NCBI GenBank assembly: GCA_050486185.1
Contig: JBJHCT010000004.1
Location: forward strand, 1 to 59,242
Source of the DNA: Candidatus Saccharimonadota bacterium
Lineage (GTDB): Bacteria; Patescibacteriota; Saccharimonadia; QS-5-54-17
Direction: 5' to 3'
Length of the DNA: 59,242 nucleotides
Shown: positions 1 to 59,242 of the stretch, in pieces
How positions within the stretch are numbered: the first letter of the stretch is position 1
How the letters are laid out: every line of letters begins with the position of its first letter
Translations under genes and position numbers: made by a program
The notes under the pieces: generated by a model
The model's input: only the letters and a program-made list of their open reading frames with translations
Told to the model about the DNA's origin: nothing
Databases searched by the model: none

Positions 1-16
1 TAAAAGGAGTTTTGTT

Positions 17-145
17 ATGGAGAGAAATTCGGATCTAAGCAAAGGAATAACACCAATAGAGGGTTCAGAAGTACCCTATGAAGAGGGCGGAGTTTTAGAA
101 GCCTCCAGATTTGCTAAAGGTGATGGCTGGAGTCCTAATCAGTAA
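17..145 (+). CDS. Candidate RiPP precursor peptide (42 aa: MERNSDLSKGITPIEGSEVPYEEGGVLEASRFAKGDGWSPNQ) with KxxxW / streptide-like C-terminal core
   Basis: Hand-translated; too short for the supplied ORF track. ATG 17-19, TAA 143-145, AAGGAG Shine-Dalgarno at 4-9 with a 7-nt spacer. Same strand and 50 nt upstream of a radical SAM/SPASM gene. The C-terminal AKGDGW equals the first six residues of the streptide core as I remember it (AKGDGWKVM). Confidence 0.55.
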   Translation: MERNSDLSKGITPIEGSEVPYEEGGVLEASRFAKGDGWSPNQ

Positions 146-195
146 GTAGCGAACTCTCTAATTACTTGCCCAGCTTTCAGGGAAAAGAGGTATAA

Positions 196-1662
196 GTGAG
201 TGAACTAGCAAATAGCAAAGAGATATATAGAGATAATCTTAATAGTCCAAATACTGAACAATTTATTTTCAGACATGAATTTTATGGTGGCTTAGTCCAC
301 TCCAGAACAGACGGGCTTAGGTATGAACTTAGCCATGAGTACATTGCTTTTCTTGAAGCTTTAGATACCTCTGGAGACATAGATATAGCTACTTTTGCTG
401 TTAGGTTAGCTATACCAGGCGCTGAGGGTTTTAATCCAGACATAAACGAACTTTCTAGGCGTAATCTTCTGACTGAATCAAGCGGCACCAGAGAACAGAA
501 TAATAATTTAGACTCTGTAACAGAGATTATAGTTTCGAATTATAAAGAAAGTAAGACAAGGGACTATTTGCGAGCTCCTGTCAACTTATCGGTATATCCA
601 CTAATGGCTTGTCAGTTGAGCTGTAAGTTCTGCTATGTTTCGCCAGAAAAGTGGGAGGCTGGATCTAGACCTGTAGAAGATTGGATAGAGGTGATGGTTC
701 AAGCAAGAGATGCCGGCACCCCATTTATATCTTTTCTAGGTGGAGATCCGGCTCTGTACAAAGGTATGCCAAGGCTTGTAAGGGCGTGTGATGAGGTTGG
801 AATTAAGGGTACTATAACTACAAATGGGAACTATATGAGCTCAGAACTTCTTAGTGCCTTAGTTGATACGGACAAGATAACTCCAGTGGTATCTATCCAG
901 TCTCTAGATGATTTTCACGAAAGCATAACGGGTAGACCTGTGAGTGAGCCTATAGATACTCTTGGGAAACTTCATGAAAGTGGGACTAGGTGTAACGTTA
1001 ATATGGTTTATACAGAGCAGTCTTACGATCAAGTTGAAAAACTGGTAGATTTTTGCAATAGAGTTGGCGCAGGCAAGTTTACTATAGGCGTGTTTACAGA
1101 TATAAACGATAGCCATATTAAAGTTCCTAGCTTCTCTGATTACAGGAAGTTGCATGAGCACATATCTAGCTATATAGAAGCTCAAGGATATGATGTGGTT
1201 TTTCAGACTGAAGGTTGTCAGCTATATACTGCATACCCTGAGTTAGACTACAAGGCAAAAACCCACTATCAACAATTGACCTTAGGATGTGATGCTGGTC
1301 AAGGTAGGTGTGAGATTATGCATGATGGCAGTATTCTTGGTTGTGCTTTGCTAGACAAAGATAAATGGGGTGGATTGAGCGTGTTTGAGTATGGGTATCA
1401 GGAAGCTTGGGATAAGAGTCAAGAGCTCTCTAAAATAAGAGAGATTCAGAACAGGGACGAAGCTTGTAATAGCGGGCAATGTGGTTTTAGCGATTTTTGT
1501 AATGGCGGGTGCCCTGCACACAATGAGAGACTTTATGGAGATCCAGAAGCTGGTGGCGATCAAAGATGCGAAATACGTAGCGATATTCTAGCTACGGACG
1601 CCCTTAGTTCCGTTATTAATAACGGTAGAGCAAGGTTGCCTGTGTTAAGTAGAGAGGTTTAG
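196..1662 (+). CDS. Radical SAM/SPASM-domain peptide maturase (candidate KxxxW Lys-Trp cyclase, StrB-like)
   Basis: 488-aa ORF with GTG start and AAGAGG upstream. Radical SAM CX3CX2C motif 'CQLSCKFC'. Cys-rich C-terminal SPASM-type region 'CDAGQGRC..GC..CNSGQCGFSDFCNGGCPAH..RCE'. About 110 aa precede the rSAM core, consistent with a peptide-recognition (RRE-like) domain. The radical SAM/SPASM call is firm; the specific chemistry is inferred from the adjacent peptide. Confidence 0.8.
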   Translation: MSELANSKEIYRDNLNSPNTEQFIFRHEFYGGLVHSRTDGLRYELSHEYIAFLEALDTSGDIDIATFAVRLAIPGAEGFNPDINELSRRNLLTESSGTREQNNNLDSVTEIIVSNYKESKTRDYLRAPVNLSVYPLMACQLSCKFCYVSPEKWEAGSRPVEDWIEVMVQARDAGTPFISFLGGDPALYKGMPRLVRACDEVGIKGTITTNGNYMSSELLSALVDTDKITPVVSIQSLDDFHESITGRPVSEPIDTLGKLHESGTRCNVNMVYTEQSYDQVEKLVDFCNRVGAGKFTIGVFTDINDSHIKVPSFSDYRKLHEHISSYIEAQGYDVVFQTEGCQLYTAYPELDYKAKTHYQQLTLGCDAGQGRCEIMHDGSILGCALLDKDKWGGLSVFEYGYQEAWDKSQELSKIREIQNRDEACNSGQCGFSDFCNGGCPAHNERLYGDPEAGGDQRCEIRSDILATDALSSVINNGRARLPVLSREV

Positions 1663-1669
1663 GTATAAA

Positions 1670-3445
1670 ATGGAGGTACTTAATAATGATAATAACCATG
1701 ATCCAGCAATGAGTGACTATTTAGACATAGAGTCAGTCAGCCTTATCAAAGAATGGGTGGATGATCCCCAATGGGCGCATACCATAATCAGGGATTATCA
1801 ATTAAGCCCAGAACTCAAGAAAGATGTTTTATCTATAGTACAGAGCTTAAGCGAGGGTGGTGTGGACCACGACAGATTAGATAGCACCCTATCACGTTTA
1901 AGAGAGTTATCTAAAGACAGTATTGATTTAGCTACTGCGAGCAAAGACGATGAGGTGGACACATGGAAGAAAGCTCGCATAGCGTATGTGTATTACGGAT
2001 TGGGTGAGGCTATAGTAGAGGGAAGCTCTTTTAGTGCGGACGTCATAGCTGATATCAAGAGCGATCTAGGTGAGAACTACCTCCAAGACTTGCGCAAAGT
2101 AGATCTTCTTACCCCTTCAATACTTACTAAGATATCCAGCGGGGTAACAAAAGAGTCTTTAAGAAGCGAATTGATAGATGTTTTAGATCTAGAGAGTGTT
2201 AAGAAGTATCTAGTGCTAAAGAAATGGCAGGACGATCAGCATATATACCATGAAGACTACCTGCACCCTAGATTTAAAAGTTTACGAACTAGATTTAGCA
2301 AGTATGTAGAACTAAACCATCCCAATCTAAAAGAAGAGAGCGAACGAGATGCTCTGTTTGCTATAGAGAACCTATATTGCAGCCAGCCTCTATCTCTTAC
2401 GGATGTAGCTAAATTCATTAAAGCAGAGGCTATAGGTGTTGATTCTCTAACCTCTTCTTTGGGCGGTAAGGCTGTAGGATTAATTAAACTACTACTATCT
2501 GGAGCAAAAGTACCTAGCACTTTTGTTGTCCCCGTAGGTATAAAGGAAGAAAGTATCGGGGAATATATCCCACCACATGAGGGTGTATGGGCTGTGAGAA
2601 GTTCTGCTACGGTTGAGGACGGCGAAAAGACTGCTTTTGCAGGAATATTTCAGAGCTTTTTAAGAGTGCCTAGTAGTGGATTGCTTGAACACATAAGAAA
2701 AGTTATATTATCTGCGGATTCAAAAAGAGTAGCAGATTATGTCAGGCAGTTTGATACAGACAAGCCAGAGATGGCTGTTTTAATTCAAGAATTTCGACAG
2801 CCAGAATTAGCTGGAGTATGGATGGGGTCTAATAGTGATAGTGGACACCTAGAGTGGGTGAAAGGTGATGGAGAGAAGCTTGTTGCTGGTCAGGTTACTC
2901 CTAACCACGAGAGATGGAGTCTGGGCAAACTTGTTGATGGGAATCCTTTAACAGTGGGTGGAGAAAAGGTATTAGTAGCTAAAGAAGCTATCAAGCTACA
3001 AGGTGCCTTGGGAGTCGATACTGCTGATTTTGAGTTCTGCGTCGTAGATGGCGAGATTATTTGGCTGCAGTTTAGGCCGGTTACTAAAATTATATCCTCT
3101 GAGATGCAAGAAGAGGGTGTAAGAAGCGGAGAGTTTATTAAAGGCATGCCAGCATCTCCTGGTCAATGTGAGGGCGACGGCTTTGTGGCTGATAGTCCAG
3201 AAGATGCGGTAGACATCTCAAAAAACAAGGTGTTGATATGTGATGTTACAGATCCTGACTGGCTGTCTGCAATGATCAAATCTGAGGGTATAGTTACCTC
3301 AGAAGGAGGTGTTCTTTGCCATGCCGCTATAACTGCCAGGGAGTTAGGTAAGCCAGCGGTGGTGGGTGCTGGAGAAGAAGTTCTAACACTTCATGACAAA
3401 AGAGTTAGTGTAGATGGTAGCTCAGGAGTAGTAAAAAGACTGTAA
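1670..3445 (+). CDS. PEP-utilising enzyme (PEP synthase / PPDK / rifampicin-phosphotransferase-like ATP-grasp plus swivel-His phosphotransferase) with an unrecognised ~250-aa N-terminal domain
   Basis: 'GGKAVGLIKLL' and 'VRSSATVEDGEKTAFAGIFQS' match the PEP/pyruvate-binding ATP-grasp domain. C-terminal 'TSEGGVLCHAAITARELGKPAVVG' matches the phosphohistidine mobile domain. Starts 7 nt after the rSAM stop, so probably co-transcribed. Confidence 0.75.
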   Translation: MEVLNNDNNHDPAMSDYLDIESVSLIKEWVDDPQWAHTIIRDYQLSPELKKDVLSIVQSLSEGGVDHDRLDSTLSRLRELSKDSIDLATASKDDEVDTWKKARIAYVYYGLGEAIVEGSSFSADVIADIKSDLGENYLQDLRKVDLLTPSILTKISSGVTKESLRSELIDVLDLESVKKYLVLKKWQDDQHIYHEDYLHPRFKSLRTRFSKYVELNHPNLKEESERDALFAIENLYCSQPLSLTDVAKFIKAEAIGVDSLTSSLGGKAVGLIKLLLSGAKVPSTFVVPVGIKEESIGEYIPPHEGVWAVRSSATVEDGEKTAFAGIFQSFLRVPSSGLLEHIRKVILSADSKRVADYVRQFDTDKPEMAVLIQEFRQPELAGVWMGSNSDSGHLEWVKGDGEKLVAGQVTPNHERWSLGKLVDGNPLTVGGEKVLVAKEAIKLQGALGVDTADFEFCVVDGEIIWLQFRPVTKIISSEMQEEGVRSGEFIKGMPASPGQCEGDGFVADSPEDAVDISKNKVLICDVTDPDWLSAMIKSEGIVTSEGGVLCHAAITARELGKPAVVGAGEEVLTLHDKRVSVDGSSGVVKRL

Positions 3446-3616
3446 CTCTATAATCTAATACGAATGTACAAGATGTAAATACTCTGACGAGAGAATTTTA
3501 GCAGTTCACCATAAAGATAAAAACAGAAATAACAACAACATAACAAACCTTATATGACTCTGTTACAATTGCCATTTTCTAATTCATAATTATAATAGTG
3601 AGTCAGAAGGTTATAT

Positions 3617-3691
3617 GGTGCCTGTAGCTTAATGGTAAAGCTCCGCCTTGTGGCGGCGGCGACGAGGGTTCAATTCCCTTCAGGCACCCCA
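3617..3691 (+). tRNA. tRNA-His (anticodon GUG), with encoded G-1 and CCA
   Basis: Cloverleaf folded by hand. Extra 5' G at 3617, acceptor gtgcctg/caggcac, anticodon stem ccgcc/ggcgg with loop ttGTGgc, T-loop ttcaatt, 3' CCA. Confidence 0.9.
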
Positions 3692-3714
3692 TACTTTGTT
3701 TGATTTTGGCTTAG

Positions 3715-3748
3715 TAATGGTGCTATATTAAGAATATAGTAACCATTA
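3715..3748 (+). promoter_or_regulatory. Imperfect 34-nt hairpin abutting the AGGAGG RBS of the yggT-like gene
   Basis: TAATGGT-g-CTATATT-aag-AATATAG-ta-ACCATTA (two 7-bp stems). GGAGG follows directly at 3749-3753. No T-run, so not a classical terminator. Confidence 0.3.
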
Positions 3749-3759
3749 GGAGGCACCTT

Positions 3760-4089
3760 ATGAATGTAAGTGTTAAATTAGTTCAAAACCTAACCAACTT
3801 CTTTGTCGGTTTAGTAGAATTATTCCTAGGTTTACGGTTTGTGCTCAGATTGTTTAATGCCAATACAGCTAATGAGTTTGTAGCTTGGCTATACCGAGTC
3901 AGCGATCAGCTACTCGAGCCTTTCAGAGGCATATTCCCAGTTAGGGAGATAGAACCTGGATTTGTAGTTGAGTTTTCAACTCTATTTGCTATGGTGGCCT
4001 ACGCTATTATCGGCTTCCTCATCATCAGCCTAATAGGTACGCTAACTTCTAGCGAGAACGATTCTAGCGACAATCAAGAACATAGATAA
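3760..4089 (+). CDS. YggT/Ycf19-family small membrane protein
   Basis: 109 aa with hydrophobic N- and C-terminal helices. 'LRFVLRLF...LLEPFRGIFP' resembles the YggT repeat. Strong AGGAGG RBS. Confidence 0.65.
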   Translation: MNVSVKLVQNLTNFFVGLVELFLGLRFVLRLFNANTANEFVAWLYRVSDQLLEPFRGIFPVREIEPGFVVEFSTLFAMVAYAIIGFLIISLIGTLTSSENDSSDNQEHR

Positions 4090-4159
4090 AATATAGCTAC
4101 CCCCAGAATCCAAGGTTACCCTCTTGAAAAAGCATTAGCTTTATGCTATAGTATTATTT

Positions 4160-4528
4160 ATGAATGAAAAACCATCATGGGAACAAGACAGAGAAGAAGC
4201 TATGCGAGACCGCCGAGCTGAACAGACCGGTGTGACCCCAGCGTCGTTACAAAGAGGGGAGCTACATCAAAGACCGGGATATCAAGCGGCCGTAAGGCGT
4301 TTAGGTGAAGCTGGTTTACTAGATGAAGTAGGAGTTGAAAGCAGATTATCTGGTGAGCATGGTAGAAGGCTGAGAGAAGAACCTCATGAACCTAGTAGGT
4401 CAACACTTACCCAAGAACAGGTTATAGACGAAAATGATCGAGCTTGGAGAGAAATGATGGGGTACCTCAGCTCAGATAGACAGGATAGTGGTACTACCGA
4501 TCAACTAGAACTACCCATAGATGAATAG
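4160..4528 (+). CDS. Hypothetical protein, Arg/Glu-rich, no recognisable domain
   Basis: 122-aa ORF in an otherwise empty interval. TATAGT lies about 7 nt upstream of the ATG and there is no obvious RBS, so it may be leaderless. Confidence 0.45.
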   Translation: MNEKPSWEQDREEAMRDRRAEQTGVTPASLQRGELHQRPGYQAAVRRLGEAGLLDEVGVESRLSGEHGRRLREEPHEPSRSTLTQEQVIDENDRAWREMMGYLSSDRQDSGTTDQLELPIDE

Positions 4529-4547
4529 CTAACTATTTAATTTTTTA

Positions 4548-5858
4548 CTACTCCTGGTTATCGGAACTAGTCTTAAAGTTAGCTCCAATAGACTCTAATT
4601 TATCCAAAAACTGATCGTAGCCTCTAAGTAGGTGTTCTACGCCAGTTAGAGTAGAGGTGCCATCAGCTACTAATGCAGCTATGACATGAGCCATGCCGGC
4701 ACGGATATCTGGTATATCTATCTTGGCGGGCTTTAGTTTAGTGGGGCCTTGGATGATAGCGCTGTGTTTGTGAGACTCTCCTTTAAAACGGCAATCTATC
4801 TCACCTAGACATTTAGTAAATATAGCTATATTAGCCCCCATATCATTCAGGCTATCTATGTAGCCGAAACGGCCTTCATAGACTGTCTCATGAACCACTG
4901 ACAACCCTTGAGCCTGGGTTAGTACTACCACTATTGGTTGTTGCCAGTCGGTAGAAAATCCTGGCCAAGTGTCGGTCTCAAGTTCAGTACCGCGCAAACC
5001 TTCAACACTGCGTTTAAAAGTAATACCATCATCATTGATCTGATAATCTCCACCAATACGTCTAACTGTGTTTAAAAACGTACTTAAATGATCTTGCACT
5101 GCGTTTTTAATGGTAATCTTACCGCCTGTAGCGATAGCTGCAGCTGCGTAAGAAGCTGCCTCTAGCCTATCCGGCATAACACTGTATGAGGCGCCATGCA
5201 GCCTCTCTACGCCATCGATAATAATGACTCTATTGGCTCTAAACTCGATGATAGCGCCCATTTGCTGCAAGAGTTTGATGAGATCTAATATCTCAGGTTC
5301 GGTAGCTGCATTGTAGATACTGGTTCGTCCCTCTGCCAATGTTGCAGCTAATATGATGTTTTCTGTAGCTCCAACACTAGGATAGTCTAGTTTAATGGTA
5401 GTACCTTTGAGTCTTTCGGCTTTAGCGTGGTAACCACTGTCATCATATGTAATCTCAGCTCCCATCTGCTGTAGAGCCTTGATGTGATAATCTACCGGTC
5501 TAGGTCCAATCTTATCGCCATCTACAATCGGCACTTCAGCACTGCCAACGCGGTGAAGTAGTGGGCTCAGGGTTAATATCGATATACGGTTTTTACGAGA
5601 TAGATGCTTAACGCTAGTATTAGCTATATCCTTAGCATGTATGCGCAAAGTATGGTCTTCTAGCTCTGTTTCAGCTCCAACAGCTTCTATGATATCTTTA
5701 GTGATCTCAATATCACCTATTTTAGGTATGTTATATAGTACTACCGGCTCATTTGTTAGTAGTGCTGCTACCATCATTTTAGTGGCGGCGTTTTTAGCAC
5801 CGCTAACACTGACTTCACCGTTTAGCGGCTGTCCGCCAGTGATTTTTAATGTTTGCAT
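4548..5858 (-). CDS. murA: UDP-N-acetylglucosamine 1-carboxyvinyltransferase
   Basis: 'MQTLKITGGQPLNGEVSVSGAKNAA', 'IGPRPVDYH' and full-length EPSP-synthase-fold similarity. Start placed at the internal Met (MQTLKI), not the ORF-track Met at 5897. The active-site position is Asp rather than Cys (see findings). Confidence 0.9.
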   Translation of the reverse strand: MQTLKITGGQPLNGEVSVSGAKNAATKMMVAALLTNEPVVLYNIPKIGDIEITKDIIEAVGAETELEDHTLRIHAKDIANTSVKHLSRKNRISILTLSPLLHRVGSAEVPIVDGDKIGPRPVDYHIKALQQMGAEITYDDSGYHAKAERLKGTTIKLDYPSVGATENIILAATLAEGRTSIYNAATEPEILDLIKLLQQMGAIIEFRANRVIIIDGVERLHGASYSVMPDRLEAASYAAAAIATGGKITIKNAVQDHLSTFLNTVRRIGGDYQINDDGITFKRSVEGLRGTELETDTWPGFSTDWQQPIVVVLTQAQGLSVVHETVYEGRFGYIDSLNDMGANIAIFTKCLGEIDCRFKGESHKHSAIIQGPTKLKPAKIDIPDIRAGMAHVIAALVADGTSTLTGVEHLLRGYDQFLDKLESIGANFKTSSDNQE

Positions 5859-5931
5859 ACCAAGTATTGTAGCAAAAGCCGGTATATATAACAGCATTAG
5901 CTTATCTGATATAATCTGGAAGCGTAAACAT

Positions 5932-6007
5932 GCCCCGGTAGCTCAGTGAATAGAGCGTCTGGTTTCGGCCCAGAAGGTCGTAGGTTTGAATCCTACCCGG
6001 GGTGCCA
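5932..6007 (+). tRNA. tRNA-Arg (anticodon UCG)
   Basis: Acceptor gccccgg/ccggggt (G1:U72), anticodon stem tctgg/ccaga with loop ttTCGgc, T-arm gtagg-tttgaat-cctac, CCA encoded. Confidence 0.9.
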
Positions 6008-6053
6008 ATTTTTACTATTTATGGTATAAATCTATCTGTTCATTAAAACTTCC

Positions 6054-6130
6054 GGGCCTGTAGCTCAGTTGGTTAGAGCAGCGGCCTCTTAAGCCGCGTG
6101 TCGTGGGTTCGAATCCCACCAGGCCCTCCA
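6054..6130 (+). tRNA. tRNA-Lys (anticodon CUU)
   Basis: Acceptor gggcctg/caggccc, anticodon stem gcggc/gccgc with loop ctCTTaa, T-arm gtggg-ttcgaat-cccac, CCA encoded. Confidence 0.9.
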
Positions 6131-6163
6131 TTTGATATTTATAAAGTATAGTATGCTATTTGT

Positions 6164-6967
6164 ATGGAGCAGCCATTTACAGCAGTTGTGGGGGTAGAAA
6201 GTAGAAGCCAGTACTTGGAACTGGCTCAAGAAGTTGCTGATAGAGATCGCTCACTAGGTGAATTAGCGGTCGGAGTTTTGATGAGCGAAAAAACTGGCTT
6301 ACTGGGATTACCTAATCGTCACGGAGAAATTTATCCTGACTTTGATCGACTAGATGCTATAGCTCATGCAGCTGAGAGTCTCGATAATCTTGGCCTACCC
6401 ATCATAATTCACTACAACACAGATAATCCTGATAGGGTGGGAGATCAATTGATTAGAGCTCTAGCTCCGTATCCAAATATAAAATTGGTCCAGGTCAACG
6501 GACTAGACCTAGATCAACTTCGCAAATTACGCAAACTCAAAGAATCTAAAGACATTTCAATTATTATGCAAGTTAATGCTCAGCTATTAGAGTCTCATAC
6601 CCCGAGTGAGTTAACTCAAGCTATAACTAGGTTCGATGAGGAGGTAGTGAGTTATGCTTGGCTAGATGGTTCTGGAGGCTTAGGTAAAAAGCTAGATTGG
6701 GAGAAGCTAGAACCATTCGTAAAAGAATTGCAAGGGGTCGGCATAGGCGTAGGTATAGCTGGTGGTTTGAACCCGGATAACTTAGAAGAAATGCTACCTG
6801 ATATACTAGATAGTTATACAGAAATAAGCTGGGATGCTCAGAGCGGCGTGATGGATACGATCGATAGAGGGATACAGAGATTTGATACTAATAAAGCAAA
6901 GAACTTCTTGGTTAAATCTATGCAACTAAGACAACAAATTGCAGCTAGAGATGCCGATGCTGCTTAA
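6164..6967 (+). CDS. Phosphoribosylanthranilate isomerase (TrpF)-like TIM-barrel protein
   Basis: 'LVQVNG', 'LDGSGGLGKKLDWEKL', 'IAGGLNPDNL' and 'SWDAQSGV' follow the order of the PRAI signature blocks (LHG / D..GGtGk.fdW / lAGGl.p.Nv / vD.sSGvE). No other trp genes in the window. Confidence 0.45.
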   Translation: MEQPFTAVVGVESRSQYLELAQEVADRDRSLGELAVGVLMSEKTGLLGLPNRHGEIYPDFDRLDAIAHAAESLDNLGLPIIIHYNTDNPDRVGDQLIRALAPYPNIKLVQVNGLDLDQLRKLRKLKESKDISIIMQVNAQLLESHTPSELTQAITRFDEEVVSYAWLDGSGGLGKKLDWEKLEPFVKELQGVGIGVGIAGGLNPDNLEEMLPDILDSYTEISWDAQSGVMDTIDRGIQRFDTNKAKNFLVKSMQLRQQIAARDADAA

Positions 6968-7760
6968 AGGAAGTGAAATCGCCGGTTATATCAAGGTTGC
7001 TCAAGCACAAACTGTGCGTAGTTTTCAGTATACCGGCAAGCAACCACAGCTAGCTATCATAAACTGTGGCGATAGAGTAGTAAGTAGTAAGTATATAGAG
7101 CTAAAACAGCAGTACGGAGAGGATATAGGGGTTGGGGTGAGTAAGTATGATGTTGAGCCTAATGATCTTATTAAGCAAATTGAAAAACTTAATAAAGATC
7201 CTGAAACTCACGGTATTATAGTCCAGCTACCACTACTAGAAGGGATAGATACAGACAAGATTCTAGATAGTATCGACCCGCAAAAGGATGTCGATGGATT
7301 GGGCGATAACTCTGTTTTTGACCCGGCTACACCCACGGCTATATTGTGGTTGTTGGCAGGATATAATATTGATTTAGAGGGTAAAGAGATAGGGGTGGTT
7401 GGACTTGGTAGATTGGTAGGTGCATCGCTAGTAAAACTTCTTGAGAGTTCAGGACACAAACCCATAGTTTGTGATGAGGATAGTGGTAACTTAGAAGAAT
7501 TGATGGAAACTTGCGATATAGTGATTACCGCTACCGGTCAACCAAAACTAATTACCAACAAACTAATTAGACCTAATCAAGTAATTATCGATGCCGGTAC
7601 TTCTAATGATAACGGTAGTTTAGTGGGTGATGTCGATCCATCTACTTATGAGAGAAATGATATTAAAATCAGCCCAGTACCTGGTGGTGTTGGGCCTCTA
7701 ACAGTTTGCGCTTTATTTGCTAATGTAGTTGAGGCTTTTAAGACTCTAACGCTTGAGTAA
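6951..7760 (+). CDS. folD: Bifunctional methylenetetrahydrofolate dehydrogenase / methenyl-THF cyclohydrolase
   Basis: 'HGIIVQLPL', 'DPQKDVDGL', 'PATPTAILWLL', 'VVGLGRLVG' and 'PVPGGVGPLTV' motifs. Start is ambiguous (ATG at 6939, 6951 or 6957) and overlaps the upstream gene. The 3' end overlaps the convergent response-regulator gene by 23 nt. Confidence 0.85.
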   Translation: MPMLLKGSEIAGYIKVAQAQTVRSFQYTGKQPQLAIINCGDRVVSSKYIELKQQYGEDIGVGVSKYDVEPNDLIKQIEKLNKDPETHGIIVQLPLLEGIDTDKILDSIDPQKDVDGLGDNSVFDPATPTAILWLLAGYNIDLEGKEIGVVGLGRLVGASLVKLLESSGHKPIVCDEDSGNLEELMETCDIVITATGQPKLITNKLIRPNQVIIDAGTSNDNGSLVGDVDPSTYERNDIKISPVPGGVGPLTVCALFANVVEAFKTLTLE

Positions 7761-8112
7761 CTCTTTCAGCTACCTGTTTAGGTGTAAGATCGGCTTTAAC
7801 TATGAATGAGTCAACACTTAAGTCTTTAAGATTAGCTGGAGCTTCAGACTCCCCCATATTGGTTAGAATAATAACTTTAATGTTTTTACCCCAATCTTCT
7901 TTGCGCATAATCTCTAACATCTCAGCGCCACCCATAATTGGCATCATCAAATCAAGTAGTACTAGGTCTGGCTGAAAGTCTTTAACAACCTCTAGTCCTT
8001 GCTGTCCATCACTGGCATAAGCCACATCAAACCCCTCGGCTTCGAATTTCATCCGATACATCTGGACGATTGCTAGATCGTCTTCTATGAGGACTATCTT
8101 TGCTTTAGCCAT
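7738..8112 (-). CDS. Receiver-only (CheY-like) response regulator
   Basis: 'IVLIEDD', 'DLVLLDLMMP' (phospho-acceptor Asp), 'VIILTN' and 'KA' blocks. About 124 aa with no output domain. Start taken at MAKAKI. Confidence 0.85.
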   Translation of the reverse strand: MAKAKIVLIEDDLAIVQMYRMKFEAEGFDVAYASDGQQGLEVVKDFQPDLVLLDLMMPIMGGAEMLEIMRKEDWGKNIKVIILTNMGESEAPANLKDLSVDSFIVKADLTPKQVAERVTQALES

Positions 8113-8143
8113 AAATACCACTTGTTTATAGTTACTATTTGCT

Positions 8144-8158
8144 ATACTGTAACAGTAT
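8144..8158. promoter_or_regulatory. Perfect 7-1-7 palindrome ATACTGT-a-ACAGTAT in the divergent intergenic region
   Basis: Read directly. Lies 32 nt upstream of the response-regulator start and 127 nt upstream of the GNAT-ThiF gene, in a very AT-rich spacer. Confidence 0.3.
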
Positions 8159-8284
8159 TAATAATAAAGCAAATAAAGCATAAAGCCAATAAAAATAAAA
8201 ATAATAAACAGTCGTACACAGCTACACGGTATTTACATATAATAAAAAATATGTTATAAATATAAATAATTTAAACCTAATCAT

Positions 8285-9940
8285 ATGGAGAAGCGTATGG
8301 TAGCCCATAAAAGCTCACTAGAGATTTCTAGCCCAGCCAGACCCAACCTATCACCTCAACTATCTGACTCTCAAGAAGTTCTAGGTTCTCTGGAAAGAGA
8401 CTTCGAATTAGAGGAGTCTAGATTTAGACTCAATATTAATCCTGATAATGAGATCATGACGAAGGCCTTTAAGCTTAGGGCCGATGTTTATGGTAAGGAA
8501 ATGGGGTTTTTGGACCCAGATAAAATCGACCAAGAAGAAGGTATTGAGACGGATATATATGATAAGTATTCTACCCACATCGTAGTAGAAGATGATAGTG
8601 GTAGTGTTGTCGGTAATATGAGGCTTATACATGAAAGCGAAGTTGACGTTCTGCCTGTTGGGCACTTCTTTAATATATTTGTTCCCGAAGGGTCAGTTGA
8701 GGCTTCTAGATACATATCTAGAACTAAGGATCCCAAGGATCAAAGAGCGATATCTATTGCTTTAATTAGAGCCGGCACAGAACAGGCTATAGATGCAGAT
8801 GCACCTTACATATATATGACCATAGAAAGGGATCTTTACGAGATGTTTATAAATATGGGCATACCGTTAGAAGTTGTAGATGACCCTAAATTTATAAAAG
8901 AGTACAATACTACTAATATGGCTTGCAGAGTCAACCCTAGACGTGTTGCAGCTGGAATATTAGAGGCTGACACATTACTGAAACCAAGTCGTAAAGGAAC
9001 TCTAAGGACTAGAAGGACTAAACTTTCCCCATTTTTCTACAACTCTAGCTTGAGTGATATAGCTAGCGGGTTTAGTAAGTCTGATTTAGAGGCGAGAATG
9101 AGACCGTTTGAGCGCAATCTAGGTTTTCTTTCTAAAGAGGATCAAGAAAAAATAATGAGCTCTAGAGTTTCTATAGCTGGTACTGGTGGTGATGGTGGTA
9201 TGCTTGCTTTGCAACTTGCTAGGTTGGGTGTTGGTAGTTTTAAGCTAGCAGACCCAGAAGTATTTGAATTAGAGAATTTAAATCGCCAAGCAGCATCTAC
9301 ATATAAGACTATAGGCAGAAATAAAGCTGAAGTTATAGCAGAATCTATTTTAGATATTAACCCCTCTGCCAATATCGAGGTTTTCACCGATGGGGTTCAG
9401 ACTGGGAATGTGGAAGAGTTTGTTAGAGGTAGCGACTTAGTAATAGATGAAACAGAGTTTACAGTCCCAGGCATAGGTGTGATGATAGCTAGAGAATCTA
9501 GAAAACAAGGAAGACCAGTCTTGATGGCTCTTAACGTTGGTTATGGTTGTTATGTAACCTCATTTGATCCAGAGGGGTATACTTTTGAAGATATGATGGG
9601 TATAGATAAAAATGCTCCGTTATCAGAAGTAGCAGACCAAGAGATACCTATTGAACGCTGGGTTGGCCATATACCGAGCTATACCGACTTGAGAGTATTA
9701 GAAAAAGTGTCTAATGGCGAAATGACTGCACCATCTGTAGCTCCTGGAGTCGCTATGGCGGCTGGGGTTGCTTCTACTCAGGCTATTTGGCGCATACTTG
9801 GGTATAAAGGTCGCTTTGCTGATGCGACAGCACCAAACTGCCTGTCGTTCGATGCTGTAGACGGTTTTAAGCTAGTTAAAGACACACCAGAAGGATTCAG
9901 ACAATCAATTGGTAGGCTAGCTTTTAATAACTCTCAGTAG
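8285..9940 (+). CDS. Fusion protein: N-terminal autoinducer-synthase/FeeM-like GNAT acyltransferase domain plus C-terminal ThiF/E1-like adenylyltransferase domain
   Basis: The N-terminal 'FKLRADVYGKEMGFLDPDK..EEGIETDIYDKYSTHIVVEDDSGSVVGNMRLI' fits the LuxI / N-acyl-amino-acid-synthase pattern (R..VF..e.gw...g.E.D.yD...H.l..d..g.vvG..Rl). The C-terminal 'IAGTGGDGGMLALQLARLGVGSFKLADPEVFELENLNRQ' is the ThiF/MoeB/E1 nucleotide-binding signature. Confidence 0.6.
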   Translation: MEKRMVAHKSSLEISSPARPNLSPQLSDSQEVLGSLERDFELEESRFRLNINPDNEIMTKAFKLRADVYGKEMGFLDPDKIDQEEGIETDIYDKYSTHIVVEDDSGSVVGNMRLIHESEVDVLPVGHFFNIFVPEGSVEASRYISRTKDPKDQRAISIALIRAGTEQAIDADAPYIYMTIERDLYEMFINMGIPLEVVDDPKFIKEYNTTNMACRVNPRRVAAGILEADTLLKPSRKGTLRTRRTKLSPFFYNSSLSDIASGFSKSDLEARMRPFERNLGFLSKEDQEKIMSSRVSIAGTGGDGGMLALQLARLGVGSFKLADPEVFELENLNRQAASTYKTIGRNKAEVIAESILDINPSANIEVFTDGVQTGNVEEFVRGSDLVIDETEFTVPGIGVMIARESRKQGRPVLMALNVGYGCYVTSFDPEGYTFEDMMGIDKNAPLSEVADQEIPIERWVGHIPSYTDLRVLEKVSNGEMTAPSVAPGVAMAAGVASTQAIWRILGYKGRFADATAPNCLSFDAVDGFKLVKDTPEGFRQSIGRLAFNNSQ

Positions 9941-9951
9941 GTATTCAGTAA

Positions 9952-9980
9952 TTAGCTAGTTAGCTAGTTAGCTAGTTAGC
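9952..9980. repeat. Octanucleotide tandem repeat (TTAGCTAG) x3.6
   Basis: ttagctag ttagctag ttagctag ttagc read directly, 12 nt after the stop of the GNAT-ThiF gene and 33 nt before the kinase start. Confidence 0.85.
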
Positions 9981-10012
9981 ACAATAGACTACTTGCATAT
10001 ATAATAATTGTT

Positions 10013-12145
10013 ATGGATTTGCACTTAGGGACTAGTATTCTGCTGTCCTCAATACTATTTTCTATAGGTTTTATAGTTTTAGCCAAGAATTACCGAAATA
10101 AGCTAAATGTTTATTTTTTCGGTTTTTCAACGCTTTTGTCTCTATGGGTTTTGTCTAATTATTATAGTAATGACTTTACCTTATCTCATGAACTAGCTCT
10201 ACTGTCTAACCACTTAGTTCTATTTTTTTCAGCTGCTTCACTAGTTTTTTTGATGAGGTTTACAGCTATTATTGCCTCTCATAATATTAGATATTTAAAT
10301 ACTCTAACGTCCATAGTTATTATCGGCTCTATATTAGGATTAACACCATTGGTTATTGTAGATATATACGAACAGCAAGGTGTTTACGCTATAGAGTTTG
10401 GATTACTTGCATCAATGTATTTTGCCAGCATCTTTACTAGCATACTAGTCTCTTTATGGCAGCTTATAATCGGTTATATTAAAAATGAAGGCATTGTGAG
10501 GGCGAGGATAGTTATTGTCTTGTTGAGCCTAGCTATAATGACAATACTATCTGTTATAACCAATGCCCTGATACCCATATTGACTGGCTCTTTTGCTCTT
10601 ACAAACCTTGGCCCATTTGCAACTATATTTCTAGCACTGGGGATGGCTTATGTAATCGTTAAGCACCGATTGTTTGATATACGTCTAGTTATTGCTAGGT
10701 CTATCGCTTACGTGCTAGTCATAGCAACTCTTGGTTTAACCTACGGACTAATAGTCTTCAATATAGTCGATAGATTCTTCCCCGGCACTCAAACCACTAC
10801 CTTGCAACAAGCCATCTACACTCTACTTGCAGTATTTCTAGCTTTTACTTTCCAGCCCATCAAACGCTTCTTTGATAAACTAACTAACCGAATATTTTAC
10901 CGAGACCGATATGATACCGAAGAGGTACTAAACTCTTTAGGCAAGATATTTGTCAGTAAAAGTAATAGTTTTGAGCTACTAGATGAGAGCCTTCAGGTTA
11001 TCAAAGATACTCTCAAAGTCGAGTTCGGTAGACTGGTAGTTTTGGGTAAAGATGGGATATATAAATCTACCCATATTGGTTCCCATGAAGATATAGAGGT
11101 GAATACCGACAGCCTTAATCGCTTTACTGAGCAGATCAGTATTTTGGATGAAATTGAAAACGACAACGACAACATTAAAGGCGCACTAAAAGATATGAGA
11201 GCTTATGCTCTAGTTAGACTATCGACCCAAGATGGATTAATCGGCTACATGATTTTAGGTTCTAAATCTTCTGGTACTATCTACACCCAGCAAGACATCA
11301 ATATGTTAGAGATACTGTCTCAGGAACTAGCTGTAGCTATCCAAAACGCCAAGAGCTACGAGGAGATACAGGCCTTCTCAGAAACTTTGAAGCAAGAAGT
11401 AGAAGATGCTACTGCTAAGTTGCGTGAGACCAACGAGAGGTTAATTAAACTAGATGAGGCCAAGGATGAGTTTATCTCTATGGCTTCACACCAGCTACGC
11501 ACACCACTTACAACCGTTAAGGGATATTTATCTATGCTACTAGAGGGTGATGCCGGAAAACTATCGAAAAAACAACACGAATTTGTCGACCTATCCTTTG
11601 TCAGCTCTAAACGGATGGTGCACTTAATTGCCGATATGCTTAACGTTTCAAGAATTAGCACTGGTAAACTAATGATCGATAAGACTGAGGTTGATATGTT
11701 GGAATTAGTTCAAGAAGAAGTCGATCAGTTGAAGCGCCAGGCCGAAGCTAGGAATGTGAAATTAATCTTGCATAAACCAAAGAGTAAACTACCTAAACTT
11801 AGCCTAGATGAGACCAAGATCCGTCAGGTAGTTATGAACTTTACCGATAATGCGATCTATTACTCTCCGGAGGGCAAAGTAGATATCTATCTAGAAAATA
11901 AAGACGATTCAGTAGAATTTAGGGTAGTTGATAATGGTATAGGTGTATCTAAAGAGGCCCAAAAAGAGCTATTTAAAAAGTTCTTTAGAGCTGAAAATGC
12001 TAAAACTGTCAGACCAGATGGTACAGGCCTAGGACTCTACATGGCCAAGCAGGTGATAGAGCTACAAGGTGGTGAAATAATCTTTGAAAGCCAGGAAGGC
12101 AAAGGCTCGACATTTGGTTTTCGTTTTAATACCAACGACAACTAG
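10013..12145 (+). CDS. Sensor histidine kinase with polytopic (about 6-7 TM) N-terminal sensor region
   Basis: Multiple hydrophobic helices in the first ~290 aa. H-box 'SHQLRTPLTTVKGY', N-box 'NFTDNAIYYSP', G1 'VVDNGIGV', G2 'GTGLGLYMAK'. Confidence 0.9.
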   Translation: MDLHLGTSILLSSILFSIGFIVLAKNYRNKLNVYFFGFSTLLSLWVLSNYYSNDFTLSHELALLSNHLVLFFSAASLVFLMRFTAIIASHNIRYLNTLTSIVIIGSILGLTPLVIVDIYEQQGVYAIEFGLLASMYFASIFTSILVSLWQLIIGYIKNEGIVRARIVIVLLSLAIMTILSVITNALIPILTGSFALTNLGPFATIFLALGMAYVIVKHRLFDIRLVIARSIAYVLVIATLGLTYGLIVFNIVDRFFPGTQTTTLQQAIYTLLAVFLAFTFQPIKRFFDKLTNRIFYRDRYDTEEVLNSLGKIFVSKSNSFELLDESLQVIKDTLKVEFGRLVVLGKDGIYKSTHIGSHEDIEVNTDSLNRFTEQISILDEIENDNDNIKGALKDMRAYALVRLSTQDGLIGYMILGSKSSGTIYTQQDINMLEILSQELAVAIQNAKSYEEIQAFSETLKQEVEDATAKLRETNERLIKLDEAKDEFISMASHQLRTPLTTVKGYLSMLLEGDAGKLSKKQHEFVDLSFVSSKRMVHLIADMLNVSRISTGKLMIDKTEVDMLELVQEEVDQLKRQAEARNVKLILHKPKSKLPKLSLDETKIRQVVMNFTDNAIYYSPEGKVDIYLENKDDSVEFRVVDNGIGVSKEAQKELFKKFFRAENAKTVRPDGTGLGLYMAKQVIELQGGEIIFESQEGKGSTFGFRFNTNDN

Positions 12146-12172
12146 AGTTAGCCAACCTTTATGGCAGAGAGT

Positions 12173-12349
12173 TTAGAATATTAGCCACAAAATCAAAAAG
12201 ATAATCAAGCTTAAAATAGTTAGAGCAATAAGCCTAATTTTGAACTTCTTTTTTGCAGCCTTTTTTTCCTCTACTTCAGCATCGTAACGGTGTATTTTAA
12301 CAGATTGATTAGACTGACCCTTATACTTCTTATTACGCTTTTTTGCCAT
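12173..12349 (-). CDS. Small basic, C-terminally membrane-anchored hypothetical protein (58 aa)
   Basis: Hand-translated; below the track cutoff. MAKKRNKKYKGQSNQSVKIHRYDAEVEEKKAAKKKFKIRLIALTILSLIIFLILWLIF. Convergent with the kinase gene and fills an otherwise empty interval. Confidence 0.4.
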   Translation of the reverse strand: MAKKRNKKYKGQSNQSVKIHRYDAEVEEKKAAKKKFKIRLIALTILSLIIFLILWLIF

Positions 12350-12508
12350 GTAGATAGTTTAGCAAAATGTTAAAGAAAAAGCGCTACTTGCGCTTGTTAG
12401 CAATTGTTTAAGGGGTGAAAACTTGTACAATATATGGTAGTGTTTTTTAGTTAGCAGATTACATACCGCCGTACCTATAAAATTATTAAAAACTAGAAAT
12501 TAACTGAC

Positions 12509-12586
12509 GGCCCCGTCGTCTAGCCCGGTCTAGGACACCAGGTTTTCATCCTGGCAACGCGGGTTCAAATCCCGCCGGGGTCACCA
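12509..12586 (+). tRNA. tRNA-Glu (anticodon UUC)
   Basis: Acceptor ggccccg/cggggtc, anticodon stem ccagg/cctgg with loop ttTTCat, T-arm gcggg-ttcaaat-cccgc, CCA encoded. Confidence 0.9.
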
Positions 12587-12656
12587 GTTGATTTTTAGAC
12601 TTATCCTTATAAAGCCTTACAACCAAGCAGTTTCCCTGCTAAACTATTAAGTAAAT

Positions 12657-14069
12657 ATGAAAACCGTAAAATTCAAACGTACAAAAATAATTGCTAGCTT
12701 CGGACCATCTACTGAAGACCCCAAAATAGTTAGAGAGCTCATAGAAGCTGGAGTTAATGGCGTAAGGCTAAATCTATCACACGGCACGCACGCAAGCCAT
12801 GCTCAACACATTAAGAATGCTCGGGAAGCTTCAGATGAACTAGATAAGCCGATAGCTATCATAGTGGATCTTCAAGGCCCCAAGATACGCATAGGTGAGC
12901 TACCTGAAGGCGGTATTGAACTAAAAACAGACAGTGAAGTCAAACTATCTCACGGTGGTAACTATGAGCAAGACAACGTAATACCGCTGCAATATGATTT
13001 CAGTGGCAAAGTAAATCCAGGCGAGCCCATTTATCTCTTTGATGGCAAGATAGAATTAGAAGTTATGAGTGTAAACAGTGGAGTAATTACCGCCAAAGTT
13101 GTAACTGGTGGCAAGCTAACTTCCAAAAAAGGCATCAATCTGCCCGATACCGATTTAGGTGGAGATATTCTAACCACCAAGGACTATGAGGATATTAACT
13201 TTGCTATTAATAACGACGCCGACTATATTGCTATGTCTTTTGTGCAGAGAGCTTCTGATATTGAGCAGCTGCGTCAATACCTAGATGAAAATGGTGGAGG
13301 TGAGATCAAGATTATCGCCAAGATTGAAACCAAAGCCGCAGCTGAGAGTATCGAAGAGATTACTAAAGTAAGTGATAGCGTCATGATAGCAAGAGGCGAT
13401 TTAGCTATAGAGGTAGGGCCAGAGGTAGTACCGATATTGCAACGTAAGATAATCGGTCTAGCTCAAAAATATGGCAAGGTAGCTATTGTAGCTACTCAGA
13501 TGTTAGCTTCTATGACCGATTCACCACAGCCAACTAGGGCAGAAGTTTCTGATATTGCTACAGCCGTAATCTGCGGAGCTGATTGCTTAATGCTATCTGA
13601 TGAGACTAATTCCGGTAAATACCCAGTAGAATCAGTGAAATTAATGAAGCGAGTCAGTCTATATACTGAGTCGAACTCACCGGTTGAGCCGTTATTTATG
13701 AATATGGAAGATGACTCTCAAGGTAGTGCTATAGCCTCTGCTGCTATTACGCTAGCTCACCAACTCAAAGCCAAGATGATTGTAGCTGAGACCGCTTCTG
13801 GTCGTACGGCGAAGAATATCGCCTCGCACAGACCACAAATGCCCATCATTATGGCTACAACCAACAAAAAAGTATCCCAGCAACTAGCCATCGTTTATGG
13901 CGGTAAGTCCTTTTACTACAAAAGCCCCAAAGGTGCAGGCGAGAAAGCTATTAAGGATCTGAAAAAACATGGCAATCTCAGGGAAGGGGATATGCTAGTA
14001 CTTACCTATGGTGAAAATCCAGGTGTAGCCGGCGGAACCGATACTATTAAAGTACGTGAGATATCATGA
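12657..14069 (+). CDS. pyk: Pyruvate kinase
   Basis: 'RTKIIASFGPS', 'GVNGVRLNLSHG', 'DLQGPKIR', 'MIARGDLAIE' and 'ATQMLASM' motifs. The TGA stop overlaps the pgk ATG (ATGA). Confidence 0.9.
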   Translation: MKTVKFKRTKIIASFGPSTEDPKIVRELIEAGVNGVRLNLSHGTHASHAQHIKNAREASDELDKPIAIIVDLQGPKIRIGELPEGGIELKTDSEVKLSHGGNYEQDNVIPLQYDFSGKVNPGEPIYLFDGKIELEVMSVNSGVITAKVVTGGKLTSKKGINLPDTDLGGDILTTKDYEDINFAINNDADYIAMSFVQRASDIEQLRQYLDENGGGEIKIIAKIETKAAAESIEEITKVSDSVMIARGDLAIEVGPEVVPILQRKIIGLAQKYGKVAIVATQMLASMTDSPQPTRAEVSDIATAVICGADCLMLSDETNSGKYPVESVKLMKRVSLYTESNSPVEPLFMNMEDDSQGSAIASAAITLAHQLKAKMIVAETASGRTAKNIASHRPQMPIIMATTNKKVSQQLAIVYGGKSFYYKSPKGAGEKAIKDLKKHGNLREGDMLVLTYGENPGVAGGTDTIKVREIS

Positions 14070-15280
14070 AGACGGTTAAAGATATAGATATTCAGGGCAA
14101 GACGGTACTGCTTCGAGCTGACTATAACGTACCGATCAAAGATGGCGTAATTATCGATGATTACCGTATGCGCCAAGCTCTAGTTACTCTGGAGTATCTA
14201 CTAGAGCAAAACTGCCAAGTAGTAATCATTAGCCATTTAGGTAGACCAGAAGGTGAAGTAGTGGAAGAGTTCTCGCTAGCACCTGTAGCTGAACATCTAA
14301 GCAGCTTAATTAACCAACCTGTAGTTTTAGCTAAAGGTTTTGATGAGGTTGATTCAAGCAATAACCAAATAACTTTGCTAGAAAACTTGCGGTTTTGGCC
14401 AGGTGAGGAAGCAGGTGATCTGGAGTTTGCCAAGAAACTTGCAGGTCTTGGTGAAGTGTTCATTCAAGACGGCTTCGGTGTAGTGCATAGGTCTCACGCT
14501 TCCATCGAGCTAGTGGCTAAACTATTACCTAGCGTAGCGGGACTACTACTTGATAGGGAGATTTCAACTATCACTCAAGCTATGGAGCAGCCCGATAGGC
14601 CGCTAACTGTAATTTTGGGCGGCGCTAAAGTATCAGACAAGATAGGTGTGATAGAGCGCTTTATCGATGTAGCTGATCATATATTAATCGGTGGTGCTAT
14701 GGCTAATACTTTTCTGGCTTACCAAGAACATAATATGGGAGCTAGCTTGGTTGAAACAGATCAAGATGAGGTAATTACTAGACTGGGTAATAAAGCCTTA
14801 ACTAAGAATACTAGCGATCAGGAGTGTGAGTGTTCTTTGGAGGATAAAGTCTGCTTTGATTGCATTGAATTATTCGAACTGCCATCTGATGTAGCGGTAG
14901 CTAAGGCTATAGAGGAAGATCAGCAGCGCAAGGTGGTAGAAATCGATAAAGTATCAGATGATGATTACGTATTAGATATAGGTCCAGACACTATTAAACG
15001 TTACCAAGATATAATTGCAGAATCTAAAACCGTTATCTGGAACGGTCCAGTAGGTTACTCTGAATTACCTGAGTTCTCCATAGGCTCTAACTCATTAGCG
15101 GATGAAATCAAGAGTCATAGAAGTCAAATAACCAGTATCATTGGTGGCGGCGATACAGCTGCTTTTGTACTTAATTGGGACGATGAGGGCAGTAGTTTCA
15201 CTCATGTATCTACTGGCGGTGGAGCAGCTCTAGATCTAATGGCTGGCAAAGAGCTTCCCGGTATAAAAGCTTTAGATTAG
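14066..15280 (+). CDS. pgk: Phosphoglycerate kinase
   Basis: 'VLLRADYNVP', 'ISHLGRP', 'LENLRFWPGEE', 'ILGGAKVSDKIGVI', 'WNGPVGY' and 'STGGGAALD' motifs. Confidence 0.9.
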   Translation: MKTVKDIDIQGKTVLLRADYNVPIKDGVIIDDYRMRQALVTLEYLLEQNCQVVIISHLGRPEGEVVEEFSLAPVAEHLSSLINQPVVLAKGFDEVDSSNNQITLLENLRFWPGEEAGDLEFAKKLAGLGEVFIQDGFGVVHRSHASIELVAKLLPSVAGLLLDREISTITQAMEQPDRPLTVILGGAKVSDKIGVIERFIDVADHILIGGAMANTFLAYQEHNMGASLVETDQDEVITRLGNKALTKNTSDQECECSLEDKVCFDCIELFELPSDVAVAKAIEEDQQRKVVEIDKVSDDDYVLDIGPDTIKRYQDIIAESKTVIWNGPVGYSELPEFSIGSNSLADEIKSHRSQITSIIGGGDTAAFVLNWDDEGSSFTHVSTGGGAALDLMAGKELPGIKALD

Positions 15281-15351
15281 ATCAACTGGGGTATATAATA
15301 CTAAACATAACCAAGTTACTATATAAGGTAATTTTTTAAAGAGAGATAACC

Positions 15352-16107
15352 ATGCCCGACCAAGTACAACTAAGAGGTGGTACAGCAAGTGATAATGACA
15401 ACTTCACTGGAGCAGCCAGAGAAGTTACAGTAGATACTACTAATAAGACTCTTAGAGTACATGATGGAGTAACAGCAGGAGGATCTAAACTAGCAGCTTA
15501 TGATCAGTGGGGTAGATTACAAGTAGAAGACCCAGAGAATGATAGTGACGTAGCTAATAAGCAGTGGGTGGAAGGGCATGTTAGCGATTCAGCCAACACT
15601 CAGTGTATTGATGAGGTGCGTTTGGATACATCAGGCTCGTTCGACTTTACGGATATTCCAGCAACCTATAGACACCTTGTAATTAAGTTGGCGGGTCGTA
15701 GTTCAGATAGCGCTACTAACGTTGTAGATGTTAACGTGCGCTTTAATAATGACACTGGAGCAAATTACGATAGGCAAATGCTACGTGGGTTCGGTGCTAA
15801 TGCTACCGCAAGCGAATCGCTAGCACAGACATTCATGCCTTTTACGTGGGCGCTGCCAGGAGCCAATGCGCCTGCTGATGTAGCTGGTAGTGGTATTTTG
15901 CACATTCCCGATTATGCCGATACTACCTTTCATAAGACACTAGTGGCGTCCTTTGTTGGTAAAACTGCAAGCCACGCCACGCTCATACATGAATACGGAG
16001 GCTACTGGAGGTCTACAGCTGCTATTAACCGCATAACTATCACTACTCATGCGGGAACTTTTGCGGCGGGTAGTATTGCTACGTTATATGGTATGAAGGG
16101 AATTTAG
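15352..16107 (+). CDS. Phage tail-fibre-like protein (Mtd/hyaluronidase-type N-terminal fibre motif), paralog 1
   Basis: 'VQLRGGTASDNDNFTGAAREVTVDTTNKTLRVHDGVTAGG' fits the (I/V)QL(R/K)(R/G)GT..n...GE..vdTdt..lk.GDG.T motif at the N-terminus of many tail fibres. 'DVANKQWVEG' matches the fibre 'DA.NK.yVd' motif. Homologous along its length to 56238-57062. Confidence 0.6.
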   Translation: MPDQVQLRGGTASDNDNFTGAAREVTVDTTNKTLRVHDGVTAGGSKLAAYDQWGRLQVEDPENDSDVANKQWVEGHVSDSANTQCIDEVRLDTSGSFDFTDIPATYRHLVIKLAGRSSDSATNVVDVNVRFNNDTGANYDRQMLRGFGANATASESLAQTFMPFTWALPGANAPADVAGSGILHIPDYADTTFHKTLVASFVGKTASHATLIHEYGGYWRSTAAINRITITTHAGTFAAGSIATLYGMKGI

Positions 16108-16123
16108 TCATTGCCACCACTAA

Positions 16124-16148
16124 TTTATGCTATTATCTTAAGCATAAA
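16124..16148 (+). terminator. Hairpin after the fibre-like gene (8-bp stem TTTATGCT / AGCATAAA, 9-nt loop)
   Basis: Perfect inverted repeat read directly, 17 nt after the stop. No downstream T-run, so the terminator function is uncertain. Confidence 0.3.
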
Positions 16149-16175
16149 GGTAATCGATTTAAAATCTAAATTTAT

Positions 16176-16952
16176 ATGAGTAAAAAACCTATAATTATCG
16201 GCAACTGGAAGATGCACCTCAACGTGGATCAGTCTAAAAATCTAGCTGAAAAGCTAGAAGAGTCTTTAAGTGATTTCAGTGAGGGTGTTGATATAGTATT
16301 GTGCCCCTCATCTATTGCACTGCATCAGGTTTTAGCAGCCACACCTAGCTTGAGTGTTGGTATTCAGAATATCTATTTTGCAGATGAAGGAGCCTATACA
16401 GGTGAGATATCTGCCTCTCAGGTCAAAGGACTAGTTAGATACGCTATAGTTGGACACTCTGAACGCAGGGCTAATTTTGGCGAGACTAATGAGATGGTAG
16501 CTCGCAAGGCGGCTGCAGCTTTACGAAATGGAATTACACCAATAATCTGTGTCGGTGAAACTGCTCAGGAACGGCACCACGGTGAGGCTACTCAGGTAAT
16601 CAATGACCAGCTCTCGACTGGACTAACTATGTTAACAGCCTCTGAAATCAAAGATATCGTTATCGCCTATGAGCCGGTTTGGGCTATAGGTAGCGGTGAG
16701 AGCGCTAAAGCAGATGATGTTGCTGAGGCAGCAGATACGATCAGGTCCGCTACTGCTCAAATGTTTGGTCAATCAGCCACTGAAGAAGTTAGAATTCTTT
16801 ACGGAGGCAGTGTTAGTAGCGATAGTGCCGGTAGTTACCTCAATCTACCAGCCATCAGCGGCCTATTAGTCGGCGGAGCTAGTTTAAACGATCATGAGTT
16901 TACTAAAATAGTACAAATTGCCAGCGAGGTGGCTAATCAGCAAGATGAGTGA
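16176..16952 (+). CDS. tpiA: Triosephosphate isomerase
   Basis: 'IIGNWKMH', 'VGHSERR', 'ICVGE', 'AYEPVWAIGSG' and 'LYGGSV' motifs. Confidence 0.9.
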   Translation: MSKKPIIIGNWKMHLNVDQSKNLAEKLEESLSDFSEGVDIVLCPSSIALHQVLAATPSLSVGIQNIYFADEGAYTGEISASQVKGLVRYAIVGHSERRANFGETNEMVARKAAAALRNGITPIICVGETAQERHHGEATQVINDQLSTGLTMLTASEIKDIVIAYEPVWAIGSGESAKADDVAEAADTIRSATAQMFGQSATEEVRILYGGSVSSDSAGSYLNLPAISGLLVGGASLNDHEFTKIVQIASEVANQQDE

Positions 16953-17508
16953 GAGTAAGAATAGCAAGCCTGAGTCTATAGATATCAAAATAGGGGGAGG
17001 TAAAACCCCTAGAGAAATCGATATATCTAATTTAGATAAATCGCAAGATGCAAGTGAAGCTAAGTCCAGGGATGATATTCCACGTAGAACCTCCGGCTAT
17101 GGGGGCGGAGGTTATGGTGAAGCTACTGTCGGTGTAGCTACAGCTGATATATCAAAAGACAGCAGGTCAAATAGCAAGAAATTAGATAATAAAGAAGTAG
17201 TAAGTGATGATGCAAGAAGTACATTGCAAAATTTTGATGAAGAGGATCTACTTCCAGAAGATATCTACGGTAGCGAGATAGATCTAGAAGAGGATTTACA
17301 TCAACACACTTTCTCTGATCTAGCGACTGCTAGAAGGAAAAAGCCCAAGAAATCTAAAAAAAGCCTACAAAAAAGCACTATTTTTAGTACAAGAAGATTT
17401 TGGTTGTTAGTAACGATCTTTTTAATATCTGTAATTGCAGGACTGGTGATGTTATTTCAGCTTGAACAGGCTGAAGAGGGTGCTGGGATAATATTTAACT
17501 GGCTTTAG
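16945..17508 (+). CDS. Hypothetical protein, disordered and charged N-terminal part with a C-terminal TM helix
   Basis: ORF with start taken at MSESKNS, overlapping the tpiA stop. 'FWLLVTIFLISVIAGLVMLF' is the membrane anchor. No recognised domain. Confidence 0.45.
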   Translation: MSESKNSKPESIDIKIGGGKTPREIDISNLDKSQDASEAKSRDDIPRRTSGYGGGGYGEATVGVATADISKDSRSNSKKLDNKEVVSDDARSTLQNFDEEDLLPEDIYGSEIDLEEDLHQHTFSDLATARRKKPKKSKKSLQKSTIFSTRRFWLLVTIFLISVIAGLVMLFQLEQAEEGAGIIFNWL

Positions 17509-17517
17509 TCATGGTAG

Positions 17518-19635
17518 TTGGCGTTGCTGACTGCTAAACTATTTAACGTGGATTTATTCAAAAACCTAAACGAGAAACAAAAAGAGGCGACTGAGCAGAC
17601 TGATGGTCCGCTCTTGATTTTAGCCGGTGCTGGTAGCGGTAAAACTAAGACGCTAACGCACCGCATTGCCTATTTATTAGATAAAAAGCTAGCTACTGAG
17701 TGGGACATATTGGCAGTAACATTCACTAACAAGGCAGCCGGTGAGATGCGGGCGCGAGTAGCTGCTTTGATGGGTGAGAACGAGAATAATCGTTCATTTA
17801 TGCCCTTTCTTGGAACTTTTCATAGTATATGTGTACGTATTTTAAGGGATGAAGCCGATAATATTGGTTTGTCTCGCCAATTTGTCATTTTTGATTCAGG
17901 TGATAGCCTGCAAGCTATCAAAAGAGTGATGCGTAATATGGGTGTAGATGAAAAACGCTTCAACCCTAATGCCGTTAAAGCCCTGATATCCTCGGCTAAA
18001 AACGAGTTAGTCGATAGTGACTCATATCCTTCACTGACTTCCGGTCCGTTGCAGGAGCTAGCAGCAGAGATATACCCTAGCTATCAACGCTTGTTGTCTC
18101 AAGCTCAGGCTCTTGATTTTGATGATCTACTATTTATGACCGTTAAGACGTTTGAAGACAATCCCAAAATATTGAAGAAGTGGCAAGATAGGTTTAAATA
18201 CATCCTAGTTGATGAATACCAAGATACCAATCATGCTCAGTATCAATTAGTTAAGCTATTGGCAGACAAACATAAGAATATCTGTGTGGTGGGGGACGAC
18301 TGGCAAGCCATTTACAGTTGGAGGAATGCTAATTTTCGTAACATCTTGGACTTTGAGCGCGACTACCCGAACGCTAAAGTTGTCAAACTGGAGCAAAACT
18401 ACCGATCAACTAAGCCGATTCTAGAGGCAGCCCAAAGTGTCATATCCAAGAATCAGAATCGGTCTGATAAAAAGCTATGGACCGAAGTTGAAGCAGGCCG
18501 TGATGTCGAGGTGACCCAAGTCGATAACGAGCTAGAGGAAGCAGAGAGCATTATCCGCTACGCTAAATCAACTACAAGACCTCTATCGGATATTGCTGTC
18601 TTGTACCGTACCAACGCTCAGAGTAGGGCTATAGAGGAAGTCTGTATACGTTATGGCGTAGCTTATCAAATAGTTGGCGGTGTGCGCTTTTATGATAGAA
18701 AAGAGATTAAAGATATCCTAGCTTACTTACGTTTTATCTACCAACCTAACGATAGGGTTAGTTTTGAGCGAATTATTAACCTACCCACAAGAGGTATAGG
18801 TGATAAGAGTCTGGGTGACTTTATGTCTTGGCAGGAAAGTAGGGGTATTAGCTTAGGGCAAGCCTTACAAGACGTTGAAGAATGCTCTAGCTTGAGCCCT
18901 AGAGCTATCAACGCTTTTAATAGTTTCAATAGGTTGATTAGCGGCGCACGTGAGCAAAACCTTACACCGCCAGAGCTAATAGAGTATTTGATTAAAAGAT
19001 CAGGCTATAAGGAGTATATAGATGATGGTAGTATCCAAGCAGCAGAAAAACTAGAAAACCTAGATGAGTTAGTTACGGTAGCTAAAGAGTTCTCTGATCT
19101 AGATACCTTTTTAGAAGACGTAGCTTTGATCACCGATATGGATAGTCTCAAAGAAGGCCAGAGCGCTATAACCTTGATGACCCTGCATGCTGCTAAAGGT
19201 CTAGAGTTTCCAGTAGTTTTCATAGTCGGCTTAGAAGAAGGGGTGTTCCCACATTCTCGCAGCCTCTTTGACGTTGAGGAGATGGAGGAAGAGCGTAGAT
19301 TGATGTATGTCGGTATGACTAGAGCTCAAGAAGAGCTGTATCTGCTGCATGCTAGAAGTAGGATGTTGTATGGTCAATCAAACTCTAACCCTCCAGCTAG
19401 ATTCATAGCCGAGATCGGCAGTATTGGTAGTGGCAACAGTCAAGACGGCCTCGCTACCGCTACACTAACCGCTAATACTATAGATAGTATCGATGTTGAC
19501 GATTTAGTTAAACATCCAGTTTTTGGCGAAGGTATAGTCGTAGCAGCTGAAGGGGATGAGGTAATAGTTGCCTTTAAAAAGATCGGTAATAAGAAGTTAT
19601 CTTTAGCCTATGCGCCCCTAGAAAGAGTAGAATAA
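17518..19635 (+). CDS. pcrA: ATP-dependent DNA helicase PcrA/UvrD family
   Basis: 'LNEKQKEA', Walker A 'AGAGSGKT', 'VDEYQDTN', 'VGDDWQAIYSWRNA', 'LEQNYRS', 'TLHAAKGLEF' and 'YVGMTRA' motifs. Start is uncertain: TTG at 17518 or GTG at 17548. Confidence 0.9.
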   Translation: MALLTAKLFNVDLFKNLNEKQKEATEQTDGPLLILAGAGSGKTKTLTHRIAYLLDKKLATEWDILAVTFTNKAAGEMRARVAALMGENENNRSFMPFLGTFHSICVRILRDEADNIGLSRQFVIFDSGDSLQAIKRVMRNMGVDEKRFNPNAVKALISSAKNELVDSDSYPSLTSGPLQELAAEIYPSYQRLLSQAQALDFDDLLFMTVKTFEDNPKILKKWQDRFKYILVDEYQDTNHAQYQLVKLLADKHKNICVVGDDWQAIYSWRNANFRNILDFERDYPNAKVVKLEQNYRSTKPILEAAQSVISKNQNRSDKKLWTEVEAGRDVEVTQVDNELEEAESIIRYAKSTTRPLSDIAVLYRTNAQSRAIEEVCIRYGVAYQIVGGVRFYDRKEIKDILAYLRFIYQPNDRVSFERIINLPTRGIGDKSLGDFMSWQESRGISLGQALQDVEECSSLSPRAINAFNSFNRLISGAREQNLTPPELIEYLIKRSGYKEYIDDGSIQAAEKLENLDELVTVAKEFSDLDTFLEDVALITDMDSLKEGQSAITLMTLHAAKGLEFPVVFIVGLEEGVFPHSRSLFDVEEMEEERRLMYVGMTRAQEELYLLHARSRMLYGQSNSNPPARFIAEIGSIGSGNSQDGLATATLTANTIDSIDVDDLVKHPVFGEGIVVAAEGDEVIVAFKKIGNKKLSLAYAPLERVE

Positions 19636-19644
19636 TCTACTATC

Positions 19645-19735
19645 ACCTCTGTAGACTATTTTTCCTACCCCTGTAAATGGTTAAGATTATTAAATTCCTA
19701 CTTTACCTCTGTAAAACCGGTCTATAACCCCTGTA
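19645..19735 (+). promoter_or_regulatory. Four direct repeats A-CC(T/C)CTGTA arranged as two pairs (22-bp spacing within each pair)
   Basis: ACCTCTGTA at 19645 and 19705; ACCCCTGTA at 19667 and 19727. The last repeat ends 10 nt before a TTGACT -35 box. Confidence 0.4.
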
Positions 19736-19745
19736 ATTATTGGTA

Positions 19746-19773
19746 TTGACTGGGCAGTATTTATTGATAGAAT
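19746..19773 (+). promoter_or_regulatory. Sigma70-like promoter (TTGACT, 16-nt spacer, TGaTAGAAT extended -10)
   Basis: Read directly, about 48 nt upstream of the ATG of the RpfB-like gene. Confidence 0.4.
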
Positions 19774-19820
19774 ACATAGGTTCATTTACTGTTTTAGTAA
19801 ATTGAGATGATAAGAGGTAT

Positions 19821-21041
19821 ATGAAGATTATATTAAGGCAATATTACAACCAGGCGATAGAAATGTATCGCTCGGCTAGCCTAGAAGAAAAGATAGCAAC
19901 TAGTGTTTTTGGCATCCTACTATTGGTTACTGCTGGATTAATGCCGGCAGCCAGAATAGATGCTGGAGATAGTGCACTAGTTAATATCTATGTAGATGGG
20001 GAGAGGCGATCCATAACTACTTCTGCTGATACAGTAGCGGAAGTACTAGATCGAGCTGATATTGTATTGGGTGAAAAAGACCTAGTTGAGCCGTCGCTTG
20101 ACGCTGAAATCACTAACCAGGTGTTTAATATCAACGTGTATAGAGCCTATCCTGTTACCATAATTGATGGTGATGATACCTATCAGGTCATGAGCGCCTA
20201 TGATAGTGCTAGATTGATAGTCAAGAATTCTGGAGTAGTGGATATACATGATGAGGATAAGGCCTATTTAGATTTAGTAGTAGATTTCCTTAGAGAAGGC
20301 TTTGTCGGCCGTAAAGTTATGATAGAGCGAGCTAGCCTTGTGAAATTTAAGTCTGGGGATGAACAGGTTGCACTCAGAACCCATGCTGAGACTGTAGCAG
20401 AAATGCTTGAAGAGTTAAGTATAGATGTAAGCAATAACGATATTGTTGAACCATCGCTTGATACTGCTATAGAAAGCGGTATGGTTGTCTCAATGACAAA
20501 GGTGGGGTTTGAAGTAGTAACAGTTAATGAAGAGGTTCAGCCAGGGTTTAGAGTTATATACGATAATGATAGACCTATAGGCTATAATGGTGTGGAAACA
20601 GAGGGAACCCCTGGCATAATTGGGATTACTTATGAAGTTGAGTATCGTAACGGAGAAGAGGTTGCCCGCCGAGAGATAAACAGATCGACAGAGTCTGAGC
20701 CTCAACCTAAGATATACATAGTTGGCAACAAACAGGGAACTTACACTAATGCTCAGGCAGAGTGGCTGTACTTGTTGAGATTTTGCGAAAGTACCAATAA
20801 CTATAGTATCAATACCGGTAACGGCTTTTATGGGGCCTACCAGTTCATGATCCCTACATGGAACAGTATAGCCTCAATCACTGGTCGAACAGACCTAATA
20901 GGAGTTAGACCAGACCTTGCTAGTCCAGTAGACCAAGACTATATGATTATCCAAAATACTAAGATTAGCACTGGAGGACTAGCAAGACAGAACCCAGGTT
21001 GTTATCAGACACACAATCTTTCTCAGTTTCCTCCCGAATAG
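19821..21041 (+). CDS. RpfB-like cell-wall protein: DUF348 repeats plus G5 domain plus Rpf-type transglycosylase domain
   Basis: N-terminal TM/signal anchor. Repeated 'VDGE..tv...a.TVaevL....i.l...D.veP.ld..i' DUF348-type units. G5-like 'GTPGIIGITYEVEYRNGEEV'. C-terminal 'EWLYLLRFCESTNNYSINTGNGFYGAYQFMIPTWNSI' matches the resuscitation-promoting-factor domain. Confidence 0.8.
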   Translation: MKIILRQYYNQAIEMYRSASLEEKIATSVFGILLLVTAGLMPAARIDAGDSALVNIYVDGERRSITTSADTVAEVLDRADIVLGEKDLVEPSLDAEITNQVFNINVYRAYPVTIIDGDDTYQVMSAYDSARLIVKNSGVVDIHDEDKAYLDLVVDFLREGFVGRKVMIERASLVKFKSGDEQVALRTHAETVAEMLEELSIDVSNNDIVEPSLDTAIESGMVVSMTKVGFEVVTVNEEVQPGFRVIYDNDRPIGYNGVETEGTPGIIGITYEVEYRNGEEVARREINRSTESEPQPKIYIVGNKQGTYTNAQAEWLYLLRFCESTNNYSINTGNGFYGAYQFMIPTWNSIASITGRTDLIGVRPDLASPVDQDYMIIQNTKISTGGLARQNPGCYQTHNLSQFPPE

Positions 21042-21073
21042 TAAGCCGACCATTGCATGCTAAAATACCTAGC

Positions 21074-21499
21074 ATGAGATACCAACAAAACCAATCAACA
21101 TACACCCTGATATTTAAAAAGGGTGAGCCTTTCATATCGACCCTAGAGAATTTTTGCCAGGAGCAGAATATATCGGCGGGCTTTTTCCACGGTTTAGGTG
21201 GAGTGCTATCAGCCGAAGTAGGCTACTACCACCTAGATACTAAAGAGTATGAGTTCCATAATCTAGATGAGGTGCTAGAGATAGTTAGCCTACATGGCAA
21301 CATAGCCCTTAAAGACGGCAACCCGTTTGTGCATGCCCATGGAGTTCTTGCAGATTCGAACTTAAAAACCTATGGCGGTCATATCAAGGAGATGATAGTA
21401 GGTGGTACCTGTGAGCTGCAACTGCAAGTTTTTGATCAGAAGTGGAGTCGTGATTTTGATGAAGATACCGGTTTAAGTTTAATCAACCTCGATGAGTAA
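21074..21499 (+). CDS. PPC (DUF296) domain protein
   Basis: 'FHGLGGVLSAEVGYY', 'EIVSLHGNIA', 'FVHAHGVLAD' and 'GGHI..MIVGGTCEL' match the PPC/DUF296 fold pattern. Start taken at MRYQQN. Confidence 0.65.
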   Translation: MRYQQNQSTYTLIFKKGEPFISTLENFCQEQNISAGFFHGLGGVLSAEVGYYHLDTKEYEFHNLDEVLEIVSLHGNIALKDGNPFVHAHGVLADSNLKTYGGHIKEMIVGGTCELQLQVFDQKWSRDFDEDTGLSLINLDE

Positions 21500-22280
21500 C
21501 AGTAAACAGCCCAATAAATCTTTAGGTCAACACTGGCTGTTTGATCAAGATTCTCTAGAAGCTATGGTCGCAGCAGGGGAGGTGAGTGGGGAAGATGTAG
21601 TTCTTGAGATAGGACCAGGCTTAGGTACTCTAACTACTCACCTAACTAAGGCCGCTAAGCGGGTGATAGCTGTGGAGGCAGATACTGAGCTGGCTACTGG
21701 ATTAAAAACCCGTATTCCTGATGACAACCTAGATGTTATCAATCAAGATATACTAGAGTTTGACATAGGCAAGCTACCGAATAGGTATAAGGTGGTAGCT
21801 AATATCCCCTACTACATTACCTCTAAAATACTACAGAATTTTCTAGAAACAGATAACAAGCCAGCTGTTATGGTGCTGCTCGTACAGAAAGAGTTAGCCG
21901 AAAGAGTGGTAGCAGCACCTGGGGATATGTCGGTACTAGCTTTTAGCGTTCAGTATTACGCCAAAGTCGAAATGTTAGACGTGGTAGCTAAGGAACTGTT
22001 TGATCCTCAGCCTAAAGTTGACTCGGCCATTTTAAAGCTCGAAATTAGAGACAACCCATACTTCCCCGCCGATACCAAAAAATTATTTAGACTTATAAAA
22101 GCCGGTTTTGGTGAGCGCAGGAAGAAGTTAGCTAACTCTCTAGCTGGTGGTTTGAGAATGGATAAGCAGGAAATTGAGAATATATTAGATAGATTCAATA
22201 TTTCATCTAATGCTCGAGCTCAAGAATTGAGTATAGACCAGTGGCAAACGCTGTATGAGCAGGTAAAAGGGAGTCTATAA
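21492..22280 (+). CDS. rsmA: 16S rRNA (adenine1518/1519-N6)-dimethyltransferase
   Basis: 'LGQHWL', 'VLEIGPGLGTLT', 'VANIPYYITS', 'FDPQPKVDSA' and 'RRKKL' motifs. Confidence 0.9.
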   Translation: MSNSKQPNKSLGQHWLFDQDSLEAMVAAGEVSGEDVVLEIGPGLGTLTTHLTKAAKRVIAVEADTELATGLKTRIPDDNLDVINQDILEFDIGKLPNRYKVVANIPYYITSKILQNFLETDNKPAVMVLLVQKELAERVVAAPGDMSVLAFSVQYYAKVEMLDVVAKELFDPQPKVDSAILKLEIRDNPYFPADTKKLFRLIKAGFGERRKKLANSLAGGLRMDKQEIENILDRFNISSNARAQELSIDQWQTLYEQVKGSL

Positions 22281-22318
22281 AGCTTTATAAATAGTAAGTA
22301 GTAAGTTAAAATTAAGTT

Positions 22319-23110
22319 ATGGACAATGGAGTTGTTATCAGGCTAGCTACTACCGATGATATTACCGGTATCGTTTATGTACATGCCACTACTTGGATAG
22401 CTCACTACCCCAATGAAGAGCTAGGTATTACAGAAGCAGATATTAAAGATATTGACTGGCATAACAAGCAAGCTATGTTGAAACACTCCATACTCAGTAG
22501 TGACTACCAGGTTTGGGTAGCTGTGTCTGGTGTAGAGATTCTAGGCTTTACCTCAATCGCTAATATGCCTGGTAAGATGATTTTAGAAAATCTATTCGTA
22601 CTACCAGAGCATCAGGGCCTAGGTTTGGGCACGCAACTACTACAAACAGCAATCAAAGATCATGACAGGGTTTATCTGCATGTAGCTAAGTATTTAGATG
22701 ACTCTATCGGCTTTTATAATCACCATGGCTTTAAAACTACTGGAGTTCGTGGCGAGTACAAACTACCAGGAGGTAAATGTATACCGACTATAGAGATGGT
22801 GCGCAGTAATACATCTGATGAACCCATATCTAGCACTCAAAGTACCTTGAAGAACAGTGATAGCAATAACAAGAAAGATAGCAGCAACCAAGAAGATCTA
22901 ATCAGTCGTAAGCAGTTGGCAAAAGTTAGCGGAGTTAGGGATAGCACTATCAAGTGGTATAGCGAAATAGGTTTACTTGATTTTACCCAGTCTGAAACTA
23001 AGCGTAGACGCTATTTCCCGCAAAAAACTTCCCTAGCTAGATTAGAGGAAATAACCGATTTGAGATCAAAAGGTTATAGCCTAAACGATATTAAATCTTT
23101 AATAAGGTAA
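22319..23110 (+). CDS. GNAT N-acetyltransferase with a C-terminal MerR-like helix-turn-helix extension
   Basis: GNAT motif A 'VLPEHQGLGLGTQLL'. A Ser/Asn/Lys-rich linker follows, then 'ISRKQLAKVSGVRDSTIKWYSEIGLLDF', which resembles the MerR-type HTH. Confidence 0.6.
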   Translation: MDNGVVIRLATTDDITGIVYVHATTWIAHYPNEELGITEADIKDIDWHNKQAMLKHSILSSDYQVWVAVSGVEILGFTSIANMPGKMILENLFVLPEHQGLGLGTQLLQTAIKDHDRVYLHVAKYLDDSIGFYNHHGFKTTGVRGEYKLPGGKCIPTIEMVRSNTSDEPISSTQSTLKNSDSNNKKDSSNQEDLISRKQLAKVSGVRDSTIKWYSEIGLLDFTQSETKRRRYFPQKTSLARLEEITDLRSKGYSLNDIKSLIR

Positions 23111-23164
23111 ATAGCTAAAAGTATTTATAAGCAAATTAAGGCAAAATATATTATCATAAGTAGT

Positions 23165-24991
23165 ATGTCTAAATTCAAAGTTTATGATTTTAAGCCTAAA
23201 TTTTTAATAATTGGGTTGCTACCTCTATTAGTTGCAGCCGTTTTTGCTTTAGCTACTCCTGTCTCGGCAAGCCCTAATCATAATCTTAGTATCGATCATC
23301 GTTTCAGCGTGAGTGATGGTGAGATGGGCGTAAGACACATAGTCAGTGTAACCAACCGCGGCTCGGCCGCTTTAGATGAGCTAGACTTTATGCTGCCACT
23401 AGAAAATCCAGGAGCTTTAGAAGTTAAATACAGTAACGGTAATGAGATAGATTATGAGGTAAGTACTTCTAGGTCAAAGATATCCGGAGTCTATCTCACC
23501 CATAGCGTCTTATCGCTAGATTTTCCAAGGGCAATTAGCGGTAACAACCAAAGTTGGCAGTTTGAGATTAGCTACACAACAGATAGTTATCCAAAAGGTG
23601 TAGAGGATAACTATACCTTAATCTTACCGTTTTTAGATGCTGGTGTTGATGCTGACTGGAAGGCTAGAGTTAGCGTACCTGGCAGCTGGCCAGCTATAAA
23701 CTATCGTCCAGAAGTACGCAATGCCGAAGTAAGCTCTAGCGTAGCCAGATTCAGGTTTGATAGCCGTGACTATGATGAGGATGTATTAGCTCTATCTTTT
23801 GCCCAAGGCGCTAAATATAAAGTGAATTATGTTCAGGAGCTAAAAAACAGCTCTATCATTCCCCGCTTCATATCTATCAATCTATCCCTAGATACTCACA
23901 GCCAAATTAGCTTGCTCGAGTCTCTAGAACCTAAAGGCTCCAGGGTCAGCATAGATGAAGACGGTAATATAACTGTCTCCTATTGGATGTGGCCGTTTCA
24001 AACTAAATCTATAAGCTACACAGCTGTAGTGTCGGCTTCTCAGCTGAGATATAACGCAGAAGAGTCGCTAACTATAGCTGAAACTCCAGATGAGCTAGCT
24101 ACGCTAGTTAGAGGTGGAAGATATTGGACTACCCAGGGTGAAACCGGTCAGCGCGCTACCGGGCTAATTAATCCCGAAGACAGTGCTTGGGATAATATGC
24201 AGGCTATTTTAGAGTTTGTCATAGATGAGATCGATTATGTCGAAGATTTTGATGGGCGAGTTAGTGCAGATGACGTGTTAGAAGGTAGAGAGGGTGATAA
24301 TCAGGCTATCGTTGACCTGCTAGTAACTATGCTTAGAAGTGTCGGTGTGCCATCGCGCAGTATCTATGGAGTCGCCTATCCTAGCCACGGATTAAGCAGT
24401 GACAATGGTCCATACATGCATATTTGGGCCGAGAGCTATATCGCCGGTATCGGCTGGGTTAATATCGACCCAATTGGTCATAAGTTATTTAATAACCGCG
24501 GCTATAGCAGTTCCAATCTAATAGGTCTAGTAGCGGTTAGTAATGACCAACAACAAGACTTAGCCGGTAACTTAGTAGTTCCAGGCGAACTTGTACTGGC
24601 TGAAGATGATTTAGAGCAAAGCGATCCAATCGACTCGCTAGATGTTTCCTTGCGTCAGTACGTAGTTTTGCCCGGGGTATTACTCAATATCGATAAAGTT
24701 AGCAGCATGAGCAATAGTGTGATTGATGGATTAGGAATTGACGATAGAGATTTAGGTTCAATTGCTCCTAATCAGGATATAAGCATCAGGTATTGGAGTT
24801 TTGGTATGGGGGGTGAGAGAGGGGCTAGAGTTAGTATTGGTGATGACGAACTAACCGCTCAAGCAACTACTCATTGGTGGCCGTTAATTGCCTTAGGCGT
24901 TATCATAGCGGTTGTCACCGTGCTACAATTTATCCGTCGTAGACGTAATATGTATCTGAAAAAGAGGCTCAATGACAAAGTTCTACATTAG
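23165..24991 (+). CDS. Membrane-anchored transglutaminase-like domain protein
   Basis: N-terminal signal/TM and C-terminal TM ('WWPLIALGVIIAVVTVL'). 'LLVTMLRSVGVPSRSIYGVAY...HIWAESYIAGIGWVNIDP' follows the transglutaminase-core pattern (R..GiPaR.v.Gy...HaW.E.y...GW...Dp). Confidence 0.6.
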   Translation: MSKFKVYDFKPKFLIIGLLPLLVAAVFALATPVSASPNHNLSIDHRFSVSDGEMGVRHIVSVTNRGSAALDELDFMLPLENPGALEVKYSNGNEIDYEVSTSRSKISGVYLTHSVLSLDFPRAISGNNQSWQFEISYTTDSYPKGVEDNYTLILPFLDAGVDADWKARVSVPGSWPAINYRPEVRNAEVSSSVARFRFDSRDYDEDVLALSFAQGAKYKVNYVQELKNSSIIPRFISINLSLDTHSQISLLESLEPKGSRVSIDEDGNITVSYWMWPFQTKSISYTAVVSASQLRYNAEESLTIAETPDELATLVRGGRYWTTQGETGQRATGLINPEDSAWDNMQAILEFVIDEIDYVEDFDGRVSADDVLEGREGDNQAIVDLLVTMLRSVGVPSRSIYGVAYPSHGLSSDNGPYMHIWAESYIAGIGWVNIDPIGHKLFNNRGYSSSNLIGLVAVSNDQQQDLAGNLVVPGELVLAEDDLEQSDPIDSLDVSLRQYVVLPGVLLNIDKVSSMSNSVIDGLGIDDRDLGSIAPNQDISIRYWSFGMGGERGARVSIGDDELTAQATTHWWPLIALGVIIAVVTVLQFIRRRRNMYLKKRLNDKVLH

Positions 24992-26396
24992 TACACCGAT
25001 TTATTATATTAATGCCAAAGCTCATATAGGCCATGCCTATACCACCATAGCTGCGGATGTTTTAGCCCGTTATCATCGCAATCAAGGCAATGAAGTGTTA
25101 TTTAGTACCGGCACTGATGAAAATAGCCAAAAAACTATCAAGGCCGCTGAAGAAGCTGGTCAAGAAGTACAGACTTATGTAGATGAGATGGCCGATCAAT
25201 GGCAGCAACTGTTCGATGAGTTAAATATCAGCTATGACGACTTTATACGCACTACAGAGGATAGGCATAAAGAGTCGGTCTATGCTCTGTTTGAAAAACT
25301 TCAAGCTAGTGAAGATATCTATAAGGGTCAGTACAAGGGCCTTTACTGTGAGGGCTGCGAGGGATTCATATCAGAGAGTGAGTTAGAGGATGGTAAATGC
25401 CCAGATCACAAAGCCGAACCAAAGCTAATCGAAGAGGAAAACTACTTCTTTGCTTTAAGTAAATATCAAGAGCAGCTGCTTGATCATATTAAAACCAACC
25501 CTGAATTTATTCAGCCCGAAACTAGGCGTAATGAGGTTGTAGCTTTCATAGAACGAGGCTTAGATGATTTTAGTATCTCTAGAGAGGGTCTGTCTTGGGG
25601 TATACCCTATCCTGGTGATCTCAAACATACTATCTATGTTTGGGTAGAGGCTCTAATGAACTACTTAACAGTGAGTGGTTATCCTAAAGAAGGCTACGAT
25701 AAATGGTGGCCAGCTGATGTGCATCTAGTAGGTAAAGATATTATTAAGTTCCACTGTGTCTATTGGCCGGCAATACTAATGAGCGTAGGGCTGCCGCTAC
25801 CTAAAAGTATAGTTGCTAACGGCTTTTTAAATATCGAGGGATCCAAGATGTCTAAGTCACTAGGTAACGTTGTCGATCCGCTGCAACTAGCTGAAGAGTA
25901 CAATGTCGATGCTCTGCGTTACGTATTGATGCGCTCGACTCCCTTTGGTCAAGACGGTGATTTTACTATGGATAGATTTAGGGCCATTTACAATAGCGAT
26001 CTAGCCGATGATTTAGGTAACCTGGTCAACCGAGTTGCAGCTATGATTTCTAAATATCAGGGTGGATTAATCGGTCTAGGTGGTGATAGCGCTCATGATA
26101 TCAATGATTACAACGAGGCTATAAATAGCTTTAGATTCGATAAGGCTTTAGAAGCTGTTTCCATCTTTACTAAAGATTTAAATCTATATATCGAAGAAGA
26201 AAAACCTTGGCAGGTAGCCAAAGAAGACCCCCAGCACTTACAGGAAATTCTATCCTATCTAGCCGTTAACCTAGTTAGAATAGGCGAACTGCTTGAGCCG
26301 TTCATGCCGGAAGCTGCTGCTAAAATTAAGCAGACCTTTAGTGGCGATAAGCTAGACCCTATAGAGGGCACCTTGTTTCCTAAAAAAGAGTTTTAA
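24972..26396 (+). CDS. metG: Methionine--tRNA ligase (short form)
   Basis: 'TPIYYINAKAHIGHAYT' (HIGH), 'KMSKSLGN' (KMSKS), Cys knuckle 'CEGCEG...CPDH'. AAGAGG RBS. Overlaps the upstream gene by 20 nt. Confidence 0.9.
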   Translation: MTKFYISTPIYYINAKAHIGHAYTTIAADVLARYHRNQGNEVLFSTGTDENSQKTIKAAEEAGQEVQTYVDEMADQWQQLFDELNISYDDFIRTTEDRHKESVYALFEKLQASEDIYKGQYKGLYCEGCEGFISESELEDGKCPDHKAEPKLIEEENYFFALSKYQEQLLDHIKTNPEFIQPETRRNEVVAFIERGLDDFSISREGLSWGIPYPGDLKHTIYVWVEALMNYLTVSGYPKEGYDKWWPADVHLVGKDIIKFHCVYWPAILMSVGLPLPKSIVANGFLNIEGSKMSKSLGNVVDPLQLAEEYNVDALRYVLMRSTPFGQDGDFTMDRFRAIYNSDLADDLGNLVNRVAAMISKYQGGLIGLGGDSAHDINDYNEAINSFRFDKALEAVSIFTKDLNLYIEEEKPWQVAKEDPQHLQEILSYLAVNLVRIGELLEPFMPEAAAKIKQTFSGDKLDPIEGTLFPKKEF

Positions 26397-26429
26397 TGCC
26401 AAGTAGAGAGACTAGAGAGGTTTATTGAT

Positions 26430-27218
26430 ATGCCGACAGATATTTCATTGATCGATACTCACGCGCATCCCCATATGGAAGATTTCGACATGGATGAATC
26501 TGAATTCTTAGCTAGAACGGCCGAATCTAATGTTAAGCAGGTTATTGTAGTCGGTACTTCAGCTGCTGATTCTAAAAGAGCCATAGAGTTTGCTAGCAAG
26601 TATCCTAACTGCTTTGCCAGCGTAGGGCTGCATCCACATGAAGCTTCTAGCCTAGCTCAAGAACGAGATCAGCTAGCTAACCTCGCAGCTCAGGAGGAGG
26701 TTATAGCTATAGGTGAGTGTGGATTAGACTATTACTACCTAAACTCTAATCAGGAGGATCAAGTTGAGGCTTTTAAGTATCAAATTGAGTTAGCTCAAGA
26801 ACATAGTTTGCCGATGATCTTTCATGTTCGCAACCCAAAGGATAGCACTCAGGCCTTTGATGATTTTTTTGCGATCATTGATCAATACCGGGGTATATCC
26901 GGAGTAGTACATTCATTTACAGCCAATAAGGCGACCATGGAAGAGTGTATTAAAAGAGGGCTATATATCGGCCTAAACGGTATCATAACTTTCAGCAAAG
27001 ACACCTCGCAGCTAGAAGCGGCTAAATCCATACCGCTTGATAGTCTAGTGTTAGAAACAGACTCTCCCTTCTTGACCCCTGAACCATTTCGTGGTATGGT
27101 AAACCATTCGGGCAATACCAAGGTGGTAGCCGAATTTCTAGCAAATTTAAGAGGTGAGAGGCTAATTGATTTAGCTAGTGCCACATCAACTAATGCCAAA
27201 GAGGTGTTTAAAATATGA
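26430..27218 (+). CDS. tatD: TatD-family metal-dependent hydrolase/DNase
   Basis: 'LIDTHAHP', 'GLHPHEA', 'IGECGLDYYY', 'IFHVRN', 'VVHSF' and 'LETDSPFL' motifs. Confidence 0.85.
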   Translation: MPTDISLIDTHAHPHMEDFDMDESEFLARTAESNVKQVIVVGTSAADSKRAIEFASKYPNCFASVGLHPHEASSLAQERDQLANLAAQEEVIAIGECGLDYYYLNSNQEDQVEAFKYQIELAQEHSLPMIFHVRNPKDSTQAFDDFFAIIDQYRGISGVVHSFTANKATMEECIKRGLYIGLNGIITFSKDTSQLEAAKSIPLDSLVLETDSPFLTPEPFRGMVNHSGNTKVVAEFLANLRGERLIDLASATSTNAKEVFKI

Positions 27219-27853
27219 GCGCTCAGACAACAACCAGCAGTAGTGAAATTTATGGTGATACTATATCCTTACCCTCTAGAGGTAGTGATTCTCTAGACCC
27301 AAACGCTAATTATCCAACACAATCACCTATAGACTCACCGGAACTTCCTCCTCAAGATGTTCGGGTTGCTGAATCGACAACTTCACCAGAAACTGTAGCC
27401 GCTTGGATTCAGGAGGTCGGTGAGATCGGAGATTTAATAGTTGAACACCGTGAACTCCTAATCTCATCACCTTCTGTTACTTTCACAGAGAGAGCTAAGA
27501 CTATCGGTATTTTAAGTATTTTCAAGAAACTATCTTTAGCCGAAGTTAACCACCGCGATTTAATAGCAAAAGAAGCCGAAGTTAGCAGATCTATATTCCA
27601 AAACCCTACTAATACTTTCTTCTATTTCGACCACCAAGGCGATGGCCGTGGTGAGTGGGTGTTGAATAAGCAGGTTGGTGAAGGCACTAATGATATAGCT
27701 ACTATATATTACGAAGTTTCAGCACCCGATAACTTAGTTATAGTTAAATATCCAAGCATGCCACACCGACCAGCTACAGATGAGGAAGTCGCTAAGCTTC
27801 GATTTACAGCCGGTGCTTACTATCGCCAGATAACTAGCAACCTATATAATTAA
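27215..27853 (+). CDS. Hypothetical protein
   Basis: 212-aa ORF with its start overlapping the tatD stop (ATGA). No recognised domain. Confidence 0.45.
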   Translation: MSAQTTTSSSEIYGDTISLPSRGSDSLDPNANYPTQSPIDSPELPPQDVRVAESTTSPETVAAWIQEVGEIGDLIVEHRELLISSPSVTFTERAKTIGILSIFKKLSLAEVNHRDLIAKEAEVSRSIFQNPTNTFFYFDHQGDGRGEWVLNKQVGEGTNDIATIYYEVSAPDNLVIVKYPSMPHRPATDEEVAKLRFTAGAYYRQITSNLYN

Positions 27854-27859
27854 AGTATT

Positions 27860-29017
27860 ATGATTTATCTAGACTACGCTGCTGCCACTCCAGTGGATGA
27901 GGAAGTCATCAAGGCTATGGAAGTATATTGGCAAGATAAGTTTTATAACCCTTCGGCACTATACGTAGCTTCTAGGGAGACAGCCAAAGAACTAGATAGC
28001 TACCGCAAACAAGTAGCTAGCCTCATAGGGTCTAACCCTGCAGAGATTTACTTTACAGCTGGGGCTACAGAAAGTATTAACCTTAGCGTAGGTGGTGTTT
28101 TGCGAGCTCATCCTGAAGCTAGGGTGGTAGTCGGAGCTATAGAGCACAGCGCTGTTTTAGCTAGTGCTAAAGGTTTTGCCGGTGAGGATAGAGTAACCAC
28201 AGCCCCTGTTAATAGTGATGGCTTGATTGATCTAGCTAAATTAAAGAAAGCTATTACAGATGACGTGGTTTTAGTCAGTATCGGCTATGTCAACGGTGAA
28301 ATCGGTGTAATCCAGCCTATTAAACAGATCGTTGAGTTGATTAAAGAAGTGAGGTTAGACCGCTCTAAGCGAGGAGTTGATTTACCCCTGTATCTACATA
28401 GTGACTGCTCACAAGCAGTAGAGTATTTAGATATACACGTAGCTCGTTTAGGTGTTGATATGCTAAGTCTAAATGGCGGCAAGATATATGGACCCAAACA
28501 GTCTGGTGTGTTGTATGTGAGGCGCGGCATTGAACTGGAGCCGTTAATATATGGTGGTGGCCAAGAGGGTGGCTTACGAGGCGGCAGTGAATCGCTAGCT
28601 ATGGTATCTGGATTCTCTAAGGCTCTAGAGATAGCTACAGGTAAACGCAAAGCAGAATCCAATAGGCTCAAAATACTTCAACAACAACTGATTAAAGGGC
28701 TCAAGAGTATTGAAGATGTTCAAATTAACGGTAGCTTAAAGTACAGAATAGCTGCCAATGTTAATGTTAGCTTTGCCGATATTAACGGCGAGACACTAGT
28801 TCATCACTTAGATGCAAAAGGTATTTGTGTGGCTACCGGCTCAGCTTGCGTATCAGGTAGTGGTAAGCCGTCTCATGTTTTAGAGGCTCTAGGGTTAGAG
28901 TCAGAGTTAGTTTCAGGGTCTTTACGTATCAGTATGGGTAGAACAACTACAGCTGAGGAGATCGATAAGTTTCTTGAATTACTAGCTGTATTAGTGCCCA
29001 AGCTTAGAGATAGGTAG
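27860..29017 (+). CDS. Cysteine desulfurase (class V aminotransferase, NifS/IscS-like)
   Basis: 'IYLDYAATTP'-type N-terminus (IYLDYAAATP), 'FTAGATESIN', 'LHSDCSQA', the PLP-Lys region 'LNGGKIYGPK' and catalytic 'ATGSACVSG'. Confidence 0.85.
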   Translation: MIYLDYAAATPVDEEVIKAMEVYWQDKFYNPSALYVASRETAKELDSYRKQVASLIGSNPAEIYFTAGATESINLSVGGVLRAHPEARVVVGAIEHSAVLASAKGFAGEDRVTTAPVNSDGLIDLAKLKKAITDDVVLVSIGYVNGEIGVIQPIKQIVELIKEVRLDRSKRGVDLPLYLHSDCSQAVEYLDIHVARLGVDMLSLNGGKIYGPKQSGVLYVRRGIELEPLIYGGGQEGGLRGGSESLAMVSGFSKALEIATGKRKAESNRLKILQQQLIKGLKSIEDVQINGSLKYRIAANVNVSFADINGETLVHHLDAKGICVATGSACVSGSGKPSHVLEALGLESELVSGSLRISMGRTTTAEEIDKFLELLAVLVPKLRDR

Positions 29018-29029
29018 TACAATAGAGCT

Positions 29030-29605
29030 ATGTTAATTCACTGGTTACTGAAACTAGCTTTCCCAATCTTATTAGTAGTCGCAGGCCTCATAGCTCTAGG
29101 CTTTTATATCTCCCCCAGAGATGATCTGAAAGAAAGTGATGTCATTGTAGCTGTTAGTGGTGGTGATACTGTTGCTAGAACCCAAGAAGCTATTAAGCTA
29201 TACCAAGAAGGCTGGGCTCCTAGATTAATTTTTTCAGGAGCAGCCCTAGATCCAGTCAGTAAATCTAATGCCGAAGCCATGCGGGATATCGCTGTGTCGG
29301 CCGGTGTGCCACCAGATGTCATCATCGTCGAGGAGTTCTCTGATAATACTAGAGAGAACGCCGAGCGTTCAGCTAGACTCATATCGGCTCTTCGTAATGA
29401 GAGCATTATTCTAGTTACATCACCATACCACCAGCGCCGCACCTATATTGAATTTAAGTCTCAGCTAGGCGAGACAGTGGAGGTAATCAACCATCCAGCT
29501 CCAGATGAACGTTGGAGCCGTAGCCAGTGGTGGCGCAGCCCCTTTGGTTGGTATGTAACAGCTACAGAAGCTCCCAAAGTACTGTATGTATTGCTGCAAA
29601 GTTAA
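29030..29605 (+). CDS. DUF218 (YdcF/ElyC/SanA-like) membrane-anchored protein
   Basis: N-terminal TM, then 'VIVAVSGGD', 'LIFSGA', 'SDNTRENA' and 'ILVTSPYHQRR'. Confidence 0.7.
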   Translation: MLIHWLLKLAFPILLVVAGLIALGFYISPRDDLKESDVIVAVSGGDTVARTQEAIKLYQEGWAPRLIFSGAALDPVSKSNAEAMRDIAVSAGVPPDVIIVEEFSDNTRENAERSARLISALRNESIILVTSPYHQRRTYIEFKSQLGETVEVINHPAPDERWSRSQWWRSPFGWYVTATEAPKVLYVLLQS

Positions 29606-29641
29606 GGTTGGTAGATAGTTTTTTATAAGAGGATTGAAACA

Positions 29642-30715
29642 ATGAAGAAAATATTTGTCGGAATAAGTGGTGGTGTCGATAGCTCGACAACTGCTGCTTT
29701 GTTGAAAACTGAAGGCTATGACGTGACGGGTGTATATATGAAGAACTGGACTAAAGATGTTGCCGGTAATAAATGCCCTTGGCGAGAAGATCTATTAGAT
29801 GCTCAAAGCGCAGCGGCCGTTTTAGACATACCACTTGAAATATTTGATTTTGAGAGTGAGTATAAGCAGAAGGTAGTTGATTATATGGTAGCTGAATATA
29901 GAGCTGGAAGAACTCCTAACCCTGATATTATGTGCAATCAAGAGATTAAGTTTAAGCTGTTTTTAGATACGGCTTTAGAAAAAGGTGCCGATTATGTAGC
30001 TACCGGTCACTACGCTAGAATTATTAACCAAACAGATCAAGATAGCGAATACTACGGACTATATAGCGGCATTGATGAGGGTAAAGATCAAAGCTACTTT
30101 CTATATCGCATTGAAGAGTCTGCACTAGCAAAAACCCTGTTTCCTTTAGGTGAGATGAGAAAAGATGAGGTTAGAAAGTTAGCCAAGAAGTTTAATTTAC
30201 CCAATGCTAATAAGCCGGATTCGCAAGGTATATGTTTTGTCGGAGAGGTCGACATTAGAGACTTCTTGCGCGAATACATAACTACCACACCAGGCCCCAT
30301 TAAACATATGGACGGCAGGACCTTAGGTGAGCACGAAGGTGCGGAGCTATATACTATCGGCCAACGTCAGGGCTTAGGTGTCGGTGGTGGCTTGCCACTT
30401 TACGTAGTTAAAAAAGATATGACAACAAATACTATTTATGTTACAGATGATCTTAACGCTCTGATGAGCGATGAGGTAAGGATCGACAACTTGCACTGGA
30501 TCAACCAGGCTCCCAAGGGAGGTGCCAGCTATTTAGCACGCCTGCGGCATTTAGGTAAGTTAACAGAAGCGAAGATTATAGATATATCAGATAAAGAGGC
30601 TACTATTAAGCTATCTGAACCAGAGAGAGCCATTACACCAGGTCAATCATTAGTACTCTACACCCAAGATGATTTAGGTCATAAAGTAGTCGGTGGCGGA
30701 GTGGTAAGTCCATAG
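29642..30715 (+). CDS. mnmA: tRNA-specific 2-thiouridylase
   Basis: PP-loop 'VGISGGVDSS', 'NPDIMCNQEIKF', 'ATGHYAR', 'KDQSYFL' and 'DSQGICFVG'. Confidence 0.9.
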   Translation: MKKIFVGISGGVDSSTTAALLKTEGYDVTGVYMKNWTKDVAGNKCPWREDLLDAQSAAAVLDIPLEIFDFESEYKQKVVDYMVAEYRAGRTPNPDIMCNQEIKFKLFLDTALEKGADYVATGHYARIINQTDQDSEYYGLYSGIDEGKDQSYFLYRIEESALAKTLFPLGEMRKDEVRKLAKKFNLPNANKPDSQGICFVGEVDIRDFLREYITTTPGPIKHMDGRTLGEHEGAELYTIGQRQGLGVGGGLPLYVVKKDMTTNTIYVTDDLNALMSDEVRIDNLHWINQAPKGGASYLARLRHLGKLTEAKIIDISDKEATIKLSEPERAITPGQSLVLYTQDDLGHKVVGGGVVSP

Positions 30716-30736
30716 TTTGCTACAATACTACTTGTT

Positions 30737-32665
30737 ATGAATGCACAAGAAATTAGAAGTAAATACTTAAAGTTCTATAAAGAAAAGGATCATACAGTTA
30801 TCCCGCGGGCTAATTTAGTGCCTCAAGATGATGCTACCACTCTATTTACTGGTTCTGGCATGCAGCCACTTTTGCCTTATCTTTTAGGTGCTAAACACCC
30901 AGAAGGAAGTAGGCTAGTAGATTCACAAACCTGTTTGAGAGCTGAGGATATTGAAGAAGTGGGCGATAATCGCCATACCACTTTTTTTGAAATGTTAGGC
31001 AACTGGAGTTTGGGCGATTATTTCAAGGAAGATCAGCTTAGGTGGTTTTTCCAGTTCCTAGTCGATGAAGTAGAGTTAGATCCAAACAAGATTTACGTCA
31101 CTTGCTTCATAGGCTCTAGTGAGTTTGATATCCCTAAAGACAGCGAATCTGCCGAAATTTGGCAACAACTATTTAAAGACAAGGGGGTTGAGGCAAAGAC
31201 CGTTGATATCGGTTCATCAGATGAGGGTGCTAAGCGAGGTATGAAGGCAAGTGAGCGAGTATTTTTCTATGATGCGGATAAAAACTGGTGGAGTAGAAAT
31301 GGTGGTCCTGAGCAGATGCCGGAAGGTGAACCGGGCGGCCCAGACTCGGAAGTCTTCTATGAGTTTAGCGGTATTGAGCATGATGAGGCTTTTGGTGAGA
31401 ACTGTCATCCTAACTGTGACTGTGGTCGGTTTATGGAGATCGGCAACTCAGTCTTTATGCAATATGTTAAAACATCAGATGGTTTTGATGATTTACCACA
31501 AAAGAACGTCGATTTTGGTGGCGGATTAGAGCGCATCGCAGCAGCTAAACTTGATAGCCCAGATGTATTTGCTATCAGCCTAATGCAGCCGATTATTCAA
31601 AGTTTAGAAAAAATTAGCGGTAAAGATTATGCCAGCCATCAAGAAGCTATGCGCGTCATCGCCGATCACTTAAGAGCTTCGGTGTTCTTAGCTCTTGATG
31701 GAGTGACGCCGAGCAATAAAGAGCAAGGTTACGTTATGCGTCGGCTTATGCGTCGAGCTATTCGCTTTGCTTTTGACTTAGGTATTCATAGTGACTTGAT
31801 TGAGCGTCTCACGCCGCTAATCATCGACGCCTACAAGGACGATTTTGCTGATTTAGCTGAATCGGTAGATAGAATTACTGAAGTTATGGTTAGGGAAGAG
31901 AAAGTGTTTAGGCAGACACTGCGTAAAGGCATAAAGCAGATAGAGAAGAAACAACAAATATTAGAAGTGCAGAATACAGAAAGCAATTCCGAAGTCGAAA
32001 ACATAGTACTGACAGGTAAAGATTTATTTGAATTATACGATACGCATGGATTTCCGGTAGAGCTCAGTGAAGAAGAGGCTAAGAAGCGTAGTCTTCCGCT
32101 TTCGAAAGACTGGAAAAAAGAGTTCGAGCAGGCACTAGAAGAGCAGCGCCAACGCTCCCGCACCGCTACAAAGGGTCAGTTTAAAGGTGGTTTAGGTGGT
32201 GAGGGTGATGTGCACAAGAAATACCACACAGCTACTCACTTAATGTATCGAGCTTTGCGTGAAGTTTTAGGTGATCACGTTATCCAGCGTGGATCCAACA
32301 TTACTGATGAGAGATTACGATTTGATTTCTCACATCCCGATAAAATGACAGACGAAGAAAAAAGCCGGGTTGAAGACCTGGTAAATGAACGCATCAGTAT
32401 GGATCTAAGCGTTTCGTGGGAAGAGATACCGACGGATAAGGCGCTCAAACAAGGGGCTTACGGAGCCTTCGGTGATACCTACGGTGACACAGTTAAGGTG
32501 TACTCGATGAGTGATGATCAGGGTAATAAGTACAGTTTTGAGATATGTGGTGGTCCACATGTTGAGCGTACTAGTGAGCTGGCCGAAGATGGTAAGAAGT
32601 TCAAAATTACTAAAGAGGAGTCATCATCAGCTGGTGTACGTAGAATCAAGGCAGTTTTAAAGTAA
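30737..32665 (+). CDS. alaS: Alanine--tRNA ligase, short form lacking the C-terminal C-Ala/DHHA1 region
   Basis: 'FTGSGMQPL', 'RHTTFFEMLGNWS', 'DFGGGLERI', 'DHLRA', editing-domain 'HTATHLM' and 'CGGPHV'. Ends just after 'GVRRIKAV' at 642 aa. Confidence 0.9.
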   Translation: MNAQEIRSKYLKFYKEKDHTVIPRANLVPQDDATTLFTGSGMQPLLPYLLGAKHPEGSRLVDSQTCLRAEDIEEVGDNRHTTFFEMLGNWSLGDYFKEDQLRWFFQFLVDEVELDPNKIYVTCFIGSSEFDIPKDSESAEIWQQLFKDKGVEAKTVDIGSSDEGAKRGMKASERVFFYDADKNWWSRNGGPEQMPEGEPGGPDSEVFYEFSGIEHDEAFGENCHPNCDCGRFMEIGNSVFMQYVKTSDGFDDLPQKNVDFGGGLERIAAAKLDSPDVFAISLMQPIIQSLEKISGKDYASHQEAMRVIADHLRASVFLALDGVTPSNKEQGYVMRRLMRRAIRFAFDLGIHSDLIERLTPLIIDAYKDDFADLAESVDRITEVMVREEKVFRQTLRKGIKQIEKKQQILEVQNTESNSEVENIVLTGKDLFELYDTHGFPVELSEEEAKKRSLPLSKDWKKEFEQALEEQRQRSRTATKGQFKGGLGGEGDVHKKYHTATHLMYRALREVLGDHVIQRGSNITDERLRFDFSHPDKMTDEEKSRVEDLVNERISMDLSVSWEEIPTDKALKQGAYGAFGDTYGDTVKVYSMSDDQGNKYSFEICGGPHVERTSELAEDGKKFKITKEESSSAGVRRIKAVLK

Positions 32666-32677
32666 GGTAGGTATTTT

Positions 32678-33178
32678 ATGTCTGAGAAACTTCGAGAGAT
32701 ACTGCAAGCTGCTGATGTGGTTCGACATGACCCAGTTAAACTTAGGTCAGGAAAATCCTCGGATTTCTATATAGATATCAAGAAAGGTTTTGGCGATCCT
32801 GAACTACTTAGAGTAATTAGCCAAGAATTAGCTAGGAAGCTAGATAGTAAAACTACTGCTGTAGCTGCTACAGGGCATGGAGGTGTACCTATAGCGGTAG
32901 GAGTTGCGCTAGAGACTGGGCTGCCTCTAATTCTAATTAGAGAGAGAATTAAGGACCACGGTATGAGAAATCTAATAGATGGCTATCAACCTGGACGTGG
33001 TGATTTTGTAGCTATAGTTGATGATGTCTTTACCACCGGTAGTAGCTTGCGTGAGACCATAGATGCACTAGGAGACAGCGGAGCAGAAATAGTGGGCTGT
33101 TACGTGGTTGTCAAAAGAGGTGATGGTGATGTTAGCGCCCCACTCACTTACTTATTAGAACCAGAAGACATCACCTGA
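32678..33178 (+). CDS. pyrE: Orotate phosphoribosyltransferase-like type I PRTase
   Basis: 'VKLRSGKSSDFYIDIK' and PRPP-binding 'VAIVDDVFTTGSS'. The PRTase fold is firm; orotate specificity is less certain. Confidence 0.55.
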   Translation: MSEKLREILQAADVVRHDPVKLRSGKSSDFYIDIKKGFGDPELLRVISQELARKLDSKTTAVAATGHGGVPIAVGVALETGLPLILIRERIKDHGMRNLIDGYQPGRGDFVAIVDDVFTTGSSLRETIDALGDSGAEIVGCYVVVKRGDGDVSAPLTYLLEPEDIT

Positions 33179-33217
33179 GCGTTTTTCTACTCGCTTATGT
33201 TAAAATAAGGTGTAGAT

Positions 33218-34480
33218 ATGCTTGATAAATTAACCCGTAAGGCAAATAAAAAGCCTAAAAGTAAACACATAGCGGCTGTCGATATCGGTACCGAGTTTGC
33301 CAAAGTTTTGGTAGCTAAGATTACCGAAGATGATAACGGACAGACAAAAGCCGAGATAGTTGGTGTGGGCCGTAAACACCAATCCTTAAGTGATATGCAT
33401 TCTGGAGCGATTGCCGATATCGCCGGTGTAGTTACTAACTGTGATGCAGCTTTAGCCGAAGCTGAAGACATGGCCGGTGTCAGTATCGAAGACGTGGTTA
33501 TGGGTATTGCTGGTGAGTTAGTTAAAGGCAGCACCACCACTATTCGCTACCAACGTCCCAATGCCAAAAAAGAGATTAATGAGGCAGAGATGCAAGAAAT
33601 CATCGAGCGAGTTCAGGCCAGAGCCTTAGAGCGTGCCCAGGCAGAACTTGCTTGGGAGTCGGGAGTAGATAATATAGAGATCACTATGGTTAATGCTGCT
33701 GTAGTCAATGTATCTATAGATGGGTATAAAGTAACTAACCCCATAGGTTTTACCGGTAAAGACGTATCGGTCCAGCTGTTTTGTGCCTTTGCACCGATGG
33801 TGCACATCGGAGCTTTAGAACGAGTAGCTTTGGATATGAATCTCAACCTCATAGCTGTTACGGCCGAGCCTTTTGCTGTAGCTAAATCGGTAGGTGTAGA
33901 CTATAGCGAAAACTTTAGCGCAATATTTATCGATGTCGGTGGTGGCACTACCGACATAGCAGTGGTAAACGATGGCGGCGTAGAAGGCACTAAGATGTTT
34001 GGTATTGGGGGTCGTAGTTTTACTTCAGCTGTAGCCAAGCAGCTTGATGTTAGTTTTGAAGAAGCTGAAAAACTTAAGTGCGAGCTGAGTGAAGATGGTA
34101 GTAATGAAGAAGTCAGAAAAGCATTACTACCTACAGTCAAAGTTTGGATGAGTGGTGTGGAGCTAGCTTTAAGTGAATTTGATACAACCGATCAGTTACC
34201 TAGCAAGATACTGCTATGTGGTGGCGGTTCGGCTCTGCCGTATATATCTACCTCCTTGCAAAGTGATGTTTGGCGAAAACAGGTGCCTATAGCTGATAAT
34301 ATTACAGTTGAGCATGTCGATCCTAAGGATGTTGATAGAGTAGTAGATAAGACCGGGCAAGTGAATGATTATTCCTACATTACACCTATGGGACTACTTA
34401 ATGTCGGTTTAGATGCACTTGGTAGTGAGTCGCCAGGTAAGCGGTTTGTTAGTAAAATAAACAGGGCTATGCAAAGCTAG
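33218..34480 (+). CDS. ftsA: Cell division protein FtsA (actin/Hsp70-fold ATPase)
   Basis: 'AAVDIGTEFAKVLV', 'IDVGGGTTDIAV' and 'LCGGGSALP' phosphate/adenosine motifs; length 420 aa. Confidence 0.75.
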   Translation: MLDKLTRKANKKPKSKHIAAVDIGTEFAKVLVAKITEDDNGQTKAEIVGVGRKHQSLSDMHSGAIADIAGVVTNCDAALAEAEDMAGVSIEDVVMGIAGELVKGSTTTIRYQRPNAKKEINEAEMQEIIERVQARALERAQAELAWESGVDNIEITMVNAAVVNVSIDGYKVTNPIGFTGKDVSVQLFCAFAPMVHIGALERVALDMNLNLIAVTAEPFAVAKSVGVDYSENFSAIFIDVGGGTTDIAVVNDGGVEGTKMFGIGGRSFTSAVAKQLDVSFEEAEKLKCELSEDGSNEEVRKALLPTVKVWMSGVELALSEFDTTDQLPSKILLCGGGSALPYISTSLQSDVWRKQVPIADNITVEHVDPKDVDRVVDKTGQVNDYSYITPMGLLNVGLDALGSESPGKRFVSKINRAMQS

Positions 34481-34485
34481 GAGCT

Positions 34486-36150
34486 ATGAAAGAAGATATT
34501 CAACAAATATATTTAGACGCTGACGATGATATCGTCGGTATTATCAGCAAGATAGAATCTGCTGGTGATAGTGGTATTGCTTTGGTTCCACCGAATAGAT
34601 CGACCGTTCTTCAAAGCGTGGTCAACCTCAAACTCTTACGTAAGGCCGCTAAAGAGGCAGACAAAAAGCTAGTTATTATCACTAAAGATCCAAATGTTTT
34701 AAACGCAGCCTCACAGCTAAAAATATTAATAGCTGCCAATTTAGACGATGAGCCACAGGTACCAGAAGCCAAGGGGTCTAATCAAAGTCTTCCTAGTAGC
34801 GTTATCGATGGTTCACAGATTAGCGATAGTGATTTCGATGTGGCCGATAGTGCTACGTCAAAACTAGATGATGGTGAAGAGGGTAAAAAATCTAAGAACA
34901 AGAAGTCGAAAAGATTTAAAGCCGGTAAAGATAAAAGTGTTCCTGACTTTGATAGGTTCAAGAAAATCATCATACTCTCAGTATTAGGTATCATTTTATT
35001 AGGACTAGGAGTTTGGGGATTGCTTGGATTATTACCATCAGCTGATGTACATATCGATGGCCGTACCCAAAACGTTAGTACCGATTTTGATATGAACCTA
35101 GATACGGAAGTAGATGAGTCTGATATCGAAGAGTCTGTATTAGCAGCTCAAGTGCGCGAGATTAGTCGCACTCTAACTACTGATTTTGAAGCTACTGGTG
35201 AGAAGACGGTGGGTGAAAAAGCGACGGGAGAGATCTCGCTTGTGAATTGCTACACTAATCCTAGTGAGACCATACCGGCAGGTACTAATATTACTGGGCC
35301 AGAAGGACTGGTGTATGTAACTAATCAAACGGTAGAAGTGCCTTTCAGTAGCTATTCTCAAGGAGAATGTGAGCACGACAGTACAGCAACAGTTAACGTG
35401 ACTGCTGATCAGATTGGCCCAGATTACAACAAGGGATCTCAAACTCAATTCTATACAATCAGTGGCTATAACAGTTCTCAGCTATATGGCATAGGTAGTG
35501 CCATGAGTGGCGGTAGCGAAGAAGAAGTACCCGTAGTTTCTGCTAGCGACATCGAAGATGCCAAAGAAGAGCTACTAGAAGGTGAACGAGACAATGCTAG
35601 AGAGGAATTAGAATCCCTATTTGATGAGGGTCTATACATAGTAGACAGCTCTTTTATAGAAGATGTTAAAGAAGTCGAATCAAATCCAGAGGAAGGTGAG
35701 GAGGCTGATGAGGCTAGATTGATAATCCAAGTAACCTATAGTCTACTTGCTGTTGATGAAGAAGACCTACTTGATTTAATCGAGTATCAATATATCGCTA
35801 AAACAGATGATGATAGCGGTCTAGTAGCTATAGATCACGGCCTAGAATCAGTAAACATTACTACTACCAGTGAAGACAACCAATTTAGAGTTAGAGCCTC
35901 TGGAATTTTAGGTCCAGACCTTGATTTAGAGACCTTGCAAGAAACTCTGGCCGGCATGGCTTATGTAGAGGCTATTGAATATATAGAGTCAAGAGCTAAT
36001 GTAACTAGAGCGCAAATAGATATATCGCCGTTCTGGGCTTCATCACTACCAAAGAATCCTGAAAAGATTAATATAGATTTTAATATCGATGGGCTTGACG
36101 AGGATGAGGATATTGAAGAGGAAGACTCTGAAGAAGACGGCGAGTCTTAG
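34486..36150 (+). CDS. Hypothetical single-pass membrane protein with an acidic C-terminal tail
   Basis: 554-aa ORF starting 6 nt after ftsA. TM helix 'IIILSVLGIILLGLGVWGLLGLL'. The tail is rich in Asp/Glu (DEDEDIEEEDSEEDGES). No recognised domain. Confidence 0.5.
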   Translation: MKEDIQQIYLDADDDIVGIISKIESAGDSGIALVPPNRSTVLQSVVNLKLLRKAAKEADKKLVIITKDPNVLNAASQLKILIAANLDDEPQVPEAKGSNQSLPSSVIDGSQISDSDFDVADSATSKLDDGEEGKKSKNKKSKRFKAGKDKSVPDFDRFKKIIILSVLGIILLGLGVWGLLGLLPSADVHIDGRTQNVSTDFDMNLDTEVDESDIEESVLAAQVREISRTLTTDFEATGEKTVGEKATGEISLVNCYTNPSETIPAGTNITGPEGLVYVTNQTVEVPFSSYSQGECEHDSTATVNVTADQIGPDYNKGSQTQFYTISGYNSSQLYGIGSAMSGGSEEEVPVVSASDIEDAKEELLEGERDNAREELESLFDEGLYIVDSSFIEDVKEVESNPEEGEEADEARLIIQVTYSLLAVDEEDLLDLIEYQYIAKTDDDSGLVAIDHGLESVNITTTSEDNQFRVRASGILGPDLDLETLQETLAGMAYVEAIEYIESRANVTRAQIDISPFWASSLPKNPEKINIDFNIDGLDEDEDIEEEDSEEDGES

Positions 36151-36168
36151 GATAGATGGGGAGTTGGT

Positions 36169-36561
36169 ATGCGTAAATTCTTAGGGATTGATTGGGGAGG
36201 TAGTAACATTGGCCTAGCTGTAGGTAATGATATAGCCAAGATGGCCTCGCCGCTTAAGAAGCTAGATAATAACGATGAAGCTCTAGAGGATATAGCTGAT
36301 ATAGCTAAAACTGAAGAAGTCGAGGCTATAGTAGTTGGTCTGCCGCGTAATCTAGCTGGTGAGGAAACAGCTCAATCAGCTACTATACGGGTATTTGCCC
36401 TTGAGCTAACAAATCAGGTAGAATGTGAGGTGTTGTTGCAAGATGAGACGCTGAGCACTAAGTTGGCTCAAACTCTTAAATCTAAGTTTCCCGATGCCGA
36501 TGAAGACTCCTTAGCAGCAACGATTATACTGCAGGACTATCTAGACAGCCTGCATCAGTAA
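36169..36561 (+). CDS. ruvX: Putative pre-16S rRNA nuclease / Holliday-junction resolvase-like YqgF
   Basis: 'LGIDWGGSNIGLAV' and 'IVVGLPRNLAGEE' motifs; 130 aa. Confidence 0.85.
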   Translation: MRKFLGIDWGGSNIGLAVGNDIAKMASPLKKLDNNDEALEDIADIAKTEEVEAIVVGLPRNLAGEETAQSATIRVFALELTNQVECEVLLQDETLSTKLAQTLKSKFPDADEDSLAATIILQDYLDSLHQ

Positions 36562-36608
36562 AAGTTTTAAATTATAAATTAATTAAAGGGCAGTTACTTC
36601 AATAGTTT

Positions 36609-37805
36609 ATGGATATTAGACCACCTCAACCCCACAAACAACAACCGACTAGGCCGAACCGTCCTAGCAATTCAGCCCCAACCCCACCACAAAACCCTAC
36701 ACCAAAACCTCAACCGACTTCTTTGCCTAGTGATTTGCCAAATATATCTAAGCCAAACGATTTACCCGTTCAGCCTAAAAAGAGCAAAAAAGTATCTAAA
36801 GTCAAGAAATTACTGATTATTTTAGGGATAGTCGGCCTACTTTTAATAAGCGCCGTTGCTGGGGGTTCATACTGGTATAACGTCTCTCAGCAGCCTCTTA
36901 GCCAACAAGAACAAGAAGATGTGTATATCAGTATAGAGTCAGGTATGTCTTCGGCTGCCATAGCTAGATTGCTAGAGGATGAGGGTGTGGTGCGTAGCGC
37001 CTTAGCGTTTCGTTTGCAAACTCGCTTGATGGGAGTAGCTCACCAAATTCAGGCCGGTTTCTACGCCCTATCACCCAATCAATCGTTAGAGGAGGTGATA
37101 GATATATTGACCAACGGATCAACAGCTAGCGCGATCATTAGAATTCCTAGTGGCACCACCTTGGCTGCTGTAGTTGATGTTTTCTCAGCAGCTGGGTTTA
37201 GTGGTAGTGAGGCTCATGCAGCTCTAGCAGCTGATTATGACTACTCGATATTAGCAGATAGACCCGAGGGCAGCTCTTTAGAGGGGTATCTTTTTCCTGA
37301 TACCTACCATATTGCCGCTAATGCTACAGCTGAGGAGTTAGTTGAGACGATTTTAGCTAATACAGAGGAGAAGATTACAGCCGACATTATAGGTAGCTGG
37401 AGTAATATGGGCTTAAGCATCCATGAAGGTTTAACACTAGCTTCGATAGTTCACAAAGAGTCACCAGTTGAAGATATGCCGGCTATTGCAGGAGTATTTT
37501 GGAATCGAATTAATACCGGAATGAAGCTACAGTCTGATGCTACAGTTAACTACGCCCTAGGAACTAGTAGCTTGCAACCATCGATTGCTGATACTGAATT
37601 TGTGCATCCATACAACACTTACAGGATAGATGGTCTACCTCCAGGGCCGATAGGTAGCCCAGAATTAGATGCTATTTTAGCTAGTGCTAATCCTAGCGAT
37701 CATGATTGGTATTTCTTCTTACACACCCCAGATGAAGAAACTGTATTCGCTAAAACCTTTGAAGAACATGACGCTAATAGGGTCCGTTACCTAGACGGAC
37801 AGTAG
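36609..37805 (+). CDS. mltG: Endolytic peptidoglycan transglycosylase (YceG/MltG family) with a Pro-rich N-terminal extension
   Basis: TM anchor, 'ASIVHKES', 'GVFWNRI..GMKLQSDATV.Y', 'YNTY...GLPPGPIGSP'. Confidence 0.85.
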   Translation: MDIRPPQPHKQQPTRPNRPSNSAPTPPQNPTPKPQPTSLPSDLPNISKPNDLPVQPKKSKKVSKVKKLLIILGIVGLLLISAVAGGSYWYNVSQQPLSQQEQEDVYISIESGMSSAAIARLLEDEGVVRSALAFRLQTRLMGVAHQIQAGFYALSPNQSLEEVIDILTNGSTASAIIRIPSGTTLAAVVDVFSAAGFSGSEAHAALAADYDYSILADRPEGSSLEGYLFPDTYHIAANATAEELVETILANTEEKITADIIGSWSNMGLSIHEGLTLASIVHKESPVEDMPAIAGVFWNRINTGMKLQSDATVNYALGTSSLQPSIADTEFVHPYNTYRIDGLPPGPIGSPELDAILASANPSDHDWYFFLHTPDEETVFAKTFEEHDANRVRYLDGQ

Positions 37806-37963
37806 TAGATTAGCAGGCGTATAAACCAATATTAATGGGGTAAATGGCTCTACTAAGGTAAAAAGTAGATAATTACTATATTAAAATACAGAATTTACTA
37901 TTAGTCAAAATAATTACGCTTATAGAGTTATTTTTTTGGCATATTGAAGCCATAATATCTATA

Positions 37964-37992
37964 TTGACACAGGGCTTATGGCTTGATAGGAT
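37964..37992 (+). promoter_or_regulatory. Sigma70-like promoter (TTGACA, 17-nt spacer, TGaTAGGAT extended -10)
   Basis: Read directly. Would give a ~220-nt 5' leader before the LysM/CHAP gene ATG at 38215. Confidence 0.4.
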
Positions 37993-38214
37993 AGTAGCAT
38001 TGCTTATAGGGCTGTGACATCTGTTAATGATGGAGAGTTTTTATAAGTAATTCACCATTCTAGTTCGAGCCTATATATCAAAAATGGTCGTAGGCTATAA
38101 CAGTCAATAACTTAAGGATGAAGAACTGTGGTGACTCTAATTTGGTAACAGATTAGATAGGAGATAGTTATTAGTACCAAGCAGGCGACGGAGTATCTGC
38201 TAGCACAGTCTAGT

Positions 38215-39336
38215 ATGGCTCAGAACCGGTTTTATAACCTCAAGCGCACTGCAGAAACTACCTTAGGCCGCGTAAGCGCGCGCCTATTTAATGTGTTGGT
38301 GGTAGCCTCAATAATAGCTTTAGTGGCCTTAAGTGGTCCTATGTCAGCTATTGATGTGAGAGAGAATTCAGCTAGGGTATTAGCTAGTGCTAGTGGGGCC
38401 ACTAACGGCAACCTAGATTCTACTACTTCTACTTTTGTAGCTGCCAATATTGCTAGCGGTCTAGGTATAGTTGGAGCTGATGATATTACTGCTAGAAGTG
38501 AATCTATTAGCAGTGGATCACAGCTAATATCTAGCGATAGTGCTTATATGCGTAAAGCTTCAGCTGTAGCTACTGAGACTATTACACGTGATGATATTGT
38601 GACTTATACAGTTAAGTCTGGTGATAGTATTTCCGATATAGCTCGTAAGTTCGGTATTACTTCTAATACTGTACGTTGGGCCAATAATATACCTGTTGGT
38701 GGTGGTGTTAATGTCGGTGATAAATTAACCATACTACCTATTAACGGTGTGTTACACACAGTAGCTAGCGGCGATACACCAGAAAAACTAGCCAAAGAGT
38801 ATGAAGCTAATGCTGCTTTAATTATTAGCTTCAACGATGCCGAAGTTACTGGATTGGTTAAGGGCCAGAAGGTTGTTATACCAGACGGTGTTAAGGATGA
38901 GCCGGCTTACAACCCAACTGCTGGATACTTTGCTAGTACCTTTGTACCGACGATAGTGTCTTCAGGATCCTATAGCTATGAAAGGCTACCTAGCCCACCC
39001 TTCTTTAATAACAGCTATTTCATGGGTCAGTGTACATGGTGGGCGCACTACAGAGCTAATCAGCTAGGTAACCCTGTACCTAGAAATCTAGGTAATGCTA
39101 ATCAATGGGTTGGTTCTAGGACACGACCTGTAGTAGGTGCTGTTGCCCAGAACTACCACGGAGGTTTTGGTTTCGGACATGTAGCAGTAGTTGAGGCTGT
39201 TTCAGAGGACGGCACAATGATTAAGTATTCTGACATGAACGGTTTAGCTGGATCGAGCGTATTTGGAGCTAACATCCCAGCTATAACGACCGAGTGGGTA
39301 CCTGCCTCTCACTTTAGTAGTTACTTAGTATTCTAA
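38215..39336 (+). CDS. Secreted peptidoglycan hydrolase: 2x LysM plus C-terminal CHAP domain
   Basis: TM/signal anchor. LysM repeats 'YTVKSGDSISDIARKFGITSNTVRWAN' and 'HTVASGDTPEKLAKEYEANAALIISFN'. CHAP-type 'GQCTWWAHYR' (Cys) and 'GHVAVVE' (His). Confidence 0.85.
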   Translation: MAQNRFYNLKRTAETTLGRVSARLFNVLVVASIIALVALSGPMSAIDVRENSARVLASASGATNGNLDSTTSTFVAANIASGLGIVGADDITARSESISSGSQLISSDSAYMRKASAVATETITRDDIVTYTVKSGDSISDIARKFGITSNTVRWANNIPVGGGVNVGDKLTILPINGVLHTVASGDTPEKLAKEYEANAALIISFNDAEVTGLVKGQKVVIPDGVKDEPAYNPTAGYFASTFVPTIVSSGSYSYERLPSPPFFNNSYFMGQCTWWAHYRANQLGNPVPRNLGNANQWVGSRTRPVVGAVAQNYHGGFGFGHVAVVEAVSEDGTMIKYSDMNGLAGSSVFGANIPAITTEWVPASHFSSYLVF

Positions 39337-39364
39337 GACAAGCTAAGAGTAGTAGGCCTCGACC

Positions 39365-39384
39365 ACAAACTCTCGACAGTTTGT
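39365..39384 (+). terminator. Hairpin after the CHAP gene (ACAAACT-ctcgac-AGTTTGT)
   Basis: 7-bp perfect inverted repeat 28 nt after the stop. Weak T content downstream. Confidence 0.3.
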
Positions 39385-39405
39385 TAGATAACATATATCC
39401 TATAA

Positions 39406-40680
<1,275 letters not shown>

Positions 40681-40725
40681 CTTAGAGTATTTACAAACAT
40701 CTACATTTATTTTTAAATAGAGTTG

Positions 40726-41355
40726 ATGAATCGTAATATCAAACACGATCAGCGAGTAGACACCCTGGGCAATACCGGCATGTCGGTATTTAGGAGTGTT
40801 GAAGAGGCTCAGTCCATCCCAATATCTCTAGATGTTAATCAAAGCTTGCAAGATGTTCCGGGTGTAGTAGTTCGTGGTCTTGGCCCAGAGAAACCCCTAG
40901 CTGCTAATATCTTATCTCTCAGAGAGGTTCGTAATTCTAGACCAATTGGTCGTTTAGCAGTTAGTGAAGCCCTGGATGAGGTATACGAAGAACTAACTGA
41001 TTTAAGAAGGGGTTATTGGGTTGAAATCGAGGATGTCGATTTCATACGCACCAACATCCGCAACTATATAGCTCTGATATTGAATAGGGATAGAATTGCT
41101 CAAGAAAGACAAGAAATTGCTGATGTTCTTAGGCGCTTATCAGATGTGCCAGTTGAAGAAAGTTTAGGGCTTCAACGGTACACCCCCCATATTAGTATTT
41201 GCAGCGTTTCAGCTAATACGGGTTCGAGAGTAAAGGAGTGGGCCAGGAGGGCTGTAGCGGATAACATTTCAGAGAGAGGCTTAGAACTTAAACGGGCCAC
41301 CCTATATACTCCCCCAAGACGCCATACCACCAAACAGTTCCAAACTATCAAGTAA
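40726..41355 (+). CDS. Hypothetical protein
   Basis: 209-aa ORF with start taken at the ATG after the TTG. No recognised domain. Confidence 0.45.
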   Translation: MNRNIKHDQRVDTLGNTGMSVFRSVEEAQSIPISLDVNQSLQDVPGVVVRGLGPEKPLAANILSLREVRNSRPIGRLAVSEALDEVYEELTDLRRGYWVEIEDVDFIRTNIRNYIALILNRDRIAQERQEIADVLRRLSDVPVEESLGLQRYTPHISICSVSANTGSRVKEWARRAVADNISERGLELKRATLYTPPRRHTTKQFQTIK

Positions 41356-41443
41356 CAGCTTATTTTAAAAGGTCTAAACCAAAGCTAAACCCTGTTTAAC
41401 ATTACTGGTCTAAAACCGCTTTTCACGGTATAATAGCTGGTTG

Positions 41444-44269
41444 ATGAAAAATAGTGAAAACGTGATCAGTGTTCGTGGTGCCAGAGAACATAACCTCAAG
41501 GATGTTAGTTTAGATTTACCGCGAGATAAGATGATAGTTATTACTGGCCTTAGTGGTTCGGGCAAATCTTCTTTGGCTTTTGATACTATCTATGCAGAAG
41601 GCCAAAGACGTTATGTCGAGTCGCTGAGTTCGTATGCTCGTCAATTCTTGGGCATGATGGAAAAACCTGACGTCGATCAGATTGATGGGCTGTCACCAGC
41701 TATCTCAATCGACCAAAAATCTACTAGTCGCAATCCACGCTCAACTGTAGCTACAGTTACAGAAATATATGACTATCTAAGGCTGCTGTTTGCACGGATT
41801 GGCACTCCTCACTGTCCAGTTTGTGGTAGTGAGGTCTCCAAACAGTCTTCTGCTCAGATAGTTGATTCTATCTTAAAAACCAACCAAAAGGCCCGTATAT
41901 TACTTCTAGCCCCAATAGTGATTGATCGCAAAGGTGAATTTCGCCATATACCCCAGGAGTTGAAAGCAACCGGCTTTGCTAGAGTTAGGGTCGATGGAGT
42001 AGTCTATGATGTCGATGAGTTCCCTAAGCTTGATAAAAAGTACAAGCACAGCATAGATGTAGTTGTCGATCGTTTAGTAGTTGATGAGGATGTCACAGCT
42101 AGGTTAGCCGAATCGGTAGAACAGGCATTGGATCTAGCTGATGGCACTATTCAGGTTGTTGACGTAGGTAGCGATAGTACGCATACGTATAGCAACCGCT
42201 TTGCTTGCGTTAAGCATCCAGAAGCTCCGATTATAGATATGGCGCCTAGGAGTTTTTCCTTCAACTCACCACATGGAGCTTGCCCTCACTGTATGGGACT
42301 AGGTATGAAGATGGAGATAGATCCTAGTTTAATCATACCCAATGAGAGATTAACTATAGCTGAAGGAGCTATCAGGCCCTGGGCTTGGGGTAGACAGGAT
42401 GCTTGGTATCAAAAGCGATTGCAGGCAGTAGCAGATAACAAGGGTTTTTCTGTGGATATACCATGGAAAGATCTACCGGAGGAAGTTAAACAGCTGATTT
42501 TGTTTGGTGCTGATGAAGACGAGCGTTTTGAGGTTGACATCACCAGTACTGGGCGTAAGTATGAGGCTAGATTTGAGGGAGTGATATCTAACCTAGAGAG
42601 ACGCTACCGTGAAAGTGATTCAGAGTTTTTCAAAAAAGATATCGATAAGTATATGCGGGAGATTGTCTGCCATGTATGTAAAGGCGCTAGATTAAAGCCG
42701 GAAGTACTAGCAGTCACTGTGGCAGATAAATCCATCATTGATATCACTCAAAGTAGTATTGAGAAGGTATCTAAATGGTTTGAAGAGCTGTCGCTCGACA
42801 CACGCCAACAACAGATTGGTCAACAGATATTAAAAGAGATTAGGGAGCGACTGCGTTTTCTTTATGATGTAGGCCTAGGATACTTAACTTTGGATAGAAG
42901 CGCGGCCACCTTAAGTGGGGGTGAAGCTCAGCGTATTCGTTTAGCTACTCAGATCGGTTCTGGGCTGATGGGAGTTTTGTATGTTCTGGATGAACCATCT
43001 ATCGGTTTACATCAAAGAGACAATGATAGATTAATCACTACACTAACTAGGCTGCGAGATCTAGGTAATACAGTCATAGTTGTAGAACATGATGAAGAGA
43101 CTATCCGTATGGCTGATGAGATAGTCGATGTTGGCCCAGGAGCTGGTGAGCATGGTGGTGAGATTATCGTTCAGGGTAGTATCGAGAAGGTTATTGCTAG
43201 TAAAAAGAGTTTAACGGGTCAGTACTTGAGTGGGACAAAAAGCATACCAACCCCAAAGAATCGTCGTAAGGGCAACGGCAAAAGTCTAAAGATCGTTAAA
43301 GCAGCAGCCAACAACCTCAAAAACATTGATGTAGAGTTGCCTTTGGGTACATTTATATCGGTCACTGGAGTATCGGGATCAGGTAAATCAACTTTGATTA
43401 ATGATATCTTGGCTAGGCATTTACATATGCGACTTAATCGAGCTAATGAAGTGCCGGGTAAACATGAGGATATCGAAGGTGTTGATCATTTAGATAAAGC
43501 TATTACTATCACTCAGAGCCCAATTGGTCGTACGCCTAGATCAAATCCGGCCACCTATACCAATGTATTCACCGATATTAGGCAGCTATTTGCCAAGACT
43601 CCAGAAGCGCGCTTGCGTGGCTACAAGCCGGGTCGTTTCAGTTTCAATGTCAAGGGTGGGCGTTGTGAGACTTGTCGGGGCGATGGAGTATTGAAAATCG
43701 AAATGCATTTCTTACCGGATGTCTATATTACTTGCGAAGAATGTAAGGGCCAGAGGTATAACCGCGAGGCTTTAGAGATTCACTACAAAGACAAAACCAT
43801 ATCTGATGTTTTGAATATGACGGTCGATGAAGCGACTGAATTCTTTGCCAATGTACCACGTATTAAATCTAGACTATCTACCCTGCAAAGAGTCGGTCTT
43901 GGCTATATCCGTCTAGGTCAACCGGCTACAACTTTAAGTGGTGGTGAGGCTCAACGCATTAAGCTAGCCTCAGAACTGTCTAAGCGCTCTACCGGCAAGA
44001 CCTTCTATATCTTGGATGAACCGACCACGGGACTACACTTTGCCGATGTTGAAAAGCTTTTGGATGTATTACAGGAACTAGTCTCTAGCGGTAATACCGT
44101 ACTAGTGATTGAACATAACCTAGATGTTATTAAAAATGCTGATTGGCTGATAGATTTAGGTCCAGAAGGTGGTGAGGGTGGAGGAGGAATAGTAGCTAGC
44201 GGTACCCCTGAAGAGGTAGCTAAGAGTAAAGCTTCCTTTACTGGACAGTACCTCAAAAAAGTACTATAA
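41444..44269 (+). CDS. uvrA: Excinuclease ABC subunit A
   Basis: '[10 protein letters not shown]', two Walker A sites 'GLSGSGKSS' and 'GVSGSGKST', Zn modules 'CPVCGS' and '[14 protein letters not shown]', two 'LSGGEAQRI' signatures. Confidence 0.95.
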
Positions 44270-44278
44270 TATAAGATT

Positions 44279-44689
44279 ATGGTTGATCCCAACCGGTTTG
44301 AAGGTCCTAAGACTGAGATAGATCGTTTTTTAGTAGAGGAGAGAGTAAGGGTAGCCACTGGCTTAATTGCTGTGGGTATTGTTGCTAAATGGGTTGAAGA
44401 TAATCCCGATAGGGATGTTTTGATAAGTCCTGGGGTGTTTGTAGACGTTGATAAAAATATAGATAGAGGTGTTAGTGTAGCTTACGATATTCGTAAGTCG
44501 GTTACAGATGTTGCAGAGGTTGTAGATAGAGCCACCGATAGGGCGATTGAGGTCTTGGGACAGATAGGTTTATGGCATGAAGGAGATAAGTTAGTTCTAC
44601 CTGATTACTTTCAGGGAGAAACTCGGCTTTTTATATCATCCCAAACCTTAGCTCATTTTGAAACACCCCAAGAGGATGTTCAGACCTAA
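44279..44689 (+). CDS. Hypothetical protein
   Basis: 136-aa ORF starting 9 nt after uvrA. No recognised domain. Confidence 0.45.
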   Translation: MVDPNRFEGPKTEIDRFLVEERVRVATGLIAVGIVAKWVEDNPDRDVLISPGVFVDVDKNIDRGVSVAYDIRKSVTDVAEVVDRATDRAIEVLGQIGLWHEGDKLVLPDYFQGETRLFISSQTLAHFETPQEDVQT

Positions 44690-44727
44690 TAAAAACGACC
44701 TTAGATTTAAATGATAAAATAGTTGCT

Positions 44728-45594
44728 ATGCAAAAAGTTATTCTTTACTACAAGTTCGTTCCTGTATCCGATCCAGAGACCGTTAAATTCTGGCAGCGAA
44801 GCTTGTGCGAAAAGCTCAATCTCAGGGGTCGCATCATCGTAGCGGATCACGGTATCAACGGTACGTTAGGTGGCGACATAGATGATCTTAAGACCTACGT
44901 CAAAGAGATGAATCAACACCCTATTTTCAAAGGCATTGAATACAAATGGAGCGATGGATTGGGCGGTGAGTTTCCTCGTTTAAGTGTCAAGGTCCGTCCA
45001 GAACTAGTAACCCTAGCACCAGACGAACAGTTTGATGTACTAAATTCTACCAAAGGCCTAAGACCCAAAGCTTGGCATCAATATATTGAGGATAACCCAG
45101 ATGTTTTAATCTTAGATGCTAGGAATAAATATGAAAGTGACATCGGTGCTTTCAAGGGTAAAAACGTCATTAAACCCCAGATCGATACCTTCAAAGAGAT
45201 TAAAAGTGAGTTAGACAAACTACCAAAAGATCAGCCGGTATTAACTTACTGTACCGGCGATATACGCTGCGAGTACCTAAGTGCTTATATGAAACATAAA
45301 GGCTTTGATGAGGTATACCATCTAGATGGCGGGATAGTGAAATATGGTCAAGAGTTTAAAGACAAGGGGCACTGGCAGGGCAAATGCTTTGTTTTCGATG
45401 GCAGGCTCAATGTGGCTTTCTCAGAAGAAGCAGAAGATATCGGTGAATGCATTTACTGCCAAGAAAACACCAGTAGGCATATTAACTGTGCTAATATGGC
45501 TTGTAACAAGCTAGCTTTGGTATGTGAGGGCTGTGATAGGCAAACGGCTTGCAGTCAGGAGTGTGCTGAAGTGCTCGTAGTTGCTAAAAGCTAA
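44728..45594 (+). CDS. trhO: Rhodanese-domain tRNA uridine(34) hydroxylase (UPF0176/YceA family)
   Basis: 'VILYYKF', 'GRIIVADHGINGT', rhodanese loop 'YCTGDIRCE', C-terminal Cys cluster 'CIYC...CANMAC'. Confidence 0.8.
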   Translation: MQKVILYYKFVPVSDPETVKFWQRSLCEKLNLRGRIIVADHGINGTLGGDIDDLKTYVKEMNQHPIFKGIEYKWSDGLGGEFPRLSVKVRPELVTLAPDEQFDVLNSTKGLRPKAWHQYIEDNPDVLILDARNKYESDIGAFKGKNVIKPQIDTFKEIKSELDKLPKDQPVLTYCTGDIRCEYLSAYMKHKGFDEVYHLDGGIVKYGQEFKDKGHWQGKCFVFDGRLNVAFSEEAEDIGECIYCQENTSRHINCANMACNKLALVCEGCDRQTACSQECAEVLVVAKS

Positions 45595-45635
45595 AACTAT
45601 TTGACATAATTATATAAAATGGTTTAATAAATACA

Positions 45636-46055
45636 ATGGAAACAAGACAAGAAAAAAGAATTAGTAGTTTACGTATAAAGGCGACTGCTATTTTAGGATC
45701 CCTGTCTTTGCTAGCATCTGGGTGTGTAATAGAAAGATCACTTAAGCCATGGGAGGATGAAGTACTGCGTAACCCTGAGGCTATGAGTTCACTAGTCTGT
45801 CCAGAAGATCTTGTAAATAAAGCTGAGGAACTTCGAGCGAGAGTAGATGAGAACACTGGTGAGACTATAGGTCTTTTTCAGGATGTAGCCAAAGAGTACG
45901 AAAATGCTTATCAAAGTATGGTAGAGGCTGGTTTAAACGATCCAGATTGTGATACGGCAGAGTTAATCGGCCAGCTTACTATATCTGGCTATCATGATCC
46001 AGAAAGCGGTAGTAACGGACGAGTGGTTACTACCAGTGATTTCCTGGAGCGATAG
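45636..46055 (+). CDS. Putative lipoprotein
   Basis: Lipobox-like 'LSLLASGC' after a basic N-terminus. No other domain recognised. Confidence 0.5.
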   Translation: METRQEKRISSLRIKATAILGSLSLLASGCVIERSLKPWEDEVLRNPEAMSSLVCPEDLVNKAEELRARVDENTGETIGLFQDVAKEYENAYQSMVEAGLNDPDCDTAELIGQLTISGYHDPESGSNGRVVTTSDFLER

Positions 46056-46108
46056 GCTATATTATATAAATCACCTTAGCTTTCCTAAGTTGATATAATA
46101 AAGCCACC

Positions 46109-47542
46109 ATGATTGAGGATATGAATAATAATTTGCGGTCTAAACTAAATGATTTGCCCGCTACTCCAGGCGTATATTTTCACAAAAACACTGCCGGAGA
46201 AATTATCTATATCGGCAAGGCTGCCAATCTACGCAATCGAGTGCGTAGCTATTTTCAATCTAAGAATCAGGATGTTAAGACCAAAGCTTTGGTTGAGGAA
46301 ATTGCCGATGTCGACTGGCTAGAGGTTGGTAGCGAGGTTGAAGCTCTGTTTTTAGAATCAGCTATGATTAAACGCTACCAGCCTAAATACAATATCTTAC
46401 TTAGAGATGATAAGAGTTTCTTGTATATCAAAATATCAAGTGATGATTTCCCAGTAGTTTCCTTTACTCGTAGACCTATGGATGATAGATCGGAATATTT
46501 TGGCCCCTTCACCTCGGCCTTAGCGGTTAAAAAAGCTATGAAGCAACTGCGCAAAAGCTTTCCGTATGTAACTCACAAGCAGATGCCAAAGAGAGCCTGC
46601 CTTCACTACCACATAGGCTTATGCCCAGGCCCAGAAGTTAGAGCTGTGACTGCTAAAGAGTACGCACATAATATCTCGCAACTCAAACGCTACCTATCAG
46701 GTAAAGGACAGGCCGTTATCAAGGATCTGCAAAAGCAGATGAAGGTCAACTCAAAAGCTAGGGACTTCGAAGCAGCGGCTAGTTTGCGGGATCAGCTCAA
46801 CAATCTGCTGTCTCTACAAAGACAACACCTGTTTTCCCAGGAAGAGCTTTTTGATCTAAGCCGTGACCAAGCTTTAGTGGATCTACAGTCTCTACTTAAT
46901 CTAAACAATACACCTAAAAGAATTGAGTGTTACGATGTCAGCCACCTTCAGGGCACTAATAATGTAGCTTCGATGGTGGTGTTTTTTAGCGGAGTGCCTG
47001 ATAGAGCTCAGTATCGCAAATTCAAGATGAGGGTTGGTGGCAATGATGATTTTAAGCATATTCATGAAGTTATAGCTCGCAGATTAAAGCACTGGAATAA
47101 GTGGCCTAATGCCGATGTGATTTTGATTGATGGAGGTAAGGGGCAGGTATCTGCAGCCCTAACAGCCGCTCAAGAAGCAGGTGTAGATGTGCCGATCATA
47201 GGGCTAGCCAAGAGGTATGAGGAGATAGTTATTCCTTACAACAAAGATAAGAGTTTAGATAGGTTTGAGGTTGTTAGATTGGATAAACACACTCACTTAT
47301 TAAAGATGTTGCAACATATTCGTGATGAAGCTCATCGGTTTGCGGTTACTTATCATACCCAATTGAGAGGCAAGGCTCAGACCGCCTCGCTGCTAGAAGA
47401 TATACCAGGTGTAGGCCCAGCCACGCGCAAGAAGCTCATTAAGGCTTTTGGTTCATACAAAGGCGTTAGAGAAGCTAGCCTAAAAGACGTAGCTGAAGTG
47501 GTGGGTGATAAGTTAGCTAAAGCTATTAAAGAGAATTTATAG
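46109..47542 (+). CDS. uvrC: Excinuclease ABC subunit C (compact, 477 aa)
   Basis: GIY-YIG 'PGVYFHKN..GEIIYIGKAANLRNRV', UVR motif 'FEAAASLRDQL', endonuclease 'IECYDVSH', 'IDGGKGQ', HhH 'LEDIPGVGPATRKKL'. Confidence 0.9.
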   Translation: MIEDMNNNLRSKLNDLPATPGVYFHKNTAGEIIYIGKAANLRNRVRSYFQSKNQDVKTKALVEEIADVDWLEVGSEVEALFLESAMIKRYQPKYNILLRDDKSFLYIKISSDDFPVVSFTRRPMDDRSEYFGPFTSALAVKKAMKQLRKSFPYVTHKQMPKRACLHYHIGLCPGPEVRAVTAKEYAHNISQLKRYLSGKGQAVIKDLQKQMKVNSKARDFEAAASLRDQLNNLLSLQRQHLFSQEELFDLSRDQALVDLQSLLNLNNTPKRIECYDVSHLQGTNNVASMVVFFSGVPDRAQYRKFKMRVGGNDDFKHIHEVIARRLKHWNKWPNADVILIDGGKGQVSAALTAAQEAGVDVPIIGLAKRYEEIVIPYNKDKSLDRFEVVRLDKHTHLLKMLQHIRDEAHRFAVTYHTQLRGKAQTASLLEDIPGVGPATRKKLIKAFGSYKGVREASLKDVAEVVGDKLAKAIKENL

Positions 47543-47592
47543 ACTAGTGCGTCTTTGCACTAAGCAGCTATCAGTAATATAATGGTGTTTAT

Positions 47593-47940
47593 ATGATTAA
47601 GCAGTTTTTAATTCGTTGGGGTATTAACGCTCTAGGCCTGTGGATAGCTAGTGAGCTAATTAGTGGTGTAAGTGTAGCTGATGGCTGGATGGCTGTAGCT
47701 ATAGCGGCGCTGGTTTTTTCTATAATTAACGCCTTTATCCGTCCGATACTAGTGATACTTAGCCTGCCGGCCATTATATTGACCCTAGGGCTATTTACTC
47801 TTATCATCAATGCCTTCATGCTTTATCTATTAATGGTACTATATTCAGGATTCGTAGTTTCCACCTTTACGGCCGCACTACTAACAGTAGTAATCTTGTG
47901 GGTGGTTAACTTTGCCGGTAATGCAGTTTTAAAGAAGTAG
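47593..47940 (+). CDS. DUF360 / 'phage holin 4_2' family four-TM membrane protein (YvlD-like)
   Basis: 'GINALGLWIA', 'NAFIRPILVILSLPAIILTLGLFTLIINA' pattern; 115 aa. Confidence 0.6.
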   Translation: MIKQFLIRWGINALGLWIASELISGVSVADGWMAVAIAALVFSIINAFIRPILVILSLPAIILTLGLFTLIINAFMLYLLMVLYSGFVVSTFTAALLTVVILWVVNFAGNAVLKK

Positions 47941-47972
47941 CTAAAGCTAATAAATTCCAAGGAGCAAAACAT

Positions 47973-48191
47973 ATGCAAGCAGTTCTACAGATTACTTCAA
48001 TTATCTCAGCCATCTTAATGATAACTTTGATCTTAGCTCAGAGTAGGGGTACTGGTTTGGGTCAGGCTTTTGGTGGTGATAGTTCGTTCTATTTTTCCCG
48101 AAGAGGTGTAGAACTAGTCATGTACCAGCTGACGATTATATTTGCAGTTGTCTTTGTACTATCAATTATCTTAGGTCTAGTAGTTAATTAG
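47973..48191 (+). CDS. secG: Preprotein translocase subunit SecG
   Basis: 72 aa, two TM helices, 'LILAQSRGTGLGQAFGG' loop typical of SecG. GGAG RBS. Confidence 0.75.
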   Translation: MQAVLQITSIISAILMITLILAQSRGTGLGQAFGGDSSFYFSRRGVELVMYQLTIIFAVVFVLSIILGLVVN

Positions 48192-48208
48192 CGATTATTT
48201 AAATCAGC

Positions 48209-49945
48209 ATGAAACTTCCTAGCCAAGATATACTTGCAAAGATTAGCCAAACTTACAACACAGCCAAGGATTATGTTGGTAAGTCCTATTCCCGCTTTAT
48301 CGATGCCCACCTAAAGAACCGTAGCCTCAGGACGGTAGAGCGATTTGTTTTCAGCTGGGGCTTGGTTTTCGTCCTAGCCATAGGTATAACTTGGTGGCAG
48401 CTGCAGGCACTTGATAGACACTACCTAACTTCGGCACCGGCTGAGGGCGGTCAATATATTGAGGGTATAGTTGGCAGCATCTCTGGTATTAACCCCATAT
48501 TTACAAATGGTCAAGTAGCTGAAGTAGCTAACAGTTTAGTCTTTAGCGGATTGATGAAACCTGATGCTAATAGTGATATGCAGTTGGATTTAGCTAGTGA
48601 TTATGAAGTTAGTAGTAGCGGTACTGTCTACACCTTTACTCTTAAAGAAGATATCAGGTGGCATGATGGCGCTTATCTTGACGCCGAAGACGTAGCTTTT
48701 ACTATAGAGTTGATTCAAAACCCCGACATAGCCTCGCCTTTATATATTGATTGGCGAGACATAGAGGTTGAGGTTGTGGATGAGCTGACTATTAGCTTTC
48801 ATCTACCCAACACATTCGCACCATTTCTATCTCAGCTAGATTTTGGTATCTTACCCAAACATCTATTAGCTGATACTGAACCTGATCGTATACGTATCTC
48901 TTCATTTAACCAGCAACCCATAGGCTCAGGTCCGTTTAGGTTATCTGAAATAACCGACAGTAACCAGCTTAGATTCAACGCCTTTGATAACTACCATTTA
49001 GGCTCGCCAAGTTTAGATAGGTTTACATTAGCTGTGTTTGATAACTCAGAAGAGATGATAGAGGCCTATTTACGCCAAGAACTGGCCGGCATGTCGATGG
49101 GCCACATGGGCGATATACAGACGGTTTCAGATTTGGGCAATACTACCATATACCAGCTAGAAACCGGTGCCCAAGTTTTTGCCTTTTTCAACACTGATGA
49201 GTTAAATCGCAATATTAGGAGAGGTTTAGCTCAAGGTATAGATAATGTAGCTTTAAGGAGTCGCCTAGGTTCAGACTATAGGCGGGCTTATGGACCACTA
49301 TTACCTACACAGCTTGGGTATAAAATTTCGCTACTTGATTACGATTTACAAACTGCCAGATCTAGATTTGAGGCCGGTGGTTTGAGCTATAGTGATGGCA
49401 AGTTATTTGATAAAGGTGAACCATTTAGCATTCGCTTAATTACTCAAGATAGTCATAAATATCCCATAGCTGCTACTAGCTTAAAGGAGCAGTGGGAGGC
49501 TCTAGGAGTGGATGTCGAGTTGGTTGAGCTAGAGGCAGATAGCTTCCGAGAACAACACCTCAGGCCGCGTGATTATGATGTACTGCTATTTGGCGTTGGC
49601 ACTAACAAAGATTCAGATGTCTATGCCTACTGGCACTCTTCAGAAATTAATGATCCTGGCCGTAACCTATCGCTTTATCGATCTGAATTAGCAGACCTCA
49701 ACTTAGAGGATGGACGAACTAGATTAGACCTTGATTTACGGGCCGCTAAGTATGAGGCTTTTCAGGATCAGTGGCGCACAGACGCACCAGCTCTACCGCT
49801 ATATAGGCTGCATTCATACTACGTAGTTCGTAACGAAGTAGCAGGACTAGATGTTAATAATATTATCAGCCCCCTCGATAGACTTCATAATGTTGATGAC
49901 TGGACTATCAATACTCAACCAACACTACGTAGACTAGTTGAGTAA
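48209..49945 (+). CDS. ABC transporter substrate-binding protein, family 5 (peptide/nickel type), TM-anchored
   Basis: N-terminal anchor. 'Y.F.LKEDIRWHDG..l.AEDV.FT' and 'GSGPFRL' blocks typical of SBP_bac_5. Confidence 0.8.
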   Translation: MKLPSQDILAKISQTYNTAKDYVGKSYSRFIDAHLKNRSLRTVERFVFSWGLVFVLAIGITWWQLQALDRHYLTSAPAEGGQYIEGIVGSISGINPIFTNGQVAEVANSLVFSGLMKPDANSDMQLDLASDYEVSSSGTVYTFTLKEDIRWHDGAYLDAEDVAFTIELIQNPDIASPLYIDWRDIEVEVVDELTISFHLPNTFAPFLSQLDFGILPKHLLADTEPDRIRISSFNQQPIGSGPFRLSEITDSNQLRFNAFDNYHLGSPSLDRFTLAVFDNSEEMIEAYLRQELAGMSMGHMGDIQTVSDLGNTTIYQLETGAQVFAFFNTDELNRNIRRGLAQGIDNVALRSRLGSDYRRAYGPLLPTQLGYKISLLDYDLQTARSRFEAGGLSYSDGKLFDKGEPFSIRLITQDSHKYPIAATSLKEQWEALGVDVELVELEADSFREQHLRPRDYDVLLFGVGTNKDSDVYAYWHSSEINDPGRNLSLYRSELADLNLEDGRTRLDLDLRAAKYEAFQDQWRTDAPALPLYRLHSYYVVRNEVAGLDVNNIISPLDRLHNVDDWTINTQPTLRRLVE

Positions 49946-49975
49946 AATTTGCCAACTTGGGCAAAATAAATAAAA

Positions 49976-50002
49976 AGCCCCATACATCTATTGGGACTTT
50001 TT
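49976..50002 (+). terminator. Rho-independent terminator (AGCCCCA-loop-TGGGACT followed by TTTTT)
   Basis: 7-bp stem with one mismatch followed by a T-run, 31 nt after the SBP stop. A TGcTATAAT extended -10 (50003-50010) for the next gene follows immediately. Confidence 0.55.
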
Positions 50003-50018
50003 GCTATAATACATATCA

Positions 50019-51653
50019 ATGAGTTCCAGTAGTTTAGCAGACCATTTACGCAAGCATTTACGAGGAGAGGTCGTATCATCCGACCGGGTTTTAAATCACT
50101 TCTCTAGTGACGGCAGTCTGTTCTCTATGCGACCAAAAGCAGTAGTTTATCCTAGAGATCTAAGCGATATCCGAAAATCCGCTAGATTCAGCTGGCAGTT
50201 AGCTGAAAGAGGGAAGAAGCTACCGATTACCTCTAGGGGTAAAGGCACCAATCAAAACGGCGCAGCTATAGGTGATGGAGTCATACTAGCTATCGCTAGG
50301 CATATGAATAAGTTGATCGATATGGATTCAGATACTATAACTGTGCAGCCCGGTATGGGTTATGTCGATCTACAAAAGACTCTACTGAGTCACGGCAAGC
50401 ATCTGCCGGTTTATCCTGATAATTCAGGCCATGCTACTATCGGTGGACTGTTGGCCGATGGTGCTTATTCTCGCAAGAGTATTAAATACGGGTCCCTAGC
50501 CGATCACGTCAAAGAAATGGAAGTAGTACTTGCTAACGGTCAGGTAGTTAGAACTAGACCATTATCAAAACGAGAGCTGAATAAGAAGAAGGGACAGACA
50601 GATTTAGAGGGTGACATCTATAGAGCTATCGATAATCTACTACTGGATAATGAGGCTGCCATAGAGCAACTTAGAGAGGTATCTAATGTAGATGTGTCTG
50701 GGTATAATCTCTGGGATATTAATAGACCCAAGAAAGATTTCGATCTAAATAGGTTGATTATCGGCTCTCAGGGTAGTTTAGGTGTTATCACAGAAGTTAC
50801 TCTAAGTACTGCTTCTTTGAACTCTGAGGTTCATCTCGCGCTTATGACCTTTGATGATATTAGTAAGGCTATGGATTTAGTGGGCCTAACTTCAGAACTA
50901 AAGCTAAAACCCAGTTCGGTAGAGATGGTGGATTCACGTCTTCTAGAGCAGATTCAGAAGCACCACCCAGACGAGCTTAAAGGTGTAGTTGACGAGGCCA
51001 TACCATCAGTCACCCTATTGATAGAGTTTGACGATGATAAGCGAGGTACGCGCAAGCATAGAATCAAGAAACTTAAGAGATTAGCTAAGGAGTTGGCTCA
51101 AGATATACGTATCAGTACCGACCCTGATGAGCAGGACGATATCAAAAAGGCGATACATAGCGCCCAAGCACTTACCTGGATTGATAGAGGTAAGAAGAAG
51201 TTTCTACCTATCGCCGATGGATTATCAGTACCGGTTGAGAGAGTTGCTGAATTTATACCGGAAGCCTATAAGATATGTGAAGCCAACCATCTAGAAGGTG
51301 CTGCTATTTGGGGTTCAGTTGGCGATGGACACTTGCAACTATATGCTTGGTTGGACCTAGAAAATGCCGGTGATAGACAGGCAGTATTTAAGGTCATGGA
51401 TGAGCTATCTAAGAAAGTAGCTCAGGTGGGTGGATCAGTAGTGGCGGGAGGAGATAGTGGTAGATACAAGAGTGCTTATTTACGGGATCAATATGGGGAA
51501 GTCGGCTACGGACTATTTTCTCAGGTCAAACAGATATTTGACCCTCAAGATATCCTTAATCCAGGAGTCAAGATAGGTGCTGATAAAGATAGCTTACGAA
51601 AGATTATGCGTTCTAGCTATGAGGGTTGGCATCTGTACGAGACTAGTTTGTAG
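50019..51653 (+). CDS. FAD-linked oxidase (GlcD / D-lactate dehydrogenase-like, FAD_binding_4)
   Basis: 'PITSRGKGTNQNGAAIG', 'GHATIGGLLA', 'GSQGSLGVITEVTL' and C-terminal 'DPQDILNPGV' blocks. Confidence 0.8.
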   Translation: MSSSSLADHLRKHLRGEVVSSDRVLNHFSSDGSLFSMRPKAVVYPRDLSDIRKSARFSWQLAERGKKLPITSRGKGTNQNGAAIGDGVILAIARHMNKLIDMDSDTITVQPGMGYVDLQKTLLSHGKHLPVYPDNSGHATIGGLLADGAYSRKSIKYGSLADHVKEMEVVLANGQVVRTRPLSKRELNKKKGQTDLEGDIYRAIDNLLLDNEAAIEQLREVSNVDVSGYNLWDINRPKKDFDLNRLIIGSQGSLGVITEVTLSTASLNSEVHLALMTFDDISKAMDLVGLTSELKLKPSSVEMVDSRLLEQIQKHHPDELKGVVDEAIPSVTLLIEFDDDKRGTRKHRIKKLKRLAKELAQDIRISTDPDEQDDIKKAIHSAQALTWIDRGKKKFLPIADGLSVPVERVAEFIPEAYKICEANHLEGAAIWGSVGDGHLQLYAWLDLENAGDRQAVFKVMDELSKKVAQVGGSVVAGGDSGRYKSAYLRDQYGEVGYGLFSQVKQIFDPQDILNPGVKIGADKDSLRKIMRSSYEGWHLYETSL

Positions 51654-51673
51654 GTAGATAAGTAAAGTGTGTG

Positions 51674-51760
51674 TGGTGCGCGGGAGAGGACTCGAACCTC
51701 CAAAGCCTTGCGGCCACTACCCCCTCAAGGTAGCGCGTTTTCCAGTTTCGCCACCCGCGC
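51674..51760 (-). tRNA. tRNA-Leu (anticodon GAG), long variable arm
   Basis: The reverse complement folds as follows: acceptor gcgcggg/cccgcgc, anticodon stem ctacc/ggtag with loop ttGAGgg, ~15-nt variable arm, T-arm ggagg-ttcgagt-cctct, CCA encoded. Confidence 0.9.
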
Positions 51761-51899
51761 TCATACTTATACTTTATCAGAATAGAGATCTTTTTCTATA
51801 AAACCAGTTAACCTAGATCGTTTTTAATTAAGAAATGGACAACACCATAGTATATAAATCTACTAAAAGTGCTAACGTTTCTTTTGATATGAGGCGCCT

Positions 51900-52574
51900 C
51901 TAATCTTCTAGTATGTTGGCGGCAGTATAAATGCCCTGTGTCCATCCGCGTATTTTTAGATGGAGTTGTGTATCGAGTACATATATTTCACAGACACCTC
52001 TTGGTAAACTATTCCTAGTTCCCTTACTTGATTTATTGGGCTTGTTGTATGTTTTGTAGAATCTATCTTTTGGTATATTCGTTATCTCTCGCCAGTATCT
52101 TTCAGCCCTACTAACATCCAAATTTTGATGTATGTGGATTCGTGCTCTCATCTTGTTTTCATCTGCCTGGCACACATCGCGAAAATACCTTAACATAAGC
52201 TTGATCATTTTTGGGTCGCCGTTAGAGAACATAACCATCCCATGATTTTTTGTTCCCTCAGCCCAATAAAGCGAGGTACCTATAAGCCATAATTCTCTCT
52301 TAGACAAATTCGCTCCAACTCTTTTCGCAGCCTTATCAATAACTGCGCTTCGTTTTGCTAACTCGTTTTTTAGTCTTGTTTGTCGTCGTCTCTCTATAAC
52401 TTTTGGTGAATGTATATTCTTCTTGAGCGCTTCTCTCTGATCTTTAGAAAGCTCGACATCCCTTACCCAAATACTAACACTACTCTGAGCAGCTCTTAAT
52501 TGTTTAGCTATTAATTTAATAGATAGGCCCTTACGCCGGAGCTGTATTGCAGTAGTTTTTCTATCATCTATCAT
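51900..52574 (-). CDS. HTH-containing protein with a LAGLIDADG-like endonuclease-type core (possible selfish/homing element gene)
   Basis: N-terminal 'AIQLRRKGLSIKLIAKQLRAAQSSVSIWV' looks like a resolvase/Sigma70_r4-type HTH. 'WLIGTSLYWAEGTKNHGMVMFSNGDPKMIKLMLRYF' resembles the LAGLIDADG helix plus following strand. Start taken at MIDDRK. The family call is tentative. Confidence 0.4.
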   Translation of the reverse strand: MIDDRKTTAIQLRRKGLSIKLIAKQLRAAQSSVSIWVRDVELSKDQREALKKNIHSPKVIERRRQTRLKNELAKRSAVIDKAAKRVGANLSKRELWLIGTSLYWAEGTKNHGMVMFSNGDPKMIKLMLRYFRDVCQADENKMRARIHIHQNLDVSRAERYWREITNIPKDRFYKTYNKPNKSSKGTRNSLPRGVCEIYVLDTQLHLKIRGWTQGIYTAANILED

Positions 52575-52663
52575 GAATACAGTGTAACATACAATATATT
52601 TATGGGTTTTCGATATGCTCAATAGTTGTAAAGATTCTTTGGTCTGTGTAGAATATTCTGGTC

Positions 52664-52740
52664 GGGCGATTAGCTCAGCTGGCTAGAGCACTTGTTTTAC
52701 ACACAAGAGGTCGTAGGTTCGAGTCCTACATCGCCCACCA
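52664..52740 (+). tRNA. tRNA-Val (anticodon UAC)
   Basis: Acceptor gggcgat/atcgccc, anticodon stem cttgt/acaag with loop ttTACac, T-arm gtagg-ttcgagt-cctac, CCA encoded. Confidence 0.9.
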
Positions 52741-52828
52741 ATATAGTAGATATTTTTTCTATACAAATATTACAGTTGCTAAATTAAATACTCAAACTCG
52801 AAGCGCAGCTTATTCATCTTTCAAAATT

Positions 52829-53596
52829 TTAGTATTTTATACAGTATAAAAGAGCTACGTTCCGAGGTCGTGCTTCGCTCCCACCATCAGGATTTGTGGT
52901 TATATCATGACTATGGTTTGCTGTTGAATCTACTGATACTGTGTGATTGTGATCGCCGGAAGATGATATCTGGCCAGACATCCAGACTAAACCAAAATGA
53001 TCTAATTGACGTGCCCATGTAGGGGTATTGCCGGAATAAGTCCCTGTTCCTAAGCGGTTGCTATGAGAGTGGGAACCTGTTGTATTTGTTGACGCGCTAT
53101 GAGTGTGTTCTCCACTAGATTGAGTCGATCCACCATGAGAGTGTTCTTTGTTAAGGTTTTCTTGGGTTGAACCTATACTCCTATTAGTATCTATTCCTCT
53201 ACCATCATCCCATCCTCTAATAAATTCTGCGCGTAAATCAGGAACGTTGAATGTTGTAGACCCATCACCTTCGCCGTAAGCTACTCCTATGGCTGTAAAT
53301 AGATCAGAATATGTTGTGCGAGATACAGCTTCACCATTACATTTCAACCAACCGCTTGGTGGCGTATTCATAGCAAATGCTTGTACTGCTCCCGCAGGTA
53401 ATCCGGATCCTCTAGCAGACAACTCAACGATAGCTTGCTGCACATTATCTGCTTCCAGATCCGAGCCTTGGTTGTTAAAAGGCATACTGCTGAGGTTAGC
53501 TTTAGTTAAATCTATAGTTCCATTGGAGTTTAATACTATACTCGGCTCATTTGAGTCTGGATGTTGAATTCTGCTAACCCTTATTACAGACGACAT
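52829..53596 (-). CDS. Phage tail-collar domain protein with His-rich (HxHxx) repeats (MdpB-like)
   Basis: 'GWLKCNGEAVSRTTYSDLFTAIGVAYGEGDGSTTFNVPDLRAEFIRG' matches the tail-collar fibre domain. Repeats EHSHGG / EHTHSA / SHSHSN / DHNHTV / NHSHDI follow, and the C-terminal 'EARPRNVALLYCIKY' is typical of the family. Start ATG at 53596 (the TTG at 53599 is in the track). Confidence 0.75.
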   Translation of the reverse strand: MSSVIRVSRIQHPDSNEPSIVLNSNGTIDLTKANLSSMPFNNQGSDLEADNVQQAIVELSARGSGLPAGAVQAFAMNTPPSGWLKCNGEAVSRTTYSDLFTAIGVAYGEGDGSTTFNVPDLRAEFIRGWDDGRGIDTNRSIGSTQENLNKEHSHGGSTQSSGEHTHSASTNTTGSHSHSNRLGTGTYSGNTPTWARQLDHFGLVWMSGQISSSGDHNHTVSVDSTANHSHDITTNPDGGSEARPRNVALLYCIKY

Positions 53597-53624
53597 CAAT
53601 AAGCCTTTCTACCTAATAAAATTT

Positions 53625-53999
53625 CTATTTCTCAGCTAGTCTTTCTTTAACCTTTTTAACTATGTCTGCTAACTCCCAATCAGCCTTGGTTAGGTAGTCA
53701 CTTACTCCCAAACTAAGTAGGTCTAGGACTTGCTGTGAATCATCAGAGTTCGTTAACACTATAACAATGGTATTTTTGCCGCCATCAGTAGCCCTAAAGC
53801 TTGTTAGCATTTCTTTACCATCCATGTTGGGCATTAGTATATCTAGCAATAAAACATCAGGCGCCCAAGTTTTAGCGATATCTAGTGCTTCCTGGCCGTC
53901 ATTAGCAACCTTTACCTCAAATCCTTCATCTCTAAAGGTATCTGCTAAAACGTTTTGAAGGGATGTATTGTCTTCTGCGATTAATATCTTATGTGCCAT
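53625..53999 (-). CDS. Receiver-only (CheY-like) response regulator
   Basis: 'ILIAEDN', 'DVLLLDILMP', 'VIVLTN' and 'KA' blocks; 124 aa with no output domain. Confidence 0.85.
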   Translation of the reverse strand: MAHKILIAEDNTSLQNVLADTFRDEGFEVKVANDGQEALDIAKTWAPDVLLLDILMPNMDGKEMLTSFRATDGGKNTIVIVLTNSDDSQQVLDLLSLGVSDYLTKADWELADIVKKVKERLAEK

Positions 54000-54061
54000 T
54001 ACTGATTAATCTCCTTGTCATTTTTCTCTTATTATCTTAAAAACTATTATAGCAAATCCAT

Positions 54062-55843
54062 TTATTTACTATCTTCCTGGTAATCCTTCATATCAGGTAC
54101 CGTGATAGAGAAGTGGGTGCCTTTACCTGGTTTTGAATCAAACCAAACTATACCACCCAAACGATCAACAGCTGCTTTCATGGTATACAGACCAAGACCC
54201 GTACCCTCGACATTACTAGTTAGAGCGTTCTTGGCTCTAAATAGTTTAGTAAATAGTTTCGACTGCTCATCTAGAGGTATACCCATGCCGGTATCTTCCA
54301 CGCTAATAACTAAGCCATCTTTGAAATGAGAGTCTTTGCCAGAGTATTTAGATAACGATATAGTTATGTGGCCTTTTTCTTTACTATATTTAACGGCATT
54401 AGATATTAGGTTTTGGATGATCATATCTAGTAGCTTGCGATCACTATTAATCTTGATATTACCACTAATCTTAGTTTCGACTTTAAGTTTTTTATCCTCA
54501 ATCATAGGCTCAAGATCCTTGGTGACGTTCTTGACTATATCTTCAGGGCTAACTTTCTCTATCTTTAGCTTTTCAGTCTTAAGCTCTAGCCTCGATACAT
54601 TTAGGTAGTCTGATAACAGTCCGCTCATTCGGGCACTATCCTCATAGATAGTATTCATATATTCTTTTTCTTTAGCGCTCATTTTCAGGGTTTTAAGTAG
54701 TCTTTCTGCATACCACTTAATAGCACTCAGTGGAGTGCGTAGCTGGTGAGAAGCTAGGGAGACAAACTCATCCTTAGCCTTAGCTATGGCTTTTTCTTCA
54801 CTAATATCCCTTAGAACCTCAACGACACCGATATTTTGCCCATCCAGCATTATCGGGCTAGCCGTGATAGCTACGGGGAATGGCTGGTTGTTGTAGTTGC
54901 GGTAGAAGTAGCGGTCGCTTTTTTGCATTTCCTGGCTCTGAATAGTTTGGTGCAACGGGGACTTAGAAGGGGGTATCGGGTTGCCTGATTCATTGTATAG
55001 AGTAAACACTTCACTGTAAGCCTTGCCTACTACATCTTTCTCGTAGATGTTGAACATCTTTTCTACCACTGAATTAATCATAATAATCTCACCACCAGCA
55101 TCGACAGCAATCACACCCTCACCGATGCTTTGCAGCAAGGCTAGGTCTCGAGCTTTCTTGCGTTCTAGAACTTGCAAGTTGCGCTCTAAGCTCTGAGAAG
55201 CCTCTTCGCGCCTACCCATCTCTTCTTGCAATCGAGTATATATACTAGAAAGTTTTTCTTCCTTTTCCTTTAACATGGTAGCTTTTTGATCTAGACTGTC
55301 TTGATAGAAGTAGATAAAGACAGCTACTAAAGAGATACTGAAAATTAGCTGTTGAAAAGTACTAGCATCATAGGAGATTTCAAAAGCTTGGACATATCCA
55401 GCATCAACACTAATAAATAGAATAGCCAGGATTAGCACTAGTATCAAAAGCCAGATGCTGCCGCCGTGCTTGCCTTTCAAGAAAGTGGCAATAATAGGGA
55501 AGATGAAGAACCAAAATACCGTGTTATTGCCTAGGCCCGTAGTCAGGATAGAAAACATCACTAGAGATAACATCAACAATATAACCAGAGAAGAAGTGAG
55601 ATGGTATGAGTGATGTTTAAGTACTGCTAAAGACAGCCATAGTCCAATAATCACTAGGCTATTAAATGTAGCCTGCATTAAAGCCTCGGTGTATAGGAAG
55701 TAGATGGTTTGACCCAAAACTACTAGGATAATTAGATAGATGAAGCGCTTCAAGAAACGCTGTTGATAAGTAGTATCTACCAGCTGTGATATAGCTAGTA
55801 GTGGGTTCTTGTTAGGTTTATCTTTTCGGTTGTCCTGATCCAT
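54062..55843 (-). CDS. Sensor histidine kinase, polytopic N-terminus plus coiled coil plus PAS plus HisKA/HATPase
   Basis: About 6 TM helices in the first 190 aa. PAS-like 'LLQSIGEGVIAVDAGGEIIMINS'. H-box 'SHQLRTPLSAIKWY', N-box 'LISNAVKYS', G1 'VEDTGMGIP', G2 'GTGLGLYTMK'. Confidence 0.9.
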   Translation of the reverse strand: MDQDNRKDKPNKNPLLAISQLVDTTYQQRFLKRFIYLIILVVLGQTIYFLYTEALMQATFNSLVIIGLWLSLAVLKHHSYHLTSSLVILLMLSLVMFSILTTGLGNNTVFWFFIFPIIATFLKGKHGGSIWLLILVLILAILFISVDAGYVQAFEISYDASTFQQLIFSISLVAVFIYFYQDSLDQKATMLKEKEEKLSSIYTRLQEEMGRREEASQSLERNLQVLERKKARDLALLQSIGEGVIAVDAGGEIIMINSVVEKMFNIYEKDVVGKAYSEVFTLYNESGNPIPPSKSPLHQTIQSQEMQKSDRYFYRNYNNQPFPVAITASPIMLDGQNIGVVEVLRDISEEKAIAKAKDEFVSLASHQLRTPLSAIKWYAERLLKTLKMSAKEKEYMNTIYEDSARMSGLLSDYLNVSRLELKTEKLKIEKVSPEDIVKNVTKDLEPMIEDKKLKVETKISGNIKINSDRKLLDMIIQNLISNAVKYSKEKGHITISLSKYSGKDSHFKDGLVISVEDTGMGIPLDEQSKLFTKLFRAKNALTSNVEGTGLGLYTMKAAVDRLGGIVWFDSKPGKGTHFSITVPDMKDYQEDSK

Positions 55844-55938
55844 AGCTTATTAATAAGTGTAGCATAAGCGATTTATGCCTTCAGGGGTGCAAAGCTCGGA
55901 AAAATCAGTTAGAATATGGAATGTCTCAGATGTTTTGA

Positions 55939-56014
55939 GGCGAGATAGCTCAGTTGGTAGAGCAGTGGCCTGAAGAGCCTCGTGTCCTCGGTTCGAATCC
56001 GAGTCTCGCCACCA
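55939..56014 (+). tRNA. tRNA-Phe (anticodon GAA)
   Basis: Acceptor ggcgaga/tctcgcc, D-arm gctc-agttggta-gagc, anticodon loop ctGAAga, T-arm ctcgg-ttcgaat-ccgag, CCA encoded. The anticodon stem has one U:U mismatch. Confidence 0.85.
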
Positions 56015-56058
56015 TTTGAGACTTTTAGCCGAAAGTTGGCTAAAATATATAAAGTTAT

Positions 56059-56134
56059 GCGGGTGTAGCTCAGTTGATAGAGCGCATCCTTGCCAAGGAT
56101 GAGGCCGTGGGTTTGAATCCCATCACCCGCACCA
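56059..56134 (+). tRNA. tRNA-Gly (anticodon GCC)
   Basis: Acceptor gcgggtg/cacccgc, anticodon stem catcc/ggatg with loop ttGCCaa, T-arm gtggg-tttgaat-cccat, CCA encoded. Confidence 0.9.
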
Positions 56135-56237
56135 CACAACTTGACCAACACACACTAACTAACCTATTATCTAAGAATAACCAGTATTTATTTATATACA
56201 TATATACTTTTCTATTAACCAAAGGTAGCAAACACAT

Positions 56238-57062
56238 ATGCCCGACCAAGTACAACTAAGAGGTGGAAGTAGCGCAGATAACGATAACTTCACAGGAGCA
56301 CAACGTGAAGTTACAGTAGATACTACCAACAAGACTCTTAGAGTACATGATGGAGTAACAGCTGGTGGACACCAGCTAGTTCAAGGAACAGCTAGCACAA
56401 GTTCAGATGCTGATACTATCATCCAACGTGATGAATGGGGACGTGCTCAAGTAGCAGATCCAGTCAATGCTACTGATGTAGCGAATAAGCAATGGGTAGA
56501 GGGGCAAATTGGTGGGTCGGTGGCGATGGAGCCACTCGGCGAACCTGTAATCGTCGGTGCTGCAGGCGCATCTTCTATTGAATGGGATGCTATCACACAG
56601 GACTTCGATCATTTAAGAGTTGTGTTTGTTGGTCGCTCTAACCGAGACAGTACTTCTGCAGATGCTACTATCGTACGTCTCAACGGCGACGATGGAACCA
56701 ACTATGACCGAATACTAACGCGAGCCACAGGTACCAGCACCACAACAGCAACTTCAAATGGGTCTAATAATTTATTTGGATCAAGTACCTCTATTCCGTC
56801 GGCACTGAATCCAGCTAATCTTGCTTCACAGCAGACGTTTGATTTCTATGACTACTCACGTACGGCATGGGAGAAGCGAGGATCCGCTAGATCTGGCTTC
56901 AAGAACGGAACTGGCGCCTCTAACGTAATAATGGAACACGTCGAAGGGTACTGGCGCAATACTGCCGCTATAACAAGGATTACGCTTTCGGTAGCTGTGG
57001 GTACTGGGTTTGTAGAAAATACCTATGCTCAACTTTACGGTATACGAGGAGGTACAGTATGA
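56238..57062 (+). CDS. Phage tail-fibre-like protein (Mtd/hyaluronidase-type N-terminal fibre motif), paralog 2
   Basis: 'MPDQVQLRGGSSADNDNFTGAQREVTVDTTNKTLRVHDGVTAGG' is 40/44 identical to the N-terminus of 15352-16107. The two also share 'WGR.QV.DP.N..DVANKQWVEG', 'GRS...S', 'R.N.D.G.NYDR' and C-terminal 'GYWR.TAAI.RIT' blocks. Confidence 0.6.
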   Translation: MPDQVQLRGGSSADNDNFTGAQREVTVDTTNKTLRVHDGVTAGGHQLVQGTASTSSDADTIIQRDEWGRAQVADPVNATDVANKQWVEGQIGGSVAMEPLGEPVIVGAAGASSIEWDAITQDFDHLRVVFVGRSNRDSTSADATIVRLNGDDGTNYDRILTRATGTSTTTATSNGSNNLFGSSTSIPSALNPANLASQQTFDFYDYSRTAWEKRGSARSGFKNGTGASNVIMEHVEGYWRNTAAITRITLSVAVGTGFVENTYAQLYGIRGGTV

Positions 57063-57273
57063 GGTATCCACCCAAACTAAGTACTACCTTCTCGGGCGCT
57101 ACCCAATTAGCAGGGTTTATATCTAGCTATTAGGGTTAATCGACACTCTACCATCATCCAAATTGAGTATTGAGCCACTTAACACTAGAGATGTATTCTA
57201 GCCCCAAAACTACTAAACTGGTATGATTAGTTTTAAGTAAATATAATCAATTTGTAAAAGCGAGATATTAAGT

Positions 57274-58782
57274 ATGAGCCAATCTAATGCCGAAGATGTT
57301 CGAACCGAAAAACTAAAAAAGATAAGTGACCTGCGCTCTCAAGGTAAAAACCCATACAGCGTCTACTCTTTTAATGTCACCCACAAATTAGCTGATCTAA
57401 TTGATGGGTTTGAAGCTAAGCTTAAAGCCGAAGAAGAGGATGAATCTGCTAAGGTTTCTGTTGCCGGTAGAGTTATTTCTAAGAGGTGGATAGGTGGAGT
57501 GGCTTTTATGCAATTAGCCGATGAATCAGGCGTTTTGCAGCTATATTTACGGAAAAGTGATATGGATGAGAGTGAGTTTGACCATATTGGGCAATATATC
57601 GATACCGGAGATATCATTGGCGTGAGTGGACATATGTGTAAAACCAAAACCGGTGAACTATCCATTGCTGTTGAGGGTATGGAGCTGCTTAGCAAATCAC
57701 TGACCGGTCTAGCTAGCAAACACTACTCGGTTAAAGACGTAGAGCTCAAATACCGCAACCGTAGTCTAGATATGGTAGCTAATCATACATCCAAAGAGGT
57801 GCTTAAAAAAAGATTCGTTCTAACTCAAGCTATCCGCCAGTTCATGGTCGATGAAGGTTTCTTGGAGGTAGAGACACCGATTACTCAAGTAACTTATGGA
57901 GGAGCAGAGGCTCGACCGTTTATAACGCACCATCACAAACTAGAGATGGATATGTATTTAAGGGTAGCTCCAGAACAGTATCTCAAGCGCCTGCTTGCCG
58001 GCGGTATGGAGGCAGTCTTTGAAGTGGGCAAAAGCTTTCGTAATGAAGGTATAGATAGAACACACAACCCCGAATTCACCATGCTAGAAGCTTATAAAGC
58101 TTATGAGGATTATGAATACGCTATGGACTTAATGGAGCGGTTAGTCGAATCTGTAGCTAAAGAGGTATTTAATACTACTACTTTTGAATATAGCGGGGAA
58201 AAGATAGACTTTAAGCGGCCTTGGAAGAAAATGCGGCTCAAGGACGCTCTAAAAGAACTAGCCGATATCGATGTTGATTCCATGAATGATGATGAGCTAT
58301 TTGCTAAAGCATCAGAGTCTATAGAGACAGATACGAAACCTCAAAGCAGGGGAGAGGCTATTTTAATACTGTTTGAAGAACACTGCGAACACCAACTCAT
58401 TCAACCCACTCATGTTATAGGCTATCCCAAAGAGTCGACACCGTTTTGCAAGGTTGATCGTAGTGACCCTGAACTGATTGAGCGTTTCGAATCATTTGTA
58501 GCTGGTCAAGAGATTGCCAATGCCTACTCAGAACTCAATGATCCGATTCTGCAACGTGAACTGTTAGAAGAGCAAGTTGAGCGTAAAAAGGCCGGGGCTG
58601 AGGAGACCTGGGGTGAAGTAGACGAGGATTTCCTAGAAGCTATGGAGTTAGGCATGCCACCAGCTGCTGGTATAGGGATAGGTATTGATAGGTTGAGTAT
58701 GATTATGTTAGGCCAAGAAAGTATTCGAGATATCATATATTTTCCTACCATGAAGCCCACCAGTAAGAACAAGCAACCCTAA
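57274..58782 (+). CDS. lysS: Lysine--tRNA ligase, class II
   Basis: OB-fold N-domain 'VSVAGRVISKR'. Class II motifs 'FLEVETPI', 'FRNEGID..HNPEFT.LE' and 'PPAAGIGIGIDRL'. Confidence 0.9.
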   Translation: MSQSNAEDVRTEKLKKISDLRSQGKNPYSVYSFNVTHKLADLIDGFEAKLKAEEEDESAKVSVAGRVISKRWIGGVAFMQLADESGVLQLYLRKSDMDESEFDHIGQYIDTGDIIGVSGHMCKTKTGELSIAVEGMELLSKSLTGLASKHYSVKDVELKYRNRSLDMVANHTSKEVLKKRFVLTQAIRQFMVDEGFLEVETPITQVTYGGAEARPFITHHHKLEMDMYLRVAPEQYLKRLLAGGMEAVFEVGKSFRNEGIDRTHNPEFTMLEAYKAYEDYEYAMDLMERLVESVAKEVFNTTTFEYSGEKIDFKRPWKKMRLKDALKELADIDVDSMNDDELFAKASESIETDTKPQSRGEAILILFEEHCEHQLIQPTHVIGYPKESTPFCKVDRSDPELIERFESFVAGQEIANAYSELNDPILQRELLEEQVERKKAGAEETWGEVDEDFLEAMELGMPPAAGIGIGIDRLSMIMLGQESIRDIIYFPTMKPTSKNKQP

Positions 58783-58857
58783 CCTTAATTGCTATAGTTT
58801 GAAATTTCTTCTAAAATTTAAAAACGTATATAAACTACCGAAAAGAGGAGTAGATCT

Positions 58858-59242
58858 TTGAGCAAAGTAGTACTTAAGGGGGCGAATTACGGTCAAGTAG
58901 AGATACGGCCAGCCGATATTCCTGGCGATAATGTAGTGGCTTTACCTAGTATAAATATAGTACCTCAACCAGCATTGCTAGACGACTGGTCTAACGATAG
59001 CTTGACTCAGGAAGTTAGGTCTTTAGTTTTAGACGGTAGCCTGTCGCTGCTAGTAGGCGCTAATGATGATGCAGTTAGAAAGCTTGATAGTGTAACTTCT
59101 CAAGAAATCTGGTCTTTCTCTGGCCATAGTGGTAGTGTTCATGCGGTTGCCGTTGACTCAAACAGCAATGTCTACTCAGCTAGTGACGACCAAACCGTTC
59201 GCAAGATCGACTCAGACGGTAACCAAGTCTGGAGCTTTACAG
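58858..59242 (+). CDS. Partial CDS (5' part, runs off the window): repeat protein with beta-propeller-like (WD40/PQQ-like) units
   Basis: Not in the track because there is no stop before the window end. TTG start 7 nt after AGAGGAG. Repeated 'D..VRK(L/I)DS.G..(I/V)WSF.GH.G.V.AVAVDSN.NVYSAS' units. Confidence 0.5.
   Translation, partial: MSKVVLKGANYGQVEIRPADIPGDNVVALPSINIVPQPALLDDWSNDSLTQEVRSLVLDGSLSLLVGANDDAVRKLDSVTSQEIWSFSGHSGSVHAVAVDSNSNVYSASDDQTVRKIDSDGNQVWSFT

Follow-up and report, generated by a model that had tools for sequence, protein, structure and literature searches.

The Locus and Its Host

We asked whether three adjacent genes of Candidatus Saccharimonadales, a small-genome lineage of the candidate phyla radiation, form a streptide-class (KxxxW) RiPP operon, as an initial annotation had proposed, and what the third gene would contribute to such a pathway. 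The window, the whole stretch of 59,242 nt that was analysed, carries the cassette at its 5' end on the forward strand. Three co-directional ORFs were recovered at 17-145 (42 aa, ATG start), 196-1662 (488 aa, GTG start), and 1670-3445 (591 aa, ATG start), separated by gaps of 50 and 7 nt. Each is preceded by one RBS-like purine-rich motif (AAAGGAG, AAGAGG, and GAGAGG), and the positions, gaps, and RBS assignments first reported for the cassette were thereby reproduced. The cassette is bounded downstream by tRNA-His(GTG) (3618-3691, + strand), which is a neighbour and not a functional part; the spacer measured 172 nt rather than the 170 nt given before. A separate promoter-like site for the tRNA lies at 3569-3596, and no repeat of the tRNA 3' end was found within the 59-kb window. 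The flanks of homologous cassettes were unrelated. Only one other contig carries the gene, and it begins at about position 97 of the window.

Neither a StrC peptidase/transporter nor an shp/rgg quorum-sensing module was seen in the window, and no exporter was seen anywhere in it. The small-genome host had been called unexpected. The small genome is borne out by the lineage, while the surprise is weaker, as the NCBI pipeline already names an equivalent precursor in a Patescibacteria MAG "KxxxW-cyclized peptide pheromone."

The Precursor Peptide

The first ORF (17-145, + strand) encodes the 42-aa peptide MERNSDLSKGITPIEGSEVPYEEGGVLEASRFAKGDGWSPNQ. Its C-terminal end, ...VLEASRFAKGDGWSPNQ, contains Lys34 and Trp38 exactly where they had been placed, and the predicted Lys-Trp cross-link site, the core K34-G-D-G-W38, is encoded at 116-130 (+ strand). 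F32, K34, G35, D36, and W38 were invariant in an alignment of 13 diverse precursors, and the leader contains the clade-conserved motif Y-x-x-G-G-V-L-E-A-S. Over the leader end and core (VLEAS..AKGDGW), 11 of 13 residues were identical to the KxxxW pheromone of Streptococcus gallolyticus. The VLE[AS]S leader end and KGDGW core are likewise common to the StrA/StrB/StrC system of Streptococcus thermophilus and the orthologous Sui and Aga clusters, although the leader here is longer, acidic, and carries the Y-x-x-G-G motif.

At the sequence level, the peptide passes the curated cutoff (35 bits) of the NCBIfam model for KxxxW-cyclized peptides, TIGR04079, with 49.3 bits. Because this match has E = 3e-13, and an equivalent peptide of the KGDGW type (or KGDKW/KGKQW) lies directly 5' of the rSAM gene in all relatives fetched, the ORF is placed far beyond chance. 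Loss of the short ORF beside rSAM homologs had been named as a way to refute the reading; it was present at every locus examined, where its F-x-K-G-D-x-W core did not vary.

The Radical SAM/SPASM Maturase

The second ORF (196-1662, + strand) encodes a predicted StrB/SuiB-like radical SAM/SPASM peptide maturase. Its top family was the KxxxW maturase model TIGR04080 (225.7 bits, covering positions 6-438 of 440), about 150 bits ahead of the second-best family (69 bits). Among solved structures SuiB (5V1Q) was best, with 208 bits and E = 2e-60, followed by SkfB with 62 bits. Residues 20-442 align to SuiB 25-442 at about 30% identity, and the N-terminal region aligns with the SuiB RRE domain. PF04055 was also matched. 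The radical SAM cluster motif C139-QLS-C143-KF-C146 (CX3CX2C; 610-633, + strand) was invariant in 17/17 homologs, as were all eight auxiliary cluster cysteines, namely the linker C341 and C365-X12-G378-X4-C383...C424-X4-C429-X5-C435-X3-C439...C458 (1216-1569, + strand; SPASM motif and linker Cys as defined in PMC6231123 and PMC5491770). The auxiliary cysteines align with those of SuiB, the 3 + 8 cluster ligands are all kept, and the CX3CX2C and SPASM cysteines described at the outset were found as a complete set. In the Str, Sui, and Aga clusters the precursor gene likewise comes before the rSAM gene, and the neighbouring maturase has the same three domains (RRE, rSAM, and SPASM) and every cluster cysteine, the linker Cys among them (PMC6231123, PMC9389541).

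These comparisons bear on a non-RiPP reading, in which 17-145 would be spurious and the rSAM protein a cofactor- or sulfatase-type SPASM enzyme. Chance short ORFs are common, and the SPASM Pfam match is weak (13.6 bits). Against this, the sulfatase, PQQ, mycofactocin, and heme models gave at most 69 bits each compared with 226 bits for the KxxxW model, and the peptide is kept 5' of every homolog. Given the TIGR04079 and TIGR04080 scores, the SuiB match, the conserved upstream peptide, and the NCBI precursor naming, this reading is effectively refuted and extremely improbable. The same evidence agrees with the initial assignment of a StrB-type enzyme, and the main reading, a streptide-class (KxxxW) macrocyclic peptide system, is supported.

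The exact bond is a separate matter. StrB joins Lys-C-beta to Trp-C7. The rSAM protein here scores under the TIGR04080 equivalog cutoff of 500 bits and is only about 30% identical to SuiB, so its regiochemistry could differ; its SPASM motif also has CX4C in place of the canonical CX2C. Other atoms might thus be joined, or a second cross-link formed, and the product would not be a true streptide analogue; the related Lys/Trp-linking enzyme WgkB does join different atoms (PMC11851443). We consider such a departure unlikely, since streptococcal precursors have an identical KGDGW core and VLEAS leader end, the SuiB alignment runs end to end with every cluster ligand kept, and WgkB-type models reached just 61 bits.

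The Third Gene Encodes a Predicted Dikinase-Type Phosphotransferase

The third ORF (1670-3445, + strand) encodes a predicted dikinase-type phosphotransferase of 591 aa, with matches to PF01326 and PF00391. The protein consists of a helical domain at the N-terminus followed by ATP-grasp and swivelling phosphohistidine domains, and its AF2 model is confident (pLDDT 90.2, pTM 0.88). The best Foldseek matches were PPDK (1KBL) and rifampin phosphotransferase (5HV3/5HV1), and the best PDB sequence match was also rifampin phosphotransferase (RPH).

The putative phosphoryl-acceptor binding domain is the all-alpha N-terminal part (approximately residues 1-255; 1670-2434, + strand), which includes the YLVLKKWQDDQH motif (2207-2242, + strand). 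No match to it was obtained in Pfam, NCBIfam, PADLOC, or PHROG, and its confident AF2 model (pLDDT 88.5) had no PDB fold match (best E = 0.54). Eight residues forming a polar cluster (E113, E117, D145, S150, Y180, K184, Q187, and D188) were invariant in 61 gene 3 sequences. The ATP-grasp nucleotide-binding domain (PF01326; 2435-3109, + strand) contains GGKAVGL at 265-271, VRSSA at 309, and FRPVT at 468, with K267, R310, E316, D317, Q373, E455, Q467, and R469 invariant. The swivelling PEP-utilizers domain (3137-3442, + strand; PF00391 over residues 517-586) carries the predicted catalytic His551 (GGVLC-H-AAITARE; codon 3320-3322), which was also invariant in the 61 sequences. Because neither His551 nor the ATP-grasp motifs vary, the confident model matches PPDK and RPH, and the N-domain has its polar cluster, the protein looks catalytically competent.

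PF01326, PF00391, and a conserved catalytic His are shared with PEP synthase and pyruvate phosphate dikinase. The TIM-barrel PEP/pyruvate-binding domain of these enzymes is absent and the score of 141 bits falls below the cutoff of 598, therefore the protein cannot make PEP, and PEP synthase was rejected as an assignment. Of the PEP/pyruvate-binding and swivel-His domains first proposed, the swivel-His domain was retained (PF00391), whereas PF01326 is the AMP/ATP-binding ATP-grasp domain of dikinases. RPH (5FBS, 5HV1) is similar: it likewise lacks the TIM barrel, combines an ATP-grasp domain with a swivelling His domain at the C-terminus, and uses phospho-His to relay phosphate from ATP to an acceptor other than pyruvate. 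Its rifampin-binding domain, however, lies between the ATP-grasp and His domains, whereas the helical domain of gene 3 is N-terminal to the ATP-grasp and has no detectable similarity to RPH; the NCBIfam RPH model, whose cutoff is 999, gave 102 bits. The prodigiosin ligases PigC and RedH are dikinase-like enzymes in which phosphorylation activates a carbonyl to drive condensation. Like gene 3, they contain ATP-grasp and swivel-His modules and belong to a natural-product pathway (95 and 77 bits in NCBIfam), but they are far larger (about 880 aa) with other substrate domains, gene 3 scores far under their cutoffs of 1300 and 1350, and no sign of condensation chemistry of this kind was seen in the cassette.

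Linkage of the Third Gene to the Cassette

The three-gene arrangement, for which a survey of relatives had been suggested, recurs in about 16 distinct loci of Patescibacteria and gut Bacilli/"Tenericutes," that is, in at least two phyla (L002, L043, L044, L045/49, L007, L008, L011, L012, L013/51, L016, L018, L021, L023 (partial), L024, and L026). The gene 3 homologs directly 3' of rSAM are full length with 35-46% identity, rSAM identity ranges from 26 to 56%, and stop/start codon overlap is frequent. None of the gene 3-type loci examined had an exporter beside the cassette, and other flanking genes were variable and mostly housekeeping. The absence of the exporter/protease expected from streptococci was upheld, with a dikinase-type enzyme instead; the oddity ascribed to this gene was not, as it is a conserved partner.

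Loci without gene 3 have an MFS exporter, a GNAT acetyltransferase, or nothing in its place, while sharing the core and rSAM family. They comprise MFS-type loci (L010 of Clostridium zeae, and L025), GNAT-type loci (L003/L006 and L005), whose precursors have 1-3 cores and a conserved follower domain, and L047, where the precursor is fused to LysM; TIGR04080 was the top match of their rSAM proteins (206-380 bits). Homologous loci in the literature carry a protease and an ABC transporter (PMC5491770, PMC9389541). Gene 3 occupies the operon slot of the exporter in StrABC-type and MFS-type loci and is, as predicted from sequence and model, an uncharacterised ATP-dependent phosphotransferase replacing the usual exporter.

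Family members also occur at L054 (the closest homolog, 51% identity) and L052/53 with no adjacent rSAM or precursor and with the N-domain invariants kept, which counts against a peptide acceptor. Gene 3 might then act on a small molecule, a nucleotide-derived compound, or a protein, for example supplying, removing, or sensing a metabolite tied to the peptide's role, and be merely co-transcribed, leaving the cross-link and the missing exporter as they stand. Loosely recurring neighbours suited to phosphorylated or nucleotide substrates point the same way: NUDIX (L002 and the L013/L051 group), Ham1 (L007), HAD (L008), LMW phosphatase (L054), and MBL (L052). So do the precursors, among which no hydroxyl acceptor is conserved C-terminal to the core Trp. 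This Trp is the last residue in some gene 3-linked precursors, and the sole Ser/Cys conserved in the gene 3-linked set, at position -4, is also present in one exporter-type streptococcal precursor. Opposed to a non-peptide substrate are the very tight linkage to precursor and rSAM across the 16 or so loci, even at 26% rSAM identity, the lack of other constant neighbours, and the small size of the N-domain family. This domain was found in just 108 protein clusters among 1.84 billion representatives and in no other architecture, which fits a specialised substrate such as a peptide over a common metabolite. We give a non-peptide substrate a minority share of the probability.

The stand-alone copies could also be orphan resistance genes in genomes lacking the biosynthetic genes, gene 3 being a self-protection or inactivation enzyme that, like RPH, would act by phosphorylation, here of the mature bioactive peptide, which would thereby stay inert in the producer. 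By sequence, rifampin phosphotransferases are indeed its nearest relatives of solved structure, and L052/53 is set among defence-type genes (AbiEii, NERD helicase, and HsdM). A secreted toxin, however, would lack an export step, since no exporter is found with any gene 3-type cassette or in the window. The N-terminal domain is structurally unlike the rifampin-binding domain, PADLOC matched none, and streptide has no known antimicrobial function (PMC13361665). Self-protection therefore seems improbable.

Proposed Pathway

We favour, with moderate confidence, a streptide-class (KxxxW) three-gene RiPP operon in which the peptide would first be cross-linked between Lys34 and Trp38 and would then receive a phosphoryl group through a His relay, with no dedicated peptidase or exporter. 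The first step is strongly supported by the sequence comparisons. The maturase would bind the precursor through its VLEAS-containing leader, reductively cleave SAM, and abstract a hydrogen from Lys34; a C-C bond to the Trp38 indole would then close the K-G-D-G-W macrocycle (-2 Da). In the second step, gene 3 would work in the manner of rifampin phosphotransferase and the dikinases, as a phosphotransferase with a phosphohistidine relay. The ATP-grasp domain may pyrophosphorylate or phosphorylate His551 (ATP -> AMP + Pi + His~P), and the swivel would carry the phosphoryl group to an acceptor on the family-specific helical domain. The cross-linked peptide is the likeliest acceptor, gaining +80 Da or becoming a phosphoryl-activated intermediate, though we put this step at slightly under an even chance; literature searches turned up no earlier case of a RiPP pathway with a dikinase-type enzyme. 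Third, the gene 3 variant would operate with no dedicated peptidase or exporter. The Str/Sui/Aga hosts are Bacillota, whereas the host here belongs to Saccharimonadales.

Since precursors of this kind in Patescibacteria already receive automatic names from NCBI, what is new is the phosphotransferase variant of the KxxxW cassette, on which literature searches found no publication. Its arrangement recurs across phyla and may conceal an undescribed peptide-tailoring step.

Organization of the Cassette and Its Genomic Context

The three cassette genes occupy 3.4 kb on the forward strand. The precursor ORF (17-145, 42 aa), the ORF of the radical SAM/SPASM maturase (rSAM, 196-1662, 488 aa, GTG start) and the phosphotransferase ORF (gene 3, 1670-3445, 591 aa) had been described in the initial annotation as co-directional, each with an RBS. 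Their coordinates proved exact, with gaps of 50 and 7 nt, and a purine-rich RBS-like motif was found 5' of all three. The tRNA-His(GTG) placed behind a 170-nt spacer was present downstream of the cassette (3618-3691), but the spacer measures 172 nt. It contains a good sigma-70-like site (3569-3596), which probably serves tRNA-His. There was no promoter-like site 5' of the precursor ORF inside the window, which places the cassette promoter beyond position 1. An exact-protein look-up for the sequence 5' of this position returned only a 5983-bp Logan contig that begins at about window position 97.

The GC content of the cassette was 0.41, compared to 0.38-0.45 in the window, and no skew break was seen, so recent horizontal transfer of the cassette was not supported. 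The tRNA-His was also rejected as an integration boundary, since the window holds no repeat of its 3' end and the cassette sits 5' of it. The rest of the window carries housekeeping genes (aminoacyl-tRNA synthetases, glycolysis, UvrABC, PcrA). At 90% identity, the window MurA belongs to a cluster in which the named members read 'MAG: ... [Candidatus Saccharimonadales bacterium]', an order within the candidate phylum Candidatus Saccharimonadota. Of the cassette relatives whose source is named, the nearest came from Patescibacteria MAGs (locus L049).

Several other genes of the window were recorded. A 551-aa fusion (8285-9940, +) joins an N-terminal autoinducer-synthase/GNAT-like acyltransferase (PF00765, PF13444; TIGR03694-like) to a ThiF/E1-like adenylyltransferase, and a PAS histidine kinase follows directly (10013-12145, +). 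The two could form a signalling-molecule module, an unusual pairing for a CPR genome. Two proteins with an Mtd_N (major tropism determinant N-terminal) domain (15352-16107, +; 56238-57062, +), one encoded between pgk and tpiA, and a third protein with a phage tail collar domain (52829-53599, -) also lie among housekeeping genes. They could be surface/attachment proteins, or a diversity-generating retroelement could act on them. An OppA-like family 5 solute-binding protein (48209-49945, +) was the sole product related to peptide transport noticed in the window, with neither permease nor ATPase genes seen next to it.

The Precursor Peptide

The product of ORF 17-145 is MERNSDLSKGITPIEGSEVPYEEGGVLEASRFAKGDGWSPNQ, and its K-x3-W core (KGDGW) is encoded at 116-130 (+). 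It exceeded the curated cutoff of TIGR04079 ('KxxxW-cyclized peptide pheromone'), scoring 49.3 bits where 35 are required (E = 3.1e-13), and was identical to the annotated Streptococcus gallolyticus pheromone MSKELEKVLEASAMAKGDGWK at 11 of 13 positions over VLEAS..AKGDGW. F32, K34, G35, D36 and W38 were invariant in an alignment of 13 diverse precursors, and a profile built from the precursor peptides pulled out 37 further peptides. An upstream peptide of the pattern [HKR..]-F-[ASK]-K-G-D-[GK]-W was found in each locus with a full-length rSAM relative, the core being KGKQW in L023. Since this short peptide is conserved directly 5' of the homologs, the RiPP reading of the initial annotation stands. 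The L049 precursor is already named 'KxxxW-cyclized peptide pheromone [Patescibacteria group bacterium]' by the NCBI pipeline, so at the level of annotation the KxxxW class had already been recognised in CPR genomes. In the literature searched, no paper discussing KxxxW systems in CPR was found.

The residue at position -4 was Ser or Cys in all gene 3-linked precursors and Ala in three of the five unlinked ones. It was considered as a target or acceptor of gene 3 and rejected, because the exporter-type S. gallolyticus precursor also has VLEAS, and L025 and L047 have Ser yet lack gene 3. A shared leader motif accounts better for this residue, and we take that motif to be the 'LESS' motif of SuiA.

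The Radical SAM Maturase

The top family of rSAM was TIGR04080 ('KxxxW cyclic peptide radical SAM maturase'); the match covers profile positions 6-438 of 440 and scores 225.7 bits. The next-best families (heme b synthase, GDL maturase, NirJ2, SkfB, PqqE, WgkB) reached at most 69 bits, a gap of about 157 bits. Among solved structures, SuiB (5V1Q) matched at 208 bits (E = 2e-60, residues 20-442 onto 25-442), followed by SkfB (62 bits) and PqqE (42 bits). The KxxxW maturases were far ahead of every other family. The region of a putative N-terminal RRE (peptide-recognition) domain, residues 20-120 of rSAM, aligns in sequence with SuiB 25-120 and with the N-terminal portion of TIGR04080. The CX3CX2C motif reported earlier was located at C139-X3-C143-X2-C146 and the SPASM-type cluster at C365-X12-G378-X4-C383 / C424-X4-C429-X5-C435-X3-C439 / C458, while C341 is the linker cysteine that completes Aux I, as in SuiB. 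The sole deviation from the canonical SPASM motif is CX4C in place of CX2C. All radical SAM, linker and SPASM cysteines were invariant in 17 homologs and aligned to those of SuiB; they match the ligands in SuiB and KW_cyclase, which have two fully ligated auxiliary clusters (PMC6231123; PMC5491770).

The characterized enzymes StrB, SuiB and AgaB act on KGDGW motifs, where they bond Lys C-beta to Trp C7 with strict specificity for Lys and Trp and in a leader-dependent way (PMC9389541; PMC11851443; PMC5491770). By homology, the precursor and rSAM are shown to be a streptide-class precursor-maturase pair, and a Lys34-Trp38 macrocycle is predicted from the chemistry of these three enzymes: rSAM would link Lys34 to Trp38 to give a macrocyclic peptide. 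A cross-link of different regiochemistry is a rival reading. The score of rSAM lies under the TIGR04080 equivalog cutoff of 500 bits, as do those of all non-streptococcal relatives (206-380 bits), which by NCBI's rule makes rSAM a relative of the streptococcal enzymes and not automatically an equivalog.

Conservation of the Three-Gene Arrangement

A search of 5.8 billion proteins returned only about 12 rSAM relatives at 40-56% identity and then a group at 27-31%. Scans of genomes and metagenomes contributed 37 loci; each used the single restrictive peptide pattern CNGGCPA, so streptococcal-type enzymes and probably many others were missed and the locus counts are lower bounds. The same three-gene arrangement recurred in relatives, with gene 3 as the third gene in about 16 loci. 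By tblastn, a full-length gene 3 homolog (35-46% identity) was found directly 3' of rSAM in two locus sets. One is the close clade (L002, L043, L044, L045/46/49/50). The other has rSAM enzymes 26-32% identical to that of the window (L007, L008/15, L011, L012, L013/51, L016/17, L018-20/27, L021, L023 (partial), L024, L026), and many of its loci belong to human-gut 'Tenericutes'/Bacilli MAGs. The rSAM and gene 3 ORFs often overlap at these loci. The flanks differ from locus to locus (Ham1, S51 peptidase, Bro-N, LigA, M16 peptidase, HAD, GTPase, ABC-F); NUDIX recurred in two independent contexts only, and no other conserved cassette partner was accepted.

The NUDIX hydrolase gene lies beside the cassette in two lineages (L002 5279-5761; L051 5890-6402; L013, L016-L020, L027), in L013, L016-L020 and L027 about 500 nt 5' of the precursor. 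Its recurrence may be chance or may reflect nucleotide-linked chemistry. The Bacilli locus L012 (983-2668 and 5971-8714) carries two gene 3 paralogs (30% and 35% identity), and its rSAM ORF matches from residue 125 on only, the RRE-like N-terminal part being apparently missing or split off.

Gene 3 homologs were also found by themselves. The closest one, P0039 (locus L054, 51% identity), is preceded by neither an rSAM nor a KxxxW peptide within 2.4 kb. On its 5' side (about 830-1546), a tRNA gene is followed by several repeats of the tRNA 3' end (..ATCCTGCCCGGGGTACCA..), which look like scars of serial integrations, and a low-molecular-weight phosphatase (LMWPc) gene lies directly 3'. A 32%-identical member in L052/53 (L052 1658-4800), with no rSAM nearby, stands among defence-type genes, its neighbours on the two sides being an HTH_3 regulator and a hydrolase of the MBL fold with a faint Apyc1-like match. 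The L052 region also carries AbiEii, a NERD/UvrD helicase and HsdM, and gave no PADLOC matches. A defence-system reading of gene 3 was rejected: neither gene 3 nor P0096 matched PADLOC, and the sole PHROG match of this check was a generic kinase swivel domain.

Domain Structure of Gene 3

Pfam assigned residues 304-413 of gene 3 to PF01326, the AMP/ATP-binding ATP-grasp domain of dikinases, and residues 517-586 to PF00391, the mobile PEP-utilizers His domain. Of the PEP/pyruvate-binding and swivel-His domains proposed in the initial annotation, the swivel-His domain was found; the pyruvate-binding one was not, PF01326 being the ATP-grasp. Gene 3 shares the ATP-grasp and the swivelling catalytic-His domain with PEP synthase and PPDK (pyruvate phosphate dikinase), but their C-terminal PEP/pyruvate TIM barrel is absent: there was no PF02896-type Pfam match, and gene 3 stops after the swivel domain, at residue 591. 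Invariant positions include GGK267, R310-S-S, E316/D317, Q373, E455, Q467/R469 and His551 (GGVLC-H-AAITARE). An AlphaFold2 model built with 61 homologs was of high confidence (pLDDT 90.2, pTM 0.88).

The first ~255 residues form an all-helical domain in this model. This N-domain matched no family in Pfam, NCBIfam, PADLOC or PHROG. Modelled by itself it also scored well (pLDDT 88.5), and the isolated model had no fold match in the PDB, RPH (rifampin phosphotransferase) included (best E = 0.54, TM <=0.23). It carries an invariant polar cluster (E113, E117, D145, S150, Y180, K184, Q187, D188). From 1.84 billion representatives, its profile retrieved only 108 clusters; almost all have the domain N-terminal in 545-640-aa proteins or are fragments.

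The best PDB sequence matches of gene 3 were Listeria rifampin phosphotransferases (5FBS, 5HV1), and the best fold matches of the model were PPDK 1KBL and RPH 5HV3/5HV1 (E ~1e-13). Gene 3 fell far under the curated cutoffs of the PEP synthase, PPDK, RPH and PigC/RedH models (141 bits vs 598 for the NCBIfam PEP synthase model; 102 vs 999 for NF041857, RPH). The domain order differs from that of RPH, being ATP-grasp, rifampin-binding domain and His domain in RPH, and helical domain, ATP-grasp and His domain in gene 3.

In RPH and the dikinases, ATP loads the catalytic His, and the phosphoryl group then goes to an acceptor held by the third domain. By analogy, gene 3 should load His551 from ATP and hand the phosphoryl group to an acceptor on the N-domain.

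Cassettes without Gene 3

Streptococcal, lactococcal and Pseudomonas homologs carry a protease and an ABC transporter (PMC5491770; StrC in PMC9389541). The earlier observation that the third gene is not such an exporter/protease held, and the 59-kb window and the gene 3-type loci contained neither a StrC-like peptidase/transporter nor a protease paired with an ABC transporter. An shp/rgg module was absent downstream of the cassette and elsewhere in the window, whose region 5' of the cassette is missing, and also upstream of the cassettes in L002, L045 and L049. In other loci the position of gene 3 is taken by an MFS transporter (L010, Clostridium zeae; L025) or a GNAT (L003/L006, L005). The rSAM of L047 adjoins neither a gene 3 homolog nor an exporter.

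The GNAT-linked precursors (L003/L006, L005, P0237, P0247) are longer, carrying one to three cores, and all end in a follower domain that is conserved (..NKRPI.EI..EYRFF..); that of L003 (9243-9794, = L006) has three tandem SEDVFDRAHFAKGDGWKTM repeats, and that of L005 (1241-1594) lies on a contig labelled Rhizobium anhuiense, beside integrase and TIR/nSTAND genes. In L047 (2014-2322, = L048), the KxxxW-type precursor (..EASAFSKGDKW..) carries a LysM peptidoglycan-binding domain fused at its C-terminus.

In a rough NJ distance tree with midpoint rooting, which was not relied on for the direction of evolution, the gene 3-linked enzymes fell on three deep branches, and the exporter type (SuiB and L010) and the GNAT type formed single branches. 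This hints that the phosphotransferase form may be old and widespread.

Possible Role of Gene 3

These results confirm the observation of the three-gene cassette and support its interpretation as streptide-class (KxxxW). The cassette is streptide-type, with the exporter replaced by a dikinase-type phosphotransferase that has an uncharacterised N-domain, and Patescibacteria and gut Bacilli/'Tenericutes' share this conserved variant.

We infer that gene 3 acts on the cross-linked peptide, because of its deep and tight synteny with the precursor and rSAM, its translational coupling with rSAM, the rarity and single architecture of the N-domain, and its place in the slot given to an exporter in other variants. 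It would phosphorylate, or phosphoryl-activate, the Lys34-Trp38 peptide via His551. The rival readings are that gene 3 acts on a non-peptide substrate or that it has an RPH-like self-protection role. Precursors show no conserved hydroxyl acceptor after Trp, some stopping at Trp, and the occurrence of stand-alone gene 3 homologs counts against a peptide substrate as well. A further point against it is that literature searches turned up no precedent of a RiPP cluster containing a dikinase or a PEP-utilizing enzyme. We tentatively propose, at slightly less than even confidence, that gene 3 represents a new RiPP-tailoring class, in which the N-domain would bind the Lys-Trp macrocycle and a phosphohistidine relay would phosphorylate it or activate it for a later bond-forming step, and that the cassette would be a distinct, exporter-less streptide branch favoured in reduced-genome bacteria (Patescibacteria, gut Bacilli/'Tenericutes').

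To our knowledge, the natural-product chemistry of CPR bacteria is almost unexplored. Streptide, the first radical SAM RiPP linked to quorum sensing, has a biological function that is still uncharacterised (PMC13361665). What has been published describes a streptococcal system made up of a precursor, StrB and an exporter/protease. The window locus and the ~16 like it represent a second conserved architecture, with a phosphotransferase in the exporter position and an N-domain with no fold match in the PDB. Should the peptide not be the target of gene 3, their tight linkage would still call for an explanation. If gene 3 does act on it, RiPP biosynthesis would gain both an enzyme class and a modification that are new, and there would be a handle on the roles of streptide-like peptides in organisms without Rgg/SHP circuitry, as well as a CPR three-gene system that is compact and open to direct testing. 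The phosphotransferase cassette is found in reduced-genome lineages, where each kept gene likely matters.

Follow-up and report, generated by a model that had tools for sequence, protein, structure and literature searches.

A three-gene cassette of Saccharibacteria that probably encodes a streptide-family peptide, its radical-SAM cyclase and a phosphotransferase-like partner

Three genes packed on one strand at positions 17-3445 of a contig from Candidatus Saccharimonadales (Saccharibacteria/TM7, candidate phyla radiation) appear to form a compact RiPP cassette, consisting of a streptide-family precursor, a SuiB-like cyclase and a phosphotransferase that would tailor the product; we place the probability of this reading at about 75%. 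The window that we analyzed is the whole contig of 59,242 nt, which begins 16 nt 5' of the precursor open reading frame. To a specialist, another KGDGW peptide is by itself no surprise: in the searchable literature, reports of such peptides and their cyclases cover streptococci, Lactococcus lactis and a Pseudomonas, and in each case a protease and ABC transporter lie downstream (PMC5491770). What is new here is the candidate-phyla-radiation host, the rare clade to which the cyclase belongs and the conserved phosphotransferase partner.

Results

A short open reading frame at the contig end belongs to the KxxxW precursor family

The frame that opens at ATG 17 and closes at TAA 143-145 encodes, by direct translation, the 42-aa peptide MERNSDLSKGITPIEGSEVPYEEGGVLEASRFAKGDGWSPNQ (Table 1). 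The initial annotation, made from the sequence alone, had placed an ORF here, with AAGGAG 7 nt upstream, an exact AKGDGW, a single Lys-x3-Trp and no cysteine; its coordinates and translation proved exact, and all of these features can be read in the sequence (Lys34...Trp38, nt 116-130). The leader comprises approximately residues 1-32, including the conserved PYEEGGVLEAS, and the core starts from about Ala33. The tail that follows the tryptophan, SPNQ, is indeed unlike the KVM of the streptococcal peptide, as had been noted. The reading frame is open back to base 2, such that a longer N-terminus is formally possible, but the spacing of the Shine-Dalgarno-like element favors ATG17 as the start. 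The only other contig found to carry an identical cyclase (L001) itself begins inside the peptide ORF.

Table 1. Positions of the cassette genes and of flanking features in the 59,242-nt window
Feature	Position	Strand	Basis
Shine-Dalgarno-like AAGGAG	4-9	+	7 nt before ATG17, read from sequence
Precursor peptide gene, StrA/SuiA-like, 42 aa	17-145	+	Translation, TIGR04079, SuiA alignment, orthologues
Codons of AKGDGW	113-130	+	Invariance of KGDGW in 14 precursors
Codon of Lys34	116-118	+	Predicted cross-link partner of Trp38
Codon of Trp38	128-130	+	Predicted cross-link partner of Lys34
Radical SAM/SPASM peptide cyclase, 488 aa, StrB/SuiB homologue	196-1662	+	GTG start; Pfam Radical_SAM
Phosphotransferase-like enzyme, 591 aa, PPDK/rifampin phosphotransferase fold	1670-3445	+	Pfam, AF2, Foldseek, motifs
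Right-hand boundary of the cassette	3498-3691	+	Synteny with L034 resumes at 3498; tRNA-His at 3618-3691
tRNA-His(GTG)	3618-3691	+	tRNA scans
MurA	4548-5897	-	Identity to Saccharimonadales proteins

Against the window's own six-frame residue frequencies, AKGDGW occurs once where 2.3e-4 occurrences are expected, and KGDGW once where 4.3e-3 are expected. The bare K-x3-W spacing, which is found 62 times against an expectation of 75, is uninformative alone. With 49.3 bits, the peptide exceeds the cutoff of 35 set for the curated model TIGR04079 ("KxxxW-cyclized peptide pheromone"; E 3.1e-13); the match runs over residues 17-39 and takes in all 23 positions of the profile. The same model is matched by 11 of 14 related precursors. 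The SuiA 22-mer of the SuiB co-crystal aligns with both the leader and the core of the new precursor (GGVLEASRFAKGDGWS versus EKVLESSAMAKGDGWH), placing its VLEAS motif opposite the VLESS of SuiA. The ORF sits 51 nt 5' of the gene for the StrB/SuiB homologue.

Loci encoding homologues of the cyclase, from close and from more distant relatives, were taken from metagenome assemblies, GTDB genomes and JGI metagenomes. Wherever the DNA 5' of a related cyclase gene could be read, it contains a small KGDGW ORF directly before that gene. A search of relatives for such ORFs beside radical-SAM genes was the check that the initial annotation had itself proposed, and its result is that the frame and the KGDGW motif are invariant in 14 distinct precursors. 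The K, G, D, G and W are the sole invariant columns of their alignment, and a Phe at position -2 of the motif is nearly so. The codons for these residues vary synonymously among loci (AAA/AAG for Lys, GGT/GGC/GGA and GGC/GGT/GGG/GGA for the two Gly, GAT/GAC for Asp), as would be expected under selection on the protein. Among the closest relatives, the C-terminal parts of the precursors read ...AYAQGGALEASHFAKGDGWKSPKLDEEALED in L014, ...KPYEEGGVFEASKFAKGDGWKSNDTISG... in L015, ...DSYDKGGVFEASKFAKGDGWSN in L016/L038 and ...IPYEQGGVLEAAKFAKGDGWKDKF... in L004, a contig labelled Rhizobium anhuiense; the precursors of a clade from gut Bacilli are about 22-34 aa long and read ...KVFGSCHFSKGDGW followed by K, N or no further residue. 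An exhaustive phmmer search of 1.84 billion representatives with the 42-mer returned six proteins at E <= 1e-3, all of which fit ...PY..GGV[LF]E..x.F.KGDGW.

The conservation of KGDGW across loci and the outcome of the phmmer search, along with the profile match, the alignment to SuiA and the adjacent SuiB homologue, lead us to regard the ORF as a genuine streptide-family (KxxxW) precursor gene, as the initial annotation had read it. That it is instead a chance frame in untranslated 5' or intergenic DNA, as a short ORF at the very end of a contig might suggest, is very improbable and was rejected, given how rarely AKGDGW is expected in this window, the pass of a curated model, a ribosome-binding element at ideal spacing, and a frame, motif and leader that are kept in all orthologous loci through synonymous changes. 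The further claim that such an ORF would be missed by routine annotation stands only in part: orthologous ORFs of 52-86 aa have been called as genes in public assemblies, and a curated HMM exists.

The second gene encodes a divergent relative of SuiB

By far the best NCBIfam model for the second protein is TIGR04080 ("KxxxW cyclic peptide radical SAM maturase"), with 225.7 bits and E 8.6e-67, a score that does not reach the model's equivalog cutoff of 500; the WgkB model NF050035 gives 60.8 bits. Its best match among solved structures is SuiB of Streptococcus suis (5v1q, E 2.3e-60), and the alignment, residues 20-442 against 25-442 at approximately 30% identity, spans the RRE-like region that makes up the N-terminal portion, the radical-SAM core and the SPASM domain.

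The CX3CX2C motif of the cyclase (C139/C143/C146) is invariant within its clade, and so are eight more cysteines (C341, C365, C383, C424, C429, C435, C439 and C458), which are the predicted ligands of two auxiliary clusters. In SuiB, a seven-cysteine SPASM motif together with a linker cysteine yields two fully ligated auxiliary clusters, and the cysteine pattern of the new enzyme agrees with both elements (PMC6231123). Only about 11 close relatives, at 37-56% identity, were present among 5.8 billion clustered proteins. By its score and alignments, the enzyme is a divergent StrB relative within a rare clade, and not an equivalog by the NCBI threshold. A role in a defense system was considered and found unsupported, the PADLOC result being only a generic radical-SAM similarity of the viperin type.

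The third gene encodes a phosphotransferase-like enzyme with a helical domain of its own

Two Pfam domains were recognized in the third protein: a partial PPDK_N (PF01326) at residues 304-413 (E 3.8e-24) and a PEP-utilizers mobile domain (PF00391) at residues 517-586 (E 4e-22). The NCBIfam models for PEP synthase, PPDK and rifampin phosphotransferase match it partially and far below their cutoffs; the rifampin phosphotransferase models NF041857 and NF000283 give it 102 and 54 bits, where their cutoffs are 999 and 1700, respectively.

An AlphaFold2 prediction that drew on 42 homologues has high confidence (pLDDT 90, pTM 0.88) and divides the protein into three predicted parts: an all-helical N-terminal domain (residues ~20-280), an ATP-grasp domain of the PPDK_N type (~284-480) and a small, beta-rich, C-terminal domain of the swivelling phosphohistidine kind (~489-590). 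The best Foldseek matches in the PDB are the Listeria rifampin phosphotransferase 5hv3 (E 1.2e-13) and PPDK 1kbl (E 3.6e-13), and the ATP-grasp fold also matches 5hv6. Invariant across 42 sequences of the family are GGK at 265-267, RSSA..ED at 310-317, FAG at 323-325, and His551, which lies inside GG.L.H..I..RE. The protein ends with the histidine domain at residue 591, and the PEP/pyruvate TIM-barrel is absent. Based on the motifs and the fold, the enzyme is assignable to the PEP-synthase/PPDK/rifampin-phosphotransferase superfamily, with the ATP site and the catalytic histidine intact.

The helical N-terminal domain holds eight residues that are likewise invariant in the 42 sequences (E113, E117, D145, S150, Y180, K184, Q187 and D188). 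Modelled alone it reaches a pLDDT of 92, and in spite of this confident model a fold-based assignment gave no match, since Foldseek returned nothing from the PDB better than E 0.8, with TM below 0.22. A winged-helix RRE could be ruled out as the identity of the domain, which is all-helical. As modelled, it would be a family-specific domain in place of the one that binds pyruvate or rifampin. The family comprises about 100 clusters at 32-51% identity. PADLOC gave no match for the phosphotransferase, leaving a role in defense systems unsupported.

The phosphotransferase gene travels with peptide-modifying enzymes

In every locus where the two genes are linked, the phosphotransferase gene lies directly 3' of the cyclase gene, often with an overlap of 1-19 nt. 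Such loci fall into two clades that a neighbor-joining tree of the cyclases sets apart. One contains the window, L014, L015 and L016/L017/L038; the other (L007, L009, L012, L013, L020-L026, L029 and L042) comes from MAGs of uncultured human-gut Bacilli/"Tenericutes", whose cyclases are 28-31% identical to that of the window. Within the first clade, L038, a Patescibacteria MAG (GCA_026397055.1), has a similar cassette at a different chromosomal place. A NUDIX gene adjoins the cassette in L014 and in the gut loci.

Other KGDGW cassettes carry something else in place of the phosphotransferase: a GNAT acyltransferase in L002/L005 and in L004, an MFS transporter in L008 from Sporolactobacillus, an MNIO (DUF692)-like enzyme in L011, and a protease with an ABC transporter in the streptococci, Lactococcus lactis and the Pseudomonas cited above. 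Conversely, a homologue of the phosphotransferase is present in Clostridiales (L043-45) within a different and unrelated radical-SAM/YcaO peptide cluster, in which the gene order is B12-radical-SAM, small ORF, two radical-SAM/SPASM genes, phosphotransferase, a 42-aa peptide ending MAGNGNCSDCC, YcaO and S51 peptidase. In L040/41, a family member has an HTH protein and an MBL-fold hydrolase as neighbors and no cyclase at all. That the gene is repeatedly found paired with radical-SAM enzymes that mature peptides suggests a role in peptide tailoring, and we consider it plausible, at close to but not quite even odds, that the third enzyme acts on the peptide.

If the enzyme does act on the peptide, the phosphoryl acceptor is not apparent from the precursors. 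No Ser, Thr or Tyr is held at a fixed position in all of those linked to a phosphotransferase. The motif is followed by serine in the clade of the window (W-S or W-K-S), and the peptides of the gut Bacilli clade end in W, WK or WN; the serine after the tryptophan was thus dropped as the acceptor, the latter peptides being devoid of a hydroxyl at a fixed position. As such, a plain Ser/Thr kinase model is unsupported. The phosphoryl group could go to the invariant Asp, Lys or Trp, to a peptide terminus, to a group made by the cyclase, or to a non-peptide molecule.

The cassette is an accessory element beside a tRNA gene

The host is identified by MurA, whose closest counterparts, in Candidatus Saccharimonadales bacterium MAGs, share 91% and 82% identity with it; the next hundred matches are from Saccharimonadia or Patescibacteria. 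The gene order tRNA-Lys, tRNA-Arg, MurA, hypothetical, YggT, tRNA-His is conserved between the window and its closest sequenced relative, the sister genome L034 (GCA_040904145.1). Nucleotide homology to L034 (blastn of window positions 1-6200) starts 53 nt past the stop codon of the third gene, and from there on the tRNA-His and housekeeping genes are syntenic with this cassette-free genome. On the far side of its tRNA-His, L034 continues with tRNA-Arg, tRNA-Gly and a PBP-family gene, and no remnant of the three cassette genes is seen in it. Because the genes are missing from the closest relative and synteny breaks beside the tRNA-His, the cassette is accessory. A recent foreign origin is unsupported by base composition, the GC content over positions 1-3000 (0.41) being like that of the rest of the contig (0.39-0.43).

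Discussion

The similarities between this cassette and the streptide systems (StrA/StrB/StrC of S. thermophilus, SuiA/SuiB and AgaA/AgaB) extend from the precursor to the enzyme that would modify it. They have in common a short precursor that passes TIGR04079, with a leader of the VLE(S/A)S type and an exact AKGDGW core, and an adjacent enzyme with RRE, radical-SAM and SPASM regions that is homologous over nearly its full length. However, the host here belongs to an epibiont lineage of Saccharibacteria rather than being a streptococcus, the leader is longer and has a PYxxGG motif, and the tail differs, as does the cyclase in its distance from SuiB and its score below the TIGR04080 cutoff. No protease or exporter, whether or not of the StrC type, was detected within the cassette, as far as it extends on a contig that starts so close to its first gene, and a PPDK/RPH-like phosphotransferase is found in the place of StrC. 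Two defining features of StrABC, an equivalog-level cyclase and StrC, are missing from this locus. The StrABC system is also controlled by an upstream shp/rgg quorum-sensing pair, for which this contig, reaching only 16 nt 5' of the precursor ORF, leaves no room.

The pathway that we propose would begin with the first gene supplying a precursor whose PYEEGGVLEAS leader, corresponding approximately to the VLESS region of the streptococcal peptides, precedes a core that starts from AKGDGW. By homology to StrB and SuiB, the second enzyme would bind the leader, abstract a hydrogen from Lys34 and join the lysine side chain to the indole of Trp38, closing a small K-G-D-G-W macrocycle identical to that of streptide. 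Given the strength of the homology, this Lys34-Trp38 cross-link is very probable. The characterized enzymes StrB, SuiB and AgaB join the beta-carbon of Lys to C7 of Trp in KGDGW, they need the leader for this cross-linking, and KW_cyclase shows strict specificity for both the Lys and the Trp and for where the motif lies (PMC5491770, PMC9389541).

The third gene would stand in for the streptococcal StrC peptidase/exporter. PPDK and rifampin phosphotransferase move the beta-phosphate of ATP onto a histidine of their swivelling domain and then to an acceptor. By analogy, the third enzyme would transfer the ATP beta-phosphate to His551, converting ATP to AMP and Pi, and then to an acceptor held by its novel domain. 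Judging from the gene linkage and the fold, the enzyme would most likely phosphorylate the peptide, or a group that reacts further, as its tailoring step.

This assignment relies on a protein that both resembles and departs from the enzymes for which its superfamily is known. It shares the ATP-grasp and swivelling phosphohistidine domains, with all hallmark motifs, with RPH-Lm (5HV3/5FBS) and with PEP synthase/PPDK. Unlike them, it is 591 aa long rather than about 790-870 aa, has neither the PEP/pyruvate TIM-barrel nor the rifampin-binding domain, carries a helical N-terminal domain (about 260 aa) that has no detectable match in the PDB, and its gene is linked to those of radical-SAM enzymes that modify peptides. 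Precedents for phosphorylated RiPPs are reported in the salivaricin 10 lanthipeptides and in a cyanobactin kinase domain, with the kinase encoded in the cluster (PMC10235938, PMC12639078). Unlike those kinases, the present candidate is of the dikinase type, a pairing with a RiPP precursor that we did not find in the full-text literature. More generally, a search of that literature, outside of which many subscription papers fall, yielded no PEP-utilizing, dikinase or rifampin-phosphotransferase enzyme tied to RiPPs or to radical SAM, and no streptide-type cluster in Saccharibacteria or Patescibacteria.

An alternative explanation is that the pathway is a plain streptide-like one, and that the phosphotransferase serves in self-protection or inactivation (in the manner of RPH), in regulation or in unrelated metabolism. 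Its closest solved relative, RPH, is after all a resistance enzyme; in L040/41 a family member has no cyclase beside it; the linked precursors have no conserved hydroxyl that could act as acceptor; and other KGDGW cassettes manage with an MFS transporter, a GNAT or an MNIO enzyme. We nevertheless consider this unlikely, because the same-strand and often overlapping linkage occurs in two clades whose cyclases are only 28-31% identical, because a homologue recurs in an unrelated radical-SAM/YcaO peptide cluster, and because a reduced epibiont genome would hardly keep a 591-aa passenger in an accessory cassette of 3.4 kb.

Less probable still is that this clade of cyclases makes a modification of KGDGW other than the bond from Lys-Cbeta to Trp-C7, such as one with a different regiochemistry, a second link or an ether. 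The low identity to SuiB and the score below the TIGR04080 cutoff leave room for such a change, and the related enzymes WgkB and DarE make different links between Lys and Trp (PMC11851443, PMC8326336). Like the window cyclase, WgkB (tryglysin) and DarE (darobactin) are radical-SAM enzymes of the SPASM type acting on small ribosomal peptides, in which, as predicted here, Lys and Trp are joined; however, they act on WGK and on W-x-W-x-K, respectively, and not on KGDGW, and the sequence match to them is much weaker. Moreover, the KGDGW motif is identical residue for residue to that of streptide, the VLE(A/S)S leader motif is common to SuiA, the domain order and all of the cluster ligands are kept, and the motif specificity of KW_cyclase is strict (PMC5491770).

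The three-gene cassette with a tailoring phosphotransferase remains our preferred reading, and it would extend the streptide family to an epibiont of the candidate phyla radiation with a very small genome. We know of no biological role established for streptide itself. The third enzyme has a fold without an earlier link to ribosomal peptides in the searchable literature, and we tentatively suggest, at somewhat less than even odds, that it is the founding member of an unrecognized class of RiPP-tailoring enzymes, which would phosphorylate a peptide cyclized by a radical-SAM enzyme or activate it with ATP. The whole 3.4-kb cassette is small enough for synthesis and expression in E. coli, an experiment that would bear on a family of about 100 clusters with no assigned function, and the peptide-cyclase-phosphotransferase signature can be used for mining uncultured gut Bacilli.

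If the tailoring step is true, Saccharibacteria and uncultured gut Bacilli would make a chemically new analogue of streptide, phosphorylated or further condensed. An accessory peptide cassette that is retained in such a lineage probably bears on the interaction with the host bacterium, and the product could serve the reduced-genome epibiont as a signal or a weapon toward that host.

The third gene and its relatives in other settings

The PPDK/RPH-like phosphotransferase (third gene of the cassette) opens with a helical domain whose structure is predicted with a pLDDT of 92, and for which there is no structural counterpart in the PDB (the top match has an E value of 0.8). Across 42 homologues, eight residues of this domain are invariant: E113, E117, D145, S150, Y180, K184, Q187 and D188.

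Homologues of this enzyme occur in other genomic settings. One of them, P0051 in locus L043 (37% identity), lies in a RiPP-type cluster that is different from the KGDGW cassette and comprises genes for a methyltransferase, an aminotransferase and a B12-radical-SAM protein, a 43-aa ORF, two radical-SAM/SPASM genes, the phosphotransferase, a 42-aa peptide with the C-terminal end ...MAGNGNCSDCC, a YcaO protein and an S51 peptidase. Another homologue, P0084, has neither a cyclase nor a KGDGW peptide close by; an HTH_3 protein lies on one side of it and an MBL-fold hydrolase on the other, with AbiEii and a NERD/UvrD helicase near, surroundings that look like a defence island. A PADLOC search returned no match for the phosphotransferase.

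Table. Coordinates of the features discussed, in the window and in the other loci
Feature	Location	Strand	Basis
N-terminal helical domain, third gene residues 1-285	window 1670-2524		structure model
RiPP-type cluster with P0051	L043 1-9811; also L044, L045
Phosphotransferase homologue P0084 and neighbours	L040 200-4800; also L041
NUDIX hydrolase genes	L014 5279-5761; L024 4200-4736; L042 3890-4402
Conserved block	window 3498-6130 vs L034 9713-12381
Fusion protein, 551 aa	window 8285-9940	+
183-aa precursor	L002 7243-7794 = L005 5189-5740		
Precursors with shared C-terminal extension	L004 1241-1594; L002 7243-7794; protein P0254
KGDGW precursor, cyclase and following genes	L011 1191-4176

Surroundings of the cassette

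In one relative from the clade of the window (L014), a NUDIX hydrolase gene lies downstream of the cassette of peptide, cyclase and phosphotransferase; in the gut Bacilli loci L024 and L042, such a gene lies upstream. To the right of the cassette, the window shares with the closest sister genome (L034, Saccharimonadales) a block of tRNA-His, YggT, a hypothetical protein of 119-122 aa, MurA, tRNA-Arg and tRNA-Lys. Because the DNA on both flanks of this block is unlike between the two genomes, the tRNA-rich stretch is a variable region.

Elsewhere in the window, a 551-aa protein of unusual architecture joins an N-terminal part similar to GNAT, autoinducer-synthase and N-acyl-amino-acid-synthase (FeeM) enzymes to a C-terminal ThiF/E1-type adenylyltransferase domain; at the matching position in a sister genome (L036), ThiF is a separate gene.

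Variants of the KGDGW precursor

The 183-aa precursor of L002/L005, from a high-GC MAG, is a streptide-type, multi-core peptide in which ...EDVFDRAHFAKGDGWKTM... is present as three tandem copies, and genes for a StrB-like cyclase and for a GNAT of 306 aa lie downstream of it. GNAT-linked precursors have in common a conserved C-terminal extension, ...KRPI(E/Q/S)(E/A)I(V/L/I)(K/A)EY(R/G)F..., whereas the peptide of the window is without one of this type; one possibility is that the GNAT recognises this extension as a follower domain. L011 encodes, after the KGDGW precursor (...MRASAFAKGDGWVVLSTPPEVDESGLKAKE) and the cyclase that belongs to it, a protein of 222 aa and an MNIO (DUF692)-like enzyme; this gene set suggests one more tailored streptide variant.

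Follow-up and report, generated by a model that had tools for sequence, protein, structure and literature searches.

Background

The oxazolone synthetases OxzAB, TyzACB and TrzAS have a common core consisting of a GNAT of the N-acyl-amino-acid-synthase (NAS) type and a ThiF-like adenylating cyclase. OxzA and OxzB of Pseudoalteromonas rubra make tyrazolones, and in TyzACB, known like TrzAS from Mycobacterium tuberculosis and its relatives, the ATP-dependent cyclisation is carried out by a stand-alone ThiF homolog. Cyclisation by TrzS comes before desaturation, and blocking the desaturase leads to a build-up of an intermediate that is cyclised but not oxidised. The trzAS genes of Mycobacterium tuberculosis are flanked by c-di-GMP genes, and oxazolones have been noted in the literature as resembling acyl-homoserine lactones (AHLs). 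The nearest structural homologs of TyzA are FeeM and BjaI, yet TyzA is an amino-acid N-acyltransferase; the same chemistry, N-acylation of an amino acid, is known for OxzA, TrzA and FeeM.

In LuxM-LuxN, CqsA-CqsS and LqsA-LqsS of Vibrio and Legionella, the synthase gene adjoins a histidine kinase with an almost wholly transmembrane sensor. Pairs of the LuxN, CqsS and LqsS type sense a lipophilic ligand in the membrane, and the receptor kinases are hybrid or act by phosphorelay on a regulator of the DNA-binding or sigma-54 type.

Synteny of LuxI-like genes and kinases in candidate-phyla bacteria is already on record as putative AHL signalling: Bernard et al. 2020 (PMC7567580) described 18 LuxI homologs adjoining sensor kinases in candidate-phyla genomes and read them as AHL synthases. 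In their Saccharibacteria case the two genes, LuxI-like and kinase, have positions 598 and 600, and gene 599 is skipped.

Results

The window, that is the whole analysed stretch of 59,242 nucleotides, comes from a soil Saccharibacteria genome. A receiver-only response regulator on the minus strand (7738-8121), a GNAT-ThiF fusion gene (8285-9940, plus strand, 551 amino acids) and a polytopic histidine kinase (10013-12145, plus strand) follow each other in the order and at the positions given by an earlier, sequence-only reading of the same DNA. The divergent spacer between the first two genes (8122-8284, 163 nt) has a GC content of 20% and had rightly been called AT-rich; the spacer between the fusion gene and the kinase (9941-10012, plus strand, 72 nt) has 29%, against 42% for the window.

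Repeats had been pointed out in both spacers. The palindrome ATACTGT-A-ACAGTAT (8144-8158) is present and perfect, but it does not rise above chance (13.7% of spacer shuffles match or beat it) and it is absent from orthologous spacers, being intact only in a sister strain of about 96% identity. The tandem octamer repeat (TTAGCTAG, 3.6 copies, 9952-9980, in the 72-nt spacer) also exists, but it is neither above chance nor conserved in the spacers of relatives; in the sister strain the array is exactly two units shorter, making its copy number strain-variable. The palindrome and the octamer array carry no weight for a signalling reading. Promoter-like sites are found in the divergent spacer (TACACA-17-TATAAT, 8215-8243, plus strand) and ahead of the kinase (TTAGCA-18-TATAAT, 9976-10005), where the -10 box ends 7 nt before the ATG. 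About 22 of 25 orthologous spacers keep a -10-like hexamer 6-9 nt ahead of where the kinase gene starts, and no terminator-like site was found between the fusion gene and the kinase.

The database copy of the fusion protein has 547 amino acids, and the second ATG at 8297, preceded by a GGAG-like site, is therefore the probable real start of the gene. Residues 1-41 are predicted to be disordered, and the AlphaFold2 model has a pLDDT of 89.5 and a pTM of 0.87. The first domain, a GNAT of the NAS or LuxI type (8417-8989, plus strand, residues ~45-235), matches Autoind_synth (31.7 bits, cutoff 24) and Acetyltransf_5 (32.2 bits) over residues 58-208, while the Pfam match to FeeM over the same residues (21.1 bits) is below the cutoff. 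From end to end the family profile can be aligned with AHL synthases, namely BjaI (E 3e-14), TofI, LasI, RpaI and EsaI. In the family alignment R65, Y69, D93, R113, E139 and R162 are invariant and E88, D90 and S141-R142 nearly so; these residues presumably correspond to the catalytic residues of LuxI. An AHL-synthase fold with conserved catalytic residues is thus found in the GNAT, and the Pfam matches and the profile alignment support its earlier description as LuxI/FeeM-type.

The second domain (9092-9937, plus strand, residues ~270-551) is a ThiF-like adenylating domain of the cyclase type, with a Pfam match of 120 bits at residues 276-525. Its adenylation motif is intact and consists of residues invariant in the family: R277, the G-loop (G299-x-G301-G302), D323, NLNRQ (N331/N333-R334-Q335), K347 and D388, the last of which, judging from its motif, would be the equivalent of D217 in TrzS. 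The best NCBIfam model, PRK08223, is common to the ThiFs of the window, Mycobacteriales and Bacteroidota, and the domain shares 45% identity with a ThiF from Mycobacteriales that has a flavin desaturase (FDO) and a weak GNAT next to it.

According to the literature, most characterised ThiF-like enzymes of secondary metabolism act on peptides, and the best PDB matches of the domain include PaaA, MccB and AclA. The fusion protein could therefore be a peptide or protein modifier in which ThiF activates a C-terminus, as in MccB, PaaA and E1, and the GNAT acylates it, with the kinase-regulator pair regulating or responding to the product. Such a function is highly improbable because the catalytic cysteine and the Zn-binding CxxC pairs of E1 and ThiF-MoeB proteins are absent across 65 aligned family members (no column with at least 30% Cys) and the domain search detected no RRE-like peptide-binding domain in the fusion protein. 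Moreover, no conserved precursor peptide, beta-grasp partner or other conserved small protein is encoded among neighbourhood ORFs of at least 70 amino acids, and the closest homologs belong to the small-molecule TyzB-like group.

All of 33 related loci have a GNAT, with ThiF fused or adjacent to it in 33/33; a kinase follows directly downstream in 32/32, and the regulator lies upstream in 23/25. Practically all related Saccharibacteria loci keep the order, at a protein identity of only about 40% and far beyond chance, and it recurs in other phyla: Uhrbacteria have GNAT, ThiF and kinase, and Moranbacteria have the same genes with ThiF first. The sequence-only reading had named a neighbourhood that is not conserved in relatives as speaking against it, and these loci show the opposite. 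A reciprocal search from the kinase sensor alone found an NAS-type GNAT just upstream in 27 of 57 loci, with a variable partner gene (ThiF, ThiF-FDO, methyltransferase and others, including AdoMetDC-like), and the regulator upstream on the opposite strand in 35 of 57. None of the modelled enzyme families lies upstream in 21 of the 57, and the kinase family is therefore not strictly tied to a synthase.

Conserved order could also be inherited without functional coupling, as part of a stretch of chromosome that in many loci also keeps FolD, an Asp/Glu racemase and a Mur-ligase-like gene in synteny. This is improbable considering that genes beyond the three-gene unit vary and the outer flanks differ among Saccharibacteria, that the kinase adjacency persists in Uhrbacteria and Moranbacteria, that the spacing within the unit is operon-like (9-87 nt), and that the GNAT precedes the kinase in the 27 loci despite a different second enzyme.

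The NAS-type GNAT is fused to its cyclase in the window and adjacent to it in split-form loci, and the coexistence of both forms argues for one pathway. Judged by domain content, the enzyme probably belongs to the oxazolone-synthetase family. The sequence-only reading had recognised the LuxI/FeeM-type GNAT but left the ThiF half unexplained, although the two together are the core of the characterised oxazolone-synthetase pathway, and the chemistry can therefore be predicted much more specifically. With three FDO queries and a profile of Saccharibacteria FDOs, no such flavin-dependent oxidase of the nitroreductase superfamily was found when the 59-kb window was translated in six frames, nor in 31 of the 33 related loci. 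Another part of the genome may encode one, or some other nucleophile may resolve the ThiF adenylate. In the sister loci L042, L043 and L049, also from Saccharibacteria, a GNAT and a ThiF-FDO fusion occupy an identical regulator/kinase frame, and the FDO part is an Acg-family FMN oxidoreductase (127 bits). FDO-less cassettes in Actinobacteria adjoin polytopic GGDEF-EAL proteins with N-termini of 7-9 TM segments.

These observations also bear on whether the locus is a genuine AHL quorum-sensing pair, in which the GNAT makes an AHL from SAM and an acyl donor and ThiF is unrelated or accessory. The Autoind_synth score, the alignment with AHL synthases and the published reading of candidate-phyla LuxI homologs agree with such a pair. 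It is nevertheless quite improbable: ThiF enzymes need a free carboxylate, which an AHL does not have, and the coupling of ThiF to the GNAT in every related locus argues against a SAM-dependent lactone route. The OxzB-type ThiF-FDO of the sister loci, the amino-acid N-acyltransferase activity of TyzA and the matches of the NAS-specific models FeeM and TIGR03694 to the window protein or its relatives also count against it. As for a possible receptor, the polytopic kinase adjoins the GNAT-ThiF gene, and the neighbourhood showed no gene of the LuxR type.

The kinase has 710 amino acids. Its sensor domain (10013-10870, plus strand) contains nine hydrophobic segments in residues 1-283, seven strong and two weaker, connected by short loops, and there are none after residue 300. 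The sensor is polytopic and membrane-embedded as had been proposed, but with 7-9 rather than about 6-7 TM segments. HisKA_7TM (PF16927) gives a weak match (22.1 bits, cutoff 28.6) at residues 10-223. Invariant polar or small residues are found in or near the membrane (W45, N49, S52, N66, T183-N184-A185, P188, T197 and G200). The cytoplasmic part (10871-12145, plus strand) consists of a weak GAF-like region (residues ~320-445), HisKA (483-551, with His493 in the H-box) and HATPase_c (599-706).

The regulator has 127 amino acids from a GTG start, with an ATG three codons later as an equally possible start. Response_reg (71.6 bits) is its only Pfam domain, and the two-component hallmarks are in place in both proteins, with His493 and HATPase_c in the kinase and the canonical D14/D15, D57, T87 and K109 in the regulator. 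As claimed earlier, the regulator has no DNA-binding output; it contains no output domain of any kind, and a DNA-binding domain is missing from the regulators of all the loci. Its orthologs often occur in 2-3 tandem copies, upstream and on the opposite strand. One feature, the conserved divergent adjacency, suggests that kinase and regulator are a pair; the second receiver of the window (53625-53999) adjoins its own MASE/PAS kinase.

Discussion

The best explanation is that the three genes constitute one unit, a synthase of a small lipid together with a two-component system that perceives its product, a reading for which the balance is even. Homology suggests that the GNAT would use acyl-CoA or acyl-ACP to acylate an amino acid at its amino group, and that an N-acyl amino acid would result. 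The fused ThiF, considering its homology and intact catalytic residues, would then adenylate the carboxylate of this compound with ATP, and the ring would close; in characterised relatives the amide oxygen attacks and a 2-alkyl-5(4H)-oxazolone is formed. The product would stay saturated because the window has no flavin desaturase, and for the same reason a conjugated, coloured arylidene-oxazolone is impossible by the known route. A neutral, membrane-soluble, hydrolytically labile saturated molecule is expected, for which a saturated oxazolone is a plausible candidate. Judging from synteny and architecture, the lipid would partition into membranes and be bound inside the nine-helix sensor of the adjacent kinase, and it is plausible, if not quite probable, that this kinase is the receptor of the enzyme's product. 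Expressed from its own promoter, the kinase would phosphorylate the divergent receiver-only regulator, which would act through protein-protein contacts and not through DNA binding.

The proposal of a self-contained signalling module is in this way partly supported by the conserved order and the LuxI/FeeM-type GNAT, but the sensing of the product by the kinase is still inferred. The reactivity and short life of a saturated 5(4H)-oxazolone fit awkwardly with a role as a signal. Saccharibacteria are not known to synthesise fatty acids, which makes the supply of an acyl donor a point against the synthase reading.

Conserved adjacency fits a kinase that regulates the enzyme as well as one that senses its product. 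The kinase might sense envelope stress or a host cue and time the enzyme via the regulator, its lipid, derived from an N-acyl amino acid, being not an autoinducer but a membrane constituent, a stress protectant, an antimicrobial or a host-directed molecule. In the literature, antibiotics induce oxazolone production in proteobacteria, the tyz genes of M. tuberculosis have been connected with macrophage survival and oxidative stress, and N-acyl tyrosine derivatives can be antimicrobial. Small membrane proteins also precede the GNAT in split-form loci. Regulation of an effector is still somewhat unlikely. Since the regulators of all loci lack a DNA-binding domain, they would not obviously control transcription of the enzyme gene directly, and the kinase has a conserved promoter-like element of its own. 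In addition, the enzyme slot varies while the kinase/regulator frame persists, and Actinobacterial cassettes are also flanked by polytopic sensors, both of which are more typical of ligand-receptor diversification.

Returning to a synthase with its receptor, a more speculative possibility is that GNAT-ThiF enzymes without a desaturase make an undescribed class of diffusible lipid signal for which the adjacent 9-TM kinase is the dedicated receptor. The product would be a saturated acyl-oxazolone, or a side-chain nucleophile would close the ring; an example of the latter would be the formation of an acyl-homoserine-lactone-like or thiolactone molecule with ATP and independently of SAM. If true, an oxazolone-synthetase product would for the first time have a cognate receptor, Saccharibacteria would possess a self-contained system of chemical communication, and the variable enzyme slot (ThiF, ThiF-FDO, methyltransferase, AdoMetDC-like) would give signal dialects across candidate-phyla lineages.

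The window resembles OxzAB, TyzACB and TrzAS in the genetic coupling of an NAS-type GNAT to a ThiF-like ATP-dependent cyclase and in the preserved adenylation residues. The ThiF-FDO fusion type of OxzB and TrzS is present in rare Saccharibacteria sister loci, and signalling genes adjoin the enzyme as the c-di-GMP genes do in M. tuberculosis. In contrast, ThiF is fused to the GNAT in the window but to FDO in OxzB and TrzS, FDO is undetected in the window and most relatives, the cassette comes with a polytopic histidine kinase of its own and a regulator that is receiver-only, and the host is a reduced-genome candidate-phyla bacterium. TcdA, the tRNA ct6A synthase, is likewise a ThiF-like protein that performs an ATP-dependent dehydration to an oxazolone ring without a flavin partner. 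However, it acts on tRNA t6A, has no GNAT partner and belongs to a different subfamily from the window ThiF (51 bits compared with 198 bits for PRK08223).

The GNAT belongs to the same subfamily as the LuxI-type enzymes (BjaI, RpaI, TofI, LasI, EsaI), FeeM and NasY, and the residue pattern R-x3-aromatic ... E-x-D-x2-D ... R ... E-x-S-R is kept. Unlike LuxI-type enzymes it is fused to ThiF, and the aromatic position, Trp in those enzymes, is Phe. By sequence alone, either an amino acid or SAM may be the acceptor. The synteny is of the same kind as that observed by Bernard et al. 2020 (PMC7567580), with a LuxI-like gene and a kinase, whereas that study is silent on an intervening or fused ThiF, on the link to oxazolone synthetases, on a receiver-only regulator and on variation in the enzyme slot.

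The analogy drawn earlier with agr and com is loose, as the module in the window has neither a peptide precursor nor a processing protease. LuxM-LuxN and CqsA-CqsS, where a synthase is found beside a polytopic kinase receptor, are closer analogies. The window differs from the Vibrio and Legionella pairs in its non-hybrid kinase, its regulator without an output domain and its synthase chemistry. It shares with LuxM-LuxN, CqsA-CqsS and LqsA-LqsS a putative synthase gene beside a kinase with an almost entirely transmembrane sensor, a likeness of architecture.

Results

The three genes proposed from the sequence alone as a signalling module are found where that reading placed them, in a window that derives from a mine-tailings metagenome. 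The central gene (8285-9940, plus strand) encodes a GNAT-ThiF fusion of 551 amino acids. Its database copy has 547 amino acids and a GGAG-like site precedes the second ATG at 8297, and the true start is therefore probably 8297. The GNAT half (residues ~58-208) is of the autoinducer-synthase/FeeM/Acetyltransf_5 type (Autoind_synth 31.7 bits, cutoff 24), and the ThiF half (residues 276-525) matches ThiF with 120 bits. An AlphaFold2 model has a pLDDT of 89.5 and a pTM of 0.87, with disorder restricted to residues 1-41. Foldseek matches to the full model fell mostly on the ThiF half and were uninformative for the GNAT; the best PDB match was AclA (9egb), on which a literature search yielded nothing relevant. 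For the GNAT half, Foldseek was replaced by a GNAT-only profile compared with PDB sequences, which aligned end-to-end with solved AHL synthases, the best being BjaI (E 3e-14). BjaI is also among the nearest structural homologs reported for TyzA, the acyltransferase of an oxazolone synthetase in Mycobacterium tuberculosis.

The adenylation residues of the ThiF half (R277, the glycine loop, D323, NLNRQ, K347 and D388) are all invariant in the family. No conserved cysteine was found in the fusion family, which excludes E1-type thioester or persulfide chemistry and a zinc site. A role in modifying a peptide is unlikely, because there is no conserved precursor among neighbouring ORFs of 70 amino acids or more, and no conserved cysteine or peptide-binding domain. 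In the homolog search, full-length fusions 540-560 amino acids long fell into about 70 clusters, and those with a source-given name are all from Saccharibacteria or Saccharimonadales. Many ThiF-only proteins of ~305 amino acids are the second gene of split cassettes, with GNAT and ThiF as separate genes in the same genomic context. The ThiF half shares 45% identity with a ThiF from Mycobacteriales whose gene lies between a weak GNAT and a gene resembling FDO, the nitroreductase-superfamily flavin oxidase/desaturase.

Scanning genome contigs with the single protein gave no close relative; a scan based on the family alignment retrieved 38 genomic loci, and further contigs were added by exact protein look-up. 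All 33 Saccharibacteria-type loci have the GNAT. A kinase with the same sensor begins no more than about 110 nt from the ThiF domain in 30 of 32 loci, and in the remaining two, which carry ThiF-FDO fusions, it follows the FDO domain, so that it is present in 32 of 32. In 23 of 25 loci the opposite strand upstream encodes one to three receiver-only regulators, and the genes outside this unit vary. The sequence-only reading had set conservation across related genomes as a check, and the gene order is clearly kept. The order is GNAT, ThiF, kinase in an Uhrbacteria locus and ThiF, GNAT, kinase in a Moranbacteria locus; mere inherited synteny is an unlikely explanation because the arrangement recurs across phyla. 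Small Gly/Ala-rich multi-TM proteins of two or three families, lacking a Pfam match, are encoded directly upstream of the GNAT in split-form cassettes and in Acidimicrobiia (loci L011 5345-5899, L018 5351-5884, L014 5100-5876, L021 5075-5833, L029 5216-5992, L045 1106-1795 and others). None is present in the window.

The regulator (7738-8121, minus strand; 127 amino acids) has Response_reg as its sole domain (71.6 bits) and hence no DNA-binding output, as had been supposed. Its pocket is canonical, with the acidic pocket, phospho-acceptor Asp57, Thr87 and Lys109. The gene converges on FolD (6939-7760, plus strand) with a 23-nt overlap of the 3' ends, and the two genes are syntenic in many relatives. 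A second two-component pair (53625-55843, minus strand) consists of a MASE/PAS histidine kinase of 593 amino acids followed by a receiver-only regulator of 124 amino acids, and both regulators in the window thus lack output domains. The window also encodes two Mtd_N (major-tropism-determinant N-terminal) proteins and one phage tail collar protein (15352-16107, 56238-57062 and 52829-53599), which may be surface proteins of diversity-generating-retroelement type or of phage origin.

Two repeats in the spacers had attracted attention. The palindrome ATACTGT-A-ACAGTAT (8144-8158), in the divergent spacer between regulator and fusion gene (163 nt, 20% GC), is indeed perfect, but it is equalled in one spacer shuffle out of seven and was not found in orthologous spacers; it was rejected as an operator. 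The TTAGCTAG array (9952-9980), in the spacer between fusion gene and kinase (72 nt, 29% GC), is likewise present but is not conserved in orthologous spacers. It is a microsatellite of variable copy number, exactly 16 nt (two units) shorter in a ~96%-identical strain from a soil metagenome with the -35/-10 spacing unaltered, and was rejected as a regulatory repeat. Neither repeat therefore carries weight, whereas the gene order does. Comparison with the sister strain over 7745-8292 shows that ~10% of positions differ in the regulator gene (34/342) and 2/163 in the divergent spacer; the fusion gene differs by ~3.7%. The contrast could reflect a recombination boundary or a constrained spacer.

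The kinase (10013-12145, plus strand; 710 amino acids) combines HisKA and HATPase_c domains with a weak GAF-like region; its HisKA_7TM match is below threshold. Residues 1-283 form nine hydrophobic segments with short loops between them. An alignment of 23 sensors was too divergent for a pattern search; in a subset of eight sequences W45, N49, S52, N66, T183-N184-A185, P188, T197 and G200, in or near the membrane segments, are family-invariant. About 22 of 25 ThiF-kinase spacers (L001, L003, L006, L009-L015, L018, L022-L024, L026-L028, L039, L040, L042 and the window, 9976-10012) contain a TATAAT-like hexamer that ends 6-9 nt upstream of the kinase start codon. The hexamer of the window, TATAAT, occupies 10000-10005, before the kinase ATG at 10013. 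No terminator-like site was found between fusion gene and kinase, and counts from promoter and terminator scans were not above those of shuffled controls. The conserved position of the hexamer suggests that the kinase may have a dedicated promoter and a leaderless mRNA, which supports a receptor that would be constitutively expressed.

A reciprocal search with the membrane sensor alone gave 80 metagenomic loci; 57 of them include 2.3 kb or more of upstream sequence. An N-acyl-amino-acid-synthase (NAS)-type GNAT lies immediately upstream of the kinase in 27 of these, accompanied by ThiF (11), ThiF-FDO (1), a SAM methyltransferase (2), or no partner or other genes (13), among them an AdoMet-decarboxylase-like protein. 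The rest have a divergent ThiF (3), an unannotated family (4), only a weak FDO-like match (2) or no modelled family (21). Receivers are found upstream in 35 of the 57. The kinase family is therefore broader than the cassette, and its commonest neighbour is an N-acyl-amino-acid-synthase-like enzyme with a varying partner. In about a dozen loci the gene next to the kinase on its upstream side belongs to a divergent family that profile-profile comparison likewise identifies as a NAS-type GNAT (96.9%, E 1.7e-10; aligned to residues 82-204 of the window protein). The slot between receiver genes and kinase holds alternative pairs in L060, L072, L083, L094, L110, L096, L103, L104, L087, L101 and L126: a FeeM-type GNAT with a SAM methyltransferase, an AdoMet-decarboxylase-like protein of 113 amino acids with the divergent NAS GNAT, a ~290-amino-acid unknown with a divergent ThiF of ~395 amino acids, or unknowns of ~350 and ~195 amino acids. 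The ~350-amino-acid family (A5) has only a faint N-acetyltransferase match and was rejected as a relative of the fusion protein, being unrelated by hhalign. Such variation in the slot would be expected from co-diversification, but equally from vertical inheritance of whole loci.

Discussion

Oxazolone synthetases, whose enzymology was published in 2020-2025, combine a NAS-type N-acyltransferase, a ThiF-like enzyme and an FDO of the nitroreductase superfamily. In Pseudoalteromonas rubra, OxzA forms N-acyl-tyrosine and OxzB, a ThiF-nitroreductase, converts it to tyrazolones; in M. tuberculosis, TyzA is the acyltransferase, TyzB, a ThiF homolog that stands alone, carries out an ATP-dependent cyclisation, and TyzC is the desaturase. 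In TrzA/TrzS, cyclisation by ThiF comes first, and the cyclised non-oxidised intermediate builds up under oxygen limitation or with a crippled FDO. Judged by domains, residues and published descriptions, the fusion protein matches the first two components. Six-frame translation of the 59-kb window revealed no FDO, and neither did that of 31 of 33 related loci. The usual form in these bacteria, fused or split, is thus one without FDO; an unlinked FDO may lie elsewhere in the source genome. In three clusters of Saccharibacteria proteins of 636 amino acids, ThiF and an Acg-family FMN oxidoreductase (127 bits) form a single chain, the architecture of OxzB and TrzS. They share the cassette frame (three receivers, GNAT, ThiF-FDO, kinase), which ties the window cassette to the oxazolone-synthetase family. 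The FDO domain of these fusions (L042/L043; protein P0087, residues 326-633) matches a Mycobacteriales FDO (L036 5010-6098) with 273 bits (E 5e-82), a similarity that hints at possible gene exchange between Saccharibacteria and actinobacterial host lineages.

With domains, residues and synteny established by observation, we infer substrate, product, ligand-receptor relation and phosphotransfer as follows. The GNAT domain would form an N-acyl amino acid, whose carboxylate the fused ThiF domain would adenylate so that the ring closes. Because no desaturase is present, the default product would be a saturated 2-alkyl-5(4H)-oxazolone, of a compound class that is broken down by acid and by alcohols. 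This neutral, labile lipid would enter membranes and be bound by the nine-helix kinase sensor, and the kinase would pass the signal to the receiver-only regulator. In the main competing reading, the product is an effector or membrane lipid that is under the control of kinase and regulator and is not sensed by them. The published stress links of oxazolones speak for such control; a regulator lacking a DNA-binding domain and a variable enzyme slot speak against it.

LuxI homologs in candidate-phyla genomes, 18 of them adjoining sensory kinases, were reported by Bernard et al. 2020 (PMC7567580), who do not mention ThiF. Among the genomes they tabulate is one from Saccharibacteria in which the LuxI-like gene has position 598 and the kinase position 600; the skipped gene 599 corresponds to the place of ThiF in split cassettes. 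AHL synthesis, as published, is unlikely because ThiF is obligatory and requires a free carboxylate. Most kinase-adjacent candidate-phyla "LuxI homologs" probably synthesise N-acyl amino acids and are coupled to enzymes that modify the carboxylate, and the published AHL prediction is thereby revised.

Outside the candidate phyla, GNAT and ThiF form pairs without FDO in Leucobacter, another actinobacterium and Acidimicrobiia, where GGDEF-EAL proteins with N-terminal membrane domains of 7-9 helices are encoded one or two genes away. The kinase-sensor HMM detected no homology in these N-termini, which have just their architecture in common with the kinase sensor. A Thermoleophilia ORF of 1012 amino acids (L037 5983-9021) joins a short N-terminal ThiF fragment to an adenylate/guanylate cyclase, an NB-ARC/STAND NTPase and TPR repeats, and may be an ORF-calling artefact or a remnant. 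Bacteroidota loci contain ThiF, a FeeM-type GNAT, a second GNAT and FDO, and no signalling gene was seen among the annotated genes adjacent to these cassettes.

The link between candidate-phyla LuxI-homolog/kinase synteny and oxazolone-synthetase enzymology appears to be new. The same holds for the predominance of the single-chain FDO-less GNAT-ThiF in Saccharibacteria, for the conservation of a receiver-only regulator, for the variable enzyme slot beside one kinase-sensor family and for the parallel with polytopic c-di-GMP enzymes in Actinobacteria. The discoverers of bacterial N-acyl oxazolones regard their physiological role as a major unresolved question and suspect signalling, for which no receptor was available. 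In Saccharibacteria and other candidate-phyla lineages an oxazolone-type enzyme core is found, at operon-like spacing, together with a polytopic sensor kinase and a receiver, which offers a concrete receptor candidate and a testable pair of enzyme product and kinase. Where epibiotic bacteria with reduced genomes rely on actinobacterial hosts that are themselves oxazolone makers, a lipid chemistry common to epibiont and host could bear on recognition of kin or host.

The authors of the TrzAS study independently note that genes for c-di-GMP turnover flank trzAS in M. tuberculosis, and that oxazolones resemble AHLs and have an unresolved role. Since no FDO was detected in the window, its enzyme is not ranked as a full member of the oxazolone synthetases. 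Compared with the characterised enzymes it is a two-thirds variant with another fusion topology.

Follow-up and report, generated by a model that had tools for sequence, protein, structure and literature searches.

The window analysed here, a 59,242-nucleotide stretch of DNA from a Saccharibacteria genome, encodes a polypeptide in which a LuxI/FeeM-fold N-acyltransferase (NAS) domain is fused to a ThiF/E1-like adenylating domain. On balance, we favour its interpretation as a bifunctional enzyme of the oxazolone-synthetase type, with a product that is probably a signal for the neighbouring kinase; the product may be a chemical signal because the fusion gene sits beside the gene of a membrane sensor kinase. 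Both activities on one polypeptide, the lack of a nitroreductase-type flavin desaturase (FDO), unlike in every characterised system, and the position of the pair, with a receiver-only response regulator on one side and a 7TM histidine kinase on the other in every Saccharibacteria locus with sufficient flanking sequence, appear to be new. The most interesting feature is the conserved flanking two-component system, which was absent from the preliminary description of this DNA.

The fusion protein and its two domains

The fusion gene and the regions of its product are as follows.

8285..9940, plus strand: NAS–ThiF fusion gene (551 aa plus stop), a single ORF with ATG start
8285..8407, plus strand: disordered N-terminal tail, aa 1-41 (pLDDT below 50)
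8417..9046, plus strand: LuxI/FeeM-fold NAS domain, aa about 45-254 (Pfam, NCBIfam, conservation, fold matches)
9092..9937, plus strand: ThiF/E1-like adenylating (cyclase) domain, aa about 270-551 (Pfam, NCBIfam, invariant residues, structure)

The preliminary description had proposed a LuxI/FeeM-like domain at residues ~60-230 and a ThiF/E1-like domain at ~290-551. Pfam, NCBIfam and fold matches bore out both assignments, the boundaries were correct to within about 20 residues, and the peptide strings quoted at the time were found in the translation. The database copy of the protein (P0001) has 547 aa and begins at Met5.

The autoinducer-synthase-type assignment of the N-terminal half is upheld by profile searches, with Autoind_synth (PF00765; aa 58-208, 31.7 bits) and Acetyltransf_5 (PF13444; aa 64-121, 32.2 bits) exceeding their gathering scores of 24 and 22.4; FeeM (PF21926), at 21.1 bits, falls short of its gathering score (27). 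Among NCBIfam models the PEP-CTERM-associated NAS family TIGR03694 ranks first (51.8 bits, E=7e-14; below the curated cut-off), against 23 bits for an AHL synthase model. An HMM of the NAS domain built in this analysis matches the window protein with E=1e-64. Residues kept across the family are L64-R65, Y69, E88-x-D90-x-x-D93, H98, G110, R113, L123-P124 and E139-x-S141-R142, and the LuxI/NAS catalytic set (R, aromatic, E-x-D-x-x-D, R, E-x-S-R) is present. The fold and the motif set are in common with FeeM, NasY and the PEP-CTERM-associated NAS; these, however, stand alone without a ThiF partner, and the window protein lies below the curated cut-offs of PF21926 and TIGR03694.

The C-terminal half matches Pfam ThiF (PF00899) over aa 276-525 with E=8.6e-35. 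Invariant across the family are R277 (of the Arg-finger motif F-E-R-N), A298-G299-x-G301-G302-x-G304, D323, N331-x-N333-R334, K347 and D388-E389, which make up the E1 adenylation-site set (Arg finger, G-x-G-G-x-G, D, NxNRQ, K, D-E); the Rossmann-type adenylation site of E1-like enzymes (Arg finger, GxGxxG, D, NxxRQ, K, D) is complete in the window protein. In the family alignment no Cys of the ThiF domain reaches 90% conservation, and CxxC zinc motifs are absent from the window protein. PRK08223 is the highest-scoring NCBIfam model (197.8 bits), followed by PRK14851 and PRK14852, with ThiF/MoeB models at 85 bits or less; as the curated cut-off of PRK08223 is 266, the domain represents a divergent branch.

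AlphaFold2 gave a confident two-domain model of the full-length protein (pLDDT 90.7, pTM 0.87), with disorder confined to aa 1-41. In a Foldseek search of the PDB with the N-domain model, LasI, TofI, BjaI, RpaI, MesI, EsaI and FeeM ranked ahead of other GNATs. Structural matches via the C-terminal half of the full-length model were ThiF, MoeB, PaaA, MccB and AclA, a 2025 ThiF-like entry (PDB 9egb) that is the top match for the ThiF domain; a literature search on AclA returned nothing useful. Also matched were PDB 4d7a and 4rdh, which we take to be TcdA/CsdL structures. TcdA/CsdL is a ThiF-family t6A dehydratase, in which ATP activates the carboxylate of an N-acylated amino-acid moiety prior to intramolecular ring closure; its substrate is a tRNA nucleoside, and the likeness to the window protein is distant (E about 5e-11). 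As read from the sequence, both domains carry intact catalytic motifs.

Relation to oxazolone synthetases

A NAS together with a ThiF-like ATP-dependent cyclase is the established core of OxzAB (bioRxiv 10.1101/2020.06.11.147165), TyzACB (PMC10404671) and TrzAS (PMC12856293). In all three, the acyltransferase acts first with acyl-CoA as donor, and these characterised relatives all make oxazolones from aromatic amino acids. This precedent supports the earlier idea of two activities joined in making a single product of the acyl-amino-acid type; the accompanying assumption that the ThiF-type enzyme adenylates a peptide or protein C-terminus does not hold for these pathways. The statement that no protein of such architecture had been characterised is uncontradicted by the literature searched as regards the single-chain form, but the enzyme partnership itself is known as separate proteins. 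The co-oriented and fused NAS and ThiF of the window have the gene arrangement of oxazolone synthetases. The link to these enzymes is by architecture and NCBIfam models and not by direct identity to TyzB, OxzB or TrzS; a search with a Saccharibacteria ThiF-FDO protein returned 27 matches, none of them named TrzS, OxzB or TyzB.

TyzA, TyzB and TyzC of Mycobacterium tuberculosis (Rv2336, Rv2338c and Rv2337c) are responsible for N-acyl tyrazolone biosynthesis (PMC10404671). As in TyzA/TyzB, a LuxI/FeeM-fold NAS is combined in the window with a roughly 300-aa stand-alone-type ThiF homolog, which in TyzB cyclises the N-acyl amino acid with ATP; the window ThiF domain is of the same size class as TyzB and likewise lacks sulfur-transfer features. 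The Tyz system consists of three separate proteins with the flavin desaturase (TyzC) in the cluster, whereas the window has one chain and no FDO was found. The Tyz cluster is flanked by cysK1, cysE and mmpL9, with no two-component system reported, in contrast to the kinase and regulator of the window.

With OxzA/OxzB of Pseudoalteromonas rubra the window shares an N-acyltransferase placed immediately upstream of a ThiF, the substrate of which is a small molecule, as is predicted for the window too, rather than a protein. OxzB is a fusion of ThiF to a nitroreductase-type oxidase, whereas the window ThiF is fused to an acyltransferase and lacks the oxidase. ThiF-FDO proteins of the OxzB type belong to PRK08223, which is also the best model for the window protein, and those of OxzB/TrzS architecture exceed the cut-off that the latter misses (197.8 vs 266 bits).

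TrzA/TrzS of mycobacteria and Rhodococcus (Rv1356c/Rv1355c; N-acyl tryptazolone; PMC12856293) resemble the predicted system in that cyclisation comes first and yields a saturated intermediate without the oxidase. This cyclised, non-oxidised intermediate of TrzS builds up under limiting O2 or in the R540A variant (PMC12856293), hence a ThiF cyclase is able to act without the desaturase; by analogy, the intermediate is a direct precedent for the predicted product of an FDO-less enzyme. A candidate counterpart of TrzS D217, a conserved Asp near ATP needed for the cyclase, is the invariant D388. TrzS itself is a ThiF-FDO fusion, and the window protein reaches 73 bits with the NCBIfam ‘Rv1355c family’ model, a weak match in view of its cut-off of 476.

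A further tie is provided by a Saccharibacteria protein (P0087) composed of ThiF and an Acg-family FMN oxidoreductase, which is about 50% identical to the window ThiF domain, is among the closest relatives of the latter and is located in the same cassette of response regulator, NAS, ThiF and histidine kinase; the family is thereby tied to oxazolone chemistry. Using three Saccharibacteria FDO domains as queries, tblastn found no FDO in the 59-kb window and, among the other loci, detected one in the flanks (roughly 6 kb) of L005 and L006 only. Beyond the 59-kb window, the remainder of the genome could still encode an FDO.

Distribution and origin of the fusion

The fusion is not an isolated case. 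Single-chain NAS–ThiF proteins form about 70 clusters at 90% identity, nearly all from Saccharibacteria, and sequence comparison indicates that the fusion originated independently at least three times, with separate origins in Saccharibacteria, in an Acidimicrobiales-type clade, in P0183/P0189 and in P0187, where the domain order is reversed. Most relatives have two adjacent genes. Altogether, 86 of the 88 related loci have the NAS either fused to ThiF or encoded by the gene directly before it, and the stop codon of the one often overlaps the start codon of the other; this recurrence, fused or adjacent, puts the pairing far beyond chance, and the gene order marks the two domains as an obligate pair. 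The closest relatives outside the candidate phyla radiation (CPR) come from Leucobacter, a documented host genus of Saccharibacteria. Several high-GC Leucobacter loci that naive longest-ORF calling presented as fusions were rejected, being split according to frame-aware HMM mapping, which left L083 as the only truly fused actinobacterial locus.

Proposed reaction and alternatives

Going by homology, the N-domain would take the acyl group of a thioester donor, acyl-CoA most likely, and attach it to the alpha-amine of a free amino acid to yield an N-acyl amino acid. The ThiF-like domain would then adenylate the carboxylate of this intermediate with ATP/Mg2+, and displacement of AMP by the amide oxygen would close the ring to a 5(4H)-oxazolone (azlactone). 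Since the window lacks an FDO, the predicted end product is a saturated, electrophilic acyl-oxazolone or its reaction product with a nucleophile, and not a conjugated compound of the tyrazolone/tryptazolone type. The fusion would fix a 1:1 stoichiometry and may permit channelling of the intermediate.

Several points count against this proposal. Saccharibacteria are not known to have fatty-acid synthesis, a difficulty for the source of the acyl donor. As far as its sequence indicates, the window system is without the FDO that every characterised oxazolone pathway has. Saturated azlactones are easily hydrolysed and alcoholysed (PMC12856293), which makes them awkward as diffusible signals. The ThiF domain, moreover, scores below the PRK08223 cut-off.

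The ThiF domain might instead cyclise the N-acyl amino acid via its side chain and not via the amide oxygen, giving a stable ring-closed signal, as in the conversion of N-acyl-homoserine to an AHL without SAM, of N-acyl-ornithine or -lysine to a lactam or of N-acyl-homocysteine to a thiolactone. This draws on the same support for a NAS plus carboxylate adenylation, would explain the absence of an FDO, there being no oxazolone in need of conjugation for stability, and would deliver a stable product suited as a diffusible signal for a 7TM kinase. It is unlikely for want of precedent, since the relatives characterised so far all turn aromatic amino acids into oxazolones, and the amino-acid substrate is not deducible from sequence.

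The order of the two steps could also be reversed, with ThiF adenylating an amino acid or a free fatty acid and the resulting acyl-adenylate serving the GNAT domain as donor, a scheme that we regard as very unlikely. Its attraction, to which we attach equally little credence, is that N-acyl amides could be made without acyl-CoA or acyl-ACP pools, in keeping with the reduced lipid and CoA metabolism of Saccharibacteria; a fusion would favour the hand-over of a labile adenylate, and the confident rigid two-domain model (pTM 0.87) fits channelling in either direction. Activation of a fatty acid is not known for any ThiF-family enzyme, however, and in OxzAB, TyzACB and TrzAS the acyltransferase acts first, from acyl-CoA. 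The same gene pair is present in Leucobacter, for which ordinary acyl-CoA pools are expected.

The N-domain may, moreover, be taken for a true LuxI-type synthase of N-acyl-L-homoserine lactones (AHLs) that makes the quorum-sensing signal of the kinase, with an unrelated or accessory role for ThiF. In its favour are the Autoind_synth match above the gathering score, the LuxI-like spacing of R65/Y69/F75 and the motifs E88-x-D90-x-x-D93 and E139-x-S141-R142, the AHL synthases as top fold matches of the N-domain, the JGI label of relatives (‘adenylyltransferase/N-acyl-L-homoserine lactone synthetase’) and the two Saccharibacteria LuxI homologs, each with a kinase two genes away, that Bernard et al. 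2020 (PMC7567580) proposed as candidate AHL systems. The LuxI set (R24, F28, W34, D45, D48, R68/70, E101, R104) corresponds in the window to R65, Y69, F75, E88/D90/D93, R113, E139 and R142, with Phe as the equivalent of W34; it does not discriminate, since N-acyl amino acid synthases share the same residues. Nor does the fold likeness, because the proven NAS TyzA has the same nearest structures reported for it, AHL synthases and FeeM. An AHL has no free carboxylate to adenylate, yet a ThiF partner accompanies the NAS in 86 of 88 loci, and an obligate ThiF partner favours a product with a free carboxylate. In addition, the sister ThiF-FDO form shows oxazolone-synthetase architecture, NAS models of NCBIfam beat AHL-synthase models by 51.8 to 23 bits, and Pfam found no LuxR-type receptor gene in the neighbourhood. 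We consider an AHL synthase distinctly unlikely and retain the oxazolone-synthetase-type assignment.

A conserved two-component system around the synthase

The genes and sites that surround the fusion gene are listed below.

7738..8121, minus strand: receiver-only (CheY-like) response regulator, 127 aa, divergent from the fusion gene (Pfam Response_reg, E=7.6e-20)
8122..8284, no strand: divergent intergenic region, AT-rich, 163-bp, with a promoter-like site at 8215-8243 (TACACA-17-TATAAT)
9952..9980, no strand: tandem repeat, about 3.6 copies of TTAGCTAG, in the 72-bp spacer between fusion and kinase genes
10013..12145, plus strand: sensor histidine kinase, 710 aa (Pfam, hydropathy)
10013-10777, plus strand: TM region of the kinase, about 7-8 TM segments, aa 1-255 (hydropathy)
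about 10973-11347, plus strand: weak GAF-like region of the kinase (Pfam)
11459-11665, plus strand: HisKA of the kinase (Pfam)
11807-12130, plus strand: HATPase_c of the kinase (Pfam)
12173..12349, minus strand: small ORF of 58 aa that converges on the kinase gene; N-terminus basic (MAKKRNKKYKG...), a single TM helix at the C-terminal end

By Pfam, the kinase has no receiver domain and is thus non-hybrid, and the regulator has no output domain. The regulator lacks a DNA-binding domain, which counts against the signalling step. A promoter/terminator scan placed candidate promoters ahead of both genes; these remain candidates only, since their counts are not above shuffle expectation. One such site (9976-10005) overlaps the end of the TTAGCTAG repeat, in which TAG recurs every 8 bases and therefore occurs in all three frames.

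Nearly all Saccharibacteria loci have a homolog of the regulator upstream, encoded on the opposite strand, and essentially all of them, fused or split, a homolog of the kinase directly downstream of the ThiF gene (about 320-600 bits if the gene is complete, lower if a contig end cuts it). The order regulator, synthase, 7TM kinase is kept in more than 50 divergent Saccharibacteria species, the ThiF domains of which are 42-56% identical to that of the window (tblastn), and the neighbouring genes vary.

The small ORF may belong to the cassette as its fourth conserved component, since ORFs of 73-77 aa with a K(K)KRNK.Y.G motif and a TM helix occur at the same position in L001, L002 and L007. Such a conserved small ORF, along with the fold and sequence likeness to ThiF, MoeB, MccB, PaaA and E1 enzymes, could point to adenylation of a peptide or small-protein C-terminus followed by its acylation by the GNAT domain. 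The ORF, however, is encoded on the other strand and finishes with a TM helix, and no residue at the C-terminus is conserved among the ORFs compared. No ThiS/MoaD/ubiquitin-like or precursor-peptide gene was called in the conserved neighbourhood and no peptide-clamp domain of the MccB/PaaA type was detected, ThiF starting right behind the NAS domain. We rejected this reading, which corresponds to the peptide conjugate suggested in the preliminary description, as highly improbable, with neither a partner gene nor a clamp domain nor a conserved Cys.

Outside Saccharibacteria, the ThiF gene has a 7TM kinase next to it in one Bdellovibrionales MAG and is followed by a kinase in one Uhrbacteria MAG, and the NAS–ThiF pairs of Leucobacter and Acidimicrobiia lie beside polytopic-membrane GGDEF-EAL proteins; no kinase adjoins the pair in the Leucobacter loci. 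A 7TM sensor domain common to the Saccharibacteria kinase and the actinobacterial GGDEF-EAL proteins was considered and rejected: the initial match of L077 (64 bits) was an artefact of the L077 sequence in the seed alignment and fell to -1 bit after its removal, which left the N-terminus of the Bdellovibrionales kinase as the sole match (30.8 bits). Polytopic membrane sensors are thus a theme common to the lineages, without a demonstrated shared domain.

In LuxM/LuxN, AinS/AinR and CqsA/CqsS, the gene for the synthase of a lipophilic small molecule adjoins that of a polytopic-membrane histidine kinase. The window has this trait, conserved across species, in common with them, and differs in synthase chemistry, with NAS plus ThiF unlike LuxM, AinS or CqsA. 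Kinases of the LuxN/CqsS type are hybrid and feed a LuxU/LuxO phosphorelay, whereas that of the window is non-hybrid with a receiver-only partner. Adjacency of LuxI homologs and kinases has been reported in about 10 CPR phyla (PMC7567580).

Following the conserved gene order, the ligand of the 7TM kinase would be either the lipophilic product or the N-acyl amino acid from which it is formed, and the kinase would phosphorylate the adjacent receiver-only regulator, overall a Saccharibacteria synthase-sensor circuit of the LuxM/LuxN or CqsA/CqsS kind. A literature search for a link between oxazolones and two-component systems found no paper. Adjacency of the kinase is correlative, and it could sense something else. 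The same chemistry could yield a product without a signal function, for instance a lipid of the membrane or surface, a compound with antimicrobial action or a reactive acylating agent directed at the host, which we consider improbable; that the two-component system merely shares the locus or responds to the envelope state seems improbable to the same degree. Tyrazolones and tryptazolones are mostly cell-located, N-acyl amino acids are able to serve as antibiotics or membrane lipids, saturated azlactones are reactive and the Leucobacter pair has no adjoining kinase, all of which would suit such a product. Against it stand the order of regulator, synthase and 7TM kinase, held in more than 50 Saccharibacteria species amid changing neighbours, and the polytopic-membrane sensor proteins that flank the pair in three other lineages as well.

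Implications for Saccharibacteria

Two LuxI homologs located by kinases in Saccharibacteria have been interpreted as AHL quorum-sensing systems (PMC7567580). Our results suggest that the gene between the LuxI homolog and the kinase is in both cases a ThiF cyclase, which changes the predicted chemistry of both systems. An FDO-less single-chain enzyme would be a compact azlactone biocatalyst and offers a simple case for the study of ThiF-family enzymes with small-molecule substrates.

In a broader and more tentative reading, which we see as possible but rather doubtful, the cassette of regulator, NAS–ThiF and 7TM kinase is a self-contained, previously unrecognised chemical-communication system of Saccharibacteria, with an ATP-cyclised N-acyl amino acid as the signal. 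The latter could be a saturated azlactone, a side-chain lactone or lactam, or possibly an AHL made without SAM. With the enzyme pair hard-wired to a dedicated kinase and receiver in dozens of Saccharibacteria species, the question of the signal is testable and a candidate receptor is defined. The Leucobacter homologs hint at gene exchange or a common chemistry between epibionts and hosts; as the nearest non-CPR relatives of the synthase are in this host genus, the kinase might also read host-made molecules, which would amount to epibiont–host cross-talk. The Mycobacterium tuberculosis papers left bacterial acyl-oxazolones and many N-acyl amino acids without an assigned biological role; if the communication-system reading is true, it would provide the first such role for oxazolone-type lipids.

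Domain architecture and active sites of the fusion protein

The gene at 8285..9940 (+) is a single ORF of 551 codons with an ATG start. The preliminary description had read its product as a LuxI/FeeM-like acyltransferase fused to a ThiF/E1-like adenylyltransferase, and both halves were borne out by Pfam and NCBIfam profiles, an AlphaFold2 model and Foldseek. In Pfam searches with the fusion protein, ThiF (PF00899) covers residues 276-525 (E=8.6e-35). The N-terminal autoinducer-synthase assignment also held, with Autoind_synth (PF00765, residues 58-208, 31.7 bits) and Acetyltransf_5 (PF13444, 32.2 bits) exceeding their gathering scores of 24 and 22.4, respectively; FeeM (PF21926, 21.1 bits) was slightly below its own. 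The top NCBIfam model for the N-terminal half is TIGR03694, the PEP-CTERM-associated N-acyl amino acid synthase family (51.8 bits), and an AHL synthase model reached 23 bits only. For the C-terminal half, the best-scoring models, all named ‘hypothetical protein’, are PRK08223 (197.8 bits), PRK14851 and PRK14852, with the ThiF, MoeB and TcdA models scoring far lower.

The AlphaFold2 model, for which 78 relatives served as input, is confident (pLDDT 90.7, pTM 0.87); disorder is confined to residues 1-41 and the linker between the domains is well ordered. In Foldseek searches of the PDB, the N-domain alone ranked LasI, TofI, BjaI, RpaI, FeeM, MesI and EsaI above generic GNATs, and the full-length model, aligning via its C-terminal half, retrieved AclA (9egb) first, followed by ThiF, PaaA, MoeB, Uba4, UBA5 and MccB. 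Among solved structures, AclA from Tenacibaculum discolor (9egb, 9egc and 9egd) matches the ThiF domain best, in sequence (E about 5e-15) as well as in fold. It is a ThiF-like PDB entry of 2025 titled ‘in complex with substrate’, for whose function a literature search turned up no paper; these structures may inform on ThiF enzymes of small molecules.

Both active sites, whose integrity the preliminary description had left to structure prediction, look intact, judging by the invariant residues of the family alignment. In 78 sequences, the C-domain invariants R277, A298, G299, G301, G302, G304, D323, N331, N333, R334, K347 and D388-E389 map to E1 features, namely the Y-S-R-Q arginine finger, the glycine-rich loop and the D...NLNRQ...K motifs (HMMER alignments with Uba1 and the AclA chain). 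The family-conserved residues of the N-domain (L64-R65, Y69, E88-x-D90-x-x-D93, H98, G110, R113, L123-P124 and E139-x-S141-R142) form what we take to be the pattern common to LuxI-type synthases and N-acyl amino acid synthases (NAS). No cysteine is conserved at ≥90% in the C-domain of the same alignment and the CxxC pair is absent from the translated window protein, which makes sulfur-relay or thioester chemistry unlikely.

The reading as a protein- or peptide-activating E1 was rejected: the conserved neighbourhood offers no partner gene, and the protein lacks both a clamp domain and a conserved cysteine. On the same grounds, the suggestion that the enzyme makes an acyl-amino-acid or peptide conjugate lost its peptide part; the acyl-amino-acid part is retained by analogy with the pairs of NAS and carboxylate-adenylating enzyme in the Oxz, Tyz and Trz pathways.

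Distribution and pairing of the two domains

The window originates from a mine-tailings metagenome. Both its gene order (folD, receiver protein, fusion gene and kinase) and every named close homolog indicate Candidatus Saccharibacteria (Patescibacteria/CPR). The full-length fusion has about 70 relatives (90%-identity clusters) of 540-570 aa, with 38-60% identity to the window protein. Scanning GTDB at one genome per species recovered 80 loci, the majority from Saccharibacteria and the rest from about 19 Leucobacter genomes, Cryobacterium, another member of Microbacteriaceae, a few Acidimicrobiia and one genome each of Uhrbacteria and Bdellovibrionales.

When a NAS-domain HMM and the ThiF domain were mapped to stop-to-stop reading frames in 88 loci, 86 of them showed NAS either fused to ThiF or encoded directly before it. 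One of the two exceptions is cut at a contig edge; at the other, in Bdellovibrionales, the upstream position is taken by a 7TM kinase. Of the 86, 14 are true NAS-ThiF fusions (13 in Saccharibacteria, one in Acidimicrobiales) and 72 have separate NAS and ThiF genes, whose stop and start codons often overlap. The pairing of the two domains is obligate, and their fusion is a classic Rosetta-stone signal of such a functional pair.

A neighbour-joining tree, computed without support values, places the window inside a Saccharibacteria clade that includes split forms, and indicates that the fusion arose independently at least three times. The architecture, earlier described as unusual, is uncommon without being unique.

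The pairing also bears on whether the N-domain is an AHL synthase. Profile and motif evidence does not discriminate, so that this activity is not demonstrable, and both the obligate ThiF partner and the lack of LuxR in the neighbourhood speak against it.

With the ThiF domain as query, exhaustive HMMER searching yielded 199 representative clusters (50% identity, E≤1e-30). The best 150 of these, together with the window, comprise 111 ThiF-alone proteins, 14 NAS-ThiF, one ThiF-NAS, at least ten fusions of ThiF to a nitroreductase-type flavin-dependent oxidase (FDO, a desaturase), one FDO-ThiF and others. Members of the clade with other partners include a SAM methyltransferase-ThiF (P0234, 557 aa), a ThiF-glycosyltransferase of EryCIII-like type (P0233, 746 aa) and a WbuX-type N-acetyl-sugar amidotransferase-ThiF (P0191, 647 aa), and this variety suggests a wider small-molecule chemistry.

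Relationship to oxazolone synthetases

The chemistry of such pairs has been worked out in several bacteria. OxzA of Pseudoalteromonas rubra N-acylates tyrosine from acyl-CoA, and OxzB, an ATP-requiring ThiF-nitroreductase didomain protein, gives the oxazolone (bioRxiv 10.1101/2020.06.11.147165). In M. tuberculosis, TyzA is the N-acyltransferase, the ThiF homolog TyzB (P95234) performs ATP-dependent cyclisation and the FDO TyzC desaturates (PMC10404671). In the TrzA/TrzS pathway, TrzS (Rv1355c) is a ThiF-FDO fusion in which cyclisation necessarily comes first: the cyclised, non-oxidised intermediate builds up at limiting O2 or with the R540A variant, and D217A abolishes cyclisation; saturated azlactones are labile, and acid or alcohol opens the ring (PMC12856293). 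The same three genes occur in N-acyl dehydrotyrosine clusters of planctomycete, Massilia and Thalassotalea origin (PMC12479983).

In the ThiF-FDO didomain proteins P0184, P0193, P0222 and P0254, and in the reversed P0225, the ThiF halves exceed the curated cut-off of PRK08223. All five match PRK14851 end to end, their C-terminal halves being Acg-family FMN oxidoreductases. PRK08223 would therefore cover the clade of ThiF cyclases found in oxazolone synthetases. It is also the best model for the window ThiF domain, whose 197.8 bits are under the curated cut-off, which puts it on a divergent branch; the domain may belong to a broad clade that includes the ThiF-FDO proteins of oxazolone-synthetase type.

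P0087, a 636-aa Saccharibacteria protein combining ThiF with an Acg-family FMN oxidoreductase (E=1e-36), is about 50% identical to the window ThiF domain and among its closest relatives. Its locus runs from three tandem receiver-only genes through a 261-aa NAS-like gene and P0087 to a 735-aa kinase; by gene content, this is the window's cassette in the canonical OxzB/TrzS form. Only four clusters of this canonical Saccharibacteria form were found (P0087, P0098, P0083 and P0121; loci L005, 5213-10157, and L006).

An FDO homolog is missing from the 59-kb window and, L005 and L006 apart, from the ~6 kb around the pair in the other loci. Given the PRK08223 link, the P0087 cassette and the missing local FDO, the window would encode a variant of the oxazolone-synthetase design that does without an FDO and has the acyltransferase fused to its ThiF domain. 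Compared with Tyz, Oxz and Trz, it appears functionally nearest to the first two biosynthesis steps. It shares with the oxazolone synthetases the NAS component, NAS/ThiF gene adjacency and an intact ATP site; unlike them, it has no FDO, either fused or adjacent in the window.

Flanking two-component cassette

The genes and sites around the fusion gene, with their counterparts in three related loci (L001, L002 and L007), are as follows.

Features flanking the fusion gene (window coordinates unless a locus is named)
7738-8121, minus strand: receiver-only response regulator, 127 aa, upstream of and divergent to the fusion gene
9952-9980: tandem repeat, about 3.6 copies of TTAGCTAG, in the 72-bp fusion-kinase spacer
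9976-10005: candidate promoter-like site just ahead of the kinase start
10013-12145, plus strand: histidine kinase, 710 aa, 72 bp downstream of the fusion gene
12173-12349, minus strand: small convergent ORF after the kinase gene, with basic N-terminal motif and one TM helix
L001, 9809-10039, minus strand: small convergent ORF, same motif and TM helix
L002, 9840-10073, minus strand: small convergent ORF, same motif and TM helix
L007, 9087-9308, minus strand: small convergent ORF, same motif and TM helix

Residues 1-255 of the kinase hold about 7-8 transmembrane segments; the protein also has HisKA and HATPase_c domains, and matches HisKA_7TM and a GAF-like region weakly. The kinase and the regulator adjoin the pair in Saccharibacteria loci: a kinase homolog lies directly downstream of the ThiF gene (tblastn, about 320-600 bits if complete, lower if a contig end cuts the gene), with the receiver gene on the upstream side in nearly all of them. 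This flanking is kept with a fused or split synthase and with or without FDO, and more distant genes vary. A fourth conserved component of the cassette may be represented by the small ORFs (58-77 aa), all of which carry the motif K(K)KRNK.Y.G(.DA) in the N-terminal part and one TM helix at the C-terminus. Within the spacer repeat, TAG recurs every 8 bases and so places stops in all three frames.

Elsewhere in the window we have identified a 251-aa protein (15352-16107, +) with an N-terminal Mtd_N (major tropism determinant) domain (E=1.4e-12), typical of diversity-generating retroelement targets, and a 263-aa protein (22319-23110, +) composed of a GNAT acetyltransferase domain and a C-terminal MerR-type HTH domain. 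An RpfB-like protein (19821-21041, +) carries DUF348 repeats, G5 and a transglycosylase-like domain, an architecture most familiar from Actinobacteria, which usually serve as hosts for Saccharibacteria.

Signalling genes beside the pair outside Saccharibacteria

In a Bdellovibrionales MAG (L086, 4331-6831), a 574-aa 7TM histidine kinase is directly upstream of a 255-aa ThiF protein of the same clade, with no NAS gene detected at the locus; the kinase N-terminus scores 30.8 bits against the Saccharibacteria kinase sensor HMM. An Uhrbacteria MAG has a ThiF gene followed by a kinase.

All 22 Leucobacter/Cryobacterium loci checked (L004, L040-L076) have one gene order: a GGDEF-EAL protein of 771 aa with six predicted TM segments, a 252-aa gene (-) without Pfam match, NAS and ThiF. 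This order associates the pair with proteins of c-di-GMP signalling in a genus that hosts Saccharibacteria, and its conservation in Leucobacter may be mere shared ancestry within the genus. In two Acidimicrobiia loci, an 8TM-PAS-GGDEF-EAL protein adjoins the pair. After removal of a circular seed, the sensor of the Saccharibacteria kinase showed no sequence homology to the membrane domains of the actinobacterial proteins.

The closest homologs outside CPR are from Leucobacter, a documented host genus (the cultivable TM7i with Leucobacter aridicollis, PMC9894109); this may point to gene exchange or shared chemistry with Saccharibacteria, the phylogenetic analysis being a crude tree.

Proposed mechanism and significance

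By analogy with the characterised relatives, the N-domain would form an N-acyl amino acid from an acyl-thioester, and the C-domain would adenylate its carboxylate and then close a 5(4H)-oxazolone, which would remain saturated if no desaturase acts on it. Judging by gene order, this product or its precursor could be the ligand of the 7TM kinase, which in turn could signal via the receiver-only protein; because the regulator has no other domain, its output would probably be protein-protein interaction, not direct transcription control. We lean slightly towards this scheme as a whole, with more trust in its enzymology and less in its signalling role.

Saccharibacteria have a reduced lipid metabolism, which leaves the acyl donor in question. 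For this reason, and as azlactones are labile and amino-acid specificity is unreadable from sequence, two alternatives stay live: the ThiF domain may cyclise via a side chain to a lactone or lactam, or the product may have a non-signalling role.

The elements that appear to be new are the single-chain NAS-ThiF architecture, its FDO-less state and the conserved two-component coupling in a CPR lineage. The preliminary description knew of no characterised protein with this architecture; the single chain is indeed not described in the OxzAB, TyzACB, TrzAS or N-acyl dehydrotyrosine papers, but much of its chemistry can be predicted from publications of 2020-2025. Neither these papers nor a dedicated literature search gave a link of oxazolone-type pathways to a two-component system.

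Bernard et al. (2020) listed 18 CPR ‘LuxI homologs’ beside sensory kinases as candidate AHL systems; for two Saccharibacteria genomes, their Table S4 gives the LuxI homolog as gene n and a kinase as gene n+2, and ‘ThiF’ is absent from the main text (PMC7567580). The n / n+2 spacing matches the split arrangement with an unmentioned ThiF gene at n+1. The Saccharibacteria cassette would revise that AHL prediction, and the recurrence of synthase, kinase and receiver across the lineage provides a concrete handle on whether oxazolone or N-acyl amino acid lipids signal.
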